Assembly (NCBI GenBank): GCA_963730935.1
Contig: CAVSTP010000003.1
Coordinates: 160,001-224,000, forward strand
DNA: 64,000 nt
Direction of reading: 5' to 3'
Source of the DNA: an uncultured Nitrospiraceae bacterium
GTDB taxonomy: Bacteria > Nitrospirota > Nitrospiria > Nitrospirales > Nitrospiraceae
Shown piece after piece: positions 1-64,000 of this stretch (positions within the stretch are counted from its first letter, which is position 1; each line of letters begins with the position of its first letter). A program made the position numbers and the translations under genes. The notes under the pieces were generated by a model. The model saw only the letters and a program-made list of their open reading frames with translations, had not been told where the DNA came from and did not search any database.

Positions 1-245
1 GGGACACGGTCCCACATGCGGAAAACGCAGTGAGCGCCAGCGCACTGATGATGAACGCAACCCACATATCACTAAATCCTACGTCTAGCTGACCAAAGTC
101 GCTCGCGAAAGCCTTCTTTTTAACTCTAGCAACGTCCAATTGAAGCGCATTCCCCGAAGGAGGGATAACGATCCCCCCTGAACGAGGAAGGCGGTGTGGA
201 GGTTCAGCCCGTACACTTTTGATGGGACCTGCGTAGGAGGGACAC

Positions 246-632
246 ATGACCCGACGCCAGTATGCTCGCCGTCAATCTCGCCGCGCGCTGATATGGCGCG
301 TCTTCTATGGCAGCGGAGAGCTCGTGGGACAAGGCAGCATCGTGGACGTCCACGAGACCGGCTGCCGAGTCACCGGCCGCACGCCTGTCGAAGTCGGCAC
401 GCATCTTCGGCTCTGCATCTGGCCGACCGACAATCCGACCGACATTATTGTGGTGCAGGGCACTGTCAGGTGGGCCAGAGGGCTCGAATTTGGGTTACTC
501 CTCGACGGACAGATGCCGAACCTTGACGAACTCGCGCGCCAGAGAAATGACGACACTCACTCTACGAACCCTCTCGACTGTGCGAATCCTCCGTACAAGC
601 CTTTGGGCGGTGGATCCGAAAAGCGAGCATAA
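246..632 (+). CDS. PilZ-domain protein (putative c-di-GMP receptor)
   Basis: RxxxR-like 'RRQSRR' followed by 'DVHETGCRV' (D/NxSxxG-like), 'GTVRW...FGL'; SD aggaggg upstream. Confidence 0.75.
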   Translation: MTRRQYARRQSRRALIWRVFYGSGELVGQGSIVDVHETGCRVTGRTPVEVGTHLRLCIWPTDNPTDIIVVQGTVRWARGLEFGLLLDGQMPNLDELARQRNDDTHSTNPLDCANPPYKPLGGGSEKRA

Positions 633-939
633 CCTGCTAGAAATTAAAGGGATTATTGGGTTGATACTACATTGACGTGCCCGGTTCCTGCGATAGCTAT
701 TTATTATAGTGAAGAACATGGCCGCTACAGACGGCACCCATATCTGCCTCTTCATGCTCGAACAAAAACGCCAAGGGGTATTTCACGGGCAATTTCATCT
801 GTACCTATTGCGAAGACCAAACCGATAGAGACGCTGACGTCCACGCGTACTTCGGACCGGTTTCCCGTCTTACTTGACCGGCCCGCGAGACTGTTGCTTA
901 AGGTGGACAAATCCGTCCCCTAGCGATACTCTCTAAGCG

Positions 940-1254
940 ATGAATCGACTCATCGGGAAGAAAATCCTCGTGCTTCTGGCCATCTGGTTGCTGACCGGAG
1001 GCCTTGCTCTCGCCGACTCTTTCGACCTCACGGATGAACTTCAGCTTGCGCTCATTGACCGCACCTGCGCCCTCGAAACGGATCCAGACGAGGTGCGCGA
1101 GTCGATTGTTGACGCCGTCGCGTCCCTCGGCATGCGCGGACCGAATCTGGCCCCGTGCGGTGGCGCATTTTCAGAGACTCCTCCTTGCTCAGACCTCCTT
1201 GTGCTGGCCCTCATGCGACCTCTGCCGGAAGTCCTCAAAACATTTCGGATTTGA
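940..1254 (+). CDS. Small exported hypothetical protein upstream of the RND pump
   Basis: Signal-peptide-like N-terminus (MNRLIGKKILVLLAIWLLTGGLALA); same strand as czcA. Confidence 0.5.
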   Translation: MNRLIGKKILVLLAIWLLTGGLALADSFDLTDELQLALIDRTCALETDPDEVRESIVDAVASLGMRGPNLAPCGGAFSETPPCSDLLVLALMRPLPEVLKTFRI

Positions 1255-1353
1255 GTTCACACGTCAACTAATTCCCTCTCGTGACCGGCGTGGCTGGTGC
1301 CGGTCACCTTGACCGAGGCATGACTCCGTGTTGAAGGAGGCCGATAGGTCCCG

Positions 1354-4300
1354 ATGCTTGAACGTGTCATCAGTTTTTCTCTGACACAACGCCTGTTCGT
1401 CTGCCTCGTAGGTCTCGGGCTGATGTTCGGCGGACTCTACGCATTTCACATCCTTGACGTCGTGGCCTATCCCGATCCCTCGCCGCCTATGATCGAAGTC
1501 ATCACCCAATATCCCGGGTGGTCGGCCGAGCAGATGGAACGGGCCATCACGCTGCCGATCGAAATTGCGCTGCAAGGGATGCCGGGACTCACGGACATCC
1601 GGTCCTTGTCGATTTTCGGACTCAGCGACATCAAAGTGTACTTCCAGTTCGGCACCGACTATTTCCGCGACCGGCAGGAGGTCCTCAACCGCCTGCAGTT
1701 GATCACCTTGCCTCAAAACGTGCAGCCGGCGATTTCTCCCTGGTCGGCCATTGCCGAAATCTATCGGTATGAAGTGGAAGGCGCCGGGAAATCGCTCACC
1801 GATCTCAAAACCATTCAGGAATGGCAGATCCGGCGGGAGTTCAAGCGAGTGCCCGGGGTCATCGACGTCACCACGTTCGGCGGGACTGCCAAGGAATTCC
1901 ACGTCGATCTCGATCCCGGCCGGCTCATCAGCTACAACGTCACGCTTGATCAAGTGATGGATGCGTTGTCAAAGAGCAATACGGACGTCGGCGGAAACTA
2001 TCTGACCATGGGCGCCCAAAGTTTCAACGTGCGAGGCATGGGCTTGATGAAGAGCCTCGACGACATTGCGGACACAGTCGTGACGGAGAAGGATGGAACT
2101 CCCATCTTCGTGCGCCATCTGGGACAGACGAGCGTCGGGCACCGGGTCCGCCTCGGGAAAGTGGGCATCAATGACCGTGACGACGTGGTGGAAGGGGTGG
2201 TCTTGCTGCAACGGGGGGAGCAGGCGTTGCCCGTGCTGGAACGAGTGCACAAGAAGGTCGAGGAGTTGAACAATCACCGCCTTTCCGGCGGCGTGGCGAT
2301 CAAGACGTTCTACGACCGGACCCAGCTGATCCACACCACGATCGAAACGGTCGTCGATATCTTGATCGCCGGCGTCGTGCTTGTCTCGATCATCCTGTAC
2401 ATCTTCTTGGGCCATGGACGGACGGCCCTGATCGTGGCGCTCACGGTGCCCGTCGCGCTCCTGTTTACCTTCTGCATCATGGTGATGCACGGCCAGTCGG
2501 CGAACCTCATTTCCCTGGGCGCGATCGATTTCGGGATCATCGTCGATTCGACACTGATCATGGTGGAAAGCATTTTCTATCATATCTCACACAAGCGGGC
2601 GCAGGGTTTGACTGTGCCGATGCACGTGATGCGGGCCGCCAAGGAAGTCGGACGCCCGATCTTTTTTGCAACGACCATTATCGTCGTCGCATTCATGCCG
2701 CTCTTCACTATGACGGGCGTGCCGGGGAAAATTTTTGCACCGATGTCCCTCACGTACGGTCTGGCGTTGACGGGAGCACTCCTGATGGCGTTCACGCTCG
2801 CTCCGGCGCTGTGCGTACTGCTGTTGGCCGGAGAAGTGCGCGAGCACGATACGGCGGTCGTCGAATGGATCAGAGAAAAATATATGGCCACCTTGGCGTG
2901 GGCGTTGGACCATGAAGTGATCGTCATCGCCCTGGCCGGCGGAGCGCTGGCCGTGGCAATTTTGGCAGTCCCCTTCATCGGCGGTGAATTCATGCCGGCC
3001 CTGGAAGAAGGCAATATCTGGATGCGGGCGACCCTGCCCGTGGACATTTCCTTTGAGCAGGCGGCGCAGCTGGCCACGGACATCCGCCAGGTCTTCCGGG
3101 ACGTTCCTGAAGTGATCGATGTGGCCTCGCAGCTCGGGCGTCCGGACGATGGAACGGATCCGACCAGTTTTTTCAATGCCGAGTTCCTCGTGACGCTTCA
3201 GCCGCGGTCAGCCTGGCGGGCGTTGCTCAAGGACAAACACGCGCTCATCTCCGAGATCGAACAGGAGCTCGCCTCGTTCCCCGGCATCTCATTCAACTTC
3301 TCGCAAGCCATCCAGGACAACGTGCAGGAAGCGATGTCCGGCGTCAAAGGTGAAAACGCGGTCAAACTCTATGGTCCTGACCTCCGGCAGCTAGAGGCGC
3401 TGGCCATGGAGATTCAACGGCACATGGAAAAGGTCCGTGGCGTGAAGGATCTTGGCGTGCTTCATCTGCTGGGCCAGCCGAACTTGATCATCGAAGTGGA
3501 CCGGCAGGAGTGCGCCCGGTATGGCTTGAAAGTCGGCGACGTGAACGGCGTAATACAGGCGGCGATCGGCGGACAATCCGTGACCCAGGTCTATGAGGGA
3601 GAAAAATGGTTTGATCTCGTTGTCAGGTTCCTGCCGGAATATCGCCGCGACAATGAAACGATCGGCCAAATCCTCGTCAGCACCCCGGACGGAGCGAGGA
3701 TTCCGATCAAGCAATTGGCCACGATCACCGAGCAAACCGGCGCCTTCATCATCTATCGTGAAAACAACGAGCGGTATATTCCGATCAAGTTCAGCGTGCG
3801 AGGCCGGGATTTGGAGGGGACGGTGACGGACGCCCAGGCTGTGCTGGCGGAGCACCTCTCTCTGCCAGAAGGCTATCACATCGAATGGCACGGCGAATAC
3901 GATCAGCTCCAGGATGAAAAAACCCGCCTCGCGAGCATCGTGCCCGTGACGCTGCTGCTCATTCTCTTTCTCGTCTATCTCGTGCTCAATTCCATGCGCG
4001 ATGCGTTGCTGGTCCTCATCGCCGTGCCGTTCGCCCTGGTCGGCGGCGTTCTGGCCCTGGCGCTGACTCGAACGCATTTCAGCATCTCGGCCGCTGTCGG
4101 CTTCATTTCGCTCTTCGGTGTGGCGGTGCAAGGTGCCCTCATTCTCGTGTCCCGCATCCGTGACCTTCTGCTGGAAGGGTTTGACATCCGCACGGCGATC
4201 ATGAAAAGCGCCGAAGTCCGCATGCGCCCGGTCTTGATGACATCGTTGGCCGCTGCCATCGGGCTGATTCCCGCCGCAGTCGCCACCGGCATCGGCGCTC

Positions 4301-4440
4301 AATCGCAACAGCCGCTTGCACGCGTCGTCGTCGGGGGGATGCTCACATCGGCGGCGTTGATCCTTCTCGTGCTTCCCATTCTCTACCGGCTGGCCTATCG
4401 ATGGAGCGAGAGCGTGCCGAAGGAACAGGAATCGCCCTGA
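1354..4440 (+). CDS. czcA: CusA/CzcA family heavy-metal efflux RND transporter
   Basis: 1028 aa; 'GAIDFGIIVD' TM4 motif, 'GGEFMPALEEG', 'RMRPVLMTSLAAAIGLIP', 'QQPLARVVVGG'. Confidence 0.93.
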   Translation: MLERVISFSLTQRLFVCLVGLGLMFGGLYAFHILDVVAYPDPSPPMIEVITQYPGWSAEQMERAITLPIEIALQGMPGLTDIRSLSIFGLSDIKVYFQFGTDYFRDRQEVLNRLQLITLPQNVQPAISPWSAIAEIYRYEVEGAGKSLTDLKTIQEWQIRREFKRVPGVIDVTTFGGTAKEFHVDLDPGRLISYNVTLDQVMDALSKSNTDVGGNYLTMGAQSFNVRGMGLMKSLDDIADTVVTEKDGTPIFVRHLGQTSVGHRVRLGKVGINDRDDVVEGVVLLQRGEQALPVLERVHKKVEELNNHRLSGGVAIKTFYDRTQLIHTTIETVVDILIAGVVLVSIILYIFLGHGRTALIVALTVPVALLFTFCIMVMHGQSANLISLGAIDFGIIVDSTLIMVESIFYHISHKRAQGLTVPMHVMRAAKEVGRPIFFATTIIVVAFMPLFTMTGVPGKIFAPMSLTYGLALTGALLMAFTLAPALCVLLLAGEVREHDTAVVEWIREKYMATLAWALDHEVIVIALAGGALAVAILAVPFIGGEFMPALEEGNIWMRATLPVDISFEQAAQLATDIRQVFRDVPEVIDVASQLGRPDDGTDPTSFFNAEFLVTLQPRSAWRALLKDKHALISEIEQELASFPGISFNFSQAIQDNVQEAMSGVKGENAVKLYGPDLRQLEALAMEIQRHMEKVRGVKDLGVLHLLGQPNLIIEVDRQECARYGLKVGDVNGVIQAAIGGQSVTQVYEGEKWFDLVVRFLPEYRRDNETIGQILVSTPDGARIPIKQLATITEQTGAFIIYRENNERYIPIKFSVRGRDLEGTVTDAQAVLAEHLSLPEGYHIEWHGEYDQLQDEKTRLASIVPVTLLLILFLVYLVLNSMRDALLVLIAVPFALVGGVLALALTRTHFSISAAVGFISLFGVAVQGALILVSRIRDLLLEGFDIRTAIMKSAEVRMRPVLMTSLAAAIGLIPAAVATGIGAQSQQPLARVVVGGMLTSAALILLVLPILYRLAYRWSESVPKEQESP

Positions 4441-5005
4441 CCAGGTACCGCAAAGGGCTTCCGGAGAAGAGGGCGTCGAACGGGTAACAGGTCACGAGAA
4501 TGAGCTCCTCGCTGTCGTCGGCCAGGCGGATCGCGTCGGTCCGGGCATCGACGATGGCCCTGTCGAGGACGCGGTAGCGCAGGCTGTGTCCGTCCGGTGT
4601 GTCGATCAGAATCTCGTCCATTTCCTTCAAGCGCCCCACGAACGCAAAATGCGTGTCCCGATGGCCGGTGAGCACGGTGGTACCGCCAGCGCCCGGTAAT
4701 GAACTGGATTCCGCAAACGCGGGGCCAAAGGCCAAGGTCCGGCCATACGCGCCATTCAACACGATCACATCGATCTGCTCTGAGGGCACACGCAGCCGGC
4801 CCACGGGCCAGGTATCGGCCCAGGGCCAAGGCTTGGCCTGCAAGTGTCCGGCGAGTGTCTGGGACCAGGCCCGTTGCAGGAGCACCTGCGCGAGCCTGGC
4901 CTTCGCATAGATCCACGATCCTTCCCCGATTTGCCACAGCCCGACGGCGAGGAAGCACACCGTCAGCATGATAAGCGGACGGGGAGTGGTCTGAACCGGG
5001 CTCAT
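4343..5005 (-). CDS. Sortase, marine-proteobacterial (class GN) type
   Basis: 'IYAKARLAQVLL', 'KPWPWADTWPV', catalytic His 'GHRDTHF', Cys 'LVTCYPF', Arg 'LRYLV'; ATG at 5005 overlaps the upstream stop (ATGA). Confidence 0.92.
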   Translation of the reverse strand: MSPVQTTPRPLIMLTVCFLAVGLWQIGEGSWIYAKARLAQVLLQRAWSQTLAGHLQAKPWPWADTWPVGRLRVPSEQIDVIVLNGAYGRTLAFGPAFAESSSLPGAGGTTVLTGHRDTHFAFVGRLKEMDEILIDTPDGHSLRYRVLDRAIVDARTDAIRLADDSEELILVTCYPFDALFSGSPLRYLVRAIPVPSARSRSIDRPAGREWEAREGSTPPM

Positions 5006-7116
5006 GCAATTCGGCATCGATGGCGCCACATCCAGAACGAGAGCACGAGCGCCATCACGCCGATCAGCATATGCCATGGCGCGTTCGTTGCCGTCCTGGG
5101 CAAACCAAAGAGGGCCTGGTAGTCCTGACCCTCCGGGAGATTGGTCTTCATTGCATGGGTGGTCAGCGACGCGTTGCTCGGCCTGATGGGCTCCGTATCC
5201 ACGGCAACCAGACTCGTGTAGGGGCTGACGAGGTGATGGGCCAGTGCAACCTCGATCACCGATTGCCGGATCGCTGCCTCGGCTCCCTCCGGGCTGTGGC
5301 GATCCATCAGCGACGCGATTTTCTGTCTGGCCCAATACCCAGACAGGCCGCCTCTGGATGGGCCGCCAGGCAGATCGATCGATTGTGTCCACGTTTTTGA
5401 ATTGAACAGACCGGTCAGGGTCACTGTTGAGGGAGCGGTGGATGTTCTGAAGGCGAGAACGACAGGCTCGCCTTCGTACAAATCGGGTATCCTCGGCGGA
5501 AACACCTCTGTGGTCGTCTCAAAGCCTCCTACCTGAATGTCCGTCAGCACGGGCCGCTCCAACTTCCTGAAGATCGCGTCCATCTGCGCTTTCACTTCGC
5601 TGGTGCTGCCGATGTGTGTGAAGGTGCCTCGCCCGAATTCCGCCGCCTTTCGCATGAAATGGCTGTTCGGCGCCGAACCGATCCCGATAGTAAACAATCG
5701 GCTCTGTCCCAATTGCGCCCGAATGACGCCGAACAGTTCCTCTTCGTTGCCCACCTGTCCGTCCGTCAAGAAGATTACTTGCCGCAGATGGGTCGCCGGA
5801 GGGAGACCTTTGAGCGCCATTTTCATGGCGGGAAGAATTTCCGTGCCTCCGTTGGCATGAAGCCGCTCGACATACCGGACGGCCTTGCCGAGAGTATCCG
5901 TTCTAACGGCCTGCGCCTCGGAGAACAATAAATGTGTGGTGCTGTTGAATTGGATCACGTTGAACCGGTCCTGCGAGGTGAGCCGACCGAGTGCAAGCAG
6001 GAGGGCCGCCTTGGCCTGTTCGATGGACGTGCCAGCCATCGAGCCGGATGTGTCGATGACGAAGATCGTTTCGCGCGGCAGCGTCGTCACCATCTCGTTC
6101 GATGCAGGGGGAGTGACCATCAAGAGGCCGTAGGTACTGTCGTGCTGCTGCTCGATATAGACGATGGCGGCCGGAAAAGATCCTTCGGCGGGCTGCCAGG
6201 TCAATTGAAAATCCCGGTTGGCCGGGACGTGATCCCGTCGGAGTGTGATATGCCGTCTGCCGTCCTGGTCAGGGATGATCAGGATTTCATGATAGGGCGA
6301 ATCGATTTTTCCCAAAGGAAAGCCGGCGGCAAGATCAACGGTCAGGCTCACCGGATTGATGGCGCCATGCGTGGGCTCTACGGGCGGGGTGATCCGTGAG
6401 GCATCGGTGACGCGGTCGGTATTGGGCGACCAGCCTGACCCCTGGAGTTCTTCCTCGATGACGACCGGTGTCCCCGGGATGTAGCGAGGACCCACGACCA
6501 TCGGGAAACGCAGGGAGAACACCCCCTGATCGTAGCGCACCGTTTCCTGATACTCGATTTCGACCGTGATCCGGTCCTGTGGGGCGATGTTGGCGATCGA
6601 GACAGTGAACACGTTCGGTCGCTCCTGTTCTACGAGGCTTGCCCGCGTGCCTTCCTGCTTCGCCTGCTCATAACGTCGCTTGGCCTCGGCACGCTCGCGG
6701 ATTTCTCCCGTGATCACTCGATCGCCCACCTTCATCCGCAGATGATCGACCGCGGCGCTGTCTGGAAGCGGAAACACATAGATACCCTCTGCCCAATCGT
6801 CCTTGACCCGGCTCGGGTTGATGAATTCCTGCGTGAGCGTCGTTCGGGCGATGATGCCGGTGATGGAGATGTTGACGTCGGTCTTCAACAGAGGGGCCGG
6901 AAGGTAACGGCCCCGCTCATGGGTCTTGAAGAGGAGACTCCCTTGCGTCACGTCCCTGAGCGTCATGCCGTTCTCATTGAGTGGAGGCTCGCCACAGGCG
7001 AGGAGCACCGGCAGGACCCCGAACCATGAGAGAATGACCGTCAGCAGCGTGAGCAGAACGGCTTGCGTCGTGCGTTTCCGGATCTGTTGCTGTGCTATCT
7101 CGTTGAACAGTGTCAT
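5002..7116 (-). CDS. Sortase target protein with VIT and vWA domains and a C-terminal LPRTAT sorting signal
   Basis: VIT ('EGIYVFPLP', 'EQERPNVF'); vWA MIDAS 'DTSGSM'; C-terminal LPRTAT + hydrophobic stretch + basic tail; start moved to ATG 7116 after SD GAGG. Confidence 0.92.
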   Translation of the reverse strand: MTLFNEIAQQQIRKRTTQAVLLTLLTVILSWFGVLPVLLACGEPPLNENGMTLRDVTQGSLLFKTHERGRYLPAPLLKTDVNISITGIIARTTLTQEFINPSRVKDDWAEGIYVFPLPDSAAVDHLRMKVGDRVITGEIRERAEAKRRYEQAKQEGTRASLVEQERPNVFTVSIANIAPQDRITVEIEYQETVRYDQGVFSLRFPMVVGPRYIPGTPVVIEEELQGSGWSPNTDRVTDASRITPPVEPTHGAINPVSLTVDLAAGFPLGKIDSPYHEILIIPDQDGRRHITLRRDHVPANRDFQLTWQPAEGSFPAAIVYIEQQHDSTYGLLMVTPPASNEMVTTLPRETIFVIDTSGSMAGTSIEQAKAALLLALGRLTSQDRFNVIQFNSTTHLLFSEAQAVRTDTLGKAVRYVERLHANGGTEILPAMKMALKGLPPATHLRQVIFLTDGQVGNEEELFGVIRAQLGQSRLFTIGIGSAPNSHFMRKAAEFGRGTFTHIGSTSEVKAQMDAIFRKLERPVLTDIQVGGFETTTEVFPPRIPDLYEGEPVVLAFRTSTAPSTVTLTGLFNSKTWTQSIDLPGGPSRGGLSGYWARQKIASLMDRHSPEGAEAAIRQSVIEVALAHHLVSPYTSLVAVDTEPIRPSNASLTTHAMKTNLPEGQDYQALFGLPRTATNAPWHMLIGVMALVLSFWMWRHRCRIA

Positions 7117-7201
7117 GCGTCCTCGTCTGATGGAGGTGAGGGTGGAGATGTGCAGCCGCGTCTGCACGAGACGACTCGTGCAGACGCGCGCATGAGTGTG
7201 G

Positions 7202-8014
7202 TCAGCTGCCGGAGGCCGGGTCGGCCGGCGCAGTCCCGTTGTCGGTTTCAGAGGTATTGGCCGAAGGCACGAGACTGTCGATGAGTGAGCCTTCTGCTTC
7301 GCTGTTGGGGCCAGCGTCGGCAGATGCCTGCGTTGCCTGCCTTGGATCAGGCGCCGAGGTGGTCATGACGACCGGTGCTCGCATGTGTTCTTCGCCAATG
7401 GGACGAATTTCCAGATGGACACGGCGGTTCATCTGGCGGCAGACGTCGCTCATATCGATGCAAAGCACACCCTCTTTTCCAAGACTGACGGTCTTGATTT
7501 GATGTTCCGCGACGCCCGCAGTGATCAATTCCGTCTTCACGGTTTCGGCCCGCTTGAGCCCGAGCTTCATGTTGTAGCTCGGTGATCCCTGTTGATCGGT
7601 GTAGCCCTGTACCAGGACTCCCAGGTTCCCATCCTGCTTGAGGATCGAGGCCTGCGCTTGCAGGAGCGTTCTCGCTTCATCGGTCAATCCCTTGCGGCCG
7701 ACCTCGAAATACAGGTCGGTATGAAGGATGCCAGACTTAGCGGAAGCCGCCGGGGCTTCCTCGATCTTCGACCGTGACACCGAAACCGGCGTGATCATGG
7801 GTTGGGAGGTCTTGAGCGCCTCGCTGACCTGCGAACCGTTCAATGGCTCGTGACCGGTGCCCTGTTCGGTTGACGAGTAATACCAAATAGCTCCGATGAC
7901 GGCGGCCAGGCTCACGATGAGCCCCGACACCACCAACACGTCTTTATCCTTCTTGGGCCCGGAGATGCTGGGAGCGATATTGCCGGATGTGATCTGTGAC
8001 GGACCTTTCTGCAT
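7202..8014 (-). CDS. Sortase-associated OmpA-like peptidoglycan-binding protein (PdsO-like)
   Basis: N-terminal TM helix; 'VQGYTD..GSPSYNMKLGLKRAETVK', 'MNRRVHL'; SD aaggagg. Confidence 0.85.
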   Translation of the reverse strand: MQKGPSQITSGNIAPSISGPKKDKDVLVVSGLIVSLAAVIGAIWYYSSTEQGTGHEPLNGSQVSEALKTSQPMITPVSVSRSKIEEAPAASAKSGILHTDLYFEVGRKGLTDEARTLLQAQASILKQDGNLGVLVQGYTDQQGSPSYNMKLGLKRAETVKTELITAGVAEHQIKTVSLGKEGVLCIDMSDVCRQMNRRVHLEIRPIGEEHMRAPVVMTTSAPDPRQATQASADAGPNSEAEGSLIDSLVPSANTSETDNGTAPADPASGS

Positions 8015-8145
8015 GATGAAATCCTCCTTGTCGGGCTACTCAATGGTGATTGCTTGACGGTCCTTTAGTTGTTTGAGCCGTTGGGACAGGCTGGCTTCAC
8101 CTCCTTTTCCGTCCCTGATCTGTCTCTTGTTTGACCGGGTGCTTG

Positions 8146-8162
8146 AGCAACCAGAGTGCCGA
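8146..8162 (-). promoter_or_regulatory. sigma54 (-24/-12) promoter of the sortase operon
   Basis: Minus strand reads TCGGCACTCTGGTTGCT, i.e. GGCAC-N5-TTGC with exact consensus spacing. Confidence 0.75.
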
Positions 8163-8199
8163 CGAAATTGAACGCCGCCGTTGACCTAAATACGAGATG

Positions 8200-8212
8200 A
8201 ATCAAGCGTTTA
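8200..8212 (+). promoter_or_regulatory. IHF binding site
   Basis: AATCAAGCGTTTA matches WATCAANNNNTTR; about 40 bp upstream of the sigma54 -24 element. Confidence 0.65.
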
Positions 8213-8238
8213 AGCGATTGGTGGTGAGGCAAAGTGCA

Positions 8239-8283
8239 TGCGGGGAAAGCGAGCCCAGCATGCCATGCGGGGATAGCCCCGCA
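8239..8283. promoter_or_regulatory. Candidate upstream activator (enhancer) sites
   Basis: Palindrome TGCGGGG-ATAG-CCCCGCA (8266-8283) plus a partial copy TGCGGGG-AAAG starting at 8239. Confidence 0.5.
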
Positions 8284-8541
8284 CAGAATGAGGGCAGGCA
8301 AGTCACCGTAGGGCTCGCGAGAGGCATGTCTCAAAGACCCTTGCTCGACACGAACAAAGAGCTTTGAAGGGCCATTGGTAGAAAACAGCTCATGGATACC
8401 TGCCGGACATTGACGTAGACTTGTCGGGATCGTTTCCGAACATCCTGATGTGTCTTCGTATCCAAAGCTGCACGAGCTTCATCCATAGCTATGACAACGG
8501 AGCACAGGTCGTGTCTTGCAATCGCGTCAGTGGAGGTCTTT

Positions 8542-9009
8542 ATGGCAAGAATTGTTCTCGGAGGGATTGCATGTGCCGCTGTGCTCATTGGGGCGCTTGG
8601 CCTAGAGAGTTCCGCTCATGCCCAGGCTGGTCTTGGAACATGGGTTCGACAGGCAGGTCCGCAAGCGTCCGGACAGATAACAATGACTGTTGAGACTTGT
8701 TGCGACGGTGGGCGACGGTTGACGTACCAGCTGGGCGACTCTGGTCATGTCATGATCGTCGAGTCGCCATTCGACGGTCGGGAGGTGCCCGTACTGCTCG
8801 ATGGAAAACCGAGCGGCGAAACCATGGCGATTAAGCGCCTGGACGACCATCATACATCTACGATCGTCAAGATGAACGGTAAGGAGTTTGGCACATCGAA
8901 GGCCACTCTTTCGCCTGACGGGAAAACGATCACGGTTGAAAATGACTTCACCGCGTCGGTTGGCGGCAACCCTGCCGGCAAGCGCACGGAAGTGTGGGTA
9001 AGGAAGTGA
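8542..9009 (+). CDS. Secreted hypothetical beta-rich protein
   Basis: SD ggagg then ATG 8542; signal peptide ending AHA-Q; 'LSPDGKTIT'. Confidence 0.7.
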   Translation: MARIVLGGIACAAVLIGALGLESSAHAQAGLGTWVRQAGPQASGQITMTVETCCDGGRRLTYQLGDSGHVMIVESPFDGREVPVLLDGKPSGETMAIKRLDDHHTSTIVKMNGKEFGTSKATLSPDGKTITVENDFTASVGGNPAGKRTEVWVRK

Positions 9010-9096
9010 CACGATCGTCATTCATGTGCTCACTGCCGGTGAATCTGCCGGGCAGGTTGTGACGAGTAATGCATGCCCGGCTCAAGGCAGCAACCC

Positions 9097-9642
9097 ATGA
9101 GTCTCATCTTCCCAATTCATGCCAAGCTTAAAGATGGCTCGCCGGTGCAGTTGGTGCTGGCCGGTGAGCGCGATATCGAACCGCTTCGAACGCTCTACCG
9201 GATCATCGTTGAAGAGGGGACGTCTTATCCCCACGACCGATTTCCCGATGACGACGGCTTCATGGACTATTGGTTTCGCGGCAAGACGACAGTTGCCGCA
9301 TATGCGCCTGACCGCGAGCAGGCATCGGCGATGGCCGGCGCGCTTTACTTGAAGCCAAACTGGCCAGGAAGGGCAAGGCAAGTGGCGAACGCCGGCTTTA
9401 TCGTCGCACCTGAATGGCGCAAGAAGGGGTTGGGCTGGCTCTTGGGCGCCACGATGTTGGAGTATGCGCGGCAATTGGGCTACCGCAGCGTGATCTTCAA
9501 CCTGGTCTTTTCGGAGAATGTGTGGGCCCGTCGCCTCTGGGAGCGGCTTGGCTTCAAAGAGCTGGGCGTGCTCCCCGGCGCGGTGCGGAAGAACGACGGC
9601 ACGTATCAGGATGCCGTGATCATGTTTCAGTCATTGCTGTAG
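9097..9642 (+). CDS. GNAT family N-acetyltransferase
   Basis: '[17 protein letters not shown]', '[18 protein letters not shown]'. Confidence 0.88.
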
Positions 9643-12277
9643 GGGCTGACCTCCCCGACCGTCTCTCCAGAAATTGTTTCTTCACCAGACGCTCGACCGA
9701 TGCGAAATGACGGTCGGGGAGATTTTTGAACCGTCGTTTGCATTCGGCCAAAGCCTCGTCGATGGATCGACACGGATCGATCACGCTCAGCAGGTGGTTG
9801 TAATAGTCGCTGAGTTTCAGTTCGACCGTTCGCACGTGAGAAGGATTTCCGGCGATCGCCACAGCTGCCTTGGCCTGGTCGCCGTGATGCTCGATCAGCG
9901 CTTGGAAGCACAGGCCCTTCAGGCGCTGGGTGACGGTGCTGCGGTCCCATCCCAGGATGTTGGCCGTGGCCTGCATGTCAAAGGCTTGTTGCCTTAGACA
10001 CTCCAACACGGCTTCGTCCCCGGCGGCATCAGGAAACGTGGACCGCTCGCCGTCGTCGCCGCTTAACGTCTCATCGAGCGAGAAGGCATGACGGGACAGG
10101 ATACTTCCGTCCGTGAGTGCAACGGCTCGCTCCAATACATTGCGGAGCTCCCGGACGTTTCCCGGCCATCGGTAGGCGCTCAGCAGACGCAGGGCGTCGG
10201 CGGACAGTTGAGGACGAGGCTTCCCCATTCGCTGGGCGATGTCGGCGAGGGCGGATTCGGCAATCACCGCGATGTCGCCGGTCCGCTCACGCAACGGCGG
10301 GAGCCGAAACACGAGTCCTTTCAGTCTGAAGTACAAATCTTCCCGGAACCATCCTTCGGACACGCCGCGCTGAAGATCCCGGTTGGTGGCAGCGACGATC
10401 CGGACATCGACGGTCGTCGGCGCCGTGGCACCCACCCGGTAGAAAGACTTTTCCTGGAGCACCCGAAGCAGTTTGCTTTGGTGATCCAGACGCAGATCGC
10501 CGATTTCATCCAGAAAAATGGTTCCGTGATTGGCGAGTTCGAAGTATCCCCTCCGGTCGGCCGTTGCTCCGGTAAAACTTCCCTTGATGTGGCCGAACAA
10601 CTCGCTTTCAAACAACTCGGGGGAAATCGCCGCCATATTGACCGCAACGAAGGCACGCCCGGCCCGGGGGCTGAGACGGTGGACGGCGCGGGCGAACAAC
10701 TCTTTTCCGGTGCCGGGCTCGCCCAGGAGGAGCACGGTCAACGGCGAGCCCGCTCCCTTCTTCAGGTCACGAAACATTCTGAGCAGAACGGAATGCTGTG
10801 TGATGATCCCTAACGCACGGCACTCATCCTTGACCCGCTCCAGTTCGGTGTCTGCGAGTGTGCTGGAGTCCGAACTGGCGGCACGAAGATCGGTCAACTG
10901 CCGTTCCATTTGCTCGAGTTGACGCCTGGCAGCCTGTTCCTGGGCTCTGATCTCGCCAATTTCCGACTGCAGCAAGACTGTGTCTCTGGCCAGCTGTTCT
11001 TGCTGCGCTGTCGATTGCGCCACCGCCGCCTTCGCGGCCTCCAAATCTTCTTCGAGCGCTTCGGCGCGGCTTTCGCGAAGCGTCAGCGTCTCTCGGATCG
11101 CGGCGGCGTCTTGTTGCACGCGCAACATGTCCTGTTCGAGCAGCACCATCCGCGGGCCGGCCGTCAGGTGAGTCCAGGCGACGGCCGCAACGACGACGAA
11201 ACCGGCGGCTGTCAATGGCAAGGGCAGCGGAAGGACCACATGGATGCCCCACAACACGGTACTCGTCAGGGCTACATAGAGCACAAGGACGCTCCCGGCA
11301 AAGACAAGGCCCCTCGATCCTGGGAAACGCAACAGTCCCCACCCGATGGTCGACGCCAGCAGCAGCGTGAGTCCGAGCGCCGCCCATCGGCCTGTGACGG
11401 CGATCTGATTGTTCATGAGCAAGCTATTCAGTAGATGGAGATGCGTCACGATGCCGGTCACGGACTGGCCTGTCGGAAGGAGCCACGGACCGTGACTGAC
11501 TTCGCTTGGAAGGAGGACGACGATCTTGCCGTTGAACCGGTCTTCGAGGTGCCGGCGGTCATGATGCTGCATCGCCTCCCAGACCGAGGACAGCGTGATC
11601 GTCGGCAGCGCCGAGAGCGACCCATCTCCCACGGGATTGAGCGTGACGGTTGAGATCCGATCCGAGAGGAGCGGTCGCTGAAAAACGAGCGGCTGTTGCC
11701 GATACAGATCGTAGAGAACGGCGCCGAATGCCGGCACCGGCTTTCCCTCGACTGCGGACAACAGCGGGATCCGTCGTGTCACCCGATCTGGCTGTGTGGA
11801 AACCAGGACGTGTCCCGTCAGGACTCCGCCGGTTTCAAGGGCGATCTCCGGGTCATGCACGAGCGCGACCGGACCGGCCGCGTGCAACGCTTCGATGAGC
11901 AGCGCATCGCTGGCCGCTCCGCCGAGCGACGAAGGGCTGGCATGGCCGAGGCGATGGTCGATCCCGATGGCCGACGCGCCAGCCTCATGGACCGCCGTGA
12001 TGAATTGCGCCAGGACGGCCCGGTCGAGTATCCCTCCGAAACGCTCTTCGCTATCCGGATCACGGACGACAATGCTCAACGCATCGCTGGTCGCAATCGA
12101 GGCTCGAACCCGCAGCCAGGTGTCATACAGAGCCCAGTCGAGAGCGGTGAAGGTGACGGGCGCGAAGTTCCACAGTCCCTTGGCGAGCACCGAGGCCAGG
12201 AGCCCGATCGTCAGAGCCTGTAAGAGGGGAACTGTGATGAACAGCCGCCAGAGTCTGGGCCAGGAGAGTGGAATCAT
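9620..12277 (-). CDS. Membrane-anchored CHASE2-like sensor fused to a sigma54-dependent AAA+ activator
   Basis: CHASE2-like N-terminus ('[17 protein letters not shown]', 'FNGKIVVL'), 3 TM helices, coiled coil, Walker A GEPGTGKE, '[15 protein letters not shown]', 'FLDEIGD', '[10 protein letters not shown]', HTH. Confidence 0.88.
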
Positions 12278-13518
12278 CGTCGTTCGCCTGTGACGAAGTC
12301 GGCTAAGAGGGCATTCGCCTCCTGCTTAGGAAGTCCCTTGAGCATCGCCTTCGCCCTGGGAAGATCCTGTTGCAGGCCAATTCCTCTTCCGTAAATGCGT
12401 GCCAATATGCGTTTGGCGGGAGCAAATCCGTCCGCCGCCGTGTGCTCAAAACAGGCGAGGATTGTCTTATCGTGAGGCGGCAGCACGTTGTCCCACCCAG
12501 TTTCATACAACCGTGCTAATTCGACCTGTGCCACCTCACTTAAGGCGTAGCCTTCCTTCAGCAGGGTAGGCACGGCGACGTCGCTACGACGGTCCTTCAG
12601 TAGTCTGGTGCCGATGGTTTCTCCGTCGTCGGCCGGGCTGTACTCGCGAAACTCCTCCCAGAGTTGACGGCGATACGCGAGAAAGGCGTCCTGGGCATCC
12701 TTGCGCTTGCGGTCCGGTTGATCCGTAGACAGCGCCTGCCGCCTGAGCTTGCTGAGGAGGTCGGCGGACGGTTGATACCCGTATTCAGCGGCTTTGGTCC
12801 ACCAAAACACCGCTTTGCCCAAATCCTTTTCGACGCCTTGGCCGCTCTTATAGGCGTTGCCCAGAAAAAACTGGGCCTGCTGCACGCCGCCCAATGCCGC
12901 CTCTTCCATGAGTTGAGCGGCTTCCTGTTCGTGTTTTGACAGCTTCAGTAATAACGCGAGGCGGTATCGTGCATCGGGGAAATAGGGTTGTAGCATCAGC
13001 GCCTGTCGATACGATTGCACAGCCGCCTGTAGATGGCCCAACGAGTAGTGGACACTCCCCAGACTATAATGGGCATCGGTGAAGCCGGGATCGAGCCTGA
13101 CCGCTTCCTGCAGCACGGACCTCGCGGCGCGCCAGTCCTGCTTGGCCATGAGGATGGTGCCCAGCTGCACATGCGCTTTGGCATCGTCGGGCTGCAGTTT
13201 GATGGCCACGCGGCATTCGTCCATGGCGGCATCCAGGTCTCCGATGCGGTACAACGCACGGGCCAGCGCGAGCCGATTGGCCGCATCGTCGGGAGCGATG
13301 CGGACAGTGCCACGTGCTTCACCGAGCGCCATCGCCCCATCGGTCTGGACGAGTGATGAAGGAAGAGAGGACGGATGCTCATCACCGACTGCTTCAGGCG
13401 GCGGAGGGGGGCTTTCGAGAGGTGCTTGCGGGGTGGCCGGATCTTCGGGCGCTTGAGCCAACGATGGGGAAACGCCGAACAGGCTGAGGACGGCCACCAC
13501 CAGTAATCGACGGAGCAT
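12274..13518 (-). CDS. Exported TPR/SEL1-repeat protein
   Basis: Signal peptide, about 4 TPRs, SEL1 '[26 protein letters not shown]'; stop overlaps the activator start. Confidence 0.85.
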
Positions 13519-13553
13519 CGAGCTTGTGACCCTCCGTTAACCGAGTGGTCGAC

Positions 13554-13562
13554 ATTATACCA
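13554..13562 (-). promoter_or_regulatory. Extended -10 promoter for the TPR-activator operon
   Basis: Minus strand reads TGGTATAAT. Confidence 0.55.
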
Positions 13563-13566
13563 TTCG

Positions 13567-13983
13567 TCACAAGCGGTTCTTCATTCGCGCGATCGTGGAT
13601 TGGATGTCCTCTGCGGACAGCGTGACGGGGTCGTGGGGAACGCGCCAGACGGGCTCAAGCGGCGCGGGATCGCTGGAAAGCCGCGGGATGAGGTGCCAGT
13701 GAATATGCGGCATCTGGTTCCCCAGCAAGCCGTAGTTCATTTTTTTGGCGTCAAACGTCTCGGCCAGCACTTTGGCGAACCGGCTGACTTCTTCCATCAT
13801 CTGGATGCGCTCGGTCGGCGCCAGGTGGAACAGTTCGGTGGCGTGACGCTTGAAGACGATCACGGTCCAGCCGGGGAAGAATTGATCGTCGTGGAGATAG
13901 GCCATCGACAATCCAAGATCCGCGATGAAGTGGTCTGAGCCCGGCCAGGTGCCCGAACAGGCGTTGCACGACGGATCGCTCAT
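13567..13983 (-). CDS. HIT family protein
   Basis: 'GNQMPHIHWHLIPR' histidine triad. Confidence 0.9.
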   Translation of the reverse strand: MSDPSCNACSGTWPGSDHFIADLGLSMAYLHDDQFFPGWTVIVFKRHATELFHLAPTERIQMMEEVSRFAKVLAETFDAKKMNYGLLGNQMPHIHWHLIPRLSSDPAPLEPVWRVPHDPVTLSAEDIQSTIARMKNRL

Positions 13984-14621
13984 GGCTGGATTGTCTTCCG
14001 TTCTTCTTCAGTAATGACCCCCTTCTTCAGCAGCAGTTGGATGAGGCGATCCGTCCGGTCTTGAGGAGCGCTGCCGCCTTGAGGCTGGTTGTTGGCGGCC
14101 TTGGGCTCGGCAGGAAGACGCTTTTTCCCATAGACTCGAAAGGACGGAGTAAAGATCGAAACATAATCCTTATTCCGAATGCGGACAGAAAACGGCGAGC
14201 TGTCAGTCAATGGAGCGAGGTCGGGAGTGGTGCCGACGGGCACCCTGAAAAACGGCTTCCCGTCCTCGGTTTCTCCGTCCTGTCCGACCACCTCAAACCG
14301 ATGAATGAGTGGTTCGCTTTTCAAGGGTTCTCGGTCTTCGCCGGCGAGGTTCGTGATTTTCTCGAGCACGACGATCAGGGAATCGGCGATGAACGGGTCG
14401 CTAGACCGGTTGCGGACGGTGAGATCATAGCGGTATTCGCTGTTGAAATTGTCGCGGCCGGTGAGCGTGACGGTGACGACGGCCTTGCCGGTAAGGTCCG
14501 TGAGCTGATCGACCGACGAGGCGAACACGGCGCCGGCGGTCGTCTCCGCAAACAGCAGCGCTCCGATCAACAGCCGGCCGATGGCAAGGAAAGATGTCGA
14601 CATGATCCGCAGGGGGCTCAT
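13980..14621 (-). CDS. Exported hypothetical protein
   Basis: Signal-like segment, beta-rich core, C-terminal 'LIQLLLKKGVITEEE'; start uncertain (14621 or 14603). Confidence 0.65.
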   Translation of the reverse strand: MSPLRIMSTSFLAIGRLLIGALLFAETTAGAVFASSVDQLTDLTGKAVVTVTLTGRDNFNSEYRYDLTVRNRSSDPFIADSLIVVLEKITNLAGEDREPLKSEPLIHRFEVVGQDGETEDGKPFFRVPVGTTPDLAPLTDSSPFSVRIRNKDYVSIFTPSFRVYGKKRLPAEPKAANNQPQGGSAPQDRTDRLIQLLLKKGVITEEERKTIQP

Positions 14622-14751
14622 AGGTCTTGAGAAGGTACCATGGGAGCATAGCAAAGACCGATGGCTGGATCGAGCATTCTCGCCGTTCTTGCCTTGACAC
14701 TTTCTTTCATCCATGGATATTCTGCGCGGCAAACGGGTCGAAGAACCGGCG

Positions 14752-15618
14752 ATGCACGATGCTACTGCCCAACATGCCCCGCTCCTTGTTCCCCGTGCGC
14801 TAGTTTCGAAATTGATGCGTCTCTACGACATCTCTCATCCGCTTCGACGCGGACAGCTCATTCGCGGCTATGATCGTGCCCACGCAGTCAGGACGGCACG
14901 CATGTGCGCCGCGGTGGCGTCTGCGCTCGGTCATGAGCCGGATCGGGTCAGGCAATACCAAATTGCCTGTCTGCTGCACGACCTCGGACGGGCCGGCCTG
15001 GATCGTCCCCTATTCGGGAAAATCTGGTCCTGGGCGAAGGCCCGCGGCATTCCGACGAGGCCGCGGGAATGGCGGGCCATCCATCCGGAAACGGCATATG
15101 GGCGAGAAACGGAGGCATTCATCGCTCGATACCGACAGGCGCTTGCCACCGACGGCATTCTCATCACTCCCTGGGCAAAGGAACAGATTGAAATGCGGCT
15201 GGGCTATGCGCGCCGCTTGGCGCGGCGGTTGCGCGCGGTGCGATCGTCGATCGCACGCATGGGCGTGCGCTGGGAATCCTGGATGCAGGCGGTGATGCTC
15301 TACTACTACTATCCAGAAAAGCTTGCCCGTGCCCGGCCATGGGTGAAGGAATTGGCGGAGGTCCTCGTCGCCTGTGAGCAGTTCGAAGCCTACAGCAACC
15401 AGCGTCGAGGCCGCGACTATTATGTGAGATACAAGGAAACAATCGCTGAGGCGTTCGCCTATCTGGAGAAGCTTGAGCGCGAGGGGATCCTCAGTGCACG
15501 CGTCATGAAGACCTTGAAGCACTTGGCGGCCTCCGGCCGGTTCGATGCCATTATTACCGAGGCTCGTGGGAGTCATCTGACAACGAAAGAACGACGGTTC
15601 CTCCATCGAATGGAGTGA
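14752..15618 (+). CDS. HD-domain metal-dependent phosphohydrolase-like protein
   Basis: 'HAVRTA', 'LLHDLGR'; TTGACA-18-TATTCT at 14694-14723 favours ATG 14752 as start. Confidence 0.75.
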   Translation: MHDATAQHAPLLVPRALVSKLMRLYDISHPLRRGQLIRGYDRAHAVRTARMCAAVASALGHEPDRVRQYQIACLLHDLGRAGLDRPLFGKIWSWAKARGIPTRPREWRAIHPETAYGRETEAFIARYRQALATDGILITPWAKEQIEMRLGYARRLARRLRAVRSSIARMGVRWESWMQAVMLYYYYPEKLARARPWVKELAEVLVACEQFEAYSNQRRGRDYYVRYKETIAEAFAYLEKLEREGILSARVMKTLKHLAASGRFDAIITEARGSHLTTKERRFLHRME

Positions 15619-15624
15619 TGAGCC

Positions 15625-16047
15625 ATGGCGGTCACCACCGTGCCCCTCAGGGTGGATATGCGGGGCGGAACGCACATCGAGAATGTGACAAAGCTGGTGC
15701 AGGACGCCTTGGGGGGTGCGAAGGCGTCCGCCGGGATCGTGACGGTCTTCGTCAAGCATACAACGGCGTCGATCATGATCATCGAAGATGAGCCCGGCAT
15801 CAGGGCCGATACGAAAACGTTCTGGGATCGGGCGGTCCCCGCCGATCCGGCCTGGCAGCACAACCAAAAAAATCCGGGCGAAGACAACGGCCATAGTCAT
15901 CTGAGAGGCCAACTCCAAGGCCCGTCGGTTACCATCCCCTTCGTCGACGGCTCGCTGCTGCTGGGCACCTGGCAGCAGGTCGTGCTGGTCGATTTCGACA
16001 CACGCGCCCGCACACGTGACCTCATCATTCAAGTCCTGGGAGAGTAA
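15625..16047 (+). CDS. yjbQ: YjbQ/UPF0047 family protein
   Basis: 'HTTASI', 'DNGHSHL', 'LGTWQQVVLVDFD'. Confidence 0.92.
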   Translation: MAVTTVPLRVDMRGGTHIENVTKLVQDALGGAKASAGIVTVFVKHTTASIMIIEDEPGIRADTKTFWDRAVPADPAWQHNQKNPGEDNGHSHLRGQLQGPSVTIPFVDGSLLLGTWQQVVLVDFDTRARTRDLIIQVLGE

Positions 16048-16054
16048 ACGCTTC

Positions 16055-17182
16055 ATGTCCGGTCTCATCATGGCGGTGCGCTCGGCCGTGTTGGGCGCAC
16101 TGCTGGCTGCGGGATATGCGGATGTGACCGGCGCCGAGTGGGGAAAACCTCTTGGGGCCGGCTATGAGGGGGCAGAGGTCAAACCTCGCCTGGTAACACC
16201 GGCGCCGCCCGAGCTCGGACCGGATGAACGCGCCACCATGGCGGTGTTTGAACGTGCGACCAAGTCCGTGGTGTTCATTTCGAACACGGCGATCCAACGT
16301 GATTTCTGGTCCTTCGACATGCTCGAGGTTCCGCAAGGTTCCGGGTCGGGGTTTGTTTGGAATAAGCAGGGACACATCGTCACGAATTTTCACGTGATTT
16401 ATGGTGCAAATGCCATCAAGGTGACGTTGGCTGATCGGAGCGAACATCAAGCCAAGCTCGTCGGGGCAGATCCGGATCACGACTTAGCGGTGTTGCAGGT
16501 TCAGGTACCGGAGACGACCTTGGAACCTCTGGCGATCGGCACTTCTCAGGACCTGCGAGTCGGGCAAAAAGTATTGGCCATCGGCAATCCGTTTGGATTG
16601 GATCATACCCTCACCACGGGGGTCGTGAGCGCCTTGGGCCGAACGATCAAGTCCCTGTCGAACCGGACGATCGAAGGCGTCGTTCAGACCGATGCCGCCA
16701 TTAATCCAGGCAATTCCGGAGGACCGCTCCTCGACAGCGCAGGCCGCTTGATCGGGGTCAATACGCAGATCATCAGTCCGAGCGGGGCCTACGCAGGGAT
16801 CGGCTTCGCGGTGCCGGTGGATACGGTCAACCGTATCGTGCCCGAGTTGATCAAGCATGGAAAGCTCATTCGCCCCGGTCTCGGCGTCTCTCTTGTCCCG
16901 GATGCCATGGCCAGACGGTGGGGCATTAAAGGGTTGGTCATCGGCAAAGTCTCTCGCGGCGGTTCGGCCGAGCGGGCCGGCCTCAAGGGGGCGAGGGAAA
17001 CGCCCTCAGGACGCATCGAACTGGGCGACATCGTCGTCGCTGTGGCCGGCAAGCCGGTGATGACCATTGATGAGCTCATGGACGTGCTGGAACATCACAA
17101 GGTCGGCGATCAAGTCGTCGTGGAGATTCTCCGAGAGAATCGAAGAGACAAAGTTACGGTAACGCTCCAGGCGGTCAATTAG
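16055..17182 (+). CDS. HtrA/DegP-like serine protease with one PDZ domain
   Basis: 'GSGF', 'VTNFHV', 'DLAVL', 'QTDAAINPGNSGGPL'. Confidence 0.93.
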   Translation: MSGLIMAVRSAVLGALLAAGYADVTGAEWGKPLGAGYEGAEVKPRLVTPAPPELGPDERATMAVFERATKSVVFISNTAIQRDFWSFDMLEVPQGSGSGFVWNKQGHIVTNFHVIYGANAIKVTLADRSEHQAKLVGADPDHDLAVLQVQVPETTLEPLAIGTSQDLRVGQKVLAIGNPFGLDHTLTTGVVSALGRTIKSLSNRTIEGVVQTDAAINPGNSGGPLLDSAGRLIGVNTQIISPSGAYAGIGFAVPVDTVNRIVPELIKHGKLIRPGLGVSLVPDAMARRWGIKGLVIGKVSRGGSAERAGLKGARETPSGRIELGDIVVAVAGKPVMTIDELMDVLEHHKVGDQVVVEILRENRRDKVTVTLQAVN

Positions 17183-17281
17183 ACCTCGCCCAGACCTCTG
17201 CCGAACCCGCCGCTCGCCTGAGGTAATCCGCAAGCCCGCTATGGTAGGATCAACCCATTCGTGTCGTGTGGAGGACCATCA

Positions 17282-19021
17282 ATGAGTGACCGCCGTATCC
17301 CGGATTCCCCTCAAGAGCCGAAACCCAAGAGCGAAGAGCCTGCGGGCAAGACCGGTTCCGACCCGCTCGAACTCATTGAGCAGTGCCTGGCGCTGTTTTC
17401 CGAAACCGATCCCCGTCAGAAGCTGCTCTACAAGCTGCGCCATGCGGTAATGCTGTCGCAAGCCGCCAATCAACAGCGGGAAGCCGAATTCAAAAAAGTC
17501 AGCGACGTGGTGGCCAAGCTCACAGCGCCCGCCAATCGCATCGGGATGTTGCTCGATATTCCCGGCGACGGTCTTGCGCATATTGTGGTGGGCGGCGCCG
17601 AATACTACGCCAATGTGGATCCCCGTGTGGCCGCCGGAGCTCTCAAGATCGGCACTCAGATTCTCGTGAACGAGGCCTATGCGGTCATCAAGACGCTGGA
17701 CTATGACCTGAACGGCCCCATCTTGAAGCTGACTGAAGCGATGGCCGACGGCCGGCTGCGGTTCGAACATGAGATGGGGCGTCAATCGTTAATTTTACGA
17801 CGGTCCACCGATCTTCTCGGCATGGAACTCAAACCCGGCGACGAACTGCGTATCGACCCCACCCAACGAATCGCCTTGGAGAAACTCGTCGATCGCAAAG
17901 CCACGAAGCATGTGCTCGACGAAGCGCCGAAGGTGACGTGGGAGCAGATTGGCGGGCAGTCGGAGGCCATCGCGGCCATTCGTAAGGCAATCGAGTATCC
18001 GCTGCTGCATGCCGCCACCTTTCAACAGTTCAAGTTCTCCCAACCCAAAGGGTTTCTCCTGTATGGACCACCCGGTTGCGGAAAAACGCTCATCGGTCAG
18101 GCGGCGGCCGCGAGCCTGTCTAAAGTGGTCAGCGAGTCGGGGCCGGAACCCGCGCAGAAAGGCGAAGGCCGTGCACCGATCACCGGCGGCGCATTTCTCC
18201 ATGTGAAGGGGCCGGAAATCCTCAATATGTGGCTGGGCGAGTCCGAACGGATGGTGCGCGATCTCTTCGCGGAGGCGAAAGCCAGGCGTCAGGACGGCGC
18301 GCTTCCGTTCATCTTTATCGACGAAGCCGAGTCCATCCTCGGCACCAGACGTGCCATGCGCTCGTTCAACATTTCCAATACGCTGGTGCCGATGTTCTGC
18401 AGCGAAATGGACGGCATCGAGTCGCTGCGGGACGTCGTCATTATCCTCGCGTCGAACAGGCCGGATCTGATCGATCCGGCGGTGCTGCGGCCCGGCCGGA
18501 TCGATCGAAAGATCAAGGTGGCACGGCCAAATCGAGAGGCCTCGACGGAAATCTTGAAGGTGTACCTGTCCGACGATTTGCCGCTCGATCCGGCCGTGCT
18601 GGCCGAGCGCGGCGGAGAACAAGGCAAGGCCATGGCTTCGCTGGCGCAAGAGGTGATCGATCGCATTTTCCGGAAGGCCGATGAGAATCGCTTGCTGTCC
18701 GTTCGGCTTCGAAGCGGGCAGCAGAAAGTGCTCTACCGCGGCGATCTGGTCAGCGGAGCGATCTTGGCGTCGATCGTCCAGCGTGCGAAGGAAAAAGCGA
18801 TCGACCGCACGATTCAAGGCGGCCAGCCGGCTGCACTGTTGGAGCAGGATCTCTTCGATGCCGTGACCGCGGAATTTCGAGAAGGGGAGATGCTCCCGCC
18901 TGATGATGCTGCAGAGGAATGGTTGAAACTCCTCGATCACCATCCCGAGCAGGTCATCGGCATTTCATCCTTCCGCCGAGGGCGGCAGACCGAAGAGCGG
19001 CTAGTCAATCAGATCATTTAG
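17282..19021 (+). CDS. arc: Proteasomal AAA+ ATPase (ARC/Mpa family)
   Basis: Coiled coil + OB-like interdomain; 'LYGPPGCGKT', 'KGPEILNMWLGESER', 'SNRPDLIDPAVLRPGRIDRKI'; SD ggagg. Confidence 0.93.
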   Translation: MSDRRIPDSPQEPKPKSEEPAGKTGSDPLELIEQCLALFSETDPRQKLLYKLRHAVMLSQAANQQREAEFKKVSDVVAKLTAPANRIGMLLDIPGDGLAHIVVGGAEYYANVDPRVAAGALKIGTQILVNEAYAVIKTLDYDLNGPILKLTEAMADGRLRFEHEMGRQSLILRRSTDLLGMELKPGDELRIDPTQRIALEKLVDRKATKHVLDEAPKVTWEQIGGQSEAIAAIRKAIEYPLLHAATFQQFKFSQPKGFLLYGPPGCGKTLIGQAAAASLSKVVSESGPEPAQKGEGRAPITGGAFLHVKGPEILNMWLGESERMVRDLFAEAKARRQDGALPFIFIDEAESILGTRRAMRSFNISNTLVPMFCSEMDGIESLRDVVIILASNRPDLIDPAVLRPGRIDRKIKVARPNREASTEILKVYLSDDLPLDPAVLAERGGEQGKAMASLAQEVIDRIFRKADENRLLSVRLRSGQQKVLYRGDLVSGAILASIVQRAKEKAIDRTIQGGQPAALLEQDLFDAVTAEFREGEMLPPDDAAEEWLKLLDHHPEQVIGISSFRRGRQTEERLVNQII

Positions 19022-19027
19022 ACCCCC

Positions 19028-20554
19028 ATGCGTTTGTTTGGCATTGAAACGGAATACGGCATCGCGCGCCATGATCGGGACGAGAGCGATCCGGTTGTGG
19101 AGTCCATGGAGTTGGTACGGGCCTATCTCATGGGCCCGTTCGAGCGGCGCTGGGATTACGGAGGAGAAGATCCTCACGAAGACGCCCGGGGCTTTCGCGT
19201 ATCTGGACTGGCTCAGGACAAAGAGGAAGACCTGTTCGCCCGCCTCGATGCGCATCGTCCATTTTCGTTCCACGAGATGAAAAGCGATCTGGTGCTTGCC
19301 AACGGGGCCCGTTTTTACAACGACCATACGCATCCCGAATACTCGACGCCGGAATGCCGCACCCTGAGACAGTTGGTGGCCCACGATCGTGCGGGGGAGC
19401 GCATCGTTCAGCAGGCGGCCGATCGCCGAAATGAGCAGCTTGGGGACACGGTCGTCCATCTCTACAAGAACAACACCGATTTTCACGGCCACAGCTATGG
19501 CTGCCACGACAATTATCTTGTCGCGCGCGCGATCCCGTTTCCCGGGCTTGTGCGCGGCCTCCTGCCGTTTCTTGCCAGCCGTCAGGTGATTGCCGGCGCA
19601 GGAAAGGTAGGCGTCGAAGCGCAGGAATCCGGTTTCGTTCCTGGTGCGTATCAGCTCTCCCAGCGCGCCGATTTCATGGAAACGGAGTTAAGCGTCGATA
19701 CGATGCACAACCGGCCTATCCTCAACACCCGAGATGAACCCCATGCAGACGCGAAGAAGTATCGCCGCCTCCATCTCATCCTGGGCGATGCGAACATGTG
19801 CGAGTACGCGACAGCCTTGAAAGTGGGGACTACACAGCTCGTCCTGGAGTTGATCGCCCGCGACCGAGCCCCGGTTCTGGAACTGGAGCAACCGGTGTCG
19901 GCGATCAAGCAAATTTCCCGGGACGCCGATCTGAAGGCTATGGTGAGGCTCAAGGACCGACGCCATCTTTCAGGGGTCGAGATTCAGGAATGTTACTGTG
20001 AGGCCGCCTGTCGGGAGTTGTCGGGCACTGATCCCGAGACGGATTGGATCCTGCACGAGTGGAGCGAAACGTTGCGGCTCCTCATGCAGGACCGCGGTCG
20101 TTTGGTCGGAAAACTCGATTGGGTGACGAAACAGTGGCTGCTGGAAAGGTTCGTGCGCGAGGAACAGATCGGTTGGGATGATCCCTGGCTGGCCAGCCTC
20201 GATTTGGAATATCACAATATCAATCCAGAGCGGGGTCTGCACCGAGGTCTCGAGGCGGAGGGAACAGTGTGGCGGCTGACGACAGAAGAGGACATACGGC
20301 GGGCCCTGTCTGCCGGGCCAGCGGACACGCGTGGAGGGTTGCGCGGTCTCTGCGTGAGGCGCTTTCCCGACCGGATCAGTCAGATGCAGTGGGAACGCAT
20401 CCGGTTCTCCGGCGGCTGGCGGCCATTGACGCTGGACATGGGAGATCTCTTCGAGCCGGCCGACGTGCAGATCTGCGCCGCCCTATTTGAGAACGCCGAT
20501 TCTCCGGCAGACGCGCTTGCCGCCTGGAAGACAAGAAAGGAAACATCGAGATGA
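19028..20554 (+). CDS. dop: Dop-like deamidase/deconjugase (PafA2 family)
   Basis: 'GIETEYG', Dop loop 'WDYGGEDPHEDARGF', 'NGARFYNDHTHPEYSTPE', 'NTRDEPHAD..KYRRLH'. Confidence 0.9.
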   Translation: MRLFGIETEYGIARHDRDESDPVVESMELVRAYLMGPFERRWDYGGEDPHEDARGFRVSGLAQDKEEDLFARLDAHRPFSFHEMKSDLVLANGARFYNDHTHPEYSTPECRTLRQLVAHDRAGERIVQQAADRRNEQLGDTVVHLYKNNTDFHGHSYGCHDNYLVARAIPFPGLVRGLLPFLASRQVIAGAGKVGVEAQESGFVPGAYQLSQRADFMETELSVDTMHNRPILNTRDEPHADAKKYRRLHLILGDANMCEYATALKVGTTQLVLELIARDRAPVLELEQPVSAIKQISRDADLKAMVRLKDRRHLSGVEIQECYCEAACRELSGTDPETDWILHEWSETLRLLMQDRGRLVGKLDWVTKQWLLERFVREEQIGWDDPWLASLDLEYHNINPERGLHRGLEAEGTVWRLTTEEDIRRALSAGPADTRGGLRGLCVRRFPDRISQMQWERIRFSGGWRPLTLDMGDLFEPADVQICAALFENADSPADALAAWKTRKETSR

Positions 20555-20745
20555 TATTTCACATGCTTCCCGAACGACGCGAAGGACCGGTGAACCCTAT
20601 GCCCAAGTCGCCTTCACCCACCGAAGAAGGCGGAGGGCCCCGCCGCCCTGAAAGTGGTTCACCTGACCAGGACAGTTTGATGAAGCGGATGCGGAAAGTG
20701 GACCCGAAACAGGCGGAACGGTACCGGCAACGAACGGGGGAATAA
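20551..20745 (+). CDS. ubact: Ubiquitin-like protein UBact
   Basis: 64 aa, Pro/charged-rich, ends 'VDPKQAERYRQRTGE' (R[ST]G[EQ]); occupies the pup position between dop and prcB. Confidence 0.92.
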   Translation: MIFHMLPERREGPVNPMPKSPSPTEEGGGPRRPESGSPDQDSLMKRMRKVDPKQAERYRQRTGE

Positions 20746-20796
20746 TAATGGGTGCTGAACGCTCAACGCCCATACCTCAGAATTTCAGGTGACACG

Positions 20797-21570
20797 ATGG
20801 GGATGCAGGGAGATTTCTTTCAGCTGCTGAAGGCACAAGGGTATCAATTTGGTGCCTCCGGCGGAGGAAGCCACGATCAGCAGTTCACGACCGCGACCAC
20901 GATCCTGGCGTTCAAGTACCGCGACGGCGTACTGGTGGCAGGGGATCGACGCGCGACTGCCGGGAACATGGTGATGTACGATCGTACGGACAAGGTGCTG
21001 GAAATCGATCGGCACAGCGTCATGGCAATTGCCGGCGTCCCGGCGACGGCGTATGAGATGGTGAGGATTCTGGAGCACTCGTTCAAGTACTACAGGAGAA
21101 CGCAACTCCAAGAGTTGAGTTTCGAGGGCAAGCTGCGGTCGGTGTCCAAACTTCTCAAGGACAACGTGGCTGCTGCGCTGGCCGGCACCGGCGCCGTCGC
21201 TCCGATTTTCGCCGGGTACGATTTCGAACAAGAGACCGCGAAAATCTATTTCTACGATATTTTGGGCGCTGAGTTCGAAGGCGTGGAGTATGCCGTTTCA
21301 GGCTCAGGCTCCCCCACGATTCGAGGCATCCTGCATTATGTGAATACCTGGGGCGATCAACCCCTCAGTGCGATGACCGAAGAGCAATCGGCGGTTCAGG
21401 CGCTGCGCTTGCTCACGAGCGCTGCCGAATTCGACAGCGCGACGGGCGGCGTGAACCGGGAGGCGAATCTCTATCCAGTCATTAAGTTGATTACGGCAAA
21501 GGGCATCACAACGATGCCCGAAGCGGACCTGAAGCGTCACTTTGAGGGCAGCGTCTCTCGATCTATCTAA
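20797..21570 (+). CDS. prcB: 20S proteasome beta subunit
   Basis: Propeptide, then 'TTILAFKYRDGVLVAGDRRAT' with Thr1, Asp17 and Lys33 in register; 'SGSGS'. Confidence 0.92.
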   Translation: MGMQGDFFQLLKAQGYQFGASGGGSHDQQFTTATTILAFKYRDGVLVAGDRRATAGNMVMYDRTDKVLEIDRHSVMAIAGVPATAYEMVRILEHSFKYYRRTQLQELSFEGKLRSVSKLLKDNVAAALAGTGAVAPIFAGYDFEQETAKIYFYDILGAEFEGVEYAVSGSGSPTIRGILHYVNTWGDQPLSAMTEEQSAVQALRLLTSAAEFDSATGGVNREANLYPVIKLITAKGITTMPEADLKRHFEGSVSRSI

Positions 21571-21607
21571 AAGTCTGGCAGGCCATTTTCATCGCCTGGA
21601 GTAAGCC

Positions 21608-22417
21608 ATGTACGAAGAGCCTTATAAGTGGGTAGAGGCGGTCGGTAATCGCCGCCAATATCTGGACGAACAGTTCAAGCAGGGCAGCCCTGTCGTTGCG
21701 CTGGCCTATGAGGCAGGGGTCGTGCTGCTGACCGTCAGCAAGGGGACGCCCAAACTCTACGAGATCTACGACCGTCTCGCCCTGGGAGGGATGGGGCATC
21801 CGGCGGACCTTGAAAAACTGCGGTTCAACCTCTTGGAAATGGCCCATGTCGAGGGATTCAACCGTTCACCCTCGGATGTGACGGGCAGCCGCATGGTGAA
21901 GTACGGAATCGCCCCTGTCATCAAACAGGCATTCGAAGAGGTCTTCAAGGCACCGTTCATTGTCAAGATTCTGTTGGCGGAACTCGGTCCGAAAGCCGGG
22001 AAGGAAACGTTCCTCGTCATTAATTACGACGGGACGTTTGAAGAGGGAAGTCACTGCGCGGTGCTGGCCGCAACCAAAGCGGTCGAGCAGGACATGATGA
22101 AATTGCTTCGTGCAGAGCCTGCGGGTCTCTCTCTCCAGCAGGCCGTGGGAGCCGCTCTTCAGGCCTGGGCGTTGGGGGACCGATTGCAGGGGCAGGCTCT
22201 TGAAGCCGACACCGACCGTGAGAGGGAGTCACAGGCCGACTCGGCATCCACCGATGTCGCAAGCCTGTATGCCTATCTTCGTAAAACGGTCGTGGAGAAA
22301 ACCATTGAGTGCGCCGTGCTGGACCGCAGCCATCCGGGCTCCGCAAAATATCGCGCCTTGGCGCCGGACGAACTGGGCCGGCTCTTGCCGAAGGACGTCC
22401 GAGCCTCATTATCCTAA
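21608..22417 (+). CDS. prcA: 20S proteasome alpha subunit
   Basis: 'GSPVVAL', 'KLYEIYDRLA', 'DVTG'; lies between prcB and pafA. Confidence 0.88.
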   Translation: MYEEPYKWVEAVGNRRQYLDEQFKQGSPVVALAYEAGVVLLTVSKGTPKLYEIYDRLALGGMGHPADLEKLRFNLLEMAHVEGFNRSPSDVTGSRMVKYGIAPVIKQAFEEVFKAPFIVKILLAELGPKAGKETFLVINYDGTFEEGSHCAVLAATKAVEQDMMKLLRAEPAGLSLQQAVGAALQAWALGDRLQGQALEADTDRERESQADSASTDVASLYAYLRKTVVEKTIECAVLDRSHPGSAKYRALAPDELGRLLPKDVRASLS

Positions 22418-22421
22418 TGCC

Positions 22422-23906
22422 ATGTTGAACCGCATTTTCGGGTTGGAGACCGAATACGGTCTCCTCGTTCATCAGGATCGCCCCGACCATTCTCCCACCT
22501 GGTTCGCTCACAAGATCCGCGACCACATCTTTCAGGTTCAACGTCAGGGCGTCCTGGACCTGCATCATCGCGGGCACGACGAGCCGCCGGGGAATGGCGG
22601 ATTTCTGATGAACGCCGGGCGGATCTATCTCGACATGGGCCATGTGGAATATGCCTCGCCGGAATGTCAGTCACTGACGGATGTGGTGGCGAGCGATCGC
22701 GCGGGAGACATGATCCTCCAACGAGCGGTTCAGGATCTTGGACTGGCCGAGCAGATCTCGTTGATCAGAAACAACGTGGACCATGAGACGGATGCGACGT
22801 TCGGCTCGCATGAGAACTACCTGGTCACCCGTCGGTTCCCGTTCAGCCGCCGAGGCCTTGCGCCGCTGGTGACCTTTCTGGTGACCCGGCAGATTTTTAC
22901 CGGCTCCGGCCGCGTCGGCGCTGCGAGCCCGCAGGATGCGTGGATTCAGATGGATCGGCTGATCGTGCCTCGAGCGGCGCTCGGCCATGGCGCCGCGTCT
23001 CCACAGCTGCCGTTTCAGATTTCCCAGCGCGCGGATCACATTGTGAACGATTTTTTCGAGTGGGTGCAGCAGAACCGGGCAATCGTGAACACGAGGGACG
23101 AGCCGCTGGCCGATCCAAACCAGTATCGGCGTATTCATCTCCTCCTCGGCGACTCGAACATGGCCGAATATGCGACGGCGCTGAAGCTAGGGACGACGGG
23201 ATTGGTGCTGCAACTCATCGAAGACGGCAAGGCGCCCCGAGATTTGGACCTCGATGAGCCGGTGGAAACGCTCCAGGAGATTTCGCAGGATCAGGAGCGG
23301 CAATGGATGGTGCGGCTGCAGTCCGGAAAAAGCCTATCGGCGATCGACGTCCAGGAGCAATTCCTGGCGGCTGCAAAGGAGCATTGCCAAGGTCAGGACG
23401 AAGAGACCGATTGGGTGCTCGCGCAATGGGAAACGGTGCTTCATGATCTGCGCGGAGACTATCCACAGTTGGTCGGGCGTGTCGACTGGGCGTCCAAGCT
23501 CTGGCTGTTAGAGACCTTCCGTGAGGCGGAACAGTTGGATTGGCGCGATCCGATGCTGAAGAGCCTTGACCTCGAATACCACAATCTTCATCCGGAGAAG
23601 GGATTGTATTACGGCCTCATCGAGGAAGGACGTGTGCCGCGATTGACCACCGATAAAGCGGTAGATCTGGCGACCGAGCATCCTCCGCGCAACACGCGAG
23701 CCTTCGGGCGGGGAGAACTCGTCAAACACCTGTTGACCTGTGGCCCGCCGACTGACACAGAGGCGGCCCGAAAAGAGGAACGGTTTTTCCCTGCCTACGT
23801 CATCAACTGGTCGATTTTTCAGGTGCGTGGCCGAGAAGCGTTTCCCATGGCCGATCCATTCAAAACCTACGTCCAGGAAGTCCGCTCGTACCTCGCCAAC
23901 CCCTGA
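22422..23906 (+). CDS. pafA: PafA-like Pup/UBact-protein ligase
   Basis: Starts 'MLNRIFGLETEYG'; 'NAGRIYLDMGHVEYASPE', 'FGSHENY', 'NTRDEPLAD', 'LDLEYH'. Confidence 0.9.
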   Translation: MLNRIFGLETEYGLLVHQDRPDHSPTWFAHKIRDHIFQVQRQGVLDLHHRGHDEPPGNGGFLMNAGRIYLDMGHVEYASPECQSLTDVVASDRAGDMILQRAVQDLGLAEQISLIRNNVDHETDATFGSHENYLVTRRFPFSRRGLAPLVTFLVTRQIFTGSGRVGAASPQDAWIQMDRLIVPRAALGHGAASPQLPFQISQRADHIVNDFFEWVQQNRAIVNTRDEPLADPNQYRRIHLLLGDSNMAEYATALKLGTTGLVLQLIEDGKAPRDLDLDEPVETLQEISQDQERQWMVRLQSGKSLSAIDVQEQFLAAAKEHCQGQDEETDWVLAQWETVLHDLRGDYPQLVGRVDWASKLWLLETFREAEQLDWRDPMLKSLDLEYHNLHPEKGLYYGLIEEGRVPRLTTDKAVDLATEHPPRNTRAFGRGELVKHLLTCGPPTDTEAARKEERFFPAYVINWSIFQVRGREAFPMADPFKTYVQEVRSYLANP

Positions 23907-23999
23907 CCACTAACTCCTTGATCAGCATGCAGAAATTAGCCGGTGCTATGCTTATTGCTGGCTGAACTGCTGTTATGAAGAGGTTGAGAGGAGGTCAGC

Positions 24000-24458
24000 A
24001 TGAAGGCACGGAAATGGATGATGGAATATGGCGTGGCCATGATCCTCGCGGTGGTCTGCGCGGTGATTCTTGGTCATTTGTCGCTCTTCCGAGAGGCGAC
24101 GATTGGAAAACTGCACGCGTCAGATCTCGTTCAGTTCATCGGATATGGCGGGGCGATTGTCTTGGCTTGGTTCGGCGCACGTCAGTTGTCCGATGAGCCG
24201 CCTGACGATTGGAAGTGGCTGGTCCCCTATCGGGCGCTGATCCTGCCTGTGACGACGCTCGTCATCGTGGGATTGGCCTACCAAGTGATGCTCTATGCCT
24301 GCGAGCCGTTCTTGGGAAAAGGCGGCAAGGACGTCTACAACTGGGTCTTCGTCGTGGGACTCATCTCTTGCTGCGTATGGCTGATCGTGACCTGGCTCCA
24401 GAGGTGCGCTTCGCAGGTCGCTTCGATGGAGACACGCCGGCTGAGAAAAGCCGCCTAG
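24000..24458 (+). CDS. Membrane hypothetical protein with about 4 TM helices
   Basis: Four hydrophobic segments; SD gaggagg; own extended -10 TGCTATGCT near 23944. Confidence 0.75.
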   Translation: MKARKWMMEYGVAMILAVVCAVILGHLSLFREATIGKLHASDLVQFIGYGGAIVLAWFGARQLSDEPPDDWKWLVPYRALILPVTTLVIVGLAYQVMLYACEPFLGKGGKDVYNWVFVVGLISCCVWLIVTWLQRCASQVASMETRRLRKAA

Positions 24459-24468
24459 ATCATCTCGT

Positions 24469-24493
24469 CCGGTTGCCTCACGGAGGCAACCGG
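24469..24493. terminator. Hairpin between convergent genes
   Basis: ccggttgcctc-acg-gaggcaaccgg; no U tract. Confidence 0.45.
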
Positions 24494-24500
24494 GCTCCAC

Positions 24501-25544
24501 TCACCACATCCCGGTCACAATTTCGATAATCCGGTTTTCTACCCAATACCGATCTTCGTGTGCGCGCGTCTTCTGGAAAAATCCGCAATGGCCGCCGTGG
24601 GGAGGCGCGATGAGACGCAGGCAAGCATGCTGCTGGATTACCGGCGTGACAAACATCGAGTAGGGGATAAATGGATCATCCTGCGCCGTGATGATCGTGG
24701 TGGGCACCGTAATACGATCCAGCACATGACGCGCTCCTGAACGATCATAGTAGTCGGCAGCGTTTCGATATCCTCCGTCGGGCGCAGTATATCGGTCGTC
24801 GAATTCACTGATGCGCGAGATGCGGTCCAGTCCCTTCAAATCCCACTTCCCCGGCAATAGCACGGCCTTCCGTCGGATACGCGCTTTAAGCTGCATCATA
24901 AAGTGCCGGTGGTAGATCCAGTTGCCAGGCCGTTCCAACTCGGCGACGCAACGGGTTGGATCAATGTTTGGGCAGACGGCCACTGTGCCGGCCAAAGCGG
25001 GCTCCGCTCCGCCCATCTCGCCCGTCGCTTTAAGGAGGAGATTGCCTCCCATCGAATAGCCGATCAGCCAGATGCGGCTCAATTGTTCTGTCTCGGCTAA
25101 GGCGCGTATGACGCTTCGGTAATCTGCACTCAGGCCACTGTTATACAGGGTCGGGGAGAGATGTTCGGTGCCTCCGCACGTGCGTTGGTTCATCCTGACG
25201 ACATTGAGTCCGGCGGTGTAGGCCTTGGCCGCAATTCCGTGCATGTAGTGCGAATCGCAATCCCCTTCAAGCCCGTGCAACAACAGCGCGGTCTGAGCGG
25301 CCAGACGGTTCGGCTGCCAATGGCAGAACCCGACCAGTTGAGTGTCCGGAGCCGTGCGAAAGACGCGGCGCTCCGACGGAATGCCCGTTAGCAGCTGTCC
25401 ACGGGACCAGTAGCGGGGAACGAGAGTCATGAGATGACGATTGCGAAGGGGTTTCGGAGGAACGAACGCCGGAAAGGAAGAAGGACCGTGCTGATGATGA
25501 GGAGCAGAAGCCGATAGACCTGAGTCTTCCCTCCACGCAGTCAT
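24501..25544 (-). CDS. YheT-like alpha/beta hydrolase
   Basis: 'PPKPLRNRHL', 'LHGLEG', 'GYSMGG', 'AQDDPF', 'GGHCGF'; ATG 25544 overlaps the upstream stop. Confidence 0.88.
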   Translation of the reverse strand: MTAWREDSGLSASAPHHQHGPSSFPAFVPPKPLRNRHLMTLVPRYWSRGQLLTGIPSERRVFRTAPDTQLVGFCHWQPNRLAAQTALLLHGLEGDCDSHYMHGIAAKAYTAGLNVVRMNQRTCGGTEHLSPTLYNSGLSADYRSVIRALAETEQLSRIWLIGYSMGGNLLLKATGEMGGAEPALAGTVAVCPNIDPTRCVAELERPGNWIYHRHFMMQLKARIRRKAVLLPGKWDLKGLDRISRISEFDDRYTAPDGGYRNAADYYDRSGARHVLDRITVPTTIITAQDDPFIPYSMFVTPVIQQHACLRLIAPPHGGHCGFFQKTRAHEDRYWVENRIIEIVTGMW

Positions 25545-26749
25545 GGCTTCAGGAGGTCGAGATCTTTGGATCTTGGCATTGCCGGACCGCTTAGCCGACT
25601 GAACGTGACGCCGAGGGAATCGAGCCATGAGGTCATGATAGTCGTCAACGCGACCACCATGATCCCATTGGCGAACTGCGTGTGAGTGACGACGCCTGCG
25701 GCGAGCAACGTGCCCAAGATCACAAAGGCGAATTCGCCGGCCTGGGCCAGCAGGAACGAGAGACGGGCCGCGGGACCGTGATCCATTCGAATGGCTCTGG
25801 CCGCAACGTAGAGCACCGCCGTTTTGACGGCAAGGATCACCAGGACGTGCATAAGGATCTTTCCTGTGTGCTCGCTGAGCACGCTGATGTCGACTGTGAG
25901 ACCGACCGATACAAAGAACATTCCCAGTAGGAAATTCTTGAACGGCAGGACTTCTTCCCTGAGCCGGTGCCGATAGTCTGTCCCGGAGAGGGCCACGCCC
26001 ATGATGAAGGCGCCTAAGGCCATCGAGAGGCCGACATGCGAAGCGGTCCAGGCGCTTCCCAGGATTCCGACAAAGAGCACGGCTGTGAACGTTTCTGGCA
26101 TACGTTTTACGGTCGCCCAGTGAAACAACCAGGGGCACATATAGCGCCCGAGGATGAAGAGGATCGCCAGGGCCGAGACGGCCGGTAGGATATTCCACCA
26201 GGAATAGTCGGCTGATCCGATCCCCGCAAACACGGGAACGAGAGCCATGAGCGGCACGACGGTGAGATCCTGAAACAAGAGGACGGCGAATGCCGCCCGC
26301 CCATGTTCCTCGTTGAGTTCCTGCTTCCTCTCCAAAAGTTGGAAGACCAGGGCCGTCGAGGAATTGGCCAACACCAACCCGATGAGCAGAGCCAATGACC
26401 AAGATGGGGTGAACAGGCGCCAATAGAACATCAAGGCCACCCCCGTCGCCAGGACTTGCAACGATCCCAAGAGAAATGCGTAGCGCCGCAACAGCCATGC
26501 CTGTCCAAGGTCGAGCTCAAGTCCGATCATGAAGAGGAAGAACACCACGCCGAGTTCGGACAGTTCTCGCAACCGATCGACCTGGGCTGGAGCGAGGAAG
26601 TGGGAGGATCCGAGGATCACGCCAGATAACAACAGACCCAGCTCGGGTCCGATGCCGAGCCGACGAGCCAGGGGAATCACCACGGCGCTGATGCCGAGTA
26701 AGAGGGTAATGGCTAACAGGAGGTCCGGCAGTCGTAGGTAGGTATTCAA
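25541..26749 (-). CDS. CPA2 cation:proton antiporter (KefB/C-like membrane domain, no KTN domain)
   Basis: 'SELGVVFFLFMIGLEL', 'AVLLFQDL', 'LSMALGAF', 'QAGEFAFV'; TTG start after GAGG. Confidence 0.88.
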   Translation of the reverse strand: MNTYLRLPDLLLAITLLLGISAVVIPLARRLGIGPELGLLLSGVILGSSHFLAPAQVDRLRELSELGVVFFLFMIGLELDLGQAWLLRRYAFLLGSLQVLATGVALMFYWRLFTPSWSLALLIGLVLANSSTALVFQLLERKQELNEEHGRAAFAVLLFQDLTVVPLMALVPVFAGIGSADYSWWNILPAVSALAILFILGRYMCPWLFHWATVKRMPETFTAVLFVGILGSAWTASHVGLSMALGAFIMGVALSGTDYRHRLREEVLPFKNFLLGMFFVSVGLTVDISVLSEHTGKILMHVLVILAVKTAVLYVAARAIRMDHGPAARLSFLLAQAGEFAFVILGTLLAAGVVTHTQFANGIMVVALTTIMTSWLDSLGVTFSRLSGPAMPRSKDLDLLKP

Positions 26750-26869
26750 CGCGCTTTCCTCAGCCGCCCCTGGGCAATTGAGACCCTGGCACTCGCGTGA
26801 AACACCGCAGTGACGGTCTTTCTTATCACTTTGTGGGGAAGGCTGGAAAGTGTGGACACAGAAGACTCC

Positions 26870-26945
26870 TGGCTCCCCGGGCAGGACTCGAACCTGCGAC
26901 CAGCCGGTTAACAGCCGGCTGCTCTACCAACTGAGCTACCGGGGA
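26870..26945 (-). tRNA. tRNA-Asn(GTT)
   Basis: Cloverleaf TCCCCGG...GCCGG-CTGTTAA-CCGGC...GTTCGAGTCC...CCGGGGAGCCA. Confidence 0.97.
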
Positions 26946-27007
26946 ACGAGGGGTCAACTGGAAGAGGACGCATTGTAGCAAATGTGGACGGCGGGGGGAA
27001 CGCCTTT

Positions 27008-27277
27008 TTAGACGTCGAAATCCTCGGTTTCATCTTCGTCCGACGAGGCGTCGGTGTTTCCCTCGGCCAGAGCCGCGTAGTGCTTGGCCCACGTGAGATA
27101 AAGATTGCCGCTGTCCCGCATGGTGTCCGCGGCCTTCACCAGTTTTTCAACGAGCTCGGGATCTTTGCCGGTGGCTTGAATCATTGCCGCTCGACGCTCG
27201 ATGGCTTTGGGATATTCGGAAATCAGGCCGGAAATCTCCTTGAGGAGTTCGCCGATCACATTGTCTTCACTTTCCAT
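27008..27277 (-). CDS. Small helical hypothetical protein with an acidic tail
   Basis: 89 aa; SD gaggtg; ends 'SSDEDETEDFDV'. Confidence 0.75.
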   Translation of the reverse strand: MESEDNVIGELLKEISGLISEYPKAIERRAAMIQATGKDPELVEKLVKAADTMRDSGNLYLTWAKHYAALAEGNTDASSDEDETEDFDV

Positions 27278-27300
27278 GACGCACCTCGTACAGTACCAAC

Positions 27301-27334
27301 AAAAAACCCCATAGCGCGAACGCTATGGGGTTGT
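27301..27334 (-). terminator. Intrinsic terminator of the oxidoreductase operon
   Basis: aaccccatagcg-TTCG-cgctatggggtt followed by a T run on the minus strand. Confidence 0.85.
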
Positions 27335-27353
27335 TCAATGCATGCGAGGCCGG

Positions 27354-27632
27354 TTACCCTTGGTAGGCTTGTCCGAGGGCTGCCGACTCTCCCTTTTTTG
27401 ACATCAGCTGCCCAGTTGCGCTCACCGCTTGCATGAGAATCGCCTCATGCTTGGCAGCGTTACAGACGACGACGCAGAGCTCACACCCCTTGCAGCGGTC
27501 GATGTTGACTTCCGCCACCATCTTGGCTGAGTTCAAATCGAGGCAGTTCGCCTCGGGACAGTACATGATGCACAGGCGACAGCCCTTCTTGGCCGTGCAC
27601 TTGTCGTCGATGACTTGCGCGACGTTATACAT
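27354..27632 (-). CDS. forE: 2-oxoacid:ferredoxin oxidoreductase ferredoxin-like (epsilon) subunit
   Basis: Two Cys clusters: 'CTAKKGCRLCIMYCP' and 'CKGCELCVVVC'. Confidence 0.8.
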   Translation of the reverse strand: MYNVAQVIDDKCTAKKGCRLCIMYCPEANCLDLNSAKMVAEVNIDRCKGCELCVVVCNAAKHEAILMQAVSATGQLMSKKGESAALGQAYQG

Positions 27633-27650
27633 TAAAGTTAGTTCCTTTTT

Positions 27651-28358
27651 TTATGCGGCGACGGCCGGATTGCCGACCTGCAGCTCAACCTTGTTCTTTT
27701 CGGCCCATGCACTTGCGATCTCGTAGGCAGCCTTCACCGTCGCAAGGTTCTTGGCCAGCAGCATTTCCTTCTTCGCAAACTTCTTCTTGATCGCTTCGTC
27801 AAGAGAGGCGGTACCGCCCGATGCGACGAACTTCTTTCCGAACCGTTCTTGCAGCGCGCCGTCCAGAGCGTCCATCGTGACGCATTTTGTGATGCCTGAT
27901 ACCGAGCCAATCATGGCCATGTTTGTGGACAACTCGGTGCCGGCAACTTCGATGGCGAGCTCAGTGCCTGCAATGTAAAACACGGCCACGTTCAAATCCT
28001 TCAGCCGTTGGACGTCCTCTTCTGAGAGCAGAGGTTGCGCCGAATTGATTATGACGACACCGCCCTCCTTTACGCCGGAATAAAACGGCATCGTGTAGCT
28101 CTTTCCCATGGTGATGACCTGCGGGTGAAACACCTGGATCACGTCCGGGAACACCAGTTCGCCGCGATCGTAGATCCGCTCGATGCCGATGCGGCAGTAG
28201 CTCTCCGCCGGCGCCATGCGCTTCTCAGCTCCAAAAAACGGATTGGAAATCGAAAATTTACCGTCCCGATTGGCGGCCATGGCCAATACATGAGCTGCCG
28301 TGACGGCGCCTTGCCCGCCCAAGCCTGACATGCGGATATTCAGCCGTTTCTTAATCAT
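27651..28358 (-). CDS. forG: 2-oxoacid:ferredoxin oxidoreductase gamma subunit
   Basis: 'IRMSGLGGQGAVT', 'PFFGAEKRMAP'. Confidence 0.85.
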   Translation of the reverse strand: MIKKRLNIRMSGLGGQGAVTAAHVLAMAANRDGKFSISNPFFGAEKRMAPAESYCRIGIERIYDRGELVFPDVIQVFHPQVITMGKSYTMPFYSGVKEGGVVIINSAQPLLSEEDVQRLKDLNVAVFYIAGTELAIEVAGTELSTNMAMIGSVSGITKCVTMDALDGALQERFGKKFVASGGTASLDEAIKKKFAKKEMLLAKNLATVKAAYEIASAWAEKNKVELQVGNPAVAA

Positions 28359-28369
28359 AATCCCCCTCC

Positions 28370-29278
28370 TCAGGCTTGCGCTTGGCCCGCCAACTGCTTG
28401 GCCGCTGTTTTCCGTTCCTTGTCCTTCGCGGCGAGTTCGGCCAACAATTGCTTTGCCGGCTCACTGACATATTCCTTGTACGCGAATCGCTCGGCTGGCT
28501 TCTCCGAATCCCGCATTTCCTGAAGCCCTTCCATGCTGTTTTTCCCGATTTCAAGAATACAGGGCGTGTAGAGCTGGAGATAGGTCGGACCTATTTCTCT
28601 GGCGATGTGCACCGCATTGCGGATGACTTTCTCGACCAACGACGGCTTGCTGACCGTGCAATTGACGACGTAATGGCAGCCCGATTCCCGGGCGATTTCC
28701 GGTAACCGCACCTTGTCGAACAGCTTCCCGACCGGCGCCATCTTGGCGACGAAACCCTTCTGCATGAGTCCGCTTTCCTGGCCGCCAGTGTTGGCATAGA
28801 GCTCGTTGTCGAAGCAGATGGTCGTGAACTTTTCCTGACGGAACCAGGCCTGCAGCGTCATATCGAGGCCGATGTCCACGGTCGCGCCGTCACCGGCCAG
28901 CACGACCACGTCCTTGGTACGGCCGGGAAACCGGACGCTCAGCGCCCGCTTCAGACCGGATGCGATCGCATTCTGGTTGCCGAACAGCGAATGGATGTTG
29001 TGAACCGCAACCATCGGAAACACTAAACTGGTACAGCCGGTCGAGCCGACCATGACGGTATCTTCCGGATTTGGCAGCGAGGCCAGAATGTACCGGAAGG
29101 CCATCGACTCCGGGCAACCGGCACAAAGCGAGTGCTGCTCGATGAGTTCCTTGGAAGAGCCGATGTCTTTCCAGCCGCGATCTTCCTTGCCATAGGTCGC
29201 GCTCTTGACGAGATCCTGGTAGTCCGACGGCATGATGTCGTAAAGGTCTTCTGAAATCTTAATCCGTTCCTTGCTCAT
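28370..29278 (-). CDS. forB: 2-oxoacid:ferredoxin oxidoreductase beta (TPP-binding) subunit
   Basis: 'CAGC', 'STGC', 'GDGATVDIG', 'DNELYANTGGQ'. Confidence 0.87.
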   Translation of the reverse strand: MSKERIKISEDLYDIMPSDYQDLVKSATYGKEDRGWKDIGSSKELIEQHSLCAGCPESMAFRYILASLPNPEDTVMVGSTGCTSLVFPMVAVHNIHSLFGNQNAIASGLKRALSVRFPGRTKDVVVLAGDGATVDIGLDMTLQAWFRQEKFTTICFDNELYANTGGQESGLMQKGFVAKMAPVGKLFDKVRLPEIARESGCHYVVNCTVSKPSLVEKVIRNAVHIAREIGPTYLQLYTPCILEIGKNSMEGLQEMRDSEKPAERFAYKEYVSEPAKQLLAELAAKDKERKTAAKQLAGQAQA

Positions 29279-29335
29279 TATGGCGCCTCCTCTAGATTCG
29301 CTCGCGGGAGCGAACAGGTTCAAAATATGTGCTGC

Positions 29336-30547
29336 TCAGCTCCCACGACCGGCCAGGGAGAGTGTTTTCATTCCAAGGGCCGTCTTGATTTCCTGTACGA
29401 TAATCTCCGGCGGCATCGTCATGCCACCGCAGACATGCGGGCCTGCATGCACCCGATGATGATTGGGAATGGTGGCTTTGATTTCCTTCGCCAGCCAGCC
29501 GGTCACGTTGAACTCCGGCACGAAGATATGCTTTGCGTTCTTGGTCGCTTCCCGGATTTCTTCCTCCGGCCACGGGCGGAGCGTCTTGACCTTCACGAGT
29601 CCGCAGCGAATGCCTTCGTCCTCCAGCAATCGAATCGCTTCGCGTCCCTGTGACACGGCTGTGCCAGATGCCACGATCATGATCTCAGCGTCGGTATTCT
29701 CGGTATCGATCAAGCCATTCAGCCACTTGATCGTGTGCTTACGCGAGCGTTCGATAGCCGCCCAAATTTCCTGTTGCCAGCTGGCATGCGTCGCATAGCT
29801 GATGTAGTTGCTCTTCATCACGAACGGATCACGCATCATGCGCACCGGTGGACACTCCATGTCCATGCAAGGAACCGGTGACCGATAGGGGTCGTAAGGT
29901 GGCAGGCACATGTCGGCTGGAGTCAGATTGACGACGTCCTTTGTATGAGTGACGAAGAACCCATCGCAACAAAGTGCCAGCGGCAAGTGGACGTCCGGCT
30001 CCTCGGACACCATGTATCCCTTGAGAATCCAATCAAAGAAATCCTGGGCCGTTTCGGCGTGCCAAACCAACATACCGGTATTCAGCAGATAGGCGATTTC
30101 GAGCGTGTCCGGTTGAATCGAGAGGGGCGAATTGATGCCTCGACAGGTGACGATCATCTGGATCGGCAGCCGCGCGCCTGCCCACATCGGAAAGTTTTCC
30201 ATCGCGCGCATCGTGCCTGGTCCCGCGGTCGTCGTGAAGACACGCGCACCTCCGAAGGCGGCGCCCGCGCATTGCGACATGACGGCAAACTCACTCTCAC
30301 CTCGGAAATAATCCCCGATGTAGCCTTCGGCAAACAATTCTCCGATGAGTGCGGCAGCTTCGCTTTGCGGCGTGATTGGATACGCGATCATGACGTCGCA
30401 GCTGGCCCGTCGAAGCGCTTCCTTGATGACCTCGCTGCCTGTAAAGAACGACGGCGTGCGCGGTGCTTCGTGCATCATTTTCCAGGTGTCAGTAAAGGTC
30501 TGTCCTTTTTTATTCTGGGTCCCGATAACTGAATGAGTGTCTGCCAT
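29336..30547 (-). CDS. forA: 2-oxoacid:ferredoxin oxidoreductase alpha subunit
   Basis: 'AYPITPQSE', 'ESEFA', 'TTTAGPG', 'LRPWP'. Confidence 0.87.
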   Translation of the reverse strand: MADTHSVIGTQNKKGQTFTDTWKMMHEAPRTPSFFTGSEVIKEALRRASCDVMIAYPITPQSEAAALIGELFAEGYIGDYFRGESEFAVMSQCAGAAFGGARVFTTTAGPGTMRAMENFPMWAGARLPIQMIVTCRGINSPLSIQPDTLEIAYLLNTGMLVWHAETAQDFFDWILKGYMVSEEPDVHLPLALCCDGFFVTHTKDVVNLTPADMCLPPYDPYRSPVPCMDMECPPVRMMRDPFVMKSNYISYATHASWQQEIWAAIERSRKHTIKWLNGLIDTENTDAEIMIVASGTAVSQGREAIRLLEDEGIRCGLVKVKTLRPWPEEEIREATKNAKHIFVPEFNVTGWLAKEIKATIPNHHRVHAGPHVCGGMTMPPEIIVQEIKTALGMKTLSLAGRGS

Positions 30548-30587
30548 GGACCAGCCTCCTTTCACTGCGCACGGTGCTTCAAACGGC

Positions 30588-31223
30588 CTAGTTCGAAGCC
30601 CCGCTTTTGGCCGATGTCAGCCGTGGTTTGACCGTACCTTTTAGTTTTTTTACCCAGTCGGCCAGCTTCATGATTTTTTCAACAGATGCATCACGGAATG
30701 AGAGCATTGCGTCTTCGTGGCCGGCCTGTGCGCACATCGCAATCGTGTAACACGAGGTTCCACCCCGGATGATCTTGAGCGACAAGTTCGCCTGGTGACA
30801 ATGCACACCGACGAACATGCAGCAATCGATCTTGTTGTGCCAAATAGTCAGGTTGGGGTGGTTCGGATTGATTTCAACTTCAGGATTGATTTTGGGATAT
30901 TTCGGTCGATAGTCCGGCATGGGAATCAGCATCGGAGTTTGGCCAGGCTGCACGCACTCTTTCAGTGTGTTGTAGAGGTGGCGAATCGCTGTCGCTTTCT
31001 TCGCCGCTTTTTCGTTCCAAGCCCAGAGGACAAGCGGACCGGGGAAAATCGTTGGCACTCTGGCCATCAGAAACTGGCGCGCAGCTTCTTCGTAGGCTTT
31101 TTCTTCAGTAGCGATGACGCCGTTGATGTGCGCTTCCCCCGGATTCGGGAGGTACACACCCATTGAGGCTGCGGCGGGAGGAAGAAAATGTTCCGGCCCT
31201 GGGAGCACGCGATATTGAGTCAT
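30588..31223 (-). CDS. forD: 2-oxoacid:ferredoxin oxidoreductase delta subunit (Hydrogenobacter five-subunit type)
   Basis: First gene of the D-A-B-G-E order; 'PTIFPGPLVLW', 'FVGVHCH'. Confidence 0.75.
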   Translation of the reverse strand: MTQYRVLPGPEHFLPPAAASMGVYLPNPGEAHINGVIATEEKAYEEAARQFLMARVPTIFPGPLVLWAWNEKAAKKATAIRHLYNTLKECVQPGQTPMLIPMPDYRPKYPKINPEVEINPNHPNLTIWHNKIDCCMFVGVHCHQANLSLKIIRGGTSCYTIAMCAQAGHEDAMLSFRDASVEKIMKLADWVKKLKGTVKPRLTSAKSGASN

Positions 31224-31446
31224 GCGGCCTACTCTCCGCTTGGGGTTAACAGGTGAGAACGATCAGTTGCTCTGGCGATCGACCTGCCACAATCTAAGCT
31301 TTTTCACGGGATCTCTGCAACCTCGCAGAAGGCCCAACATGCGGAAATAATGGGCTACTGGACATGAACGGCTTAGGCCTTTTGCCCATTCGGGTTCCGC
31401 GAAAGTCTTTGACCCGCTATTGGCCCGATATCACGGCAGATTTTTA

Positions 31447-31476
31447 ATTATAGGAGCGCCCGTTCTGCGAAGTCAA
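31447..31476 (-). promoter_or_regulatory. sigma70 promoter of the for operon
   Basis: Minus strand TTGACT-18-TATAAT. Confidence 0.75.
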
Positions 31477-31576
31477 ACAGACTTCCGTAGGGGAATACGA
31501 CCGAGCACAGCGCGGTCTGACTACAAAACAACTGGATTAACAGTGGCTTAGAGGTGTCCAATCTACGGAATCCAAG

Positions 31577-32848
31577 CTACGGGAGTTGTTCACAGGCCTC
31601 GATGGAACCAAGCACGCAGGCCTGCTCGAAATCGTCCTTGGCCAGGCGTCCTTGCAGCCGACCTCTGTAAAGGTTACCCCGGGTCAGAAGTGCTCCGGCG
31701 TTCGTCGGATCGAACTTGATGACGGTCGATAGGTCTTCGAGCGCCTGTTCCGGACGGTTCAGTTTGAGAAGAACGTCGCTGCGGAGGAGATAGGCCTCTT
31801 TCTGGTCAGGCAACCAGCTTTCCGGCGTCTGTGTATCCAGGAGTTTCTTGAGAGTCGCCAGCGACTGATGCCACTGCTTAGCTTTCGCTTGACGTCGAGC
31901 CTGAGTGGTATACAGGCCGATCAGTCTCTGGCGTGCGATATCAAAAAATGGATCAAGGGCGAGAGCCCGTTCATAGCAGAAAGCCGCGTCGTCGGTTCGC
32001 TTCAGCCAGGTCTGCACGTCGCCTTTTCCTATCCAGGCCCATGGATTCTTGCTGTCCAATTGCACGGCTTGGTCAAAATCTGACCGAGCTTTGTCGATAT
32101 GATCCGAGAAACCGCTCGGAGAACTGTGGTCGGAATACGCAATGGAAACCAGGCGCAGATAGGCTTGACCCCTGACGATCAACGGTTCGACGGAATGCGG
32201 ATCCAATTGGACGGCCTCGGACGCAAGCTGAATTTTTTTCCAGAGGTCCGGAGTTTGAAACGCGGTTTCGAGCTGTTGTTTCGCCCGCAGCACCGGCTCG
32301 GGCTTTCCATTTGGTTCGATCGTGAGCATCCTGACGCCTGTGGGTTCCTGTTGGGATTCTCGAAGCTGAGCGCGAAGATGCTGATTTTCCTGTTGGAGTT
32401 CGCGAAAATGTCTGGCCAATTGGGCTTCGGACTGATGGCGGCGAACCGCATCGGCTAGGCTTTGCACGTCCACATTGGCGCGGATGCGGATGAAAAACAC
32501 CGGCCGGTCGTTCTCGAGCGATCGGTGTGACTCGAGCACCTCGGTTTCCGCGACCGCGGCCGCGATCGTGCGGATTTCCCAAGAGGTGTTTCGGATCGTC
32601 CGCCCTTGCGATTCCTTTTCCAGATCGTAGAACGTCGACTCCAGATAGACGCCGGCTTCCTCCACGGCTCTGCGCTGAGCACGCTGCAGGACTTTTTCCT
32701 CAGCTGTGGCGAGTGTATCCCCATCGGCCATCACGTACTGAGCCTCGGCGATCACGGTTTTCGTAGCGGTGGCAAATGTAGTGGTGGGTACGAAGGCAGC
32801 GAGGATAGCGGCCGCCGTTGCGAGACCCAGCCGGGACTGAATGCCCAT
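31577..32848 (-). CDS. Exported TPR-repeat protein
   Basis: Signal peptide; N-terminal 'AQRRAVEEAGVYLES' domain; coiled coil; several TPRs. Confidence 0.82.
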   Translation of the reverse strand: MGIQSRLGLATAAAILAAFVPTTTFATATKTVIAEAQYVMADGDTLATAEEKVLQRAQRRAVEEAGVYLESTFYDLEKESQGRTIRNTSWEIRTIAAAVAETEVLESHRSLENDRPVFFIRIRANVDVQSLADAVRRHQSEAQLARHFRELQQENQHLRAQLRESQQEPTGVRMLTIEPNGKPEPVLRAKQQLETAFQTPDLWKKIQLASEAVQLDPHSVEPLIVRGQAYLRLVSIAYSDHSSPSGFSDHIDKARSDFDQAVQLDSKNPWAWIGKGDVQTWLKRTDDAAFCYERALALDPFFDIARQRLIGLYTTQARRQAKAKQWHQSLATLKKLLDTQTPESWLPDQKEAYLLRSDVLLKLNRPEQALEDLSTVIKFDPTNAGALLTRGNLYRGRLQGRLAKDDFEQACVLGSIEACEQLP

Positions 32849-32855
32849 GTGATCA

Positions 32856-32884
32856 ACTATACCGCCCGTTTCGTAGCTCGGCAA
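32856..32884 (-). promoter_or_regulatory. sigma70 promoter, possibly giving a leaderless mRNA
   Basis: TTGCCG-17-TATAGT ends 7 nt before ATG 32848. Confidence 0.5.
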
Positions 32885-32952
32885 CGCACCGGAGGGAGGG
32901 GGCGAAGGAGGATTCCAATGCTTGGTGAGCCTGTAAGCGCTTGATTTTGCGC

Positions 32953-33231
32953 CTACCTCGCCTTGGGGAAGACCTGAGTAAAAGGATGGACTTCGACCCG
33001 TTCGAACACGCCGTGAACCGTATAGGGGTCTTCCCGGGCAAACTTTTGAGCTTCTTCGAGTGAGTCTGCCTCGATCACGATGAGGCTGCCGGTGTGATCG
33101 GTGAGTGGTCCTGCAAGCACGACCCGGCCGGCTCGGTCGAGGGGTTCCATGTTCGCCAGGTGCGCCGGCCGATAGATTTTGCGTTTGGCTTGGCCGTCGG
33201 GACCATCAAAACCGATGATGACGAATTTCAT
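32953..33231 (-). CDS. yciI: YciI family protein
   Basis: 'RPAHL', 'LAGPL', 'GSLIV', 'EDPY..GVF'. Confidence 0.9.
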   Translation of the reverse strand: MKFVIIGFDGPDGQAKRKIYRPAHLANMEPLDRAGRVVLAGPLTDHTGSLIVIEADSLEEAQKFAREDPYTVHGVFERVEVHPFTQVFPKAR

Positions 33232-33251
33232 TCGTGTCGAGCGCGGCGAGC

Positions 33252-33662
33252 TTAGGCCGAGCCTTCCAGCGGGCAACGGTCTTTATATCCGGTGGTGATT
33301 TCATGCCACCATTTGATTTCTGGCTCGCCGTATTTCCAGCACAGAAATACGACACGGCCGTCTCGCAGGTGAGGAAAATCGCAGAGGCCGAGATCGACGT
33401 CTTTGACGACAACGCCCATTTCCTGAATGGCCTGAAGATTTTGACTGATCTGGTGCAGGCTGGTTATATATAGTGGACCGACAGCGCTGCCGCCTCCGTA
33501 TTCCGCTCGGGCGCTCGCTCGCCGAATATCATCTCTCGTGCGCGCCATCACGGCCTTTGCCTGGCGCACGGAGGCGATGCGCGTATTGAGCTGAGGAATG
33601 AGATGGTTGGCTTCCGAGATGCTAAACAGCCGGTCATGCTCTTGGTCGTCTTCACGGCCCAT
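33252..33662 (-). CDS. DUF2203 family protein
   Basis: 'FSISEAN.LIP', 'VKDVDLGLCDFP', 'LCWKYGEPEIKWWH'. Confidence 0.88.
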   Translation of the reverse strand: MGREDDQEHDRLFSISEANHLIPQLNTRIASVRQAKAVMARTRDDIRRASARAEYGGGSAVGPLYITSLHQISQNLQAIQEMGVVVKDVDLGLCDFPHLRDGRVVFLCWKYGEPEIKWWHEITTGYKDRCPLEGSA

Positions 33663-33788
33663 CGCTCGTTCCTCCAGCCTGGGATGTAGCACACCCTTCG
33701 AAGCCGCCGCAACCGCGGCTTTTCTCATCGGAGGATGACAGGGTTGGGCCCGACGAAAGGTGAGCGGAGGCTGGAAAGAAGCCCGGTG

Positions 33789-33817
33789 TTGACAACCATT
33801 GACCCGCGGGGTATGCT
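33789..33817 (+). promoter_or_regulatory. sigma70 promoter of rho
   Basis: TTGACA-17-TATGCT. Confidence 0.78.
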
Positions 33818-34139
33818 CCCATTAGTAGCGTTTAGTAGCGTTCCATTGTCGAGTCTACGTTCTCTCCACACACAAGAACTCCGAGGCAACTTTCCAAGAG
33901 CATTACATAAGAATAGGAATGAGTTCGGCTTTGGTTGCAGTTGACGGGCGCATCCACCATATGGACAACGGGCACGTCCTTCGCGGCACATCCCCTCTAG
34001 CAAACACACAATAGTCAACTCACTACTCAACGGTAATTGCGCATCGCTTCAATGGTTGATCATATTCCGCGTCGATACTCGTCTTTGACCATCAGCCCCC
34101 AGCTTGAGGATATGTATGGCACAAACTAAGGGAGAAGTT

Positions 34140-35387
<1,248 letters not shown>

Positions 35388-35472
35388 ACTTGTATCTGTG
35401 GATCGAGACAAGGTAAAGTGACGCGCCTTCGAATAGGCGAAGGCCGAACGCTTTAATGCCAGGAGTGCGATC

Positions 35473-35679
35473 ATGAAAAAGGGCATTCATCCGCTGTATC
35501 GAGAGGCGACGGTGCATTGCGCCTGCGGAAACAGCTATAAGACCCGATCGACCGTCGGCGACATCAACGTTGATATTTGCTCCAGCTGCCATCCCTTTTT
35601 TACCGGCACGCAAAAGATCGTCGATACCGAAGGTCGGGTCGAACGGTTTAAGAAGAAGTACGCGAAGAAGGGCAAGTAG
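35473..35679 (+). CDS. rpmE: 50S ribosomal protein L31 (zinc-binding type)
   Basis: 'MKKGIHP', CACG/CSSC, 'HPFFTG', 'GRVERF'. Confidence 0.98.
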
Positions 35680-35699
35680 TCGGGCCAAGCCAACATAGG

Positions 35700-35736
35700 A
35701 GAGACCCTGCTTCGCAGAGGCAGGGTCTCTTTTTTT
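35700..35736 (+). terminator. Intrinsic terminator after rpmE
   Basis: agagaccctgc...gcagggtctct followed by a T run. Confidence 0.85.
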
Positions 35737-35771
35737 GTGTCCGCAACACGTGAGGAGATTGAGGACTCGGA

Positions 35772-36851
35772 ATGGATACGGGCTTGATGAAAAAGTGGGA
35801 AGCATCGGCCAGCCGGTACGACGAGCTGACGAGCCAGCTCATGGACGCGTCCGTCATCAGCCAGCCCGCCCTCCTCGTCAAGCTGACCAAGGAGCGCACG
35901 GAACTGGAAACGGTCTCGCAGCTGTTTCACCGGTATCAAGAGATCCTCAAACAATTGGACGAGGCGGCGCACATGCTGGCGGATTCTTCTGCCGGAGCCG
36001 AGCTTCACTCGTTGGCGACCGAAGAAACTGCGCAATTGGGGGCCGAGCGCGACGACCTCGAGCGACAGGTGTTGGAGCATCTCACGCCGAAAGATCCGAG
36101 GGACGAAAAGAATCTATTCTTGGAGATTCGAGCCGGAACCGGCGGGGATGAAGCCGCCTTGTTTGCAGGTGACCTCTTTCGGATGTATGCCAAATTTGCA
36201 GAGCGGCACAAGCTGAAGGTCGATATCGTCGAGGCGTCGGAAGCCGGCAAGGGCGGATATAAAACGCTCATCGCCGTCATCGAAGGCAAGGGCGGCTACG
36301 GACTCTTCAAATATGAGAGCGGCGTTCATCGCGTGCAGCGCGTGCCGGTGACGGAAGCCGCCGGTCGAATCCATACCTCGACAGTTACCGTCGCTGTCAT
36401 GCCCGAGGTCGATGAAGTCGACGTCCAGATCGATCCGAAAGATTTGCGCATCGATACGTTTTGTTCTTCCGGTGCCGGCGGCCAGAGCGTCAATACGACC
36501 TATTCGGCCGTCCGCATCACCCATATTCCGACCGGCGTCGTTGTGTCCTGCCAGGACGAGCGGTCGCAATTAAAGAATCGTACGAAGGCCATGCGGACGC
36601 TCCGTGCCAGAATCGTCGAGGCAAAGCGCGAGAAGCAGGAGGCTGAAATCGCGCAAACCCGAAAGGCGCAGGTCGGAACCGGCGATCGCAGCGAAAAAAT
36701 TCGCACCTATAATTTCCCTCAGAATCGCGTCACAGACCATCGCGTCGGATTGACGCTGCATAAGTTGGAGCAGGTCCTCGCAGGCGATATGGACGAGTTT
36801 GTCGAGGCGTTGCGCGCCCAACGTGATCATGCGGCTGCGGAGGCCTCATGA
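35772..36851 (+). CDS. prfA: Peptide chain release factor 1
   Basis: 'PVT' tripeptide, 'GAGGQ', 'RTYNFPQNRVTDHR'. Confidence 0.97.
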   Translation: MDTGLMKKWEASASRYDELTSQLMDASVISQPALLVKLTKERTELETVSQLFHRYQEILKQLDEAAHMLADSSAGAELHSLATEETAQLGAERDDLERQVLEHLTPKDPRDEKNLFLEIRAGTGGDEAALFAGDLFRMYAKFAERHKLKVDIVEASEAGKGGYKTLIAVIEGKGGYGLFKYESGVHRVQRVPVTEAAGRIHTSTVTVAVMPEVDEVDVQIDPKDLRIDTFCSSGAGGQSVNTTYSAVRITHIPTGVVVSCQDERSQLKNRTKAMRTLRARIVEAKREKQEAEIAQTRKAQVGTGDRSEKIRTYNFPQNRVTDHRVGLTLHKLEQVLAGDMDEFVEALRAQRDHAAAEAS

Positions 36852-37750
36852 CACCGCGTACTGCCATGGATAACCAATCCGACCAGTGCACCCTGGCATC
36901 CGCGATGGCGGATACCCGCCGGCGACTCGTTGCCGCGGGAGTTGAAGCCGCTGACCGCGAAACGCGATGGTTGATCGAGCATGCGCTGGGTCTGACCGGT
37001 TCAAGCCAGCTCGTCGACCCCGCACGTCCTCTGGATGAACGCGAGAGGGCAAAAGTGGATGACTACGTCACCCGAAGGGCCGCAAGGGAGCCGCTTCAAT
37101 ACATTTTGGGAACCCAGGAATTTTGCGGGCTAGATTTCGACGTCAATCCCGCCGTGCTGATTCCCCGTGCTGAAACGGAGCTGTTGGTGCAGGAAGTGAT
37201 TCGTCGCCTGACGCGAGGGGGGCGTCCCACGGTCGTCGACGTCGGTACGGGATCCGGCTGTGTGGCTGTGACGCTTGCACGAGCCCTATCGAGCGCAAGG
37301 ATATTTGCCACTGACCTCTCCGGTCAGGCGCTGGAAACAGCCAAACGCAACGCCTCCCGCCACGGCGTCGATACAACCATCCGCTGGCTCGAAGGCGACT
37401 TGTTAGCGCCTCTTGTCGGCGTGTGCTGCGACGGCGAGGTGACTGCGATTGTGGCCAACCCGCCCTACATTCCCGAATCCGAATGGAGCGGTCTGCAGCC
37501 GGAGGTCAGCGGCTACGAGCCGCGGATGGCACTGGTCGCAGGAGCCAAAGGCACCGAAGTTCATGAACGGCTCCTTGATGAGGCGGCTTCGTTTCTGGCT
37601 CCCGGAGGATTGTTGGCCATGGAGTTGGGACAGGGTCAGAGCACTGGTCTCCGCGCCAAGATCGAGACCATGTCTGTTTATGAACGCGTTGAAATCCTGC
37701 CGGACGAGGCTGGGATTGATCGAATTGCGATCGTCGAGCGAGCCGGATGA
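36848..37750 (+). CDS. prmC: Release factor glutamine methyltransferase
   Basis: 'EPLQYILG', 'DVGTGSG', 'NPPY'. Confidence 0.95.
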   Translation: MTPRTAMDNQSDQCTLASAMADTRRRLVAAGVEAADRETRWLIEHALGLTGSSQLVDPARPLDERERAKVDDYVTRRAAREPLQYILGTQEFCGLDFDVNPAVLIPRAETELLVQEVIRRLTRGGRPTVVDVGTGSGCVAVTLARALSSARIFATDLSGQALETAKRNASRHGVDTTIRWLEGDLLAPLVGVCCDGEVTAIVANPPYIPESEWSGLQPEVSGYEPRMALVAGAKGTEVHERLLDEAASFLAPGGLLAMELGQGQSTGLRAKIETMSVYERVEILPDEAGIDRIAIVERAG

Positions 37751-37762
37751 GGGAGCCTGGGT

Positions 37763-39022
37763 ATGGATAAAATCGTCATTTCGGGGGGCATTCCGCTTCG
37801 CGGCGAGGTTCAGGTCAGTGGAGCAAAAAACTCTGCGCTGCCTATCCTTGCGTCCACGATTCTCGGCGGTGGTGAGTGCGTCATCAGCAATGTGCCGCGT
37901 GTCGTCGATGTCGTCACCATGGGAAAACTTCTGGGCATCCTCGGCGCGGACGTCCATCACGAAGGCAATCGGGCGGTCATTAATGCGGATGTCATTCGAT
38001 CGACGCAGGCTCCCTACGAGTTGGTGAAGACGATGCGCGCGTCAGTACTCGTGCTGGGGCCGCTGGTGGCCCGCTGGGGAGAAGCAGTGGTGTCCTTGCC
38101 CGGCGGTTGTGCGATTGGCTCCCGTCCTGTGAATCTGCATCTGGCCGGGTTGGCCAAGTTGGGAGCCAAGGTGTCCATCGAGCATGGATACATCCGGGCT
38201 AAAGCCAAACGGCTCAAAGGCGCGCCCATCTATTGCGATGTGCCGACCGTGACAGGGACTGAAAATCTGATGATGGCGGGCTCACTGGCTCAGGGTACGA
38301 CGGTCATTGAGAATGCCGCGAAGGAACCCGAGATCGTCGACCTGGCGGAATTTCTCATGAAACGCGGCGCGCGCATCTCTGGCGCCGGCACGGATGTCAT
38401 TACGATTGAGGGCGTTCGCGAGCTGCGCGGAAGTGATCACGAGGTGATTCCAGACCGCATTGAAGCGGGTACCTATGTCGTGGCAGCAGCCATCACGAAG
38501 GGTGCCGTGTCGGTCGCTCGATGTCGTCCGGACCATCTGGAGCCGTTGCTGAACAAGCTTGGAGAGGCCGGCGTGTCAATCGCCGTCGAAAAGGAACGGG
38601 TGCACATCGATGCGACCAAGTCCGTCCGATTGAAAGGCGTTGACGTCCGTACGCTGCCATTTCCCGGGTTTCCCACCGATATGCAGGCGCAAATGGTCGC
38701 GCTGATGTCGGTGGCCGAGGGCACGAGCATCATTACGGAAACGGTGTTCGAAAGCCGGTTCATGCACGTTGAAGAGCTACGGCGTATGGGAGCGGACATC
38801 CGCGTCGAGGGCAACCGTGTGGTGGTGACCGGGCGGGATCGGCTCACCGGCGCCCCGGTCATGGCGTCAGATCTGCGCGCCAGCGCCGGTCTGGTGTTGG
38901 CCGGTCTGGCCGCCGACGGCACCACCGAGGTGCTGCGCGTCTATCATCTGGACCGTGGCTACGAGCGAATTGAAGAAAAGCTTCGCGGACTTGGCGCCGT
39001 CATCGAGCGACGAAAAGGATAA
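37763..39022 (+). CDS. murA: UDP-N-acetylglucosamine 1-carboxyvinyltransferase
   Basis: 'SGAKN', '[11 protein letters not shown]', 'PGFPTDMQ', 'DRGYE'. Confidence 0.97.
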
Positions 39023-39025
39023 ACG

Positions 39026-39730
39026 ATGCTGACCGTTGCACTCTGCAAAGGCAAGCTGATCGAGCCGACGTTCAAACTGTTTGCGAAGGCCGGGTATGGC
39101 GCGATCCAGCCCGCGGCCGATAGCCGGCGCCTGCTGCTTCCCTGTCCTGAAATCGGGATGACGTTCCTGATCGTCAGGCCCGCCGATGTGCCCACGTATG
39201 TTGAGCACGGAGCCGCCGACGTCGGCATCGTCGGCAAGGATGTCTTGCTGGAGCAGGACAGCGACGTCTATGAGCCATTGGATTTGGGGTTCGGAGCGTG
39301 TAGAATTGCCGTCGCCGCTTTCCGAGGGCAAATAGCGCGTGACCGGCTCTCATCAAAAATCCGCGTCGCGACCAAGTATCCGAAGATTACTGAACGCTAT
39401 TTCAACCAGCGCGGAGTGCCGGTTGAAATCATCAAGCTCTACGGCTCAATTGAACTGGCACCTATCGTCGGCCTGGCCGATCGCATTGTCGATCTGGTTG
39501 AGACCGGCAATACGCTCAAGGCGCATGGTCTGGTCGAGATCGAGTGTATCGCCCGGTCTACGGCCCGTTTAATTGTCAACAGAGCCAGCCTCAAGTTGAA
39601 ACACCAGGCCATAGCGGAGTTACTGAAGAATCTTCGGCTGGCTTGCGCTTCTCCACAACGACCCTCCAGGGCCGGGTCGGCGCAGCAAGTGCGGCCGCCC
39701 GGGCGGAAAGAGAATCGGACGCGCAAATGA
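39026..39730 (+). CDS. hisG: ATP phosphoribosyltransferase (short form)
   Basis: 'ATKYP', 'GSIELAP', 'DLVETGNTL'. Confidence 0.95.
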
Positions 39731-41010
39731 AGATTGTCGCTTCCACTGACCGGGCCTTCGCTCCCACCCTGAAGAAGGTGGCCGCGCGTGCACGGGCCCA
39801 GGGCAGTACAGTCGAGAAGCCGGTCAAAACCATCCTCCAGGCCGTGGAGCGTGGCGGCGACAAAGCGGTCCTTCGCTTCACCAAACAATTCGACAAGGTC
39901 GCCCTAGCTCCTCATCAGATGAAGGTCACTCCTGAAGAAATCAAGGAGGCGTACTACCATATTCGTAAGGAGGAGGGTGATGCGCTGCGTTTTGCGGCTC
40001 AGCGGATCGAGGCCTTTCACGAACGCCAGCGGACGAAGACCTGGATGTATCAGGATGGCGCGGCGACGCTAGGCCAGGTGGTTACGCCGATCGATGCTGT
40101 GGGCGTGTATGTACCGGGCGGCAAGGCCGTCTATCCGTCGACCGTGTTGATGAGCGCGATTCCGGCCAAGGTTGCGGGCGTGCAGCGCATCGCGATGTGT
40201 ACGCCACCTCAGAAAGGTGGGGTCAATCCCTATCTGCTGGTTGCAGCGGACATTGCCGGTGTCACGGAAATTTATCGCGTGGGAGGCGTGCAGGCCATCG
40301 GTGCGCTGGCCTTCGGCACCAAGACCATCGCCAGAGTGGACAAGATCGTAGGGCCGGGCAACCTCTACGTCGCTACGGCCAAGCGGATGCTGTACGGGAC
40401 CGTCGGCATTGACATGGTTGCTGGTCCCAGCGAGTTGCTCGTCGTGGCCGATGAAGGGGCGAAGCCCGCACATGTGGCAGCGGACCTACTGTGCGAGGCC
40501 GAACACGACGAAGAGGCGCAGGTCTGGTTGGTGACGACCTCCGCATCGCTTGCCAAGGAGGTCGTCGATCTCGTTGAGCGTCAATTGAAGGGGCTGCAAC
40601 GGGAAAAGATCGCGACGAAATCGATCGACAGATATTCCGTCGCATTCGTTGTGACAACGATGGATGAAGCGATCAATGTGGCCAACGAGATTGCAGCTGA
40701 GCACCTGACGCTTTCAGTGGACGAGCCGTTCGATTATCTCGAGCGCATACGGCACGCTGGGGCGTTCTTCCTGGGCCGATATACTCCGCCCTCCGTGGCG
40801 GACTACATCGCCGGACCCAATCACGTGCTTCCGACCGGTGCGACGGCACGGTTTTTCTCGGCGCTGTCCATTCATGACTACACGAAGATCAGCAACATCG
40901 TGCACTACACGAAGGAAGAACTCAGTAAAGTAAAGGACCATCTTATTCGGCTTGCGCAGATCGAAGGGTTCGACGCGCATGCCAAAGCCGCTCAAAGCAG
41001 GTTCTCATGA
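39727..41010 (+). CDS. hisD: Histidinol dehydrogenase
   Basis: 'YVPGG', 'GPGNLYV', 'IDMVAGPSE', 'GPNHVLPT'; ATG 39727 overlaps the hisG stop. Confidence 0.96.
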
Positions 41011-41615
41011 AAAAAAACGGATCGGCGCCCAGACAGGCGTCGCTGCATCGCGCGACGAAAGAAACCGACATTCGCGTCGAATGGACAATTGACGGGAGCG
41101 GACAGGGAAAGATCGATACGGGCATCCGGTTTCTCGATCACATGCTCGAGTTGCTGGCGAAACATGGGTTCTTCGATCTCACCGTTCACGCCAAGGGCGA
41201 TCTCGACATCGACGAACACCACACGGTCGAAGATGTGGGGATCGTCATGGGGAAGGCGCTTCATCAGGCTTTGGGGGAGAAGGCGGGGATCAAGCGCTTC
41301 GGATTCTCTTCTGCACCGCTGGATGAAACGCTGGCGCAGGTTACGATCGACCTCAGCGGCAGACCCTTCTTGGTCTACAACGTCAATCTGCCGGATCGGA
41401 AGATCAAGGCGTTCGATCTCGGCCTGTTCGAAGACTTCTTCCAGGCGTTCGTGACTCACGGCGGGCTGAACCTGCACGTGAATCTCCTCTATGGCCGCAA
41501 CCCGCATCACATCATGGAAGCAATCTTCAAAGCCACGGCCAAGGCCCTGGATCAGGCAACGATGCTGGAGGAACGATTGGCAGGAAAAGTGCTTTCGACC
41601 AAGGGGACGTTGTAA
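41007..41615 (+). CDS. hisB: Imidazoleglycerol-phosphate dehydratase
   Basis: 'FLDHML', 'HHTVED', 'NPHHIME', 'STKG'. Confidence 0.97.
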
Positions 41616-41760
41616 CCGTCCTCGCACCCCGACGGGTGTAGGGACCCCGCTGTGGACGCTTGGGAGGAATAACCGCGTCTCTGCGCGCTTGGGGTGGGCG
41701 GGTGAGAATGCTCCTGATCGGTGACACCCGCGAGTTGCCGGGGATGGTGCTAGGGATATG

Positions 41761-41799
41761 GAGGCAGGTTTCTAAATAAGAAACCTGCCTCTTTGTTTT
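41761..41799 (+). terminator. Intrinsic terminator-like hairpin inside the his cluster
   Basis: gaggcaggtttct-aaata-agaaacctgcctc-tttgtttt. Confidence 0.75.
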
Positions 41800-41883
41800 C
41801 GGTGGCAATGAGGCGAACAAGATTAGGTAGTAGCAGGCTGAATCGGGTTGCGGTATTGTTACAGCCGTTTCCAGGAACAGGTC

Positions 41884-42495
41884 ATGATCGCGATTGTCGA
41901 CTACGGAATGGGAAACCTGCGCAGCGTCTCGAAGGCGTTTGAGTCGGCCGGGCATCAGGCGGTTGTCACTCGAGACCCAGTCATGATCAGGAATGCTGGT
42001 CATGTCGTGTTGCCGGGGGTTGGAGCCTTTGGTGATTGTATGGCGAACTTGGAGCGATTTGACCTGGTCGAATCGATTCGATCCACGATTCACTCGGGGA
42101 AGCCGTTCTTGGGTATCTGTCTGGGTTTGCAACTCCTCTTCACTGAAAGCGAGGAGTTCGGCGTTCACAAGGGATTGAACATCATCCCCGGAAAAGTCAG
42201 GAGGTTCGTTCTCGACCCCTCGTTGAAGATTCCTCACATGGGCTGGAACCAAGTCCACGTCCGGCGGGACTGTCCGCTCTTCGGTGATATCCCGAACGGC
42301 TCCGATTGGTACTTTGTCCATTCCTATTTCGTCGACCCGGCCGACCCTGTCGTGGCAGTCACTACCACGACGTATGGGGTTCCTTTTGTATCCACCATCT
42401 GGAAGGACAATATCGTCGCCTGCCAGTTCCACCCGGAAAAGAGCCAATCCGTGGGCTTACGGTTGATCAAAAACTTCGGAGCGTGGCGTGGATAA
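41884..42495 (+). CDS. hisH: Imidazole glycerol phosphate synthase glutaminase subunit
   Basis: 'DYGMGNL', 'GICLG', 'QFHPEKS'. Confidence 0.97.
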   Translation: MIAIVDYGMGNLRSVSKAFESAGHQAVVTRDPVMIRNAGHVVLPGVGAFGDCMANLERFDLVESIRSTIHSGKPFLGICLGLQLLFTESEEFGVHKGLNIIPGKVRRFVLDPSLKIPHMGWNQVHVRRDCPLFGDIPNGSDWYFVHSYFVDPADPVVAVTTTTYGVPFVSTIWKDNIVACQFHPEKSQSVGLRLIKNFGAWRG

Positions 42496-43243
42496 CCGTG
42501 CGTGGGGTCAGGGCCGATTCTGTACGCTGGCGATTGCGTCACTGTTGATGGCCGGGATCGCATGCAGCGGCCCCAAGGTGACGACGCAGACCTCCAAGGA
42601 ATTGCCTCGCTATCAGATCCGCACCATCGCCTTGATGCCGTTTACGAGCTTGGGGACACCGCAAGTGCGGGATCCGGCTGATATGTATATGTCCGCACCG
42701 CAAAGCGTGAAGGGCTCGGATATCTCGTTAGGTGTGCCTACCGGCGTCGAGAGCCAGTTGAAGCAGACCATAACGGTGCCGGCCTATGCGGCTGAGAAGC
42801 TGACGCAGCTGTTTTGGACGAGGCTGAAAAACCGGCCAGGAGTCCTAGTGCTTCCTCCCGCCCAAGCCGCTGCCGCCAAGGTTGCCATCCAACCGGCGGA
42901 AGAGACCACGAAGGCTACGCCGGAACACCAGGCTGCGGGCCTCGCCGCCAAACTCAAGGCCGACGCAGCCTTGATGGGACAGGTTCTGGTGTATCAGGAG
43001 CGATCGGGCGGCAAACTCGGAGCAAACCCTCCCGCGACGGTCGGATTTGAAGTGAAGGCGGTAGCGGCAGACGGTCAACTGCTCTGGGTCGGCAACTACT
43101 ATGAACAGCAGAAGCCGCTGACCCAGGATTTTCTGGGATTCGTTCAGCATGGGGGCGTATTTGTGACAGCAGAAGAATTGGCCCAGTATGGTGCTGATCA
43201 GATGTTAAAAAAGTTTCCATTCGGCAGCCACGAAGGAGAGTGA
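42488..43243 (+). CDS. Lipoprotein of unknown function
   Basis: Lipobox 'GIAC'; 'IRTIALMPF'. Confidence 0.75.
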   Translation: MDNRAWGQGRFCTLAIASLLMAGIACSGPKVTTQTSKELPRYQIRTIALMPFTSLGTPQVRDPADMYMSAPQSVKGSDISLGVPTGVESQLKQTITVPAYAAEKLTQLFWTRLKNRPGVLVLPPAQAAAAKVAIQPAEETTKATPEHQAAGLAAKLKADAALMGQVLVYQERSGGKLGANPPATVGFEVKAVAADGQLLWVGNYYEQQKPLTQDFLGFVQHGGVFVTAEELAQYGADQMLKKFPFGSHEGE

Positions 43244-43246
43244 GCG

Positions 43247-43966
43247 ATGATGGTCATTCCGGCCATCGACGTCAAAGATGGACGGTGTGTCCGATTGCGT
43301 CAAGGCGATATGGCTGCGGAAACAGTGTATTCAGACGATGTTGCTTCGATGGCCCGACGGTGGGAGGAAGCTGGCGCGCGGATGATTCATCTGGTGGATC
43401 TCAACGGCGCCGTGGAGGGAGAGCCGAAGAATTTTCCCCACATTGAGGCAGTGCGGAAGGCGGTAGGAGTCGAGGTCCAAGTTGGTGGCGGGATACGAAC
43501 GCTTTCGACGGTCCGGCGGTATCTCGAGGCCGGCGTCTCTCGCATCGTGCTTGGCACCGCGGCTCTGACGGACCGGAAATTTCTCGACGAAGCCTGCCGT
43601 GAATTCCCCAGGCGCATTCTCCTCGGACTGGATGCACGGGACGGCAAAGTTGCTGTAAAGGGTTGGACGTCGGTGTCTGAGACCACCGCTATTGATCTGC
43701 TCAGGGAGCTGTCTGGCTATCCGATCGGAGCGGTAATCTACACCGACATCGATCGGGACGGGATGCTGGGCGGGCCGAATCTGTCTGCGCTCAGGGAAAT
43801 CGCGACCTATTCTCCGTTTCCCGTCATCGCCTCCGGAGGGATCTCCCACGTTGAAGATTTGAAGGCCGTGCGCACTCTGGGGCCACAGGTCGTGGGAGCA
43901 ATTGTGGGCAAGGCGCTCTACGATGGAAAGCTCGATTATCGCGCCGCCCTTGCCGCCATGCGCTAA
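43247..43966 (+). CDS. hisA: ProFAR isomerase
   Basis: '[16 protein letters not shown]', 'QVGGGIR', 'TDIDRDG'. Confidence 0.96.
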
Positions 43967-43986
43967 CGGTAGAGGTCAAAATCGAC

Positions 43987-44769
43987 ATGTTGACCAAACG
44001 CATCATTCCCTGTCTTGATGTCAAAGACGGCCGGGTGGTCAAGGGCGTCAGCTTCGTCAATCTTCGGGATGCGGGGGATCCTGTCGAAGTGGCGATGGTC
44101 TATGATCGTGAAGGCGCGGATGAGCTCTGTTTTCTCGACATTACGGCCTCGCACGAAAACCGGAAGACGATCATCGACGTGGTGGAACGCACTGCTGCGA
44201 GTGTCTTCATGCCGATGACCGTGGGCGGGGGCGTCCGCACGCTCGACGATATCCGCAACCTGCTCAATGCCGGGGCAGACAAGGTGAGCATCAACACGGC
44301 TGCCGTCGAGCGGCCGCAGTTTGTGAAGGAAGCTGCTGAGCGGTTTGGGACGCAGTGCATCGTCGTGGCCATCGACGCCAAGCGGGCAGCAGTACACCAC
44401 GAGTGGGAAGTCTTTACGCACGGCGGACGGAAACCGACCGGCATCAATGCGGTGGAATGGGCTCATCAGATGGAGAAGTATGGCGCGGGGGAGATTCTCT
44501 TGACGAGTATGGACGAAGATGGCCAACAGCGGGGGTATGACCTCGATCTGACAGCGGCAGTGGCGGAGCGTGTGTCCATTCCGGTGATTGCCTCAGGCGG
44601 TGTGGGAACGTTGGAACATCTTTACCACGGCTTGGTCACCGGAAAGGCGGATGCCGTACTGGCCGCCTCGATTTTTCATTTTCGACGCTATACGATTCCT
44701 CAGGCGAAGGCCTATCTTCGGGATCGAGGAGTGCCGATTCGGCATGAGCCGACTGGACAGGTAGCGTAA
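43987..44769 (+). CDS. hisF: Imidazole glycerol phosphate synthase cyclase subunit
   Basis: '[14 protein letters not shown]', 'GAGEILLTS'. Confidence 0.97.
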
Positions 44770-45428
44770 TGGCCAATCGTGAGCTAAAGTTCAACGAGCA
44801 GGGACTGCTTCCCGCCGTCATCCAGGACTGGCTGGACGGGACCGTCCTCATGCTCGGGTATATGAACCAAGAGGCACTGGCCCGAACCCTGGCGACCAAG
44901 TCAGTGCATTTCTGGAGCCGATCGAGACAGAAACTCTGGGAGAAAGGCGAAACGTCAGGTCACAAACTCCTGGTGAAGGACCTCTTCATCGACTGTGATT
45001 GCGATACGATTCTCGTGAAGGCGCAGCCTACCGGGCCTATCTGCCACACTGGCGAACGCGCATGCTTTTTCTCCAAGTTGAACGAGGCCGGTCACGAACC
45101 CATCGAGAAATCTCAGGAGGCACAGGGCGGAATCCTCGACAGTGTGCTGCGGGTTATCGCTGCCCGCAAGGCGGCTCCGCAGCCTGGCTCCTACACGACC
45201 AAGCTCTTCGAAGGCGGTCATGACAAGATTTTGAAAAAGGTTGCGGAAGAGGCCGGCGAAGTCCTGATTGCGGCGAAGGGAGGCAAGAGAGCAGAGATTG
45301 TCTATGAGGTGGCGGACCTTCTGTTTCACACCTTGATGGTCTTGGGATATCACGACGTCTCTCTCCATGAGGTCTATCAGGAGCTGGGGACACGATACGG
45401 TAAATCGGGTTTGCGAAAGTCCACCTGA
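44769..45428 (+). CDS. hisIE: Bifunctional PR-AMP cyclohydrolase / PR-ATP diphosphatase
   Basis: 'WEKGETSG', 'DCDCD', 'CHTG..ACF', 'KKVAEEAGE'. Confidence 0.96.
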   Translation: MANRELKFNEQGLLPAVIQDWLDGTVLMLGYMNQEALARTLATKSVHFWSRSRQKLWEKGETSGHKLLVKDLFIDCDCDTILVKAQPTGPICHTGERACFFSKLNEAGHEPIEKSQEAQGGILDSVLRVIAARKAAPQPGSYTTKLFEGGHDKILKKVAEEAGEVLIAAKGGKRAEIVYEVADLLFHTLMVLGYHDVSLHEVYQELGTRYGKSGLRKST

Positions 45429-45437
45429 GGACAAGCC

Positions 45438-45782
45438 ATGACCGATTGTTTATTTTGTAAAATTGTTCAGAAGGTGATTCCGGCCAAGATCGTGCACGAG
45501 GACGATCGCACGTTGGCCTTCGACGATATCAACCCGCAGGCGCCGGTCCATACGCTCATCATTCCCAAAAAGCATGTAGCAGCGGTGCAGGACTGCCGCG
45601 ATCAGGACTCCGACCTCCTGGCTCTGCTCTTGATGACCTGTACCAACGTGGCGAAACAAAAGGGGTTGGCAGAATCCGGCTATCGAATCGTCACGAACAC
45701 CGGCCGCGATGCCGGCCAAACGGTATTCCATCTCCATCTCCACGTCTTGGGCGGTCGGCACATGCGCTGGCCGCCCGGGTAA
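45438..45782 (+). CDS. hinT: Histidine triad nucleotide-binding protein
   Basis: 'DCLFCKI', 'GQTVFHLHLHVLGG'. Confidence 0.93.
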   Translation: MTDCLFCKIVQKVIPAKIVHEDDRTLAFDDINPQAPVHTLIIPKKHVAAVQDCRDQDSDLLALLLMTCTNVAKQKGLAESGYRIVTNTGRDAGQTVFHLHLHVLGGRHMRWPPG

Positions 45783-45819
45783 TAGGACATTGCATCTCCC
45801 TGTGCTCGCACGCCTTGCA

Positions 45820-45849
45820 TTGACAGATTTCCTTTGTGTCTGTTAATCT
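45820..45849 (+). promoter_or_regulatory. sigma70 promoter for dnaG-rpoD
   Basis: TTGACA-18-TAATCT with a TG extension. Confidence 0.55.
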
Positions 45850-45923
45850 GACCGGTCAATTTTATCGATCACTTACGAATACCGATCCACCGGTTTCGGT
45901 GGGGATGAGGAGCTGCGTCTCCC

Positions 45924-47735
45924 ATGGGCCGAGGCCTGATTTCCGAAGATGTTATCAATCAGATCAGAGACCGGATCGATATCGTAGACCTCGTTGGGCA
46001 GCATGTCAGTTTGACCCGCGCCGGACAGAATCTGAAGGGGCTGTGCCCCTTTCACCAGGAAAAGAGTCCGTCGTTCACGGTGAGCCCGAGCCGGCAGATC
46101 TTCCATTGTTTCGGCTGCGGTGCCGGAGGGAATGTGTTCACGTTTCTCACTCGGATCACCGGAGCAAGCTTCCCTGAAACGGTCCGCGATCTCGGCCGGA
46201 AGGTAGGGATCGAAGTGCAGGAGCCGACAGCCGAATCCGGGTCTCAGGCCCAACAAGCCAATCGGGCCGAGCACGTGAATCAGACGGCGGCGCGATGGTT
46301 TCACGAGAATCTTCGCGACGATCGGGTGGGCGCGGAGGCGCGCACCTATCTGGCCGGACGTGGAATCCAGCAAGTCACGATCGACCGGTTTGGTATCGGG
46401 ACTGCACCGGTGGAATGGGACGCCTTGCTCAAGGCCCTGGCGAAGCAGGGCCTCACGTCTCAGGACCTGGCTTCGGCCGGGCTGGTCATCGCACGCGACA
46501 GCGGTACAGGATATTACGATCGTTTTCGCAGCAGGGTCATGTTTACGATCACCGACCTGCGCAAGCGCGTGGTCGGCTTCGGCGGTCGCGTGCTGGGAGA
46601 TGGGACACCAAAGTACTTGAACTCTCCCGATACGCCGTTATTTAAAAAGGGACAGACGCTTTTTGCCCTGGATGTAGCCCGGGAGGCCATTGCCCGTACG
46701 AAGACGGTCATCGTCGTGGAAGGCTATTTCGATGCGATCGCGTTGCATCAGGCCGGCCTCACCCATACGGTAGCGACGCTCGGTACCGCCCTCACGCCTG
46801 AGCACGTGCAGGTGTTGCGGCGCTTCGCTTCAAAGGTGGTGCTGCTGTTCGACCCGGACGCTGCAGGCGTCAGGGCTGCGCTCCGTGGGTTGGATCTGTT
46901 CGTGAACAGCGGACTCGGGGTCAAGGTCGTAACATTGCCTGCAGGAGACGATCCTGACACCTACGTGCGCAAGGAGGGGCCTGAAGCGTTTGTCCGCCTC
47001 GAGCAACAGGCGCCCAGCTTGTTGGATTTCGCGCTTGAGCATAGTTTGAAAACCGCTGAAGGCAGCACGATCGAGGGACGAATCCGCAGCGTCGACGAAA
47101 TCCTGAAAATCCTGCAGAAGAGCGAACACCCCATCGAGCGGGAAGAGCGGATCCGTCTCGTTGCCGAACGCTTCGGCATCAATCAGCAGCGGCTCATCGA
47201 TCGGTATCCGGCGTTGAAGGACAAATCCCGACCCGCTTCCGGGGCACTGAGAGCTGTCCCACCGCCGGTGCCGCCCTCGAAAGGTGCCCCGGAAGAGCGT
47301 GATCTGGTTTATCTCCTGCTGCACGGACAGTTGTCTCCTTCGGAGGTGCGGAGGCTGCGCCCAGATGCCTTCTCGGTTCCGGCCTGCCGGAGGATCGTCG
47401 AACGGGCACTGGCCAATCTCGAACAGGACGGACGAGTGGGGCTTCGCAGAGTGCTCGATAGCGTCGTCGACGATCCGGAGTGCGGCTCGCTGGCGACGGA
47501 GTTGTCCATGCGGGAAGAGCATTTTGACGATCCTCGCGCACACATTCTGGGGTGTCTCAGTACAATCGATCGCAAGCGCGCGGAAGCCGTCTTGCGCGAC
47601 CTCATCGGTCAACTCAAGGCGGCCGAGCGGGAAGGACGGGTCGAAGACGCCCGGGCCTTGAATGAGCAGGTCAACGAATTGCGGTCGCAGAAGGCCGGAC
47701 GGCCGGCAGGAACGCTTTCTTTGGTGAAGGAGTAG
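45924..47735 (+). CDS. dnaG: DNA primase
   Basis: 'CPFH.EKSPSF', 'CFGC', 'PKYLNSP', 'VEGYFD', 'DPD.AG'. Confidence 0.97.
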
Positions 47736-47737
47736 GT

Positions 47738-49552
47738 ATGGCGAAACAAGAATTGCTCGTGGAAGTGAAGAAACTCATCTCGATCGGTAAAGAGAAGGGT
47801 TTTCTCACCTACGACGAGCTGAACAGCACGTTGCCGGCGGAGGTGGTCTCGTCAGAGCAATTCGGCAGCATCATGACGATGTTCGGTGAAATGGATATTG
47901 AGATCGTCGATGCGCCTGAGGGCGGACGTCAGCAGAAAAGCCGCAGCGCTGCCGAGCCGGAGGAGGCCAGCGAGGATTCAGACGAGGGCGATGCAGGAGA
48001 GGACAGTGAAAAGGAGATCGACCTGACGCCTGGGGCCTTGAGCCGGACCGATGATCCGGTGAGGCTCTATCTGAAGGAAATGGGCAGCGTCGCGCTGCTG
48101 AGCCGGGAAGGCGAGATCGAAATCGCCAAGCGAATCGAAGAAGGAAAGCGGGACATTGCGTTCGTCATTTACGGCATGCCAATGACGATTGAATTCATCC
48201 TCTCGCTGCGTGATCAACTCAAGAACGGCAAGATCGACGTCCGTGAAATTGTGCCGATTCAGGAAACGGAAGAGGACTTTGAGGAAGAGGAAGTCGAGCG
48301 CGATTATGAGGAGTTGCGGCTCAAAACCCTGGAAGGCCTGAACACCGTCCGCAAGGTGTCGACGTCGCTCAAGGGCCTCTATGACAAAGCGCGCCAGGCC
48401 ACCAAGGATCCCGCCAAGCTGAAAAAGGTCAAGAAGCAGATCGATGCGATCCGAGAGCAGGTCGTGGACAAGATGGAAGCCGTCAACCTGCATGGCGTGC
48501 TCAAGGACCGGATGGTCCAGCGCGTCAGGGAGATGGCGATTCAGATCCGCACCGCCGAGCGAGAGATCGTCAGCTGTCAGCGGCGTCTCGGGATCGGCGG
48601 AGAAGCGGGCGCCGAATTGCTGCGGAAGCTCTGTCGCGAGCGAAAGGATTTCCAGGCGGTCAAGCGGAAGACGGGCGTATCCGAAGACACGCTGCTGGAC
48701 GTCAAGAAACTATATCAGGCCGCGAAGAGCCGCATCCGTCAATTGGAGACTGAAGAGGCACTCGTCCCAGGGGAAGAAATCAAGGATGCGGTCAAACACC
48801 TGGATGTGGCCGAAGAAAAGGTCAAGCGCGGGAAGGCCGAGCTCGTGGAGGCCAATCTCCGGCTCGTCGTGAGCATCGCCAAAAAGTATACGAACCGCGG
48901 CCTGCAGTTCCTGGACCTGATCCAGGAAGGCAATATCGGATTGATGAAGGCGGTCGACAAGTTTGAATACAAGCGCGGGTACAAGTTCAGCACGTATGCC
49001 ACGTGGTGGATCCGTCAAGCCATCACACGCGCCATCGCAGACCAGGCCAGAACCATCCGCATTCCCGTGCACATGATCGAGACAATCAACAAGTTGATCA
49101 GGACGTCCCGCCACTTGGTGCAGAAGCTCGGTCGCGAACCGACTCCAGAGGAGATCGCGGAGCGTATGGATTTGCCGCTGGACAAAGTGCGCAAGATTCT
49201 GAAAATCGCTCGGGAGCCGATCTCATTGGAAACGCCGATTGGTGAAGAGGAAGACAGCCACCTGGGAGACTTCATTGAAGACAAGAAAGCCATTTCTCCC
49301 TTGGAAGCGGCGATCCGGTACGATTTGCAGCGGCAAATTAACAGCGCCCTCGAGACGCTGACGCCAAGAGAAGAAAAGGTGCTGCGCAAACGATTCGGCA
49401 TCGGTGAAGCGACCGACCATACGCTGGAAGAGGTCGGCCAGGACTTCGAGGTCACCCGCGAACGCATCCGGCAGATCGAAGCCAAGGCTCTCCGGAAGCT
49501 GCGCCATCCGAGCCGGAGCAAAAAGCTCCGCAGTTTTGTCGAGAGCTTGTAA
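47738..49552 (+). CDS. rpoD: RNA polymerase sigma factor RpoD
   Basis: 'DPVRLYL', '[13 protein letters not shown]', '[11 protein letters not shown]', 'TRERIRQIE'. Confidence 0.98.
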
Positions 49553-49568
49553 GAGTGAGTCGGATGAT

Positions 49569-49598
49569 TTGACTCTGTCTCGCGCTCAGGCCTAGAAT
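49569..49598 (+). promoter_or_regulatory. sigma70 promoter for the tRNA
   Basis: TTGACT-18-TAGAAT. Confidence 0.6.
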
Positions 49599-49652
49599 CG
49601 GATTCATCGAGGTCGATCGTAATCTGACCGGCGGCTGAGCGGTTCCGTTCGG

Positions 49653-49729
49653 GGGCCCATAGCTCAGGTGGTTAGAGCGGCTGACTCATAATCAGCTGGT
49701 CCTAGGTTCGAGTCCTAGTGGGCCCACCA
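49653..49729 (+). tRNA. tRNA with CAT anticodon, probably tRNA-Ile2 (lysidine-modified)
   Basis: GGGCCCA/TGGGCCC acceptor stem, loop CT-CAT-AA, CCA end; paired 1:72 and no three consecutive GC anticodon-stem pairs, so not fMet; follows rpoD like E. coli ileX. Confidence 0.9.
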
Positions 49730-49784
49730 TGGACCGGCAATAAGCAGGCGAGACCTTCCGCGTGATTTCGGGTATGGGAGTGCA

Positions 49785-50558
49785 TTGAACCAGAACCTGT
49801 CTCCGCTCATCGAACTGCAGAAACTGGATCTCCGTATTATGGAGATCACCGACCAGCGCCGCAAGATCCCCGAACGTCTTCATGCCGTCGAAGCGCCACT
49901 CCGTGAGGCGAAACACTCATTACACGAGATGAGCGCTGCGGTTGAAGCCTCTGTGAAGGAGCGCCGGGCTCATGAGAGGGATGTCGAGGCGCAAGACGCT
50001 CACACCGATAAAATGCGCGCCAGGTTGTCTGAGCTCAAGACCAACAAGGAGTATCAGGCCCATCTCTTCGAATTGCAGATGGCCAACAAAAAGAAGTCTG
50101 AAATCGAAGACAAGGTGTTGGCGTGCATGGAGAAAATCGAACAGCTGCAGCAGACGGCCAAAGAGGCTCAGGACAAGGTGCGAGCCGCCGAGCAGGTCTA
50201 TACCAATGAAAAACAGGTGCTCGATGAACTCGACAGCCGATTGTCCGTGGAACTGGCTGAACTGGAATCGCAGCAGCGGGATCGTTCAGGCAAGGTTGAG
50301 CCGGGACTGTTGGCCCGCTATACCAAACTGAAGGCCGCCAGAAAAGACCAGCCGCTTGCGGCGATTAAGGGGGGCATGTGTGCAGGGTGTCGCCTGCAGA
50401 TTCCTCCGCAACTGGTCGCCGAGGTCAAACGGTCGCAGGATCTCCACACCTGTCCCTACTGTCACCGCATGCTGTACTGGGACGGCGACGTGCAGGCGGA
50501 CCAGCGACCGCACGATCAATCCAAGCCGTCCGATCTCGAAGTGGGTGAATCGGTTTAA
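49785..50558 (+). CDS. Coiled-coil C4 zinc-ribbon protein (DUF164-like)
   Basis: 'LIELQKLD', long coiled coil, 'CAGC', 'CPYCHRMLY'. Confidence 0.9.
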   Translation: MNQNLSPLIELQKLDLRIMEITDQRRKIPERLHAVEAPLREAKHSLHEMSAAVEASVKERRAHERDVEAQDAHTDKMRARLSELKTNKEYQAHLFELQMANKKKSEIEDKVLACMEKIEQLQQTAKEAQDKVRAAEQVYTNEKQVLDELDSRLSVELAELESQQRDRSGKVEPGLLARYTKLKAARKDQPLAAIKGGMCAGCRLQIPPQLVAEVKRSQDLHTCPYCHRMLYWDGDVQADQRPHDQSKPSDLEVGESV

Positions 50559-50599
50559 CCCTCCCCCTTCTTCCCGGCTCTTCAACACTCTCCAAAGCT

Positions 50600-51253
50600 C
50601 TAGTCAGCTGAAGTCCCGAGGACGGCTTTCGTCGTTTTGAAATGAAGCTTCGCCACCGTGGCCAAGCATGGCTCACCGTGCTTTTTCACAACCATCCTGC
50701 CTGCCAGCTCCACGGCAGGCGAGGCTCCTTTCGGAAGGGTGGTGCCCACATCCTCTGAGAGGCGTTTCAGCCGCAGGAGAAATTCGGCCCGGGCAAGGAT
50801 GGATGCGGCGGCGACGGCGAGGTCGGATTCCGCTTTGGTGCGCTGCTCGAGCACGATTCTCCGTCCTTTTTCCTGAAGGGCATTGAGGATCAGTCGTTCA
50901 TCCCCAAACTGATCGGAGATGGCACGTTCACACGATACGCGCTCAAGCAGGGTTTCAAGTGCCTTGGCGTGCCCCCAGGCGAGCAGCCGGTTCAAGTTTT
51001 TGATCTTCGCATAGAGCTCGTTGTATTTCTGGGGCCCGATGACGATCACGCTGTGCGGACAGATCGTCTTGATATCTGGGGCAAGTTCGAGGATACGGCC
51101 GTCTGAAATTTTCTTGCTGTCCCTGACCGCCATGAGCGCCAGCTCGTCTTGTGTCGTTGCGTCCACGAACACGGCGGCCACGACGAGCGGACCAAAGTAA
51201 TCGCCCTTGCCCGACTCGTCGATTCCGATGCGTTCAATGGAGTCTGGAGGCAT
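50600..51253 (-). CDS. rnhC: Ribonuclease HIII (catalytic domain only)
   Basis: 'IGIDESGKGDYFGPLVV', 'DSKK', 'DQF', 'AVAAASILAR', 'AKLHFKT'. Confidence 0.9.
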   Translation of the reverse strand: MPPDSIERIGIDESGKGDYFGPLVVAAVFVDATTQDELALMAVRDSKKISDGRILELAPDIKTICPHSVIVIGPQKYNELYAKIKNLNRLLAWGHAKALETLLERVSCERAISDQFGDERLILNALQEKGRRIVLEQRTKAESDLAVAAASILARAEFLLRLKRLSEDVGTTLPKGASPAVELAGRMVVKKHGEPCLATVAKLHFKTTKAVLGTSAD

Positions 51254-51391
51254 CCCGTGACTGACGTGTAAGCGGTATTGAGAGCCGGGCTGTCGTCCTG
51301 GCCAGTAGAATCTGTCGTTGAGGGGCGGTAATGTACCAGAGCAGTTGAGGTGGGTCAAACAAGGTCCACACAAACGAGGTGCTGGAGGAAC

Positions 51392-52261
51392 ATGATACGT
51401 GCATTCCAAGCGAGGGTCCGCGCGGTGACGCTCTTAAGTCTTCTTCTGCCACTCGGCTTGCTTAGCGGATGCGAGACAAATCCTTACACCGGGCGATCAC
51501 AGTTCCTCATGACGTCGGTGTCGGATGAGATGCAAATGGGAGCACAGGCGTACGATCAGGTGAAAACCGACCCCAAGATGAAGCAGTCGCAAGACCCACG
51601 CGAGATCGAACCGGTCAAACGGGTGGCCGCACGCATCATCGAAGCGGCAAAACGGTCGAAGTACGCCGAGATGGCGCAGCAGTTTCAATGGGAAGTGACA
51701 GTGTTCAAGGACGATAAGACTGCCAACGCGTTTGCGCTACCAGGAGGAAAAATGGCCGTGTACACGGGCATTTTCCCAATGGCGAAGACGGAATCGGGGT
51801 TGGCGGCAGTGATGGGGCATGAAGTCGTCCATGCGTTGGCGCGCCACGGAGCCGAGCGGATGAGTCAGGGACAGGCGACGAGCATCGGCATCCAAGTGCT
51901 GGGTACAGCGGCCGGCGTCGGGACGGGCAACGCCGCGCTGGGACAGGCGACCATGGCGGCGTTGGGAGTGGGCGCTCAAGTCGGGATGTTGCTTCCCTTC
52001 AGCCGAAAACATGAATCGGAAGCGGATTACATCGGCATTCTGCTTGCCGCCGATGCCGGGTATGACCCGAGAGAATCGGTGGCTTTGTGGGAGCGAATGG
52101 CGCGCATGTCCGGAGGAGGTGCACCTGCAGAATTCATGTCGACCCATCCGAGTAACGAAACACGCATCGATCAACTGAAGAAATGGATGCCTGAGGCGAT
52201 GGCGATCTATCAATCAAAGCAATCCGCTCCGGCCGCTGAATTGCCTCCGATCGGCCGCTAG
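51392..52261 (+). CDS. M48 family metallopeptidase lipoprotein
   Basis: Lipobox 'LSGC', 'NAFALPGG', 'HEVVH', 'ESEAD', 'STHP'. Confidence 0.93.
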   Translation: MIRAFQARVRAVTLLSLLLPLGLLSGCETNPYTGRSQFLMTSVSDEMQMGAQAYDQVKTDPKMKQSQDPREIEPVKRVAARIIEAAKRSKYAEMAQQFQWEVTVFKDDKTANAFALPGGKMAVYTGIFPMAKTESGLAAVMGHEVVHALARHGAERMSQGQATSIGIQVLGTAAGVGTGNAALGQATMAALGVGAQVGMLLPFSRKHESEADYIGILLAADAGYDPRESVALWERMARMSGGGAPAEFMSTHPSNETRIDQLKKWMPEAMAIYQSKQSAPAAELPPIGR

Positions 52262-52287
52262 TCCTTCGCTAGCATTCCTTCGGCTTC

Positions 52288-52316
52288 TTGCATCCGGCGC
52301 GTTCGTTTTCTATACT
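52288..52316 (+). promoter_or_regulatory. sigma70 promoter of rnpB
   Basis: TTGCAT-17-TATACT. Confidence 0.7.
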
Positions 52317-52330
52317 GAGCTTCGCGTGAG

Positions 52331-52748
52331 GGAGAGGACCGGGTGATCGCTCGTCATGCGACGAGAGGAAAGTCCGGACTTCAGGGGCAGAGCGCTGGGT
52401 AACACCCAGGCGGAGCGATCCGACACCCGCACCACAGAGAACAGACCGCCGATGGCCAAAGCGACGGGATCCCAATCGAGTCGCAACGGATCAGGCAAGG
52501 GTGAAACGGTGGGGTAAGAGCCCACCGCGGGGATGGCGACATCACCGGCACGGTAAGCGTCGCTCGATGCAAGACCAAATAGGAAGACAACTGCCGCATT
52601 CCCTTCGGAGTGCGGCGACCGGCTGGCCCGGCCGAGGTCTTCGGGTAGGTCGCTTGAGGTTCGAGGCAACTCGGATCCCAGAGAAATGATCACCGCCGTC
52701 AAGGAGCATATCCTTGACGGGACAGAATCCGGCTTATAAGTCCTCTCC
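52331..52748 (+). ncRNA. rnpB: RNase P RNA (type A)
   Basis: GAGGAAAGTCCGGAC, GGGTGAAACGGTGGGGTAAGAGCCCACC, ACAGAATCCGGCTTAT; P1 ggagaggac/gtcctctcc. Confidence 0.96.
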
Positions 52749-52823
52749 ACCGCGCCCTTTCTGCATCGATCGCCTGCTCATGATCCAGAAGGGGATCTCG
52801 CTCAGCAGTGCGGAGATCTCCTA

Positions 52824-52852
52824 TTGACCCGGCAGGACCGTGGTGCTAGGAT
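52824..52852 (+). promoter_or_regulatory. sigma70 promoter of the ilv operon
   Basis: TTGACC-17-TAGGAT with a TG extension. Confidence 0.65.
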
Positions 52853-52981
52853 CTTTGATCTTTCTCATTGATTTTTAAGATGTTTCTGAATAATCAGTGG
52901 GAATGGTGTAGGTACGGATAGCCGCAAAGGGATGGGTGTCTCCATCCGTGTACCGTCACGGAGCAGGAGAGGAGGCTCAGT

Positions 52982-54757
52982 ATGAAAATGACAGGCGCCG
53001 AAATCTTTATCGAATGCCTCAAACGTGAAGGCGTGAAGACGCTCTTCGCGCTGCCTGGGGGCGTTGTGCTTAAGATTTTCGACATGCTTTATCAGCAAAA
53101 GGACATCGAGGTGGTCTTGACCCGCCATGAGCAAGGCGCCGGTCACATGGCAGAGGGGTATGCAAAGGCGACAGGGAAAGCGGGTGTCTGCTTAGTGACA
53201 TCAGGACCTGGGATGACGAACGTCATCACCGCCCTGGCGGATGCCTATATGGACTCCGTCCCACTGGTCTGCTTCAGCGGTCAGGTCCCGACGAGCCTCA
53301 TCGGCAACGATGCGTTCCAGGAGGCGGACAACGTCGGTCTGAGTCGTCCGTGTACGAAGTACAATTTCCTCGTCAAAGACGTGAACGAGCTGGCCTCCAC
53401 GATCAAAGAGGCGTTCTATATTGCCACCACCGGCCGTCCGGGGCCGGTGTTGGTGGATATTCCCAAAGATGTCTCAATGGACAAGGCGGAATTCAATTAT
53501 CCCAATTCCGTGTCGATCCGGGGCTATAACCCGACGTACGAAGGGAACAAGTGGCAGATCAAACAAGCGGCCGAAGCGATTATGAAGGCCAAAAAGCCGA
53601 TTCTCTACGTCGGCGGCGGCGTCATCTTCTCCGGAGCTTCCAAGGAATTGATCGAGCTGGCGGAACTCACGCAGATTCCCGTGGACATGACGCTTATGGG
53701 ACTGGGCGCGTTCCCTGGGGAGCATCCGTTGTCTCTCGGCATGATGGGTATGCATGGAACCTATCAAGCCAACATGGCGGTCCATTATTCCGACCTCGTC
53801 GTGGCGATCGGCGCACGTTTCGATGACCGGGTGACCGGCAAGGTGTCGGAGTTCTGTCCCTACGCCAAGATCATTCACATTGACATCGATCCGACCTCGA
53901 TCAGAAAGAACATCAACGTCGATATCCCGATTGTCGGCGACTGCAAGGCCGTCCTTCGAGAGTTAAACCAGATTCTCAAGGCGACGGTGAACGGCGAACA
54001 AAAGGAACTCCGCAAGGCCTGGTGGGACCAGATTCGTGAATGGGAGCGGTCCCATCCCCTCGCCTACCAACAGGAAGCCGAAGGACCGATCAAGCCGCAA
54101 CAAGTTATCAAGCGCCTGTATGAATTGACCAAAGATCTGGATCCGATCGTCTCCACGGATGTCGGCCAGCATCAAATGTGGGCTGCGCAATACTTCAAGA
54201 TGGCCAAGCCCAACCGCTGGTTGACCTCCGGCGGCCTGGGCACGATGGGGTTCGGCTTTCCCGCGGCCATGGGTGCACAAGCAGCTTTTCCTGGCCGGCT
54301 CGTGCTCTGCATTGCCGGCGACGGCAGCGTGCAGATGAACATGCAGGAGATGGCTACGGCGGTCGTGCATAAGCTTCCCGTGAAAGTGATTGTCTTGAAC
54401 AACCGGTTCCACGGAATGGTTCGGCAATGGCAGGACCTCTTCTACGAAGGACGCTATGCCTCCAGCTACCTCGATACGACACCGGATTTCGTCAAGCTGG
54501 CTGAGGCGTATGGGGCGGTCGGATTGCGTGCCGGGAAAGTGGGTGACCTTGACGGCGTGCTAAAGGAAGCCATCGCGGCCAAGGGACCGGTAATCGTCGA
54601 CGTGCCGACGCATCCCTTTGAAAACGTCTATCCGATGATTCCCGCCGGCGGCTGCAATCACGAGATGATTCTAGAGGATCCGCCGGAGTTGAAGCAAAAG
54701 CAGAGCGGCGCGGCCAAGACCGCCCCACAGGATAACGACACGATTTTGACGGCCTAG
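52982..54757 (+). CDS. ilvB: Acetolactate synthase large subunit
   Basis: 'RHEQGA', 'TSGPG', 'DVGQHQMW', 'GDGS..MN'. Confidence 0.97.
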   Translation: MKMTGAEIFIECLKREGVKTLFALPGGVVLKIFDMLYQQKDIEVVLTRHEQGAGHMAEGYAKATGKAGVCLVTSGPGMTNVITALADAYMDSVPLVCFSGQVPTSLIGNDAFQEADNVGLSRPCTKYNFLVKDVNELASTIKEAFYIATTGRPGPVLVDIPKDVSMDKAEFNYPNSVSIRGYNPTYEGNKWQIKQAAEAIMKAKKPILYVGGGVIFSGASKELIELAELTQIPVDMTLMGLGAFPGEHPLSLGMMGMHGTYQANMAVHYSDLVVAIGARFDDRVTGKVSEFCPYAKIIHIDIDPTSIRKNINVDIPIVGDCKAVLRELNQILKATVNGEQKELRKAWWDQIREWERSHPLAYQQEAEGPIKPQQVIKRLYELTKDLDPIVSTDVGQHQMWAAQYFKMAKPNRWLTSGGLGTMGFGFPAAMGAQAAFPGRLVLCIAGDGSVQMNMQEMATAVVHKLPVKVIVLNNRFHGMVRQWQDLFYEGRYASSYLDTTPDFVKLAEAYGAVGLRAGKVGDLDGVLKEAIAAKGPVIVDVPTHPFENVYPMIPAGGCNHEMILEDPPELKQKQSGAAKTAPQDNDTILTA

Positions 54758-54758
54758 C

Positions 54759-56353
<1,595 letters not shown>

Positions 56354-56439
56354 GGAGCAGCGATCGGCGATCAGCCGTCCGCCGTGGACCGCAAGCGTCT
56401 ACGGAATTCAGCAGATTGCCGGCAGCTGATGGCGGACAA

Positions 56440-57090
56440 GTGGCGGATCGTGCCTTGGGCGTGCCCTTTGCCAAAGAAGGATTTCCCTTCATTGGCGTGG
56501 CCGCCGGCATTACACTGATCGCAGCATGGCTGGGATGGACCCCGGTCGCCATCGCGGCGGCAATCCTGACCCTCTTCGTGTCGTGGTTTTTCCGCAATCC
56601 GCCGCGCGTGGTTCCTCAGGGACCGAGACTCGTCGTATCTCCCGGGGACGGCAAAGTTCTTGCGGTGGAGGAAGAATTCGAGCCTCGCTACCTCAAGGAA
56701 CGTGCGGTTCGGGTCTCCATTTTCTTGAACGTGTTCGATGTGCACATCAATCGTATTCCCTGCGACGGGATCATCGAAAACGTGCAGTATCAACCCGGAT
56801 TGTTTTTGGTGGCCAGCAAGCCGCACGCCACGTTGCAGAACGAACAGAATGCCGTGATGATCAAGACGGCGGAAGGCGCCAAAGTCCTGTGCGTGCAGGT
56901 CGCGGGATTAATCGCCAGACGCATTGTCTGGTGGGTGAATCCGAAAGACCGAGCGGTGCGTGGAGAGCGCTACGGGCTCATTAGATTTGGGTCTCGAATG
57001 GACACGTATGTGCCGGTCGGGACGGCGATCAGGATCGCGGTCGGTGACCGGGTCAAGGGCGGGGAGACAATTCTAGGAGAATTACGATGA
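56440..57090 (+). CDS. psd: Phosphatidylserine decarboxylase proenzyme
   Basis: 'FFRNP', 'DVHINR', 'RFGSRMD'; GTG start inferred. Confidence 0.92.
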   Translation: MADRALGVPFAKEGFPFIGVAAGITLIAAWLGWTPVAIAAAILTLFVSWFFRNPPRVVPQGPRLVVSPGDGKVLAVEEEFEPRYLKERAVRVSIFLNVFDVHINRIPCDGIIENVQYQPGLFLVASKPHATLQNEQNAVMIKTAEGAKVLCVQVAGLIARRIVWWVNPKDRAVRGERYGLIRFGSRMDTYVPVGTAIRIAVGDRVKGGETILGELR

Positions 57091-57884
57091 AAGGCACAGC
57101 ACTGAGACAATCCTTCGCGAAGGGCGGCAAGCGGCACAAGGCCGCGATGCATCTCATTCCCAATCTGTTTACGACGGGTAATCTCTTTTGCGGCGTCTTC
57201 GCCATCTTGTCCGTATTCAACGCCAACTATTTGGCGGCGGCGGTTGCCATTTTGGTGGCGATGGTGTTCGACGTCTTGGACGGGAAATCAGCAAGGTTGA
57301 CGAATAGCACCAGCCACTTCGGCCTTGAGTACGATTCCCTCTCTGATGTCGTCTCGTTCGGAGTTGCGCCGGGGCTCTTGCTCTATTCCTGGGCGTTGAG
57401 CGGGCAGGGGACGTTTGGCGTGGCCGTGATGTTCGCGTATGTGGCGATGGGTGCGGTCAGGCTCGCTCGATTCAATGCGACTGCGACCCTCTCGGACGGT
57501 AAATATTTTACCGGTCTGGCCATTCCTGCGGCGGCCGGGGTGGTTGCCTCGATGGTGATTTTTGATCATTACATCGTCCGGGTCGGGGCCGAGGTCAAGC
57601 CGATGGCCGTGCTGATCGTGACCCTGCTGCTCTCGTTTTTGATGGTCAGCACGATCAAGTATCGCAGTTTCAAGGACTTGAAATTTCGGGGCCGACAGCA
57701 GATCACCTATTTGGTCTGGGGCATTCTTGCCCTCGTACTAGTAGCGGCCTGGCCCGAAGTTATGCTATTTGTGATGTTCGCCGGTTATGCGTTGTTGGGG
57801 CCGATTGAGCGTGTCGTCGGGATGTTGGCCAAGTTGGCGGGAAAACCAAAGAGAGAGCAGCCGGTCAGCGAACTTAAGTTTTAG
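57087..57884 (+). CDS. pssA: CDP-diacylglycerol-serine O-phosphatidyltransferase
   Basis: 'PNLFT', 'DVLDGKSAR...DSLSD', 'RLARFN'. Confidence 0.95.
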   Translation: MKGTALRQSFAKGGKRHKAAMHLIPNLFTTGNLFCGVFAILSVFNANYLAAAVAILVAMVFDVLDGKSARLTNSTSHFGLEYDSLSDVVSFGVAPGLLLYSWALSGQGTFGVAVMFAYVAMGAVRLARFNATATLSDGKYFTGLAIPAAAGVVASMVIFDHYIVRVGAEVKPMAVLIVTLLLSFLMVSTIKYRSFKDLKFRGRQQITYLVWGILALVLVAAWPEVMLFVMFAGYALLGPIERVVGMLAKLAGKPKREQPVSELKF

Positions 57885-57887
57885 CGG

Positions 57888-58197
57888 CAGCGACGAGGAG
57901 TAGTAAACAACGGTTCAGGAAAAAGAATGTTGAAAGCGGTCGTCCAGCAAGGCCGCTGTTTGTAACATTCTCCAGAGAGCTGGCGGGTGGTGCAAGCCAG
58001 TCCGGGACCCTGTTGAACTCGCCTCCGAGCCGAATCCGTGAAACGAGAGTAATGGATTCCGATTCGCCCTCGTGACGGGCCGAATGAAGGGTGGGGAATG
58101 GCCCAACGGTCGTTCAACACCGAACCAGGGTGGTACCACGAAGCGCGTCAAGCCTTCGTCCCTGAACGAAAGACAGGGATGAAGGCTTTTGCTTTTT
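57888..58197 (+). promoter_or_regulatory. Leucine T-box riboswitch upstream of leuA
   Basis: AGTA motif, AGAGA bulge, GGTGCAA loop, specifier GAA-CTC (58018-58020), T-box AACCAGGGTGGTACCACG (58123-58140), terminator 58150-58197. Confidence 0.92.
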
Positions 58198-58291
58198 GAG
58201 GCCGATGAAAAATGGGATTGGCCTTGCAGAAAATCCATTTTGATGGACTTCGGTCACACTGTGAACCACGAAGAACAGAAGGGGTGACACG

Positions 58292-59839
58292 ATGACGCGC
58301 ATGATCAGGATCTTCGATACGACGTTGCGGGATGGCGAACAATCCCCTGGCGCCAGCATGAACGTGGAGGAGAAAGTGATGGTCGCCAAGCAGCTGGCGC
58401 GGCTCGGTGTCGACATCATCGAGGCAGGCTTCGCCTACAGCTCGCCGGGGGATTTCGAGTCCGTCCGGCGCATCGCGCAGGAGGTCGAAGGCCCGACGAT
58501 CTGCAGTCTCGCCCGGGCGCGCCCTGAGGACATCGATCGGGCCTGGGAAGCCTTGAAGGGTGCGCCAAAGGTTCGCATCCACACCTTTCTTTCAACGTCG
58601 GACATCCACTTGAAGCATCAGTTCCGGATGACTCGCGACGAAGCCAAGAAGCGCGCCGTGGAGATGGTGCAGCGGGCCAGAGGGTACGTGGACGACGTGG
58701 AATTTTCGCCGATGGATGCCAGCCGTTCGGACCCCGCCTACCTCTACGAAGTCATCGAGGCAGTCATCAGCGCCGGCGCAGGCACGGTCAACATTCCCGA
58801 TACCGTGGGCTATGCGATTCCCCAGGAGTTTGGCAAGCTCATCAGAGGGATCCGTGAACATGTGCCGAACAGCGGCAAGGCGGTCATCTCGGTGCATTGC
58901 CACAATGATCTCGGATTGGCAGTGGCGAATAGTCTCGCGGCAGTCATCGAAGGGGCGGGGCAAGTCGAGTGCACCATCAATGGGATCGGCGAACGGGCGG
59001 GCAATACGTCGTTGGAAGAGATCGCCATGGGATTGCGGACCCGCAAGGACTTGTATCAAGCCGACACCACGATTCACACGGAAGAGATCTCGAAGACGAG
59101 CCGGCTGGTCAGCAAGATCACCGGGATGGTTGTGCAACCGAACAAGGCCATCGTGGGAGCGAACGCGTTTGCCCACACGTCCGGCATTCACCAGGACGGG
59201 CTGCTGAAGGACAAAACGACCTATGAAATCATGCGGCCGGAGTCAATCGGGTTGGTGGAAAGCAAGATGGTGATGGGCAAGCTTTCCGGTCGTCATGCGT
59301 TCCGTCAGCGGCTCGAGGAGCTGGGGTACAAACTGACCGACGAGGAAATCAATCACGCGTTCGAACGCTTCAAGAAACTCGCCGATCACAAGAAGGAGAT
59401 CTATGAAGAGGATCTTGAAGTGATTGTGTCGGAGGAACTGGCCAAAATGGCCGACCGCATCACGCTGAAATCCTTCAGCGTGAAGAGCGGGACGGATCAA
59501 GTGCCGACCGCCACCGTCGAGTTGGAAGTCGACGGGAAGGCCATCAGCCAGACAGGGACTGGGGACGGACCGGTGGACGCCGTCTATCGGACAATCGCCG
59601 CAATTACCCAGACCAAGAGCAAGCTGCTCATGTACGTGGTCAAGGCGATTACCGGCGGGACCGATGCGCAGGGCGAGGTCTCTGTCCGCGTGCAGGAAGA
59701 TGGGCGGACCGTTTCAGGCCATGGCGCCGATACCGACATCATCACGGCTTCGGCGCGCGCGTATTTAAGCGCCCTCAACAAGCTGGCATACCTGGCCGCG
59801 AAACAGGCGCAGGGCGAGCAGAAGGTGAACTTGATCTGA
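58292..59839 (+). CDS. leuA: 2-isopropylmalate synthase
   Basis: 'DTTLRDGEQ', 'HCHND', 'GERAGN', C-terminal 'GDGPVDA'. Confidence 0.97.
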
Positions 59840-59904
59840 GGATCTCCCTCACGGTACAGTGCCCTCTTCGTTTGGCGCTGTCCTGTGGCGGAAGGAATGC
59901 CTCC

Positions 59905-60267
59905 GTGTTCAAAGTCAGGGCCTCTGATCGTCCTCAATTCCTTGCCGGCGACCATACGCGGCTTCGAGAAGTCCTTCATCCAGCCCAGCACCCGCTGAAA
60001 CTTGGATACAGCCTCGCCCATGGGATTTTGGGGCCCGGCCAGCGCTCGAAGTGGCATGTACTGGACTCCTCGGAGGTCTATTATTTCCTCGCCGGGGAGG
60101 GAAGGTTCATGATTGACGATGAGGTGACGAGCGTGGAACCCGGCACCACCGTGTACGTACCACCGGGGGGAAGGCAATCATTGGAGAATACCGGCAGTCA
60201 GAATATCGAATTCCTCTGTCTGGTTGATCCGGCGTGGAAGGCAGAGGACGAACGTATTTTAGAATGA
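59905..60267 (+). CDS. Cupin-domain protein
   Basis: 'WHVL..SEVYYFLAGEG', 'YVPPG...LENTG'; GTG start after AAGGA inferred. Confidence 0.85.
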   Translation: MFKVRASDRPQFLAGDHTRLREVLHPAQHPLKLGYSLAHGILGPGQRSKWHVLDSSEVYYFLAGEGRFMIDDEVTSVEPGTTVYVPPGGRQSLENTGSQNIEFLCLVDPAWKAEDERILE

Positions 60268-60311
60268 CTGCCGTGGTGACCGAGATCTTGTGCTAGAGGG
60301 AGGCGAGGATC

Positions 60312-61385
60312 GTGAAGGCAAAAATCGCAGTCTTGGCAGGCGATGGCGTAGGCCGTGAAATTGTGCCAGAAGCGGTCAAAGTCTTGAAAGCCGTCGCTGA
60401 AAAATGCGGGCATACGTTCGGCTTTACACAAGGCGACATCGGCGGACAAGCCATCGATAAGGTCGGCGTGCCGCTGCCTCAAGACACCTTGAGCTTGGCC
60501 AAGCAAAGCGACGCCGTGCTGCTGGGCGCGGTCGGGGGACCCAAGTGGGAAGGACTGGACTACAGTTTGAGGCCCGAGCGCGCGCTGCTGGGCATCCGCG
60601 AAGCCCTTGGACTGTATGCAAATTTGCGGCCGGCCAAGCTGTACCCCAATTTGGCCGATGCCTCGACCTTGAAAAAAGAAGTCGTGGAAGGCATCGACAT
60701 CCTGGTGGTTCGCGAGTTGACCGGCGGAATCTACTTCGGCAAACCGAAGGGCATCGAGAAATTACCAAACGGGAGCGAGCGCGGCACCAATACCGAGGTG
60801 TATACGACGGAGGAAATTCGCCGGATCGCCGTCGTGGCCTTTGAAGCCGCCCGCAGGCGTCGGAAGAAAGTCGTCTCGGTCGACAAGGCGAATGTGTTGG
60901 AGTCTTCCGAGTTGTGGCGACGCGTCGTCACCGGCGTGCACAAAGACTACCCCGACGTCGATCTCGGGCATATGTATGTGGACAACGCGGCGATGCAGCT
61001 GGTGCGCAATCCCCGCCAGTTCGACGTCATGCTCTGCAACAACATGTTCGGCGATATCCTGAGCGACGAAGCCGCGATGCTGACCGGCTCGATCGGCATG
61101 CTGCCTTCCGCCAGCCTCGGCGCGCAAGTGGGGCTCTTTGAGCCGATTCATGGAAGCGCGCCCGACATTGCCGGTAAAAATATCGCCAATCCCATCGCGA
61201 CGATCGCATCGGCGGCCATGATGCTGTCCTATGGGTTCAAGCTCGACAAGGAAGCGGAACTGGTCGAGCAGGCGATCGTCAAGACACTGGATCTCGGCTA
61301 CCGAACCAAGGACATCCAAAGTCCCGGCATGCGGGTCGTTGGAACCACCGAGATGGGTGATGCCATCGTGCGAAGTCTTGGATGA
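60312..61385 (+). CDS. leuB: 3-isopropylmalate dehydrogenase
   Basis: 'GDGVG.E', '[10 protein letters not shown]', '[11 protein letters not shown]', '[12 protein letters not shown]'. Confidence 0.97.
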
Positions 61386-61389
61386 TGCC

Positions 61390-62583
61390 GTGAACATCGA
61401 TACCCGCCTTGGCACCATGCGAACCGTTGCCGGCAACGGGACACCTGGTTTCTCCGGGGACGGCGGCCCTGCCGTCGCCGCCTCTCTGAATGAACCGAAA
61501 AACCTGTGCCTCGACGGCCACGGGAATCTGCTCATCGCCGATTCCGAAAACCATGTTATACGCAAGGTTGATCGGGTGAGCGGCACCATCCAGACGGTCG
61601 CTGGAGGGTCCGCAATGCCGTCCGCGCAGGGAAGGGCTGCAGAGCAGGCCGCCGTCTCGGCCGACGATCCCTTCAGCGAAGGGAACACGACTGCTGGCAC
61701 GGCCTTCGCCCAGCAGGCGGACCTGAGCGGGACGGTGCGCTACGTGGTGAACGGGATCGGCGTGGCCAAGCGGCTTGCAGGAGACGGAGGGCCGGCGCCA
61801 AAAGCGCTCTTGAATTTTCCGACGGCGATTGCCGTGGACCAAGATGGTCATTTGTATATTGCCGATACCATGAATCACCGCATTCGTCGGGTGGACGCCA
61901 GGACAGGTCTGATATCCACGCTCGCAGGGGTGGGCCACCCGCGATTCAGTGGCGATGGCGGCCCATCGGTCAACGCCGGGCTGAACGAGCCGGCTGCCCT
62001 GGCGGTGCACGGAACCCGTGTGTATATCGCGGATCAGAGCAACAATCGCGTCCGAATGATCGATGTGGCAACCGAGATCATCACCACCGTCGCCGGCACC
62101 GGGTCGGCTGGATATAATGGCGACGGGATGGCTGCGGCCGAAGCCTCTCTTGCCGGTCCCAGCGGCCTGACGGTCGGCGCGGATGGCACGCTGTACATCG
62201 CTGACACGTTCAACGGGAGGATCCGTGGCGTCGATCCCACGACCGGCATGATCAGCACCGTCGTCGGTGATGGCGTAGATTACCGTTATCAGGGTCCAAC
62301 AGAGACCTCGTCGGGCAGCCTGTCTCGTCCCTCGGGAATTGCCCTTGATCCTGACGGGAATCTGGTAATCACCGACTCCGACAATCATCTAGTGCGCCGG
62401 TGGGAGCGAGCGACCCGCCGGATCGACCGGCTCGCCGGCACCGGCGAAGCCAGCGGGGGAGGCGACGGAGGACCGGCGCTCGCGGCTGGGTTATCCTATC
62501 CCTTCGGCATCGTCGTTGACGCGAACGGCCGTCTGTTGGTGGCAGACACGTTCAACCACCGGATACGCGAAATCATTCTCTAG
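61390..62583 (+). CDS. NHL-repeat beta-propeller protein
   Basis: Repeats 'GFSGDGGPA..A.LN.P..' and 'YIADT.NHRIR'; start approximate. Confidence 0.88.
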   Translation: MNIDTRLGTMRTVAGNGTPGFSGDGGPAVAASLNEPKNLCLDGHGNLLIADSENHVIRKVDRVSGTIQTVAGGSAMPSAQGRAAEQAAVSADDPFSEGNTTAGTAFAQQADLSGTVRYVVNGIGVAKRLAGDGGPAPKALLNFPTAIAVDQDGHLYIADTMNHRIRRVDARTGLISTLAGVGHPRFSGDGGPSVNAGLNEPAALAVHGTRVYIADQSNNRVRMIDVATEIITTVAGTGSAGYNGDGMAAAEASLAGPSGLTVGADGTLYIADTFNGRIRGVDPTTGMISTVVGDGVDYRYQGPTETSSGSLSRPSGIALDPDGNLVITDSDNHLVRRWERATRRIDRLAGTGEASGGGDGGPALAAGLSYPFGIVVDANGRLLVADTFNHRIREIIL

Positions 62584-62613
62584 GGGCGGGAAGATTGTGA
62601 TGGGTGCTCAGCC

Positions 62614-63636
62614 ATGCTGAAGAAAAAGTCGTCCTATGTAATGGCGATCCTCGGCGCGACCGGGGCCGTGGGAAAAGAGACGCTCGAGATTCTTGATGAG
62701 CGCAAATTTCCCATCGCCGGACTTCGATTGTTCGCGTCGAAGCGTTCAGCCGGAGGGGTCCTGACCTGTCAAGGGAAGGAGTGGACGGTCGAGGAATTGG
62801 CGCCCGAGTCTTCGTTTGCCGGCGTCGACATTGCGCTCATTTCGGCGACGGACCCGATCAGCCGCGAATATGGCGAGCGCTTAGGAAAAGCGGGCATCAT
62901 CGTCATCGACGATAGCGGCGTCTTCCGTATGGACGCGAACGTCCCCTTGGTCGTCCCCGAAGTGAATGCTCAGGCACTCTCCTCCATGCCTCGTGGGATT
63001 GTCTCGATCCCGAACTGTACGACCACTCCTTTGGTCATGGCGCTCAAGCCACTGCAAGATACGGCCGGGATCAAGCGGGTAGTCGTCACGACGTTTCAAT
63101 CCGTGTCGGGCACCGGCGCGGCCGCCATGGATGAATTGGTGACTCAAACGAAGGATCTCATGGCATTTCGTGATGTGAAGGCTGCAGTGTATCCCTATCA
63201 GATCGCCTTCAATCTCCTGCCGCACATTGGCTCCTTCAACGAGCAGGGCGACTGTTCGGAAGAGGTGAAGATCGCCAATGAAACGAGAAAAATTCTCGGG
63301 TCCCCGACACTTCGCGTCACGGCCACGACGGTTCGCGTGCCGGTGCTGCGCTGTCATTCAGAGGCGATCAACGTGGAATTGAATGCCCCGCTGAAGCCGA
63401 ACGAAGCGCGGGCCGCTTGGGCCGCGATGCCCGGCGTGATCGTGTATGATGATCCCAACCGGAAGCTCTATCCCATGCCGCTCGATGCGACCGGAAAGGA
63501 TGAGGTGTACATCGGACGGATCAGGGAAGATCCCTCTGTCACGAACGGGTTGAACCTCTGGGTGGTATCAGACAATCTCCGGAAGGGCGCTGCGCTCAAC
63601 GCCGTGCAGATTGCCGAATGCCTAGTCAACGGCTGA
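62614..63636 (+). CDS. asd: Aspartate-semialdehyde dehydrogenase
   Basis: 'GATGAVG', 'PNCTT', 'QSVSGTG', 'DNLRKGAALNAVQIAE'. Confidence 0.97.
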   Translation: MLKKKSSYVMAILGATGAVGKETLEILDERKFPIAGLRLFASKRSAGGVLTCQGKEWTVEELAPESSFAGVDIALISATDPISREYGERLGKAGIIVIDDSGVFRMDANVPLVVPEVNAQALSSMPRGIVSIPNCTTTPLVMALKPLQDTAGIKRVVVTTFQSVSGTGAAAMDELVTQTKDLMAFRDVKAAVYPYQIAFNLLPHIGSFNEQGDCSEEVKIANETRKILGSPTLRVTATTVRVPVLRCHSEAINVELNAPLKPNEARAAWAAMPGVIVYDDPNRKLYPMPLDATGKDEVYIGRIREDPSVTNGLNLWVVSDNLRKGAALNAVQIAECLVNG

Positions 63637-63896
63637 TGACCGAGTGGGGAGGAGGAGGTTTCGGCAAGCTCCTCATCGGCCTTGGCGTGGCGGTCGCACT
63701 GGTAGGAGGGCTGTTACTGCTCGCCGATCGGATCCTAGGCGTGAGCCACCTCTTAAGCTGGATGGGCAAGCTCCCCGGCGATATTTTCATAAAACGCGAC
63801 AATTTCAGCTTCTTTTTCCCTCTCGGCACCAGTATCGTCCTGAGCGTCGTCCTCAGTCTGGTATTCTATCTCTTATCATGGATTTTTCGCCGGTGA
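63636..63896 (+). CDS. DUF2905 family membrane protein
   Basis: 'GKLPGDI', 'FFFPLGTSIVLS'. Confidence 0.9.
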   Translation: MTEWGGGGFGKLLIGLGVAVALVGGLLLLADRILGVSHLLSWMGKLPGDIFIKRDNFSFFFPLGTSIVLSVVLSLVFYLLSWIFRR

Positions 63897-64000
63897 GGCC
63901 GACCGTCCATCGCATAGCGATCGCCGTGACTGCCTGGCTACTGCTTGCGGGCGGAGCGTCTAGGGTGGAGGGGGCGCAATCGATCCGCGTCCTTCTGTCG
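63893..64000 (+). CDS. 5' fragment of an exported protein, possibly SpoIID/LytB
   Basis: GTG overlaps the upstream stop; signal peptide then 'QSIRVLLS'; runs off the window. Confidence 0.5.
   Translation, partial: MRPTVHRIAIAVTAWLLLAGGASRVEGAQSIRVLLS

Follow-up and report, generated by a model that had tools for sequence, protein, structure and literature searches.

The closest described counterpart of this locus lies in Shewanella oneidensis, where the available sections of two reports place PghK/PghR (SO2192-2193) with pdsO-SO2195-SO2196 and describe an equivalent operon that responds to peptidoglycan damage (PMC13712847; bioRxiv 10.1101/2023.05.05.539549). In those sections, the 2026 paper already records that target and sortase are syntenic in Nitrospira, leaves open the cleavage or anchoring of the target by the sortase in Shewanella, and presents the testing of sortase roles in two-membrane bacteria as only beginning (PMC13712847). 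The Nitrospiraceae locus, contained in a window of 64,000 nucleotides (the whole stretch of DNA analysed), shares with this system a TIGR03784 sortase, a TIGR03788 target, the gene order OmpA-domain protein, target, sortase, and an adjoining membrane-sensor regulator. Unlike Pds/Pgh, it has no PdsS, PdsR or PdsO above cut-off; its regulator is one polypeptide combining CHASE2 with a sigma54 AAA+ domain, without a kinase or receiver domain; its promoter is of the -24/-12 type with a predicted enhancer; and its first gene encodes a membrane-anchored OmpA-C protein that often occurs without the sortase pair.

ToxR/ToxS and VtrA/VtrC, as the accessible part of their source describes them, resemble the present system in that the transcription factor spans the membrane and has a periplasmic domain, and in that an exported partner is encoded by a gene overlapping its own, the heterodimer being a prediction here; the differences lie in an AAA+ sigma54 output with a Fis HTH and no CadC-like HTH, a CHASE2 sensor with four transmembrane (TM) helices, a TPR/Sel1 partner that is not lipocalin-like, and an upstream position of the partner gene (PMC9214523). 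In Sinorhizobium meliloti, according to the part of the source available, the CHASE2 receptor cyclases CyaD1, CyaD2 and CyaK need NsrA for signal perception, so that a CHASE2 sensor again stands with a separate envelope protein (a predicted partner here), whereas the present system is predicted to activate transcription directly and not through cAMP, and shows no beta-barrel receptor in the cassette (PMC13001267). The TPR-CHASE2 activator would work like a co-component system and is not a member of the ToxR/ToxS-VtrA/VtrC group. Activators of the NtrC/PspF type carry a Sigma54_activat AAA+ domain, a lid and a Fis-type HTH; their palindromic sites stand in tandem some 100-150 bp upstream, with an IHF site in between. 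The activator studied here has the same AAA+, lid, Fis-type HTH, tandem upstream sites and intervening IHF-like site, yet it is an integral membrane protein whose sensor is periplasmic and whose HTH is followed by roughly 95 aa of helical extension. The literature searched gave no description of a TPR/CHASE2-sigma54 sortase circuit, in agreement with the original prediction, which knew of none, and no defined ligand for CHASE2 domains.

The gene layout is as first predicted. A same-strand run on the minus strand encodes the OmpA-C-domain protein (7202..8014, 270 aa), the VIT-vWA sortase target (5002..7116, 704 aa) and a class GN sortase (4343..5005, 220 aa), the last two coupled by an ATGA overlap at 5002-5005. 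Upstream on the same strand stands a two-gene operon, in which an exported TPR/Sel1-repeat protein (12274..13518, 414 aa; Pfam TPR_11, TPR_2 and Sel1) with a signal-like N-terminal hydrophobic stretch at aa 5-23 (hydropathy) is joined by an ATGA overlap at 12274-12277 to a membrane-integrated sigma54 enhancer-binding protein (9620..12277, 885 aa; Pfam CHASE2-Sigma54_activat-HTH_8). The activator-ompA gap of 1.6 kb contains two plus-strand genes (8491..9642), for a 172-aa unknown protein (8491-9009) and a GNAT protein (9073-9642). Where relatives have a contiguous cassette, neither gene separates the activator from ompA, and both are outside the minimal cassette.

Profile searches identify the sortase (TIGR03784, 205.3 against a cut-off of 158.25 bits) and its target (TIGR03788, 780.1 against 551.65 bits). 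The sortase translation has His (GHRDT), Cys (LVTC) and Arg, which we take to be the catalytic residues, in the expected order; at the C-terminus of the target, LPRTAT is followed by a hydrophobic segment and then a basic tail, and the sorting signal LPxT[A/G]x is present in 31 distinct orthologue C-termini. The OmpA-like protein has a single N-terminal membrane anchor (aa 26-44, hydropathy) and two cysteines invariant in the orthologue alignment. Its proposed identity as PdsO had to be abandoned: it matches TIGR03789 only in the OmpA domain, at 50.8 against a cut-off of 152.2 bits, and eight other OmpA models outscore the PdsO model. No protein in the genome passes the PdsO cut-off (best 56 bits). 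The absence of a PdsR/PdsS pair, first noted for the window, extends to the whole 99.9%-complete genome, where no PdsS (TIGR03785, best 107.7 against 612.2 bits) and no PdsR (TIGR03787, best 145.2 against 335.7 bits) exceeds its cut-off; a pdsRS pair hidden elsewhere in the genome is thereby rejected.

The activator runs from TM1 through CHASE2 (PF05226, 77.6 against 26.3 bits), three TM helices, a linker some 110 aa long that may form a coiled coil, the AAA+ domain (PF00158, 213 bits, with Walker motifs) and a Fis-type HTH (HTH_8, 23.1 against 22 bits) to the C-terminal extension, which is helical and roughly 95 aa long. Hydropathy places the TM helices at 12-30, 298-316, 324-342 and 347-365, matching the rule for CHASE2 receptors, in which the domain is followed by three TM helices. 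Among 28 orthologues, the GAFTGA-type loop, here GSFTGA, is invariant and the HTH motif invariant or nearly so; three other sigma54 activators in the genome have the same loop. Structure models of the activator are confident. Fold searches of the C-terminal domain and of CHASE2 point to a new fold in neither case: the extension gave a best Z of 5.0 with no clear structural match, and the CHASE2 model, in which no ligand pocket was identified, matched no solved structure at E<=0.001.

The TPR/Sel1 protein is quite probably the periplasmic partner of the CHASE2 domain, judging from a complex model that scored 0.71 against 0.00 for the best of three controls, beyond a mark that 116 of 157 solved pairs and 2 of 215 mismatched pairs reach. 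At least 97% of contacts are shared between runs, the partner has a pLDDT of 89 or more, and the predicted TPR groove holds a CHASE2 segment at about aa 112-133. Conservation at the predicted interface does not significantly exceed that of the remaining residues (p 0.24 and 0.11). Because the activator has a predicted partner, the modelled design is closer to "co-component" than to the "one-component" first proposed.

The operon is preceded, as had been proposed, by a sigma54 -24/-12 promoter, GGCAC-N5-TTGCT (8146..8162, minus strand; predicted start near 8135). Its motif at 8147-8161 is the sole zero-mismatch match among 13 in the window. Since the window count with one mismatch is at chance level (13 seen, 10.5 expected), the call rests on conservation: the promoter is present in 23 of 25 orthologous upstream regions, the other two being cut short by contig ends. 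At 120 bp before the promoter lies the palindrome TGCGGGG-N4-CCCCGCA (8265..8284, no strand assigned), the first site of a predicted upstream activating sequence, and the upstream-region alignment adds a second, imperfect site repeating the CCCCGCA half-site (8238..8261, no strand assigned). Between palindrome and promoter is an IHF-like site (8200..8212, plus strand), exact here and partial in relatives when read against what we take to be the IHF consensus. The palindrome is unique in the genome, with a PWM score of 30.8 here and 15.0 for the next best site. A larger regulon in this genome was considered and rejected, as the scan gave no second strong site.

Across Nitrospirales the palindrome is kept, even where the activator gene is more than 1 Mb away, and its primary sequence is conserved over three families. 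Of 21 regex hits, 20 place it 117-121 bp from the promoter, and the last has 109 bp, shorter by about one helical turn. The palindrome-plus-promoter pattern occurs in 69 of 251 genomes (reversed control: 6 hits in 5 genomes), which is a lower bound because variant promoters escape the strict pattern: for genus g15 the score is 0 of 19, yet five opened g15 loci have the palindrome. The activator is present in 64 of the 69 pattern-positive genomes, leaving G073, G203, G231, G261 and G146 without a hit; the match in G146 looks like chance. Conversely, 92 genomes have the activator without the strict pattern, and those opened (most are unopened) mostly showed variant promoters. Near the activator, 35 of 36 ompA orthologues carry the palindrome, the exception being an N-gap, and all 19 additional sortase loci of a second family retain it. 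When the palindrome was searched for loosely in five genomes, counts were at background level and a site with a 3-nt spacer in G105 was missed.

The expected co-occurrence of activator and sortase module in relatives was found: 92 of 93 sortase genomes among the 251 have the activator, a count among kin, which are not independent, and with overlapping locus sets. In the lone exception the activator is divergent: its recognition helix and the upstream repeat both differ, and its CHASE2 contains LysM. The contiguous order TPR, activator, palindrome, ompA, target, sortase occurs in six genomes from four genera and two families (L085-L088, L097, L110), and in 12 genomes of the second family activator and sortase share one contig and lie more than 1 Mb apart. 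Near synteny alone proves little, because the whole neighbourhood, including HIT, HD and HtrA genes, is also syntenic in this genus. TPR, activator and ompA orthologues were all not found in G079 and G140 (single contigs) and in G095; G120 has the TPR gene but gave no hit for activator or ompA, and G035 has a TPR homologue with no CHASE2 hit. As no sortase is seen in 64 of the 156 genomes with the activator, the OmpA-like gene, not the sortase pair, is by genome comparison the constant target and first gene of the regulated operon, with ompA presence in the 251 genomes judged only by the promoter pattern and by the loci opened.

These comparisons make it very likely that the CHASE2 activator acts on the ompA-operon promoter. 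The main alternative for this link, in which the promoter is sigma54-dependent but another activator binds the palindrome and the CHASE2 protein is a neighbour with another target, appears quite improbable. It can draw on the 18 further sigma54-activator domains in the genome (19 in all, with rpoN present), on 18 GGCAC-N5-TTGCW sites genome-wide, on the breadth of synteny within the genus and on the five pattern-positive genomes without an activator hit, but it leaves unaccounted for a palindrome directly 3' of the activator gene in several genera and its co-occurrence with the activator in genus g14, where a hand count gave 38 genomes with both, 3 with the pattern only, 7 with the activator only and 17 with neither. 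It also sits poorly with replacement of the palindrome where the recognition helix differs: in G106 and G149, two genomes of one genus, a divergent activator with the helix HRDRV.LRVKG in place of the canonical one stands 5' of a sigma54-like promoter that itself follows a TGCCGTG/CACGGCA repeat, and no canonical palindrome is found at these loci. That the palindrome is instead an RNA hairpin, terminator or repeat element is highly improbable. Its perfect GC-rich stem with a 4-nt loop, often just 3' of the activator stop codon, would fit, and the joint change of both arms in five loci (GCGTGG...CCACGC) would also preserve a stem; against this stand the primary sequence kept in three families, a single genomic copy without a U-tract, extra direct-repeat half-sites, a fixed distance to the promoter, and persistence far from the activator gene.

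The reading that we prefer, a trans-membrane signalling cassette in which the TPR/CHASE2-sigma54 activator drives ompA, target and sortase through the palindrome, is probable as a whole. The exported TPR/Sel1 protein would bind CHASE2 of the membrane-embedded activator, and the signal would travel via the three TM helices and the long linker to the AAA+ ring. The HTH would bind the tandem sites while the DNA loops with the help of IHF, allowing sigma54 polymerase to open the promoter and transcribe ompA, target and sortase. OmpA-C proteins bind peptidoglycan, and this one may link the inner membrane to it; the sortase would process the VIT-vWA protein, and the envelope would be reinforced. What is regulated, going by the gene content, is likely a predicted cell-wall-binding OmpA-like protein, often together with the sortase and its one substrate. 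The original prediction that a TPR/SEL1 protein and a CHASE2 activator control the operon in place of PdsRS thus keeps its core, given the co-occurrence, the lack of pdsRS above cut-off, the palindrome, the contiguous cassettes, the helix and repeat swap and the complex model; its emphasis shifts from the sortase pair to the OmpA-like gene, with binding and activation inferred.

The chances are about even that peptidoglycan or envelope (cell-wall) stress is the signal. A different cue with the same wiring, the TPR protein reporting an exported protein, surface contact or biofilm and the vWA protein being an adhesin, is unlikely. It is favoured by the lack of a ligand pocket or solved CHASE2 match, by a trypsin-like protease gene that replaces the TPR gene upstream in paralogous loci, and by the Sinorhizobium cyclases, which in the available part of the source sense a protein signal through their partner NsrA (PMC13001267). 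Against it stand the OmpA-C protein as constant target, LysM inside CHASE2 of the divergent sister subfamily (Pfam 5e-14; 10 clusters; no LysM hit in the window's own activator), and envelope protection by the Shewanella target, as stated in the accessible sections (PMC13712847). Activation only after proteolytic release from the membrane, with the TPR protein shielding against cleavage, is distinctly unlikely. A hexameric AAA+ ring on four TM helices would be sterically demanding, the paralogues adjoin those proteases, and ToxS shields ToxR from proteolysis in the portion of the source available (PMC9214523); the contiguous cassettes, on the other hand, contain no protease gene, and the long linker could supply reach.

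As a minimal testable circuit, the locus offers a single activator, its one predicted partner, whose interface has been modelled, an enhancer with promoter, and a natural variant with another helix, another site and a LysM insert. A reporter derived from it would give a direct readout of CHASE2 signalling and would test whether a sigma54 activator can work while tethered to the membrane. Nitrospira is an important nitrifying group, and the locus predicts its main envelope-stress operon. More tentatively, the cassette may represent a kinase-free class of trans-envelope receptor, a TPR/Sel1 co-component with a CHASE2-sigma54 AAA+ fusion, that senses peptidoglycan (LysM replacing the input in one lineage), runs one-operon envelope repair across Nitrospirales and converges on the PghKR output; CHASE2 activators at large, which include Nitrospina and Bacteroidota-labelled members, would then be a general, unstudied sensor type.

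The activator is present in Nitrospina, where a metagenome scan gave nothing on gene context, and in cultured N. moscoviensis; homologue titles naming Nitrospira are the basis for the label "nitrifier-like". RNA evidence comprises 13 runs over all contigs with shares up to 0.21, and in the four examined cover is patchy, including the promoter region. The leader holds a conserved Shine-Dalgarno-like element, AAGGAGGTGA (8097..8106, minus strand), with no start codon after it, and ompA has a separate Shine-Dalgarno sequence at 8023-8029. Between ompA and the target gene, an 11-bp hairpin could limit read-through.

CHASE2-activator control of the window's sortase cassette appears to be real and is well supported by comparison among relatives. 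The output module belongs to a kind already described, and PMC13712847 reports it from Nitrospira. Literature searches, mostly at the level of titles and abstract openings, found no description of this CHASE2-sigma54/TPR sortase circuit, and a term search of PMC3162934 found neither CHASE nor transmembrane. The minus strand carries, in order, genes for a 414-aa TPR/Sel1 protein (13518-12274), the 885-aa CHASE2-AAA+-HTH activator (12277-9620) and, after a 1.6-kb interval, an OmpA-domain protein (ompA; 8014-7202, one membrane anchor at aa 26-44), a VIT-vWA target (7116-5002) and a sortase (5005-4343). ATGA overlaps between TPR/Sel1 and activator and between target and sortase are legible in the sequence. 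The module and upstream TPR/SEL1-CHASE2 operon of the original prediction are therefore present, with sortase and target above the curated cut-offs of TIGR03784 (205 vs 158 bits) and TIGR03788 (780 vs 552 bits). The proposed absence of PdsR/PdsS also held: neither exceeded its cut-off in the whole 99.9%-complete genome, in which rpoN was found. The locus thus shares its kind of output module with the proteobacterial dedicated sortase (Pds) system but fails on both PdsRS and PdsO, since the OmpA-domain protein scored 50.8 vs 152 bits against the PdsO model. Of the 80 loci of the closest titled homologues, 78 come from records titled Nitrospira, Nitrospiraceae or Nitrospirota; two bear just the title "uncultured bacterium".

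Judged from the window alone, the sigma54 motif before ompA is weak evidence. The promoter claimed there is conserved, being kept in 23 of 25 orthologous upstream regions; the remaining two are truncated by contig ends. At 8265-8284 the same alignment revealed a palindrome absent from the original prediction, TGCGGGG-N4-CCCCGCA, with a second, imperfect site at 8238-8261. A regular expression matched the palindrome in 21 of 23 regions, with one further region carrying a visible one-base variant and one being too short, and its spacing to the promoter was 117-121 bp in 20 regions and 109 bp in one. In a genome-wide weight-matrix scan the palindrome, itself part of the training set, scored 30.8 and the runner-up site 15.0. 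An IHF-like site lies between palindrome and promoter, an arrangement typical of sigma54 promoters that have a dedicated activator. Five relatives' loci (L215, L216, L225, L226, L228) show an identical change in both palindrome arms (GCGTGG...CCACGC) that retains the symmetry.

Because the genome holds 19 candidate sigma54 activators, the activator-promoter link was tested in four ways: by position, co-occurrence, persistence at distance and natural swap. TPR, activator, palindrome, promoter, ompA, target and sortase run uninterrupted in six genomes from four genera and two families (L085-L088, L097, L110), so the genes at 8491-9642 were probably inserted later between activator and ompA. Among 80 further loci, which partly overlap the earlier set, 36 extend to an ompA orthologue and 35 of these carry the palindrome, an N-gap accounting for the one that does not. 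The activator-ompA interval ranges from <0.4 kb to >9 kb (L045-L060, L089-L104), frequently holds a GNAT gene and looks like an insertion hotspot.

Across one set of 251 genomes, each at least 90% complete, the activator C-terminus matched in 156 and the sortase in 93. By hand tally from the lists, 92 genomes had both, one the sortase alone, 64 the activator alone and 94 neither, which bears out the predicted co-occurrence (92 of 93 sortase genomes). The strict palindrome-promoter pattern occurred in 69 genomes, 64 with and five without the activator; the reversed control gave six matches. No p-value is given, since kin are not independent. Five genomes were inspected one by one: G079, G140 and G095 had no orthologue-level matches for TPR, activator or ompA, G120 retained TPR alone, and in G105, where 550 kb separate activator and ompA, the palindrome is a variant and the promoter intact. 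In a second family the palindrome, judged by eye, is kept in 19 of 19 opened sortase loci and in L062 and L108; in 12 of these genomes activator and sortase lie on one contig but >1 Mb apart.

G106, the sole sortase genome without an activator match, carries a 27%-identical CHASE2-type activator (L211:3746-6595), with ompA, target and two tandem sortases immediately after it. A relative of this activator occurs in G149 (L231:5961-8804). In both genomes the activator contains a LysM insert, its recognition helix differs from that of the window's activator, a different repeat (TGCCGTG/CACGGCA) precedes a sigma54-like promoter, and the canonical palindrome was not found upstream. This matched change would link activator to upstream site, but is suggestive only, as both genomes belong to a single genus. 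Neither has a TPR gene directly upstream of the divergent activator; in G149 the ompA-like gene comes after a small ORF and the gene for a repeat-like protein of 318 aa.

Structural modelling supports binding of the TPR protein to the CHASE2 domain. With CHASE2 aa 35-296, TPR aa 63-410 and a 70-row alignment for each, the predicted complex scored 0.71 (best control 0.00), with at least 97% of contacts agreeing between runs and partner pLDDT of at least 89. Among solved pairs 116 of 157 reach the mark applied, against 2 of 215 mismatched pairs; for the alignments used, these counts are only rough. The modelled interface takes in the near-invariant GGAASDAL segment of CHASE2; taken together, interface residues showed no significant excess of conservation over other positions. 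A Foldseek search with the CHASE2 model matched no solved structure, which lowers the chance that the prediction reproduces a known complex. OmpA-C proteins bind peptidoglycan. There is roughly an even chance that the activator's signal is peptidoglycan or envelope stress, given three indirect clues: the target of regulation is an OmpA-C protein, a LysM domain lies within CHASE2 in the divergent subfamily (the window's activator has none), and the Shewanella pdsO-target-sortase operon answers peptidoglycan damage. PMC13712847 and bioRxiv 2023.05.05.539549 describe this induction via PghKR and envelope protection by the sortase target. The window's regulator works like ToxR/ToxS-type co-component systems and partner-dependent CHASE2 cyclases, as described in PMC9214523 and PMC13001267 respectively, but belongs to neither.

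The ompA-like gene is the constant predicted target of regulation. No sortase matched in 36 of the 69 pattern-positive genomes, and several opened loci retain ompA without target or sortase; assembly gaps presumably explain part of this. In the window, ompA and target-sortase are presumably transcribed together. Between ompA and target lies a perfect inverted repeat (7160-7185; 11-bp arms, 4-nt loop, no U-tract) that could determine how much ompA mRNA there is relative to that of the downstream genes. About 40 nt downstream of the promoter lies a strong Shine-Dalgarno-like element, AAGGAGGTGA (8097-8106, minus strand), with no start codon after it. It is conserved across three families; the genome has 10 copies of this 10-mer, four of them having a start codon no more than 12 nt away. 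By analogy with STAB-SD elements, it may stabilise the mRNA by binding ribosomes. The sortase 3' part (4343-4440) runs about 28 codons beyond the region aligning with relatives, possibly through stop-codon loss, and overlaps a convergent AcrB/CusA-family gene by 98 nt. Target or sortase genes broken in assemblies (L062:7279-10728, L097:6905-9196, L059:2359-4420) reflect frameshifts or sequencing errors.

The activator's HTH plus helical extension (9653-10015, minus strand) folds confidently (pLDDT 94), has no clear solved-structure match (best Z 5.0) and is a mark of this CHASE2-sigma54 activator family. Its profile found 293 cluster representatives at E<=0.001; among 22 scanned, all had Sigma54_activat and 21 CHASE2. 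Of ten clusters looked up, two bore taxon names, one being Nitrospina and the other a MAG labelled Bacteroidota. One homologue is already labelled in databases as [quoted passage not shown]. In Nitrospirales, paralogous activators (L116:370-9163, L118:12015-19797, L120:1414-5973, L121:11849-16231) are preceded by genes for trypsin-like proteases or by a CsgG/LpoB-like gene, and in L116 and L118 that palindrome, TGCGGGG-N4-CCCCGCA, recurs next to different envelope genes. In L116, an LPP20 lipoprotein operon containing the activator itself lies downstream of the palindrome and a sigma54-like promoter, making autoregulation possible, and a caspase-FGE-sulfatase gene follows. Elsewhere in the window (17261-20554, plus strand), an AAA ATPase gene and, after it, a gene starting MRLFGIETEYG presumably resemble ARC and Dop/PafA of the Pup-proteasome system.
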